Below, piece by piece: positions 1 through 64,000 of a DNA stretch of 64,000 nt. The stretch is from assembly GCF_003334385.1 (NCBI RefSeq), contig NZ_QOWN01000003.1; one strand, 5' to 3'. How positions within the stretch are numbered: the first letter of the stretch is position 1; every line of letters begins with the position of its first letter. The position numbers and the translations under genes were made by a program. A model generated the notes under the pieces. The model did no database searches and was not told the origin of the DNA. It saw nothing but the letters and a program-made list of their open reading frames with translations. This stretch comes from Escherichia coli. Its GTDB lineage: Bacteria > Pseudomonadota > Gammaproteobacteria > Enterobacterales > Enterobacteriaceae.

Positions 1-9167: not shown

Positions 9168-10702
9168 TAGCGGAGTCCTTGTCTGACATAACCTACCCAT
9201 TTTGCGACTAACGCGGTCAGGGCAAAAATAATAAGCGGTAATAGCAGTTGCCATAAAGCCTGGGCGGCGAGAATACCGTTGCTGCCGCCGCTGCTTAATG
9301 CCACCGCCTCAGTGGTGAGCGTCGGAAAACGCCCCGCGCCCAGCCACAGCGTTGGCATATACTGCGCAATACCGACTGCAAATCCCACCGCGAAGGCAAT
9401 CAGCACAGGGCGCAACATGAGTGGGCATTTCACGTAAAAGAAGATTTTGGCCCGCGACCAGCCCAGTGTTTGCGCAATCAAAATTAACCGTGAATCAATG
9501 CGCTGCCAGGCGGGTTGCAGGATAAACAGCATCCACGGCATCACCCACAGCAGATGCCCCCAGACCACCGCCGTCCAGCTTCCATCCAGTTTCAGCCATA
9601 GCGCCAGCGTGTACTGGCCCGCCACCAGTGGCAGAGCAGGTAATAAAATGGGCAACCATAGCCACAACTGGCGACGCTGTGGCCCCCATTCCAGCCACAG
9701 CAGTAACAGGAGCAAAGCGATGAATGTCGCCACCAGCCCCATTGTCAGGCTGTTGATGAGCGCTTCACTATTGATCGTCGACTGATCCGCGAGGATCGCC
9801 AGCAGAACCACACACAGCACACCGGTTAAGGGTAAAAAAATCGCCAGCGTATTGCCCGGCAATAAAGGCGTGGCAGGCTTGCGAACGCCATCTACGCGGG
9901 GAATAGTGCGCCGCCAGCTGCGCCATAGCAGATAGCTCAGCAAAACGTAGGCGGCGAGTAACAGCATCAACAGCAGGCTGGCAAGCGCGCCTTTTGTTTG
10001 TTGGTCAATGTCGCCCTGGGTTAACCACTGCCAGCTAATTACCGCCAGCGTCGGGGGATTACCTGGCCCGAGAATAATTGCCACATCCACGACCGACAGC
10101 GACCAGGCAACAATCGCCAGCATCGCCATTGCCAGCGCAGGCGCGACGGAGGGCAACAGCAGCCAGTTCAGGCATTGCCAGCGGCTGTAGCCCAGCGAAT
10201 CCAGCACAATGACCTGCTGCAACAGCCATTTTTCGCTCAATACTGCTGCTAAGATCCACAGCAGAAATGCGCTTTCTTTCACTGCAAGGGTGAGGCCCAG
10301 ACCGATGCCAAATCGGTCCATTGGCGGAGTGAAATACGGGAAATAGTCATAAAGCAGCCCTCCGTCAGCAAAGAGCAGAAGGGCGCTGGTGGCAAAAGCC
10401 ACATGGGGAATGGCGAGCAGCCACGGCAGACGGGCGCACATACGCTGCCATTTCGGCCCAGGCCACAGCGCCACAATCACCAGCAGGGCAATCAACAATG
10501 CCCCGACCGCCGCGATGGTTGTCGACACCAGCGTTGCCAGTAATGCCTGCGGTAACTGTGGATCGGCAAATAACGCCTGCCAGTGTGTCAACGACAAAGC
10601 AGGCGATATCAGCGTGAGAGCTGCCGGGATCAGCGGTGCATAAATCACCGCCACCATCGCCCACAGCAAAAAGATTAATGCGTACCGTAACGGTGTAGCC
10701 AT
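9167..10702 (-). CDS. ynjC: ABC transporter permease (two fused transmembrane domains)
   Basis: ORF 9167..10726; very hydrophobic ~511-519 aa protein; start codon uncertain (10726 or 10702); overlaps the 3' end of ynjB. Confidence 0.88.
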   Translation of the reverse strand: MATPLRYALIFLLWAMVAVIYAPLIPAALTLISPALSLTHWQALFADPQLPQALLATLVSTTIAAVGALLIALLVIVALWPGPKWQRMCARLPWLLAIPHVAFATSALLLFADGGLLYDYFPYFTPPMDRFGIGLGLTLAVKESAFLLWILAAVLSEKWLLQQVIVLDSLGYSRWQCLNWLLLPSVAPALAMAMLAIVAWSLSVVDVAIILGPGNPPTLAVISWQWLTQGDIDQQTKGALASLLLMLLLAAYVLLSYLLWRSWRRTIPRVDGVRKPATPLLPGNTLAIFLPLTGVLCVVLLAILADQSTINSEALINSLTMGLVATFIALLLLLLWLEWGPQRRQLWLWLPILLPALPLVAGQYTLALWLKLDGSWTAVVWGHLLWVMPWMLFILQPAWQRIDSRLILIAQTLGWSRAKIFFYVKCPLMLRPVLIAFAVGFAVGIAQYMPTLWLGAGRFPTLTTEAVALSSGGSNGILAAQALWQLLLPLIIFALTALVAKWVGYVRQGLR

Positions 10703-11844
10703 TCTTGTTCCAGCGCATTTACCCAACCTGCGTGCGGTTCAGCCAGTACCGGCGGCAGATCCTGCGGCATTCTTGATTGCAATGATTCGCGCTGCCCGTC
10801 AGGCAGTTTTTGCGGATCGAGAACAGAAGGATCGCCCCAGACAGCGGGATCTGCTTTACGCAGTTGCGCATCGGGTGAGAGCAGGAAATTGGCAACTACC
10901 TTCGCCGCAGCACTGGCATTCGCGTTGGCAGGAATGGTGACGAAATGCACGTTGCCAATCATCCCCTCGCGAAAGCCAAAACTGTAACTGCTTGCAGGCA
11001 AATCGCCGCTGGCGATTTTTTGCTGCGCATGCGCGGGGTTAAAGGTCAGCGACAGGCGCAATGTGCCGGCTTTCAGCAGAGCATCCATCCGCGCGGGTGA
11101 AGGCGGGAAATCCTTTCCTTCGCGCCACAAATACGGATGCAGCACATCAAGATATTGCCACAAGGGAGCAGTGACACGGGCGAAAGTCGCATCGTCCGGC
11201 GCTTCTTTTAATGCGGCGGGATCGGGCGTCAGCATAATCAGCAACTGTTCAAGAAACGCCGTGCCGGTAAAGTCCGGTGGGCGCGGATAGGTAACCGTGC
11301 CGGGATTGGCTTTAGCAAACTCCAGTAAGGCTTGCGGCGTTTGTGGTGGCTGTGGCGTAACATCGCGGCGGGCGATAAACGTCAGTTGTGCGCCGCCCCA
11401 GGGCGATTCCGCACCTTGTGTCGGCACAGAAAAATCTTCCCGCACCGGCAGCTGTGTGTCGACATAGCGCCAGTTGGGCAGAGTCTCCGCCCAGCCCGTT
11501 TGTAATAAATTGGCCTCTTTTAAGGTGCGGAAGTTTTCGCCGTTCACCCAGAGCAGATCCACCGAGCCGCCCGTTTTACGTCCGGCTGCGGCTTCGGTCT
11601 GAATGCGCTTCACCGCGTCTGCGGCATCCGCCAGACGGACAATCTTCAGGTTTATAGCGTAATGGGTTTTCATCTCGCCGCTCACCCAGTCGAGATAGCG
11701 GTTAATTGCGGTATCGCCGCCCCAGGCGTTAAACCAGACGGTTTGCCCTTTGGCCTCATTTTTAATTTCTTGCCAGTCACTGGCATGTGTTGCCAGAGAA
11801 AACAGCGATAACAATCCCAGCAACCACCCACAATGGCGCATCAT
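10675..11844 (-). CDS. ynjB: ABC transporter periplasmic substrate-binding protein (thiamine/iron-type SBP fold)
   Basis: 389-aa ORF with N-terminal signal peptide MMRHCGWLLGLLSLFSLATHA; start may be the second Met. Confidence 0.88.
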   Translation of the reverse strand: MMRHCGWLLGLLSLFSLATHASDWQEIKNEAKGQTVWFNAWGGDTAINRYLDWVSGEMKTHYAINLKIVRLADAADAVKRIQTEAAAGRKTGGSVDLLWVNGENFRTLKEANLLQTGWAETLPNWRYVDTQLPVREDFSVPTQGAESPWGGAQLTFIARRDVTPQPPQTPQALLEFAKANPGTVTYPRPPDFTGTAFLEQLLIMLTPDPAALKEAPDDATFARVTAPLWQYLDVLHPYLWREGKDFPPSPARMDALLKAGTLRLSLTFNPAHAQQKIASGDLPASSYSFGFREGMIGNVHFVTIPANANASAAAKVVANFLLSPDAQLRKADPAVWGDPSVLDPQKLPDGQRESLQSRMPQDLPPVLAEPHAGWVNALEQEWLHRYGTH

Positions 11845-11850
11845 CTCTCC

Positions 11851-12399
11851 TTAAGAACGTTTTTCAGGAATACGGCACAGCCCCTGAGCGGGAATGTCCA
11901 TGGCAGAATTAAAACGGGCTGACAGATTTTGCAGGCCGATCAATGCCGTCAGTTCGGTGAGCGCCTGAGCGTCAAAATGCGCAGCCAGTCGGGTACGCAG
12001 GGCATCATCGACCGTTGGCGGCGTTACGCTTGCGGCTTCGGCGTACTCCAGCGCCAGCCGTTCTTCATCGCTAAAGAGCGGGCTTTGCCGCCAGTCAGCC
12101 ACTGCCAGCAGTTTATCGCTGCTGCCGGTGCGCTCGGCGACTTTCATACTGGTGATATCCACACAAAACTCACACAGGCACATTTGCGCAATGCGCGCGC
12201 TGACAAGCGATCGTACTACCGGATCGAGCGGTGAGCGTTTGCGCTCCAGCCAGCCAACAAACATCGACACCAGATAAAAGATAAACGGGATCCGCCCCCA
12301 CCAGCGAATGGGGCTTAGCACCTCGCCGTAATGGCGACGATGCAGCCACGCCTGTGGACGTAAAATTAAAGGAATTTTGCTAAGCGGCGGTAAACCCAT
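11851..12399 (-). CDS. ynjA: AhpD/carboxymuconolactone-decarboxylase-like protein
   Basis: 182-aa ORF, family assignment from translation (…ARIAQMCLCEFCVDITSMK…); 7-bp gap to ynjB. Confidence 0.85.
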   Translation of the reverse strand: MGLPPLSKIPLILRPQAWLHRRHYGEVLSPIRWWGRIPFIFYLVSMFVGWLERKRSPLDPVVRSLVSARIAQMCLCEFCVDITSMKVAERTGSSDKLLAVADWRQSPLFSDEERLALEYAEAASVTPPTVDDALRTRLAAHFDAQALTELTALIGLQNLSARFNSAMDIPAQGLCRIPEKRS

Positions 12400-13106
12400 C
12401 AGGCATTCCTCTTCTGGCGTTCAAGCCATATTTTCTTCGCCATAAAAATCACCACGGTCAGGGCAAACAGAATAAACAGTCCGGTGACAAACCAGAAAGT
12501 ACCGCCTGTTAACATGCTGCCCGCCCAGGAATAAACAATAGTTGCCGGTAACTGACCAAGCCCGGTGGCGATAAAAAACGAGCGAAAACGTATTGAAGTC
12601 AAACCGGCAGCATAGCTGATTGGATCGAAAGGGACAAAAGGCAATAACCGACAGACCAGAATGGTGTGTTTGCCGTAGCGAGTGAAAAAGCCGTCCATAC
12701 TGTCAAGCACGGTTTTGCCGGTTAATTTTTCCACCACTTCGCGGCCCATCACTCTGGCGATAAAAAAGCACAGCGCCGCGCCGGCCATCGAACTGGTCCA
12801 CGACAGCAAGCCGCCCCAGAACGCGCCAAACAGCGACGCATTGGCAAAGGTGATCAAAAACGCAGGTAGCGGTGCAGCAATGGCCTGCAAAATCATCAAC
12901 AAGAACGAGACAACTGCCGCCAGTGCGCCGTAAGACTGAATAAAGCGTTCTATACCCTGTTGGTCCACGGCGGCAAACGCCGCAACGCTGCGATTGATAA
13001 ACTCATGGACGCCGGGAAGCAGCGCCCATGCCAGCAGCATAGCGAACAACAGGATGATGAGGGTTATACGGTAGTACCAGATTTTTCGCGATTGCATCAT
13101 CATCAT
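12399..13106 (-). CDS. ydjZ: DedA/TVP38 family inner-membrane protein
   Basis: 235-aa hydrophobic ORF with DedA-type sequence; its stop overlaps the ynjA start. Confidence 0.88.
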   Translation of the reverse strand: MMMMQSRKIWYYRITLIILLFAMLLAWALLPGVHEFINRSVAAFAAVDQQGIERFIQSYGALAAVVSFLLMILQAIAAPLPAFLITFANASLFGAFWGGLLSWTSSMAGAALCFFIARVMGREVVEKLTGKTVLDSMDGFFTRYGKHTILVCRLLPFVPFDPISYAAGLTSIRFRSFFIATGLGQLPATIVYSWAGSMLTGGTFWFVTGLFILFALTVVIFMAKKIWLERQKRNA

Positions 13107-13120
13107 CCTTTATCCTGGCT

Positions 13121-13798
13121 TTATTCGGCGATTTTAAAGGTAACCGTTGCCAGCGTGTTATCCGCCGGGAGAACTGAGGCATTGCCTTTGAATTTAACTT
13201 CACCACGTTTTTCAACCGCACCATAAGTGTATGTTGCATTGCTGACGATGCCGACCGGGCAGCTATCCAGACACACCAGGCAACCCGTTTTCTTCTCTTC
13301 TGCTGCCGTTAAATTACCGCCAAAGCGCATGTCCAGTTTCTTGCCATTACTGTCAACAATCACTTCATCGAAGGAATACGCTTTTGCCGCCCCTTGCCAG
13401 TTGACCGAAATATCCAGTTTGCTGCCTGTGACATGAGTCGTTTCTTTATTATCCATCGTCATGTTTTCGCCCGGCGTACCACCTGCCTCTTTCAGGGCTT
13501 CATAAAATGCTTTCGGGGTCGCATAACCCATAAACAGCGATTTATGTCCGTTGGAGCCATCTTTAAACACAATACCGTGACGAGTGTCGTCGGTGAGGAA
13601 ACGACCATTAATTTGCACCAGCATGGTTACCGTATGGTTATTGGCATCGACACGCAGCGGTTGGCTGTTCGAAAGTCCGTCGTATTCCACTTTTGCCGCC
13701 GCATTCTCTTGTTGATCGCAGCCGCTAAGCCCAGCAACAGCCAGTAAACAGAGTGCAGCCAGTCCTTTTTTCCATGACACTGAATAATGTTGCAACAT
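13121..13798 (-). CDS. ydjY: Lipoprotein of unknown function (Cys-containing, ferredoxin-like motif remnant)
   Basis: ORF 13121..13960; probable start MLQHYSVSWKKGLAALCLLAVAGLSGC (lipobox LSGC); C-terminal CLVCLDSCP motif. Confidence 0.8.
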   Translation of the reverse strand: MLQHYSVSWKKGLAALCLLAVAGLSGCDQQENAAAKVEYDGLSNSQPLRVDANNHTVTMLVQINGRFLTDDTRHGIVFKDGSNGHKSLFMGYATPKAFYEALKEAGGTPGENMTMDNKETTHVTGSKLDISVNWQGAAKAYSFDEVIVDSNGKKLDMRFGGNLTAAEEKKTGCLVCLDSCPVGIVSNATYTYGAVEKRGEVKFKGNASVLPADNTLATVTFKIAE

Positions 13799-13802
13799 CG
13801 TT

Positions 13803-14513
13803 CTATCCTTCATTTTTTGGGTGAGTAAGTGGGCTGCGGCGCGAAGCAGACAGATCCACATGTTTGTGTCGGGCGTAGAGTTTTGCGAGCTGGACGAGAA
13901 TAAACAGCGCCAGGCCCGCCAGACAGAGTTGTAAAATAAAGCGCAGCGTAATGCCTTCATTGGCGAGATCGCTTGCCATCACGGTATAAATAACAATACC
14001 GGGTAGGGTCGTGAGTGCCGAAATAAGGGTATAAGGCCAGAAGGCGATTGTGGTTAATCCGTAAGCGTAATTTTGAATATTGTAAGGAAACAACGGGATT
14101 AAGCGGGTCAGAATAAGAAAATCAATACCGTTACGCGCAATGCCTTTTTCAATGGCCTGGAAGGTATTGCTATGGCCAACGTATTTCAGCAGTAAATCAC
14201 GTCCCAGCCAGCGCGCCAGCAGGAATGAGCACGAGGAGGCCAGCGTGGCGGCAATTAATGAGAGTAGTGTCCCTAAGAGCGGGCCAAAAACTATTCCTCC
14301 CGCGATCACCAGTATGCTTCCTGGTAACAGCAAGAGGGTGGCAATGATGAATAACAGAATATAGAGGCTATAGCCGAAAAATCCGCTCTGGCGGATGAGT
14401 GTCTGTAAGTGGGGTAAATCGGTGAGCAGATCGAATAAACCGAAAGCGTGGATAGCGTAAATGACCAGCGCAAAAATAAGACAGGCAAAAAGAAATTTAC
14501 GCTCAGCGTTCAT
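13803..14513 (-). CDS. ydjX: DedA/TVP38 family inner-membrane protein
   Basis: ORF 13803..14561; probable start MNAERKFLFACLIFALV…; second DedA paralogue and first gene of the cluster. Confidence 0.85.
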   Translation of the reverse strand: MNAERKFLFACLIFALVIYAIHAFGLFDLLTDLPHLQTLIRQSGFFGYSLYILLFIIATLLLLPGSILVIAGGIVFGPLLGTLLSLIAATLASSCSFLLARWLGRDLLLKYVGHSNTFQAIEKGIARNGIDFLILTRLIPLFPYNIQNYAYGLTTIAFWPYTLISALTTLPGIVIYTVMASDLANEGITLRFILQLCLAGLALFILVQLAKLYARHKHVDLSASRRSPLTHPKNEG

Positions 14514-14679
14514 CGTGGAGTTTCCTATATCAAACTTGATAATAGAGAAGTGGTCAGACAACTAAAAACGCAGAGACGGTATAACAAAGGACGGCAGGCA
14601 ACAAATCATTACTGACAGTTTGTTGATTTTTCTCAAGGTTAATTCTCCTGACCCAGTTTGAGCCAGGAGAGCTGCTAAA

Positions 14680-15486
14680 TTAGCGGCGGAAGGTCGCCCA
14701 GACGGGGGCGTGATCGGACGGTTTTTCCATGCTGCGGATTTCATAGTCGATGCCGGTTTCTACGCAACATTCTGCCAGCGGTTGGCTGGCGAGCAGCAGG
14801 TCGATGCGCAGACCACGGTTATCGTCAAAACCTTTTGAGCGGTAATCAAACCATGAGAAACGATCTGCTGTTTGCGGATTCGCATGGCGGAAGGTATCGA
14901 CCAACCCCCAGCTCATCAGCCTGTCCATCCATTCGCGCTCTTCCGGCAGGAAAGAGCATTTACCGGTACGCAGCCAGCGCTTACGGTTTTCTTCGCCAAT
15001 GCCGATATCCAGATCTGTAGGGCTGATATTCATATCGCCCATAATCAGTACCGGATTATCACGTTTGAGTTCGGTTTCCAGGTAGTTTTGCAGATTCTGA
15101 TAAAACTGCGCTTTTGCCGGGAATTTTATCGGATGGTCGCGGCTTTCACCCTGCGGGAAGTAACCGTTGATCACGGTGACATTACCCAGCAGTGAGGGGA
15201 TTTCCGCCATAATAATCCGCCGCTGCGCCTCTTCGTCGTCACCGGGAAAGCCGCGACGCACGGCAATCGGCGTCTCTTTGGTCAGCAGCGCCACGCCATA
15301 ATGGCCTTTCTGCCCGTGATAAAACACGTTGTAGCCGAGCTTCGCCACCTCTTCGAGCGGAAACATATCGTCATGAACTTTTGTCTCCTGCAGGCCAATC
15401 ACATCCGGTTGGTGCTTTTCGACGATGGCTTCAAGCTGGTGAGGTCTGGCGCGCAGGCCGTTGATATTAAAAGAGACAAATTTCAT
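14680..15486 (-). CDS. xthA: Exodeoxyribonuclease III (AP endonuclease VI)
   Basis: ORF 14680..15498; [36 protein letters not shown]… matches the ExoIII/APE1 family. Confidence 0.96.
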
Positions 15487-15714
15487 AGTCGCTGCCATTT
15501 ATTCAGATAAAGAGTGCGTGGATGGTAGCAGAATTTCGCGTTGCTTACCGCCTGTTGTTAAGTGATTTGATCGATGGTTGTTAATGATGTCAACGATGGC
15601 GCAAAAAATGCCCGCTTTTGGTGCGCGCTGCGTCAGAATGGCGCAGTAATTTCCAGTAAATTTCGTCAATGATCACAATTCCAGAATTATATTTTACTTC
15701 TGCATAACATTGCG

Positions 15715-15800
15715 TTTTTTATTCTTTTTATTCACCCACATCGCAAACGTATTCACTTTATATGCACTTTAAATGCATATGGTTTGGTTATAACTCCTTG
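15715..15800 (+). promoter_or_regulatory. AT-rich upstream activator region of astC with ARG-box-like palindromes (ArgR/NtrC region)
   Basis: tttattctttttattcac and tgcactttaaatgcatat resemble ARG-box half-sites; the ast operon is known to be ArgR/NtrC/sigma54/sigmaS controlled. Exact site boundaries not verified. Confidence 0.4.
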
Positions 15801-15844
15801 ATTTCCAGTTAGCCTCCGCCGTTTATGCACTTTTATCACTGGCT

Positions 15845-15860
15845 GGCACGAACCCTGCAA
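15845..15860 (+). promoter_or_regulatory. sigma54 (-24/-12) promoter of the ast operon
   Basis: TGGCACgaaccCTGCA matches TGGCAC-N5-TTGCA, ~70 nt upstream of the astC ATG. Confidence 0.8.
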
Positions 15861-15895
15861 TCTACATTTACAGCGCAAACATTACTTATTATTAA

Positions 15896-21959
<6,064 letters not shown>

Positions 21960-21963
21960 TACT

Positions 21964-21990
21964 TACCCGCAGAAATCATTCTGCGGGTAT
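21964..21990 (+). terminator. Hairpin immediately after astE (possible operon terminator)
   Basis: acccgcagaaatcattctgcgggt inverted repeat; weak T-tract. Confidence 0.5.
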
Positions 21991-22204
21991 TAAGTTGCTT
22001 TCTTATAAATTAATACAGATTAATCCTGGTTATTTGCTTTATTTATCACCAGTCATCCGGTATAGTTCTTCATAATCTCTGCAAAATCATCGTGTTGTAA
22101 TATTCTCTCATCACTCTCCATCAAATTTTCTTTTTTTCTCCATAATTGGCGCAAAAGTGTTTTTTACACTTTCATTGTTTTACCGTTGCTCTGATTAATT
22201 GACG

Positions 22205-22219
22205 CTAAAGTCAGTAAAG
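22205..22219 (+). promoter_or_regulatory. Candidate CpxR-type direct repeat upstream of spy
   Basis: cTAAAGtcagTAAAG resembles the GTAAA-N5-GTAAA CpxR consensus ~70 bp upstream of spy; spy is known to be Cpx/Bae regulated. Confidence 0.4.
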
Positions 22220-22288
22220 TTAATCTCGTCAACACGGCACGCTACTTAAGAAAGCCGTAATAAATAACTGAAAGGAAGGATATAGAAT

Positions 22289-22774
22289 ATGCGTAAATTA
22301 ACTGCACTGTTTGTTGCCTCTACCCTGGCTCTTGGCGCGGCTAACCTGGCCCATGCCGCAGACACCACTACCGCAGCACCGGCTGACGCGAAGCCGATGA
22401 TGCACCACAAAGGCAAGTTCGGTCCGCATCAGGACATGATGTTCAAAGACCTGAACCTGACCGACGCGCAGAAACAGCAGATCCGCGAAATCATGAAAGG
22501 CCAGCGTGACCAGATGAAACGTCCGCCGCTGGAAGAACGCCGCGCAATGCATGACATCATTGCCAGCGATACCTTCGATAAAGTAAAAGCTGAAGCGCAG
22601 ATCGCAAAAATGGAAGAACAGCGCAAAGCTAACATGCTGGCGCACATGGAAACCCAGAACAAAATTTACAACATCCTGACGCCGGAACAGAAAAAGCAAT
22701 TTAATGCTAATTTTGAGAAGCGTCTGACAGAACGTCCAGCGGCAAAAGGTAAAATGCCTGCAACTGCTGAATAA
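22289..22774 (+). CDS. spy: Periplasmic ATP-independent chaperone Spy
   Basis: 161-aa ORF with signal peptide; CpxP/Spy family. Confidence 0.96.
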   Translation: MRKLTALFVASTLALGAANLAHAADTTTAAPADAKPMMHHKGKFGPHQDMMFKDLNLTDAQKQQIREIMKGQRDQMKRPPLEERRAMHDIIASDTFDKVKAEAQIAKMEEQRKANMLAHMETQNKIYNILTPEQKKQFNANFEKRLTERPAAKGKMPATAE

Positions 22775-22794
22775 TCTTTCAGCCAAAAAACTTA

Positions 22795-22858
22795 AGACCG
22801 CCGGTCTTGTCCACTACCTTGCAGTAATGCGGTGGACAGGATCGGCGGTTTTCTTTTC
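22795..22858 (+). terminator. Rho-independent terminator after spy
   Basis: gaccgccggtcttgtccac…gtggacaggatcggcgg followed by ttttcttttc. Confidence 0.7.
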
Positions 22859-22898
22859 TCTTCTCAAACAGTTGTAAAAAAAGCCTGATCACCACTAA

Positions 22899-24399
<1,501 letters not shown>

Positions 24400-24489
24400 T
24401 GTTGACTCCGAATGCTGGTTATCTATCCAGTGTAACAGGCGGGAAGCGATTAAAAAAGAGGCGGGTCGATGACAAAGGTTACACCGTCT

Positions 24490-24585
24490 GACGTGCTACG
24501 CCTGTCAGGCCTATTCGACTCCTGCAATGTATTGAATTTGCATAGTTTTATAGGTCGAATAAGGCGTTCACGCCGCATCCGGCGT
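24490..24585. repeat. REP/BIME-type palindromic repeat between nadE and cho
   Basis: ctacgcctgtcaggcc … tgcaatgtattgaatttgca … ggcgttcacgccgcatccggcg: two REP-like palindromes flanking an AT-rich core. Confidence 0.75.
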
Positions 24586-24628
24586 GAACAAATTACTCTT
24601 TTTCGCACAATCCAATATGTGCAAATTA

Positions 24629-25456
24629 TTACTTTTTCCAGAAATCATCGAAAACGGTAATTGGCGGACGGCGTTTATGTTCGGTTTTCAGATACCAGTT
24701 CTCTATTGTTCTGGCGACCTGTTGAGGTACGTTTTTCCCTTCCAGATAGTCGTCGATATTGTCATAGGTCACGCCGAGTGCCACTTCATCTGGCAGAGAA
24801 GGGCGATCATCTTCCAGATCGGCCGTTGGCGCTTTCTTATAAAGGTGTTCCGGGCAAGCTAATGCCGCCAGTAACTGTTTACCCTGACGTTTGTTGAGAC
24901 GATACAGCGGATTAATGTCCGTACCGCCGTCACCATATTTAGTGAAGAATCCGGTAATGGCTTCTGCTGCATGATCGGTGCCCACCACGACACCGCTGGT
25001 CATACCCGCAATGCTATATTGTGCTTTCATCCGCTCACGCGCTTTTTCATTGCCACGGACAAAATCGCTCAGTTCAATGCCTGCTTCCCGCAATGCCTGT
25101 TCGCTGGCCAATACCGCGCCCTTGATATTAACGGTTAATACGCGATCCGGTTGAATAAAGGCAATGGCATCCTGGCAATCTTGTTCGTCGGCCTGAACAC
25201 CATAGGGCAGGCGTACGGCAATAAATTGCAGTGATTCGTTGCCGGTTTCCAGGCGCAGCTCATTAATCGCCATCTGGCACAGCTTTCCGGCAAGCGTGGA
25301 GTCCTGACCGCCGCTGATCCCGAGCACCAGTGATTTAATGAACGGATAAGTTTGCAGGTAGCTTTTCAGAAAATCGACACTACGACGAATTTCCTCTTCA
25401 GCATTAATCTGCGGTTTTGCGCCCAGCGCCTTTATTATTTGTTGTTGCAATGTCAT
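24629..25456 (-). CDS. nadE: NH3-dependent NAD+ synthetase
   Basis: 275-aa ORF with the PP-loop ATP pyrophosphatase motif SGGQDS. Confidence 0.97.
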
Positions 25457-25657
25457 TGAACCCCTCCAGACAGAAAAGACAAAACTTCCTTAAAGCTAAC
25501 CCGTTGCTACTGAAACGACAAGCGACAGCGGGCTGAATGGTGGTTAAAACGTCATACAGGAATCCTCTGAAAGCGGAGCCGTTTCGTTCACGGGCTTGAA
25601 AAAGCGCCCAATGTATTCCAGGCTTATCTAACACGCTGATAAACAAGAGGACGGAAT

Positions 25658-25996
25658 ATGAACAAGAATATGGCAGGAATTCTGAGTGCAGCGGCGGTAT
25701 TAACCATGCTGGCGGGTTGTACGGCTTATGATCGTACCAAAGACCAGTTTGTACAGCCTGTGGTGAAAGACGTCAAAAAAGGCATGAGCCGGGCGCAGGT
25801 TGCACAAATTGCGGGTAAACCTTCGTCTGAAGTGAGCATGATCCATGCTCGCGGTACTTGCCAGACCTACATCCTGGGTCAACGTGATGGTAAAGCAGAA
25901 ACCTACTTTGTCGCGTTAGATGATACCGGACATGTCATCAACTCCGGTTATCAGACCTGTGCTGAATACGACACTGATCCACAGGCTGCGAAGTAA
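25658..25996 (+). CDS. osmE: Osmotically inducible lipoprotein E
   Basis: 112-aa ORF with lipoprotein signal (LAGC). Confidence 0.95.
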
Positions 25997-26027
25997 TCAA
26001 TTCGTCTGAAAGCTTGAGTAACAACGG

Positions 26028-26054
26028 AAACCGGCCATTGCGCCGGTTTTTTTT
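26028..26054 (+). terminator. Rho-independent terminator after osmE
   Basis: aaaccggccattgcgccggtttttttt: GC stem plus T8. Confidence 0.85.
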
Positions 26055-26096
26055 GGCCTGAGTTCTTAATTATCTTCGCGAATTATTTGCCCGAAA

Positions 26097-26112
26097 TGTG
26101 AAGAGGGTCATA
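26097..26112 (+). promoter_or_regulatory. Candidate CRP site in the chb promoter region
   Basis: TGTGAagagggTCATA resembles TGTGA-N6-TCACA ~180 bp upstream of chbB; the chb promoter is known to be CRP/NagC/ChbR controlled. Confidence 0.35.
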
Positions 26113-26294
26113 ACCACAGGTCAAGGAGAAACAATTTATAAGGTCAAAGAAATACTATTGCTCAGGTCTATACCGTATACTCCTTTCAGCCACAAAAAAA
26201 GTCATGTTGGTTTCGCAAGTTACCCAGAGCATGGAAGCAGGTTAAGGCTTGCGGAGTGTCTGGCTGACAGATAATCGTCGATGAGGGCAGTTTT

Positions 26295-64000: not shown

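What the first reader, a model, noticed from the sequence alone, without database searches (positions are those of the whole stretch)
13121..13798. YdjY: lipoprotein with a degenerate ferredoxin-like Cys motif sandwiched between two DedA paralogues
The translation shows a lipobox (LSGC) and, near the C-terminus, CLVCLDSCP, which resembles a 4Fe-4S ferredoxin CxxCxxCxxxCP motif missing one Cys. A periplasmic lipoprotein with a partial Fe-S or metal-binding motif between two DedA membrane proteins is unusual.
Basis: seen in the sequence. Interest (0 to 1): 0.4.

Follow-up and report, generated by a model that had tools for sequence, protein, structure and literature searches.

The report
Candidate selenium-handling lipoprotein YdjY
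YdjY is not a broken ferredoxin but a membrane-anchored periplasmic protein with a strictly conserved histidine and cysteine site. It always travels with a DedA-type membrane protein and often sits beside selenium genes, so it is a testable candidate for the unidentified bacterial selenium uptake route.

Summary
The minus-strand ORF at 13121..13798 is E. coli ydjY (225 aa). It has the lipobox LSGC and the motif CLVCLDSCP at residues 173-181, and it lies between the DedA paralogues ydjX and ydjZ.

The ferredoxin reading does not hold:
- The cysteines are near-invariant family signatures (C173 100/108, C176 105/108, C180 104/108), joined by an invariant His74.
- The predicted fold has no ferredoxin or other known relative.
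- Export is by Sec/lipoprotein signals, not Tat.

YdjY is one half of a conserved module. Among 48 dereplicated loci from several phyla, 43 carry a DedA/VTT gene, usually a YdjZ-type with its own invariant Cys113. 36 of 48 carry a small membrane protein, often fused to that DedA.

Recurrent neighbours and fusions point to selenium or sulfur handling:
- periplasmic rhodanese, including rhodanese-YdjY fusions
- YedF, DUF3343, CcdA/ResA and HdrD-like CCG proteins
- SelD, SelA, SelB and a UGA-containing selenoprotein gene in three lineages

In E. coli the operon is FNR-activated and co-regulated with yedEF, and it lies 12 kb from selD.

Best reading (about 0.4): YdjY captures selenium through its thiols and hands it to YdjZ, in the manner of MerP and MerT. 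Sulfane sulfur is the main rival.

The parts
13121..13798 (-). ydjY coding sequence (225 aa plus stop); YdjY-domain lipoprotein
   Evidence: Translation. NCBIfam NF040466 ydjY_domain scores 146 bits against a cutoff of 50. All homologues carry precomputed PF27149. RefSeq annotates it 'lipoprotein YdjY'.
13718..13798 (-). Sec-type lipoprotein signal peptide with lipobox L24-S25-G26-C27 (13718..13729). The residue after the lipid-modified Cys is Asp28.
   Evidence: Read from the sequence. Cys27 is conserved in 83 of 104 close homologues. There is no twin-arginine motif. CDQ or CEQ follows the lipobox in enterobacterial homologues. That Asp at +2 causes inner-membrane retention is established knowledge, not tested here.
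13256..13282 (-). Signature C173-L-V-C176-L-D178-S179-C180-P181
   Evidence: Conserved in 108 cluster representatives: C173 100, C176 105, S179 102, C180 104. C176 and C180 are invariant in the 74-sequence alignment A3.
13577..13579 (-). Codon for invariant His74, a probable fourth residue of the Cys site
   Evidence: His74 is present in 103 of 108 representatives and invariant in A3. Its neighbour, residue 73, is the reciprocal best mutual-information partner of residue 178: R-D 40, W-Y 11, H-Q 8.
12399..13106 (-). ydjZ: YdjZ-type DedA/VTT (COG0398) membrane protein, the conserved partner of YdjY. Carries Cys113 and Cys152.
   Evidence: Orthologues score 220-270 bits against E. coli YdjZ in most YdjY loci across phyla. 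Cys113 is present in 62 of 62 and Cys152 in 57 of 62 YdjZ-type sequences, and both are absent from YdjX-type sequences.
13803..14513 (-). ydjX: second, more divergent DedA/VTT paralogue
   Evidence: 26% identical to YdjZ, E = 4e-17. Loci with two VTT genes carry one X-like and one Z-like gene. Its stop codon lies 4 nt before the ydjY start.
14623..14636 (+). FNR-like palindrome TTGATTTTTCTCAA, 110 nt upstream of the ydjX ATG
   Evidence: One mismatch to TTGAT-N4-ATCAA. The match count across the window is not significant on its own. It fits the published direct FNR activation of ydjXYZ-ynjABCD with a site at -60.5 (PMC3688515).
11851..12399 (-). ynjA: AhpD/carboxymuconolactone-decarboxylase-like protein with a C-x-C-E-F-C motif. 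A candidate cytoplasmic thiol oxidoreductase of the operon.
   Evidence: Matches NF053654 'YciW-related (seleno)protein' at 6e-29, below that model's cutoff. Found next to YdjY only in the enterobacterial loci.
8514..11844 (-). ynjB, ynjC and ynjD: ABC importer (binding protein, fused permease, ATPase) in the same operon
   Evidence: ORFs. NCBIfam hits. Homologous binding-protein and permease genes lie within 10 kb of YdjY in 10 and 13 of 48 dereplicated loci.
7140..8462 (-). ynjE: periplasmic three-domain rhodanese
   Evidence: Signal peptide visible in the sequence. Periplasmic, with unclear physiological substrate (PMC10215317). Rhodanese genes occur in 13 of 48 loci, and rhodanese-YdjY fusions exist: P0153, P0150, P0186.
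6505..7131 (+). ynjF: CDP-alcohol phosphatidyltransferase family membrane protein, a recurrent neighbour
   Evidence: NCBIfam hits to archaetidylinositol-phosphate synthase-like models. Homologues lie near YdjY in 7 of 48 loci, including L006, L029, L034, L056 and L057.
29..949 (+). selD (5'-truncated by the window edge): selenophosphate synthetase. It lies 12 kb from ydjY and 5.6 kb from ynjF, and is not in the same operon.
   Evidence: NF002098 SelD scores 539 bits against a cutoff of 299.

Best explanation
YdjY is a Sec-exported lipoprotein. It is held on the periplasmic face of the inner membrane and exposes a reactive site made of His74, Cys173, Cys176 and Cys180.

It works as the outside half of a conserved membrane module. 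The inside half is the YdjZ-type DedA protein, which has its own membrane-embedded Cys113 and Cys152. YdjX assists in E. coli, and a small four-helix membrane protein does so in most other bacteria.

Proposed mechanism:
1. YdjY captures a thiophilic chalcogen, most likely selenium, as a selenotrisulfide or perselenide formed from selenite or donated by the periplasmic rhodanese YnjE.
2. YdjY passes it by thiol exchange to the cysteines of YdjZ.
3. YdjZ delivers it to cytoplasmic thiol proteins (YnjA in E. coli; YedF, DUF3343 or HdrD-like CCG proteins elsewhere) and then to SelD.

Shown: the anatomy, the conservation, the synteny, the gene fusions and the published co-regulation.
Inferred: the substrate, the direction of transfer and the thiol relay itself.
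For: 1. Site. His74 and the three cysteines are near-invariant across 108 representatives at 30-60% identity. Residues 73 and 178 covary as reciprocal best partners, which places His74 against the Cys loop.

2. Location. The signal is a lipoprotein signal with Asp at +2. Of 189 family members, 176 have a hydrophobic N-terminus, 116 have a lipobox and only 4 have an RR motif.

3. Obligate partner. A VTT/DedA gene lies within 10 kb in 43 of 48 dereplicated loci and within 2 ORFs in 33 of 48. A VTT-YdjY fusion exists, P0198. YdjZ-type orthologues are as conserved as YdjY itself and carry invariant Cys113 and Cys152 in 57 of 62. A small membrane protein is free-standing in 30 loci and fused to the VTT protein in 36.

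4. Thiol and chalcogen neighbours. There are rhodanese-YdjY fusions with intact active-site Cys and lipoprotein signals. CcdA and ResA are co-encoded. HdrD-like Fer4/CCG domains are fused to VTT.

5. Selenium-specific neighbours.
- YedF, above its cutoff
- PF11823 Se/S carrier
- SelD in L027, L078, L079, L083, L084 and L085
- SelB and SelA in Facklamia
- a PrdB-like gene with an in-frame UGA inside the array
- SelD genes in Gemella sp. GH3 and in four YdjY-carrying Facklamia species

6. E. coli. FNR directly activates ydjXYZ-ynjABCD and ynjE. An independent-component analysis groups this operon with yedEF, yjiLM and ynjE in one anaerobic module that its authors relate to Mo and Se use (PMC7888660). 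selD lies 12 kb away.

7. The gap it could fill. No high-affinity selenium transporter is known (PMC9312934).
Against: - There is no experimental evidence that YdjY binds selenium or anything else.
- Most dereplicated loci have no dedicated selenium gene within 10 kb. SelD is present in 6 loci and YedF in 9.
- Rhodanese, YedF/TusA/DsrE-like proteins, CCG proteins and thiol-disulfide oxidoreductases serve sulfur chemistry equally well.
- YnjE has been linked in the literature to molybdopterin sulfur transfer.
- 12 of 48 loci carry glycosyltransferase families that NCBI names 'arsenosugar biosynthesis', plus kinase, CDP-alcohol transferase and flippase-like genes. These hint at lipid or glycoconjugate chemistry that the relay model does not explain.
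- Gemella and Finegoldia loci sit among housekeeping genes.
- Distant YdjY-domain proteins are not next to VTT genes.
- The 12-kb distance to selD in E. coli could be chance, roughly 0.6% for one gene.
Confidence: 0.4

Rival explanations
1. Same architecture and thiol relay, but the cargo is sulfane sulfur (persulfide, polysulfide or thiosulfate-derived S0) rather than selenium. YnjE would load YdjY with sulfur, which would enter through YdjZ for anaerobic needs such as molybdenum cofactor or Fe-S synthesis.
For: - Rhodanese is the most frequent accessory gene and is fused to YdjY.
- TusA/DsrE-type and HdrD/DsrK-like CCG proteins are classic sulfur-trafficking parts.
- YnjE is annotated as molybdopterin-synthase sulfurtransferase.
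- Sulfurospirillum loci lie next to a TtrA-like tetrathionate-reductase-type enzyme.
- The YedE/YeeE relatives include sulfur importers (PMC11582611, listed).
Against: - SelD, SelA and SelB are selenium-specific and recur next to YdjY in three lineages.
- The TusA/DsrE-type neighbours score above the cutoff of the selenium-associated YedF model.
- Purified YnjE shows no thiosulfate:glutathione sulfurtransferase activity, and its substrate is called unclear.
- Cells rarely need a dedicated high-affinity route for sulfur.
Confidence: 0.25
2. YdjY is the outer-face component of a lipid or glycoconjugate pathway. The DedA proteins flip a lipid-linked intermediate, built by the CDP-alcohol transferase, glycosyltransferases and kinase from a compound imported by the ABC system. 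YdjY binds or chemically modifies its head group, possibly an arsenic- or selenium-containing one.
For: - COG0398 DedA proteins resemble eukaryotic lipid scramblases and lack the residues of undecaprenyl-phosphate flippases (bioRxiv 10.1101/2023.01.04.522824).
- Recurrent neighbours include CDP-OH_P_transf (YnjF, 7 of 48), TIGR04282/TIGR04283 glycosyltransferases above cutoff (12 of 48), choline-kinase-like APH (8 of 48), LPG_synthase_TM flippase-like proteins (6 of 48), a nucleoside-hydrolase-like protein (7 of 48), radical SAM (7 of 48) and an SBP_bac_8-type ABC importer.
- Three clustered thiols are the typical As(III) ligand set (general knowledge).
Against: - The minimal conserved unit in Gemella, Finegoldia and Peptostreptococcus is only YdjY plus the small-TM-VTT fusion, with none of these enzymes.
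- The radical SAM protein scores 75 bits against a 300-bit cutoff for ArsS.
- No recurrent ars-type gene cluster appeared among neighbour clusters. This was not searched exhaustively.
- The reading does not explain the invariant cysteines of YdjZ.
Confidence: 0.15
3. One reading: YdjY carries an Fe-S cluster or another redox metal centre on a ferredoxin-derived motif and transfers electrons in the periplasm.
For: - There is motif-level similarity to CxxCxxCxxxCP, with weak Fer4 hits at E of about 0.1-0.3.
- Cys3-His ligation of [4Fe-4S] clusters exists in other proteins (general knowledge).
- Small ferredoxins and Fer4/CCG proteins are neighbours.
- One family member, P0207, has a Tat-like SRRGFL signal.
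Against: - No Pfam Fer4 model reaches significance.
- The first Cys of the ferredoxin motif is absent throughout the family, and there is no second motif.
- The fold is not ferredoxin-like.
- Sec/lipoprotein export of an unfolded chain leaves no known route for Fe-S insertion. 185 of 189 members lack an RR motif.
- The neighbouring Fe-S proteins lack signal peptides or are fused to the cytoplasmic side of VTT proteins.
Confidence: 0.07
4. The cysteines and histidine form a purely structural zinc site or structural disulfides, and YdjY is a non-catalytic scaffold or regulator of the DedA proteins.
For: Cys3-His is a common structural zinc ligand set (general knowledge). In the E. coli periplasm DsbA would tend to oxidise a CxxC pair (general knowledge).
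Against: - Thiol-reducing systems are co-encoded (CcdA plus a ResA-like thioredoxin).
- Rhodanese fusions exist.
- The conserved cysteines in the membrane partner are not expected for a merely structural site.
- C173 is replaced by S, T, E or D in a few members while C176, C180 and H74 stay.
Confidence: 0.1

Closest known systems
Mercury uptake relay MerP - MerT - MerA
   Same: A periplasmic cysteine protein hands a thiophilic element to cysteines in an inner-membrane protein, and from there to a cytoplasmic disulfide-oxidoreductase-type enzyme. COG0398 DedA proteins are reported to be fused most often to MerA-like pyridine-nucleotide disulfide oxidoreductases. YdjZ-type proteins carry two conserved membrane cysteines.
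   Different: There is no sequence or fold relationship. MerP has a ferredoxin-like HMA fold with a GMTCxxC motif. YdjY has a different, unassigned fold with H...CxxCxxxC. The membrane partner is a DedA/VTT protein, not MerT. The cargo proposed here is a nutrient (Se or S), not a toxic metal. The relay itself is not demonstrated for YdjY.
YedE/YedF (candidate selenium transporter and partner) and YeeE/YeeD-type sulfur importers
   Same: Both are predicted chalcogen import systems with cysteine-based hand-off. yedEF is co-regulated with ydjXYZ-ynjABCD in E. coli. YedF genes lie beside YdjY in at least 9 loci. The selenium link rests on comparative genomics in both cases (PMC5322559).
   Different: YedE is a 10-TM Sulf_transp protein with no extracytoplasmic lipoprotein partner. 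YdjY and YdjZ are unrelated families. The 2015 comparative study does not mention COG0398, TVP38 or a lipoprotein.
4Fe-4S ferredoxins (Pfam Fer4, CxxCxxCxxxCP)
   Same: The local string C-x2-C-x3-C-P aligns with the last three cysteines of the ferredoxin motif.
   Different: The first Cys and the second motif are missing. No model reaches significance. The fold is different. Export is by Sec as a lipoprotein.
Binding-protein-dependent transporters (ABC, TRAP, TTT) with lipoprotein substrate-binding proteins
   Same: An extracytoplasmic, often lipid-anchored protein is encoded next to, and sometimes fused with, its membrane transporter.
   Different: The membrane component is a DedA-family protein, for which no partner protein has been described in the papers read here. 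Binding would be covalent, through thiols, rather than in a non-covalent pocket.
Selenium-loaded rhodanese as selenium donor
   Same: A rhodanese active-site Cys can carry selenium. Here periplasmic rhodaneses are neighbours of YdjY or fused to it.
   Different: The known examples are cytoplasmic or in vitro. An extracytoplasmic rhodanese-to-YdjY transfer is an inference.

Membership tests
4Fe-4S ferredoxin domain (Pfam Fer4 PF00037 and relatives) | Significant match to a Fer4-type profile | tested here: not met
   The best hits are Fer4_3 at E = 0.089, Fer4_21 at E = 0.12 and Fer4 at E = 0.25, each covering only residues 164/171-184.
4Fe-4S ferredoxin domain (Pfam Fer4 PF00037 and relatives) | Four cluster-ligating cysteines in CxxCxxCxxxCP, usually in two copies | tested here: not met
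   Only C-x2-C-x3-C-P is present. The position of the first Cys is K or N throughout the family, and there is no second motif.
4Fe-4S ferredoxin domain (Pfam Fer4 PF00037 and relatives) | Ferredoxin-type fold | tested here: not met
4Fe-4S ferredoxin domain (Pfam Fer4 PF00037 and relatives) | Bound Fe-S cluster | not testable with these tools
   This needs metal analysis and spectroscopy. Sec/lipoprotein export argues against it.
YdjY domain family (NCBIfam NF040466, Pfam PF27149) | Profile match above the curated cutoff | tested here: met
   146.2 bits against a cutoff of 50, covering residues 49-223. PF27149 is precomputed on all listed homologues.
YdjY domain family (NCBIfam NF040466, Pfam PF27149) | Family signature H74 ... 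F-G-G-N ... G-C-x2-C-x2-S-C | tested here: met
   All signature residues are present in the window protein and near-invariant in the family.
Bacterial lipoproteins (Sec/SPase II) | N-terminal signal peptide ending in a lipobox [LVI][ASTVI][GAS]C | tested here: met
   The N-terminus reads K10-K11, then a hydrophobic stretch, then L-S-G-C27. A lipobox is found in 116 of 189 family members. Lipid modification itself was not tested.
DedA / VTT-domain family (PF09335), subfamily COG0398 (TVP38/TMEM64), for the flanking genes | Homology of YdjX and YdjZ to DedA-family proteins and to each other | tested here: met
   Both give weak hits to UptA/DedA models. RefSeq names both TVP38/TMEM64. YdjX against YdjZ gives E = 4e-17. 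Homologous neighbours carry PF09335. YdjZ is used as the COG0398 example.
Undecaprenyl-phosphate flippases (UptA-type DedA, COG0586) | Score above the equivalog cutoff; acidic and basic residues at the re-entrant loop tips | tested here: not met
   YdjZ scores 36 bits and YdjX 27 bits against a cutoff of 250. COG0398 members are reported to lack these residues.
Selenium-utilisation gene neighbourhood (SelD-linked genes in the sense of Lin et al. 2015) | Recurrent adjacency to selD, selA, selB or yedF in unrelated lineages | tested here: inconclusive
   SelD lies within 10 kb in 6 loci from 3 lineages and YedF in 9 loci. selD lies 12 kb away in E. coli. Most loci have no such gene nearby, and genome-wide co-occurrence with selD could only be spot-checked.
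Tat-exported redox cofactor proteins | Twin-arginine signal peptide | tested here: not met
   The E. coli protein has no RR motif. Only 4 of 189 family members have one, and only one of those looks like a genuine Tat signal.

The most novel reading that the evidence does not exclude
YdjY, the YdjZ-type DedA protein and either YdjX or the small membrane protein form a previously unrecognised, widely transferred high-affinity selenium importer. It works by a covalent thiol relay from an extracytoplasmic Cys3-His lipoprotein through conserved cysteines inside a DedA protein. That would give a DedA/TVP38-family protein a non-lipid substrate and an obligate partner protein.
Probability: 0.3. Interest if true: 0.85.

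Novelty: new variant of a known kind. Interest (0 to 1): 0.6.

Why it matters
How bacteria take up trace selenium for selenocysteine, selenouridine and the selenium cofactor is unsolved. A 2022 review states that no high-affinity transporter has been identified.

The function of the large COG0398 branch of the DedA/TVP38/TMEM41 superfamily is also unknown.

If the YdjY-YdjZ module is a thiol-relay chalcogen importer, it would bear on both questions. It would do so in E. coli K-12, where deletions, 75Se labelling and formate-dehydrogenase assays are routine.

Even if the cargo turns out to be sulfur or a lipid head group, three findings stand as concrete leads:
- the strict pairing of a new-fold Cys/His lipoprotein with a cysteine-bearing DedA protein
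- the unannotated small membrane protein that is fused to the DedA protein in Firmicutes
- the misleading automatic label '4Fe-4S ferredoxin-type domain' on this family, which should be corrected

Tried and rejected
- Ferredoxin membership was rejected. Pfam and PDB sequence searches gave only sub-threshold motif hits, and fold searches gave no ferredoxin.
- A genome scan with the broad alignment A3 failed because it has no conserved 7-10-residue block. The scan with A1 used two exact peptide patterns, so it sampled only the close subfamily.
- Single-linkage clustering of neighbour ORFs merged YdjY, VTT, small-TM and Fer4/CCG proteins through fusion proteins. I replaced it with iterated HMM searches.
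- Contexts of distant family members (P0243, P0182, P0159) showed no VTT genes, or the contigs were too short. The module claim is therefore limited to the close subfamily.
- The arsenic reading was considered because of the TIGR04282/04283 names. The radical SAM neighbour does not reach the ArsS cutoff, and selenium genes, not ars genes, recur.
- Gemella and Finegoldia neighbours turned out to be housekeeping genes (argS, rpoE, rplS, spx, brnQ).
- I prepared a paired YdjY+YdjZ concatenation for AlphaFold but did not run it. The tool returns neither coordinates nor inter-domain error, so it could not show an interface or the position of the cysteines.
- Literature searches found no functional study of YdjY.
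Full report
**1. What is at the coordinates**

The minus strand of 13121..13798 encodes a 225-residue protein followed by a stop codon. A megablast of 12300..14700 finds the region in 5425 of 5426 complete E. coli genomes. The annotation reads xthA, ydjX, ydjY ('lipoprotein YdjY'), ydjZ, ynjA.

The window layout on the minus strand is:

| Gene | Coordinates |
|---|---|
| ydjX | 13803..14513 |
| ydjY | 13121..13798 |
| ydjZ | 12399..13106 |
| ynjA | 11851..12399 |
| ynjB | 10675..11844 |
| ynjC | 9167..10702 |
| ynjD | 8514..9167 |
| ynjE | 7140..8462 |

ynjF (6505..7131) lies on the plus strand. The gaps between ydjX, ydjY and ydjZ are 4 and 14 nt, and ydjZ overlaps ynjA, so this is one operon.

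The protein has five cysteines:
- C17 lies in the signal peptide.
- C27 is the lipobox cysteine (L-S-G-C).
- C173, C176 and C180 lie in CLVCLDSCP.

YdjX and YdjZ are paralogues (26% identity, E = 4e-17) of the DedA/TVP38 type.

**2. Is it a degenerate ferredoxin?**

The resemblance is confined to about 14 residues:
- Pfam Fer4-type models give E = 0.09-0.25.
- The only PDB sequence hits, at E of about 0.3, align the motif with CxxCxxCxxxCP segments of polyferredoxin-like subunits.

NCBIfam places the protein in its own family, 'YdjY domain' (146 bits against a cutoff of 50). Homologues carry Pfam PF27149.

An AlphaFold2 model built on 45 homologues is confident (pLDDT 90, pTM 0.81) and mostly beta. 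The fold searches gave:
- Foldseek against AFDB50: only family members. [quoted passage not shown]

The fold is therefore not ferredoxin-like and has no characterised relative.

Export is by a Sec-type lipoprotein signal. Among 189 full-length family members, 176 have a hydrophobic N-terminus, 116 have a lipobox and only 4 have any RR motif. A protein exported unfolded has no known way to acquire an Fe-S cluster (established knowledge). I put the Fe-S reading at about 0.07.

**3. The conserved site**

| Data set | Conservation |
|---|---|
| 104 close full-length homologues | three Cys present in 98-100 |
| 108 representatives of 50%-identity clusters, 30-60% identical to YdjY | H74 103, C173 100, C176 105, S179 102, C180 104, G172 106, F159 101, G161 106, N162 100 |
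| 74-sequence alignment A3, mean column identity 23% | only invariant columns are H74, G161, G172, C176, C180 |

C173 is occasionally S, T, E or D.

Residue 73, next to His74, and residue 178, inside C176-L-D-S-C180, are reciprocal best mutual-information partners. The observed MI is 1.275, against a maximum of 0.608 in 2000 shuffles. The pairs are chemically sensible: R-D 40, W-Y 11, H-Q 8, Y-Y/F 8. Shared ancestry inflates such scores, so this is only suggestive. It does fit a single site formed by His74 and the cysteine loop. I could not inspect coordinates.

In enterobacterial homologues the lipid-modified Cys is followed by Asp (CDQ). This is the classical inner-membrane retention signal (established knowledge). 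It places the site on the periplasmic face of the inner membrane.

**4. The family and its partners**

The family is small. An exhaustive search of 1.84 billion representatives gave 313 clusters with E <= 1e-3.

A pattern scan of one genome per species found 95 species carrying the close subfamily:
- Escherichia and Citrobacter
- Firmicutes: Peptostreptococcus, Finegoldia, Gemella, Facklamia, Catonella, Clostridium, Thermincola, Bacillus benzoevorans
- Sulfurospirillum and Campylobacter concisus
- Syntrophus-, Desulfarculus- and Syntrophobacter-type deltaproteobacteria
- a spirochaete

Identity of 50-60% between E. coli and Firmicutes, with this patchy spread, indicates horizontal transfer of the module.

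I called ORFs in 87 loci and classified them with iterated HMMs. After dereplication to 48 groups at 80% YdjY identity, the neighbours within 10 kb were:

| Neighbour | Groups of 48 |
|---|---|
| VTT/DedA gene | 43 (within two ORFs in 33) |
| small membrane protein (~126 aa, no Pfam or NCBIfam match) | 36 |
| CCG protein | 15 |
| rhodanese | 13 |
| small ferredoxin | 13 |
| ABC permease | 13 |
| TIGR04282/04283 glycosyltransferases | 12 |
| SBP_bac_8 binding protein | 10 |
| YedF-like | 8 |
| choline-kinase-like APH | 8 |
| CDP-alcohol transferase | 7 |
| radical SAM | 7 |
| nucleoside-hydrolase-like | 7 |
| ResA-like | 6 |
| flippase-like LPG_synthase_TM | 6 |
| CcdA | 5 |
| C_GCAxxG_C_C | 5 |

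Several groups that lack a VTT gene are truncated contigs.

The small membrane protein is free-standing in 30 loci. In 36 loci it is fused to the N-terminus of the VTT protein, which explains the 395-410-residue VTT proteins of Firmicutes.

The VTT partner comes in two types:
- A YdjZ-type scores 220-270 bits against E. coli YdjZ across phyla. It is as conserved as YdjY itself.
- A looser YdjX-type scores 70-120 bits. Loci with two VTT genes have one of each.
- In deltaproteobacteria the single VTT is X-like and is fused to HdrD-like Fer4/CCG domains.

YdjZ-type proteins have an invariant Cys113 (62 of 62, in GAALCFFIAR) and Cys152 (57 of 62, in CRLLPF), next to family-invariant arginines. X-type proteins have A, M or S and T, A or L at those positions.

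Gene fusions link the parts directly:
- rhodanese-YdjY (P0153, P0150) and YdjY-rhodanese (P0186), all with lipoprotein signals and an intact rhodanese active-site Cys
- VTT-YdjY (P0198)
- a fatty-acid-hydroxylase-YdjY fusion (P0234)

**5. What the neighbours say about the cargo**

*L006 mirrors the E. coli locus.* One distant locus reproduces almost the whole E. coli gene set. It carries VTT, rhodanese-YdjY, the small TM protein, VTT, YedF (189 bits against a cutoff of 110) and a PF11823 Se/S-carrier protein. Divergent from these are an ABC transporter with an SBP_bac_8 protein, a CDP-alcohol transferase and a CCG protein. The E. coli counterparts are ydjX-ydjY-ydjZ, ynjBCD, ynjE (rhodanese) and ynjF.

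*Facklamia languida.* The module sits in one co-directional array:
- TIGR04282/04283 transferases
- a PrdB-like gene with an in-frame TGA (SPG-U-YIC, a probable selenoprotein)
- CcdA and a ResA-like thioredoxin
- VTT, VTT
- a nucleoside-hydrolase-like protein
- the small TM protein, YdjY, rhodanese
- SelD (361 bits), a YedF C-terminal domain, SelB (373 bits), SelA (609 bits)

*Other SelD and YedF neighbours.* SelD also follows YdjY directly in a Syntrophaceae genome (L027, 365 bits). It lies within 10 kb in two further deltaproteobacterial loci and two more Facklamia species. YedF occurs in nine loci. SelD proteins exist in Gemella sp. GH3 and in four YdjY-carrying Facklamia species.

*Other hints.* The CCG proteins match best the NCBIfam model 'diclust_near_Sec'. 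YnjA matches a 'YciW-related (seleno)protein' model, below its cutoff.

*E. coli.*
- FNR directly activates ydjXYZ-ynjABCD and ynjE (PMC3688515). A matching FNR-like palindrome lies at 14623..14636.
- An independent-component analysis of transcriptomes groups this operon with yedEF, yjiLM and ynjE in one anaerobic module, which its authors relate to molybdenum and selenium use (PMC7888660).
- YnjE is periplasmic and has no thiosulfate:glutathione activity. Its physiological substrate is called unclear (PMC10215317).
- The window starts inside selD (29..949, 539 bits), 12 kb from ydjY.

**6. Mechanism**

I propose the following. YdjY is anchored on the outer face of the inner membrane. It uses His74, Cys173, Cys176 and Cys180 to bind a thiophilic chalcogen covalently. 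The most likely cargo is selenium, as a selenotrisulfide or perselenide formed from selenite or delivered by the periplasmic rhodanese. YdjY then passes it by thiol exchange to Cys113 and Cys152 of YdjZ. On the cytoplasmic side, thiol proteins (YnjA, YedF, DUF3343, HdrD-like CCG domains) release it for SelD. The co-encoded CcdA/ResA pair would keep the outer thiols reduced.

This works like the MerP-MerT-MerA mercury relay, with unrelated proteins. It fits the reported frequent fusion of COG0398 DedA proteins to MerA-like oxidoreductases.

Shown here: anatomy, conservation, synteny and fusions; co-regulation comes from published work. Inferred: cargo, direction and the relay chemistry.

My confidence in the parts differs:
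- About 0.85 that YdjY is an extracytoplasmic thiol-site partner of the YdjZ-type DedA protein.
- About 0.4 for the full selenium relay.

**7. Rivals and caveats**

- *Sulfane sulfur (0.25).* The same relay could carry sulfur. Rhodanese, TusA/DsrE-like and HdrD/DsrK-like proteins are equally at home in sulfur trafficking, and YnjE has been tied to molybdopterin sulfur. SelD, SelA and SelB neighbours argue for selenium.
- *Lipid or glycoconjugate pathway (0.15).* This could involve arsenic- or selenium-containing head groups. It would explain the CDP-alcohol transferase, glycosyltransferases, kinase, flippase-like protein and ABC importer. These genes are absent from the minimal two-gene modules of Gemella and Finegoldia, which sit among housekeeping genes. 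The radical SAM neighbour does not qualify as ArsS.
- *Structural zinc or disulfide site (0.1).*
- *Fe-S centre (0.07).*

Limits of the evidence:
- Most loci have no selenium-specific gene nearby.
- Distant YdjY-domain proteins (33-41% identity) are not next to VTT genes.
- The genome scan sampled only the close subfamily.
- No coordinates were available to verify the geometry of the site.
- No experiment on YdjY exists in the searched literature.

**8. Novelty and verdict**

The gene, its lipoprotein nature and its family are already in the databases. An operon-level hint at selenium and molybdenum has been published.

New in this analysis:
- the automatic ferredoxin label is shown to be wrong
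- the His-Cys3 signature is defined
- the obligate pairing with a cysteine-bearing YdjZ-type DedA protein and with an unannotated small membrane protein
- the rhodanese fusions
- the recurrent SelD, SelA, SelB and YedF neighbourhood

Together these make a specific, testable candidate for the missing selenium uptake route and for the function of a DedA subfamily. I score interest at 0.6 and classify the finding as a new variant of a known kind, namely thiol-relay, binding-protein-assisted uptake.

Noticed in passing
window 29..949 (+): The window begins inside selD (selenophosphate synthetase; 539 bits against a cutoff of 299). It is followed by topB (897..2915), ynjI (2920..4083), gdhA (4200..5543, minus strand) and nudG (6017..6424, minus strand). 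selD is therefore only 5.6 kb from ynjF and 12 kb from ydjY.
   Followed up: partly
window 12399..13106 (-), YdjZ residues 113 and 152: YdjZ-type DedA proteins linked to YdjY carry an invariant Cys113 (GAALCFFIAR, 62 of 62) and Cys152 (CRLLPF, 57 of 62) next to family-invariant arginines. YdjX-type paralogues lack both. I did not compare against COG0398 proteins that are not linked to YdjY.
   Followed up: partly
L004:8656-9051, L001:8649-9029, L003:8666-9130, L006:9097-9483; N-terminal ~126 residues of the 395-410-aa VTT proteins, e.g. L036:10727-11914: A small membrane protein with no Pfam or NCBIfam match is a third core component of the module. Its conserved residues are G14, M33 and N112. 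It is free-standing in 30 loci and fused to the VTT protein in 36. It is absent from E. coli, which has a second DedA gene (ydjX) instead.
   Followed up: partly
L078:4879-5601 (+): A PrdB/GrdB-like ORF in Facklamia languida has an in-frame TGA (…LLSPG-U-YICHQ…). It continues in frame for another 85 codons. It is a probable UxxC selenoprotein inside the YdjY array. The same ORF cluster occurs in the Bacillus benzoevorans locus L064.
   Followed up: partly
window 14623..14636: An FNR-like palindrome TTGATTTTTCTCAA lies 110 nt upstream of the ydjX ATG. This agrees with the published FNR ChIP site. The number of such matches in the window (5) is not above chance (3.06 expected).
   Followed up: yes
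E. coli genomes NZ_CP154887.1 and NZ_CP110117.1 (hits H1, H2); proteins P0013, P0024, P0027 and others: Some strains carry IS insertions in this region: ISVsa5, and an IS1B that splits ydjY in two. Many truncated YdjY variants exist in Escherichia and Shigella. The gene is therefore dispensable and repeatedly inactivated in some lineages.
   Followed up: no
proteins P0234 (478 aa), P0161 (645 aa), P0122 (427 aa); loci L089, L090, L092: Distant YdjY-domain proteins have other architectures and contexts. Examples are a fusion to a fatty-acid hydroxylase domain, a fusion to three DUF5719 repeats, and tandem YdjY domains. Neighbours there include NMO, acyl-CoA dehydrogenase, ARMT1-like and DUF169 genes, with no DedA gene.
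   Followed up: partly
protein P0207 (275 aa): One distant family member has a convincing twin-arginine signal (…VSRRGFLAGMG…), unlike the rest of the family. It might carry a cofactor.
   Followed up: no
L088:9648-11301, Gemella loci (e.g. L059), L024, L048, L051, L054: A MacB-type ABC exporter (FtsX/MacB_PCD permease plus ATPase) with a DUF4418 membrane protein recurs next to the YdjY module in several Firmicute lineages. I have no explanation for it.
   Followed up: no
L004:433-7803 and L030 (Sulfurospirillum): The YdjY, small-TM and VTT genes are divergently adjacent to a two-component system. Next to that is a TtrA-like molybdopterin oxidoreductase (965 bits, below the TtrA cutoff) with NrfD and 4Fe-4S subunits.
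   Followed up: partly
window 9167..10726 and 10675..11844 (-): The longest ynjC ORF (TTG at 10726) overlaps the end of ynjB by 52 nt. The ATG at 10702 gives the 511-aa protein used here. The true start was not examined.
   Followed up: no

What the first reader, a model, noticed from the sequence alone, without database searches (positions are those of the whole stretch)
15845..15860. sigma54 promoter for the arginine succinyltransferase (ast) operon
TGGCACgaaccCTGCA is a near-consensus -24/-12 element upstream of astC, with AT-rich ARG-box-like palindromes further upstream. The divergent 430-bp xthA-astC region therefore integrates nitrogen (NtrC), arginine (ArgR) and stationary-phase inputs.
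Basis: partly seen in the sequence, partly recalled or inferred. Interest (0 to 1): 0.3.

Follow-up and report, generated by a model that had tools for sequence, protein, structure and literature searches.

The report
Known sigma-54 promoter of astCADBE

Summary
The window is E. coli chromosome. The motif TGGCACgaaccCTGCA is real. It lies at 15844-15859 (+), one base left of the stated coordinates, and ends 72 nt before the astC start codon.

A weight matrix built from 41 other ChIP-seq sigma-54 sites ranks it as the best hit in all 64 kb, at 17.9 bits. About 0.23 such hits are expected by chance.

All 80 orthologous astC upstream regions, from many enterobacterial genera, keep CTGGCA[C/T]G-N5-TGCA at the same distance. 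GG and GC never change, while the spacer varies.

Two NtrC-like sites sit at -253 and -233. ARG-box-like sequences and a CRP-like block lie between them and the promoter. All of these are conserved in position.

The exact 17-mer is published as sigma-54 ChIP-seq site OS17, marked "experimentally confirmed" (Bonocora 2015). NtrC ChIP-seq, gSELEX, sigma-factor ChIP-chip and Salmonella ChIP-chip agree. Several papers cite Kiupakis & Reitzer 2002 for RpoN/NtrC/ArgR/RpoS/CRP control.

The one published genome-wide TSS, at window 15875, fits an overlapping sigma-S-type -10 (TCTACATT) rather than sigma-54. This matches the known second promoter.

Verdict: observation confirmed, interpretation supported, already known, low interest.

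The parts
15843..15859 (+). Sigma-54 core promoter astCp2: CTGGCACGAACCCTGCA. The -24 GG is at 15845-15846 and the -12 GC at 15857-15858.
   Evidence: Sequence. Top PWM hit of the window at 17.9 bits. Identical to ChIP-seq site OS17. Conserved in 80/80 orthologs with a variable spacer.
15870..15870 (+). Inferred sigma-54 transcription start (+1), 12 nt after the C of the -12 GC and 62 nt before the astC ATG.
   Evidence: Inference from the -24/-12 geometry. It matches Bonocora's predicted TSS-to-gene distance of 62. It was not confirmed by a condition-specific TSS here.
15861..15868 (+). Overlapping sigma-S/sigma-70-type extended -10, TCTACATT, with C at -13. It lies in the invariant block AATCTACATTTACAG (15859-15873).
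   Evidence: The block is >=95% conserved in 80 species. It sits 7 nt upstream of the mapped TSS at 15875. Assignment to sigma-S is an inference, supported by rpoS-dependent expression and the literature.
15875..15875 (+). Published TSS-seq start of the astCADBE transcription unit (U00096.2 coordinate 1830063, minus strand, 8 reads).
   Evidence: Cho 2014 supplementary Table S6. The coordinate mapping was verified through the astC ATG and through site OA03.
15609..15625 (.). NtrC-like enhancer site 1, TGCCCGCTTTTGGTGCG, centred at -253.
   Evidence: 4 mismatches of 14 to TGCACCA-N3-TGGTGCA. Only 27 such sites occur in 64 kb, yet two are adjacent here. The position is conserved at -253/-254 in most orthologs, where the match is often better, e.g. 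TGCACCATTCTGGCGCA.
15629..15645 (.). NtrC-like enhancer site 2, TGCGTCAGAATGGCGCA, centred at -233.
   Evidence: 3 mismatches of 14. The position is conserved at -233/-234 in many orthologs.
15657..15697 (.). Highly conserved block TAAATTTCG-N5-GATCACAATTCCAGAATTATATTT. It contains a CRP-like site (TTCGT-N6-TCACA, 15662-15677, centre about -200) and an ARG-box-like sequence at 15681-15698.
   Evidence: Conservation. ARG-box match with 4 mismatches. CRP is named among ast regulators. The CRP assignment is an inference.
15699..15716 (.). ARG-box-like sequence TCTGCATAACATTGCGTT, centre about -163. It is closer to consensus in other genera, e.g. TGTGAATAATATTCCTGG.
15751..15789 (.). Pair of ARG-box-like sequences 3 bp apart. 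ATTCACTTTATATGCACT (15751-15768, centre -111) is the best match. AAATGCATATGGTTTGGT (15772-15789) has only its left half conserved (TGCAT/TGAAT).
   Evidence: 3 mismatches of 16. Present at the same position in 74/80 orthologs. ArgR binding itself comes from the literature, not from a test here.
15823..15836 (.). Conserved TTTATGCAyTTTT block immediately upstream of the -24 element. Its function is unassigned; an ARG-box half-site or an upstream promoter contact are possibilities.
   Evidence: Conservation only.
15932..21959 (+). astCADBE operon: astC 15932-17152, astA 17149-18183, astD 18180-19658, astB 19655-20998, astE 20991-21959.
   Evidence: ORFs. RefSeq annotation of a locus that is 100% identical over the 461-bp query 15480-15940.
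14680..15486 (-). xthA (exodeoxyribonuclease III), the divergent neighbour.
   Evidence: Divergent xthA is present in 72/80 orthologous loci, and 69 of those 72 have a 390-448 nt spacer.

Best explanation
This is astCp2, the sigma-54 (RpoN)-dependent promoter of the E. coli arginine succinyltransferase operon astCADBE. RNA polymerase carrying sigma-54 binds the -24 GG / -12 GC element at 15843-15859 as a closed complex (binding shown in published data). Under nitrogen limitation, phosphorylated NtrC assembles on the two enhancer sites about 233 and 253 bp upstream and contacts the polymerase by DNA looping, so that transcription opens near 15870 (inferred). The intervening DNA carries ARG-box-like sites for arginine-bound ArgR, which acts as an accessory architectural activator ("superinduction", from the literature), and a CRP-like site. 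A sigma-S-type -10 (TCTACATT, 15861-15868) overlaps the downstream edge of the sigma-54 element. It gives rpoS-dependent stationary-phase transcription starting near 15875.
For: The window is E. coli: the spacer is >=95% identical in 5420 of the 5425 complete genomes that match. The 58-bp core is in the >=99% identity band (exact over the aligned stretch) in 4928 of 5425. The PWM score is the top of the window. The exact 17-mer appears in sigma-54 ChIP-seq Table 1 as OS17, flagged EcoCyc-confirmed. It is listed as a known sigma-54 promoter, with expression 2.1-fold lower in an rpoN mutant. RpoN and NtrC gSELEX peaks fall in the astC/xthA spacer. An NtrC ChIP-seq peak with 23-fold enrichment is seen in N-starved cells, and that paper's table cites earlier work for direct binding. 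ChIP-chip detected sigma-70, sigma-S, sigma-54 and sigma-28 at the region. Salmonella ChIP-chip found the orthologous site. In 80/80 orthologs GG and GC are invariant at a fixed distance while the spacer varies. NtrC-like sites are conserved at -253/-233 and an ARG-box-like site at -111 in 74/80. rpoS dependence shows in expression data. [quoted passage not shown]
Against: The only nucleotide-resolution TSS I could retrieve (15875, 8 reads, pooled from four conditions, strongest site per 10 bp kept) is 17 nt from the -12 C. That does not fit sigma-54 initiation. The primary paper with primer extension and footprints (Kiupakis & Reitzer 2002) could not be read here. The exact sigma-54 +1 and the NtrC/ArgR footprint boundaries are therefore my inference from sequence and conservation. 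The E. coli NtrC and ARG-box matches are individually weak, at 3-5 mismatches each. The promoter is reported to be weak despite its good core match.
Confidence: 0.95

Rival explanations
1. The motif is a sigma-54 binding site that never fires. Bonocora et al. call all their ChIP sites "binding sites" because they do not know which are functional promoters. On this reading all ast transcription comes from the overlapping sigma-S/sigma-70-type promoter.
For: The mapped TSS (15875) fits the -10 TACATT, not the sigma-54 geometry. ast expression depends strongly on rpoS in stationary phase. astCp2 is among the weakest sigma-54 promoters in reporter assays.
Against: The site is flagged experimentally confirmed. 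Expression falls in an rpoN mutant. NtrC is enriched at the locus in N-starved cells. Reporter constructs with astCp2 respond to NtrC. GG/GC are invariant in 80/80 orthologs and the enhancer sites keep their position. A dead site would not be maintained like this.
Confidence: 0.03
2. The match is a chance occurrence of a short degenerate consensus in an intergenic region.
For: Loose consensus matches (up to 2 mismatches) are no more frequent in the window than in shuffles: 36 against 45 expected. A PWM score of 17.9 or more arises about 0.23 times per shuffled 64 kb.
Against: It is the single best site in the window and sits at the right place and strand for astC. It is invariant across genera whose flanking DNA is only about 45-75% identical. 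It is bound in vivo.
Confidence: 0.01
3. The promoter is sigma-54-dependent but is driven by an enhancer-binding protein other than NtrC.
For: The E. coli upstream sites are imperfect NtrC matches at 3-4 mismatches. I could not read the footprinting paper.
Against: NtrC ChIP-seq and gSELEX peaks fall at the locus. Orthologs carry near-consensus NtrC sites at the same positions, e.g. TGCACCACGCTGGCGCA with 1 mismatch. The operon is listed in the NtrC regulon.
Confidence: 0.02

Closest known systems
astCp2 of E. coli K-12 (Kiupakis & Reitzer 2002; ChIP-seq site OS17 of Bonocora et al. 2015)
   Same: It is the same locus and the same 17-mer, CTGGCACGAACCCTGCA. The distance to astC is the same (predicted TSS 62 nt upstream of the ATG). 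The divergent neighbour xthA is the same.
   Different: Nothing differs. The window is the same chromosomal region of an E. coli strain, in reverse orientation relative to MG1655 coordinates.
glnAp2 and glnHp2, the model NtrC/sigma-54 promoters
   Same: All have a -24/-12 core, tandem upstream NtrC sites, and activation by looping. glnHp2 resembles astCp2 in being weak and in using an architectural protein between enhancer and promoter.
   Different: The enhancer here is much further away. It lies at -233/-253, against about -110/-140 at glnAp2 (the glnAp2 figures are from my own knowledge, not checked here). The helper protein is arginine-responsive ArgR rather than IHF. A sigma-S-type -10 overlaps the core.
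Salmonella Typhimurium astC (STM1303) sigma-54 promoter
   Same: It is an orthologous site, TGGCACGAATGCTGCAAT, bound by sigma-54 in ChIP-chip. ArgR activation has been reported (Lu & Abdelal 1999, cited).
   Different: Only the spacer bases differ: GAATG in LT2, GAACG in the S. arizonae locus L044, and GAACC here.

Membership tests
Sigma-54 (RpoN) -24/-12 promoter | GG and GC dinucleotides exactly one helical turn apart within TGGCAC-N5-TTGCA | tested here: met
   TGGCAC-GAACC-CTGCA at 15844-15859, with 1 mismatch. PWM score 17.9 bits, the top of the window.
Sigma-54 (RpoN) -24/-12 promoter | Occupied by sigma-54 holoenzyme in vivo or in vitro | tested here: met
   Looked up, not measured. 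The identical sequence is ChIP-seq site OS17. There is a gSELEX RpoN peak, an N call in sigma-factor ChIP-chip, and a Salmonella ChIP-chip hit.
Sigma-54 (RpoN) -24/-12 promoter | Upstream enhancer sites for a bacterial enhancer-binding protein | tested here: met
   Two adjacent NtrC-like sites at 15609-15645, conserved at -253/-233 in orthologs. An NtrC ChIP-seq peak is present.
Sigma-54 (RpoN) -24/-12 promoter | Transcript starts about 12 nt downstream of the GC, and this start depends on rpoN | tested here: inconclusive
   The only retrievable TSS is 15875, 17 nt from the C. It comes from pooled conditions with one site kept per 10 bp. The primer-extension paper is not held. Expression is 2.1-fold lower in an rpoN mutant.
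   80/80 loci keep CTGGCA[CT]G-N5-TGCA 71-76 nt before the ATG (one locus has ATGG rather than CTGG at the 5' end), while positions -19..-15 vary.
ArgR operator (ARG boxes) | 18-bp imperfect palindromes wnTGAATwwwwATTCAnw, typically two boxes 3 bp apart | tested here: inconclusive
   The best box is 15751-15768 (3 mismatches). A partner 3 bp away has only its left half good. Further boxes at 15681-15716 have 4-5 mismatches. Conservation in position is strong: 74/80 at -111. ArgR binding is known only from the cited literature.
Sigma-S-dependent promoter | -10 element with C at -13 (TCTAtacT-like), rpoS-dependent expression, and a TSS about 7 nt downstream | tested here: met
   TCTACATT at 15861-15868 lies in an invariant block. 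The TSS is at 15875. b1744-b1748 are strongly reduced in an rpoS mutant. Which sigma factor uses this -10 was not tested directly.

The most novel reading that the evidence does not exclude
The 15-nt block right after the -12 element (AATCTACATTTACAG) is nearly invariant in 80 species. It may be constrained by two polymerases at once, so that the sigma-54 closed complex parked at -24/-12 physically occludes the overlapping sigma-S -10. On this reading sigma-54 occupancy would act as a brake on stationary-phase ast expression unless NtrC fires it. The rigidly fixed -253/-233 enhancer distance would reflect a phase-locked ArgR-wrapped loop. This would be a sigma-factor competition switch built into one core promoter. 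Overlap of the two promoters may already be described in the 2002 paper, which I could not read.
Probability: 0.25. Interest if true: 0.3.

Novelty: already known. Interest (0 to 1): 0.07.

Why it matters
This finding adds nothing new. The promoter, its sigma factor, its activator NtrC, its ArgR co-activation and its RpoS input were all published between 1998 and 2015, and the site appears in genome-wide sigma-54 maps. Its practical value is as a positive control. A tool-less reader identified a real sigma-54 promoter from sequence alone. A simple PWM built from ChIP-seq sites then recovered it as the top hit of the window, along with at least five other ChIP-verified sigma-54 sites. The cross-genus comparison made here (GG/GC invariant, enhancer spacing fixed, overlapping -10 block invariant) is a tidy phylogenetic footprint of a known architecture.

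Tried and rejected
1. Kiupakis & Reitzer 2002 could not be read by PubMed id or by PMC135064; it is not held. Footprint and primer-extension coordinates are therefore not quoted.

2. A text search for astCp/astCp1/astCp2 returned mostly plant TCP-gene papers.

3. The ArgR ChIP-exo paper (PMC4381063) does not mention astC in its main text, so I did not pursue it.

4. The simple sigma-70 consensus scan found no -35/-10 pair near astC. This is consistent with a sigma-S-type promoter lacking a good -35, but gives no positive support.

5. Rfam found no RNA family in the xthA-astC spacer or in the astC leader.

6. The loose consensus search (up to 2 mismatches) is uninformative, with fewer hits than shuffles. 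The PWM was needed.

7. An ungapped alignment anchored on the promoter blurs upstream of about -125, because of 1-nt indels. MAFFT and per-locus site scans were used instead.

8. I considered whether the second sigma-54-like motif at 15596-15612 is a tandem promoter. I rejected this as the main reading. In orthologs the motif is simply GGTGCA-N5-TGCACC, that is, juxtaposed NtrC half-sites that mimic -24/-12.

Full report
**Identity of the window.** The 461-bp stretch 15480-15940 matches 5425 of 5426 complete E. coli genomes, and 5420 of these are at least 95% identical. It is annotated as the spacer between xthA and astC. A RefSeq locus that is 100% identical over that 461-bp query gives the gene order. 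xthA lies at window 14680-15486 on the minus strand. It is followed on the plus strand by astC (15932-17152), astA, astD, astB and astE (to 21959), then spy. The spacer is 445 bp, not 430 bp.

**The observation.** TGGCACGAACCCTGCA is on the + strand at 15844-15859, one base left of the coordinates given.
- It has a single mismatch to TGGCAC-N5-TTGCW.
- A loose consensus search is not informative: 36 matches at up to 2 mismatches against 45 expected.
- I therefore built a weight matrix from the 41 other intergenic-sense sigma-54 ChIP-seq sites of Bonocora et al. 2015 (PMC4591121), leaving astC out.
- The 17-mer CTGGCACGAACCCTGCA (15843-15859) scores 17.9 bits. This is the best hit on either strand of the 64-kb window and above the training median of 15.7.
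- About 0.23 hits that good are expected per shuffled window.
- The next PWM hits are also real sites. Those in nlpC, ihfA, gdhA, ynjE and ynjF are all listed as sigma-54 ChIP-seq peaks.

**Published evidence for this exact sequence.**
- Bonocora Table 1 lists OS17, CTGGCACGAACCCTGCA, motif centre 1830087 (U00096.2), minus strand, gene astC. The predicted TSS is 62 nt from the gene, and the EcoCyc status is "C", meaning experimentally confirmed.
- This gives the mapping window p = 15851 + (1830087 - x). The mapping reproduces the astC ATG at 15932 and places site OA03 at 31548-31564, as observed.
- Zhao et al. 2010 list the motif among known sigma-54 promoters at -88..-71 from the ATG, with expression 2.1-fold lower in an rpoN mutant.
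- Shimada et al. 2021 found RpoN and NtrC gSELEX peaks in the astC/xthA spacer.
- Brown et al. 2014 found a 23-fold NtrC ChIP-seq peak at astCADBE in N-starved cells, and their table cites Kiupakis & Reitzer 2002 for direct binding.
- Cho et al. 2014 detected sigma-70, sigma-S, sigma-54 and sigma-28 binding at the region.
- In Salmonella LT2 the orthologous TGGCACGAATGCTGCAAT is bound by sigma-54.
[quoted passage not shown] They name the promoter astCp2 and describe it as weak.

A protein-seeded scan of one genome per species returned 80 astC loci at 80-98% protein identity. They come from Escherichia, Citrobacter, Salmonella, Enterobacter, Klebsiella, Raoultella, Kosakonia, Buttiauxella, Cedecea, Trabulsiella, Pluralibacter and others.
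- All 80 have astA downstream. 72 have divergent xthA upstream, and 69 of those have a 390-448 nt spacer.
- In 79 of the 80, the best PWM hit in the 500 nt upstream is CTGGCA[C/T]G-N5-TGCA, ending 71-76 nt before the ATG (one locus has ATGG at the 5' end). The 80th, L033, has the same motif at the same place but a higher-scoring hit elsewhere.
- GG and GC never change, while positions -19 to -15 vary freely. This is the expected signature of a -24/-12 element.
- Overall ungapped identity of the 330 nt around the promoter falls to 44-74% in other genera.
- Within E. coli, the 58-bp core is in the >=99% identity band (exact over the aligned stretch) in 4928 of 5425 genomes.

**Upstream anatomy.**
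- Two adjacent NtrC-like sites are TGCCCGCTTTTGGTGCG (15609-15625) and TGCGTCAGAATGGCGCA (15629-15645). They are centred at -253 and -233 from the inferred +1 at 15870.
- Only 27 sites of that quality occur in 64 kb.
- Most orthologs have NtrC-like sites at exactly -253/-254 and/or -233/-234, often closer to consensus.
- Between enhancer and promoter lie ARG-box-like sequences. The best is ATTCACTTTATATGCACT (15751-15768, centre -111), present in 74/80 orthologs. A partner lies 3 bp away, and further boxes lie around -163 and -181.
- A strongly conserved block at 15657-15697 includes a CRP-like TTCGT-N6-TCACA.
- The ArgR and CRP assignments are inferences from sequence plus the cited literature. 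I could not read the footprinting paper.

**Transcription start.**
- The -24/-12 geometry predicts +1 at about 15870.
- The only nucleotide-level datum I could retrieve is TSS 1830063(-) in Cho et al. Table S6, equal to window 15875, with 8 reads.
- It was pooled from exponential, stationary, heat-shock and glutamine conditions, keeping only the strongest site per 10 bp.
- That position is 17 nt from the -12 C, which is wrong for sigma-54. It is 7 nt downstream of TACATT within TCTACATT (15861-15868), a sigma-S-type -10 with C at -13.
- That -10 lies in the block AATCTACATTTACAG, which is nearly invariant in all 80 species.
- Together with about 12-fold lower astC signal in an rpoS mutant in stationary phase, this fits the known second, sigma-S-dependent promoter. 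It does not refute astCp2.
- A simple sigma-70 scan finds no -35/-10 pair there. Rfam finds no RNA family in the spacer.

**Mechanism.**
- Shown by published binding data: sigma-54 holoenzyme occupies 15843-15859, and NtrC is enriched at the locus under nitrogen starvation.
- Inferred from sequence and conservation: NtrC-P assembles at -253/-233 and loops to the closed complex. Arginine-bound ArgR on the intervening ARG boxes shapes the loop. CRP binds near -200. Sigma-S polymerase uses the overlapping -10 in stationary phase.

**Verdict.** The feature is already known, and interest is low. The only mildly open idea is whether the overlapping sigma-54 and sigma-S elements compete. The primary literature may already address that.

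Noticed in passing
window 15596-15612 (+): A second, weak sigma-54-like motif ATGGCGCAAAAAATGCC (PWM 10.6 bits) lies inside the NtrC enhancer. It coincides with a low-stringency sigma-54 ChIP-seq peak (1830314, FAT 3) listed for astC in Bonocora S2. In orthologs it reads GGTGCA-N5-TGCACC, i.e. juxtaposed NtrC half-sites that mimic -24/-12. It may mark a third NtrC half-site or a looping cross-link rather than a promoter.
   Followed up: partly
window 15882 (-), also 15558 (-) and 15515 (-): Cho 2014 TSS-seq lists an xthA-directed start at 1830056(+), equal to window 15882 on the minus strand, with 58 reads. That is more reads than the astC start has. It begins inside the astC leader, about 396 nt upstream of the xthA ATG. 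Such a transcript would run antisense across the whole ast control region. Two proximal xthA starts are also listed.
   Followed up: no
window 4443-4459 (-), 6803-6819 (+), 7717-7733 (-), 31548-31564 (+), 52416-52432 (-), 55445-55461 (+): Six further published sigma-54 ChIP-seq sites fall in this window: inside gdhA, ynjF, ynjE (IS23), nlpC and ihfA (antisense), plus intergenic-antisense site OA03 (31548-31564), for which Bonocora lists cedA as the nearest downstream gene. Five of them rank among the top 12 hits of my PWM. OA03 (GCGGCGTGAACCTTGCA) is not in the top 20.
   Followed up: partly
window 3930-3946 (+): CTGGCATATCTGCTGCT is the second-best sigma-54 PWM hit of the window (15.1 bits). 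A text search for it found nothing in the Bonocora supplementary files, which include the low-stringency list, and it is not in the main-text high-stringency tables. By the annotation offset it lies inside ynjI.
   Followed up: no
window 15893-15919 (+): The 62-nt astC leader contains conserved AT-rich motifs (TTAACAT at about +24, TTATTTAC just before the Shine-Dalgarno GAGG). These score as weak ARG-box-like sequences in many orthologs. Their function is unknown.
   Followed up: no
window 15790-15836: There are conserved short blocks between the ARG boxes and the -24 element: GTAAC...TTG around 15793-15803 and TTTATGCAyTTTT at 15823-15836. No factor is assigned. TATGCA recurs three times in the region, at about -108, -95 and -43.
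   Followed up: no
window 48638-48762 (+), 52603-52761 (+), 24507-24549 (-), 31653-31695 (-): Rfam gathering-threshold hits elsewhere in the window: the Phe leader (pheM), the sRNA STnc540, and two copies of ES036/CssrF.
   Followed up: no
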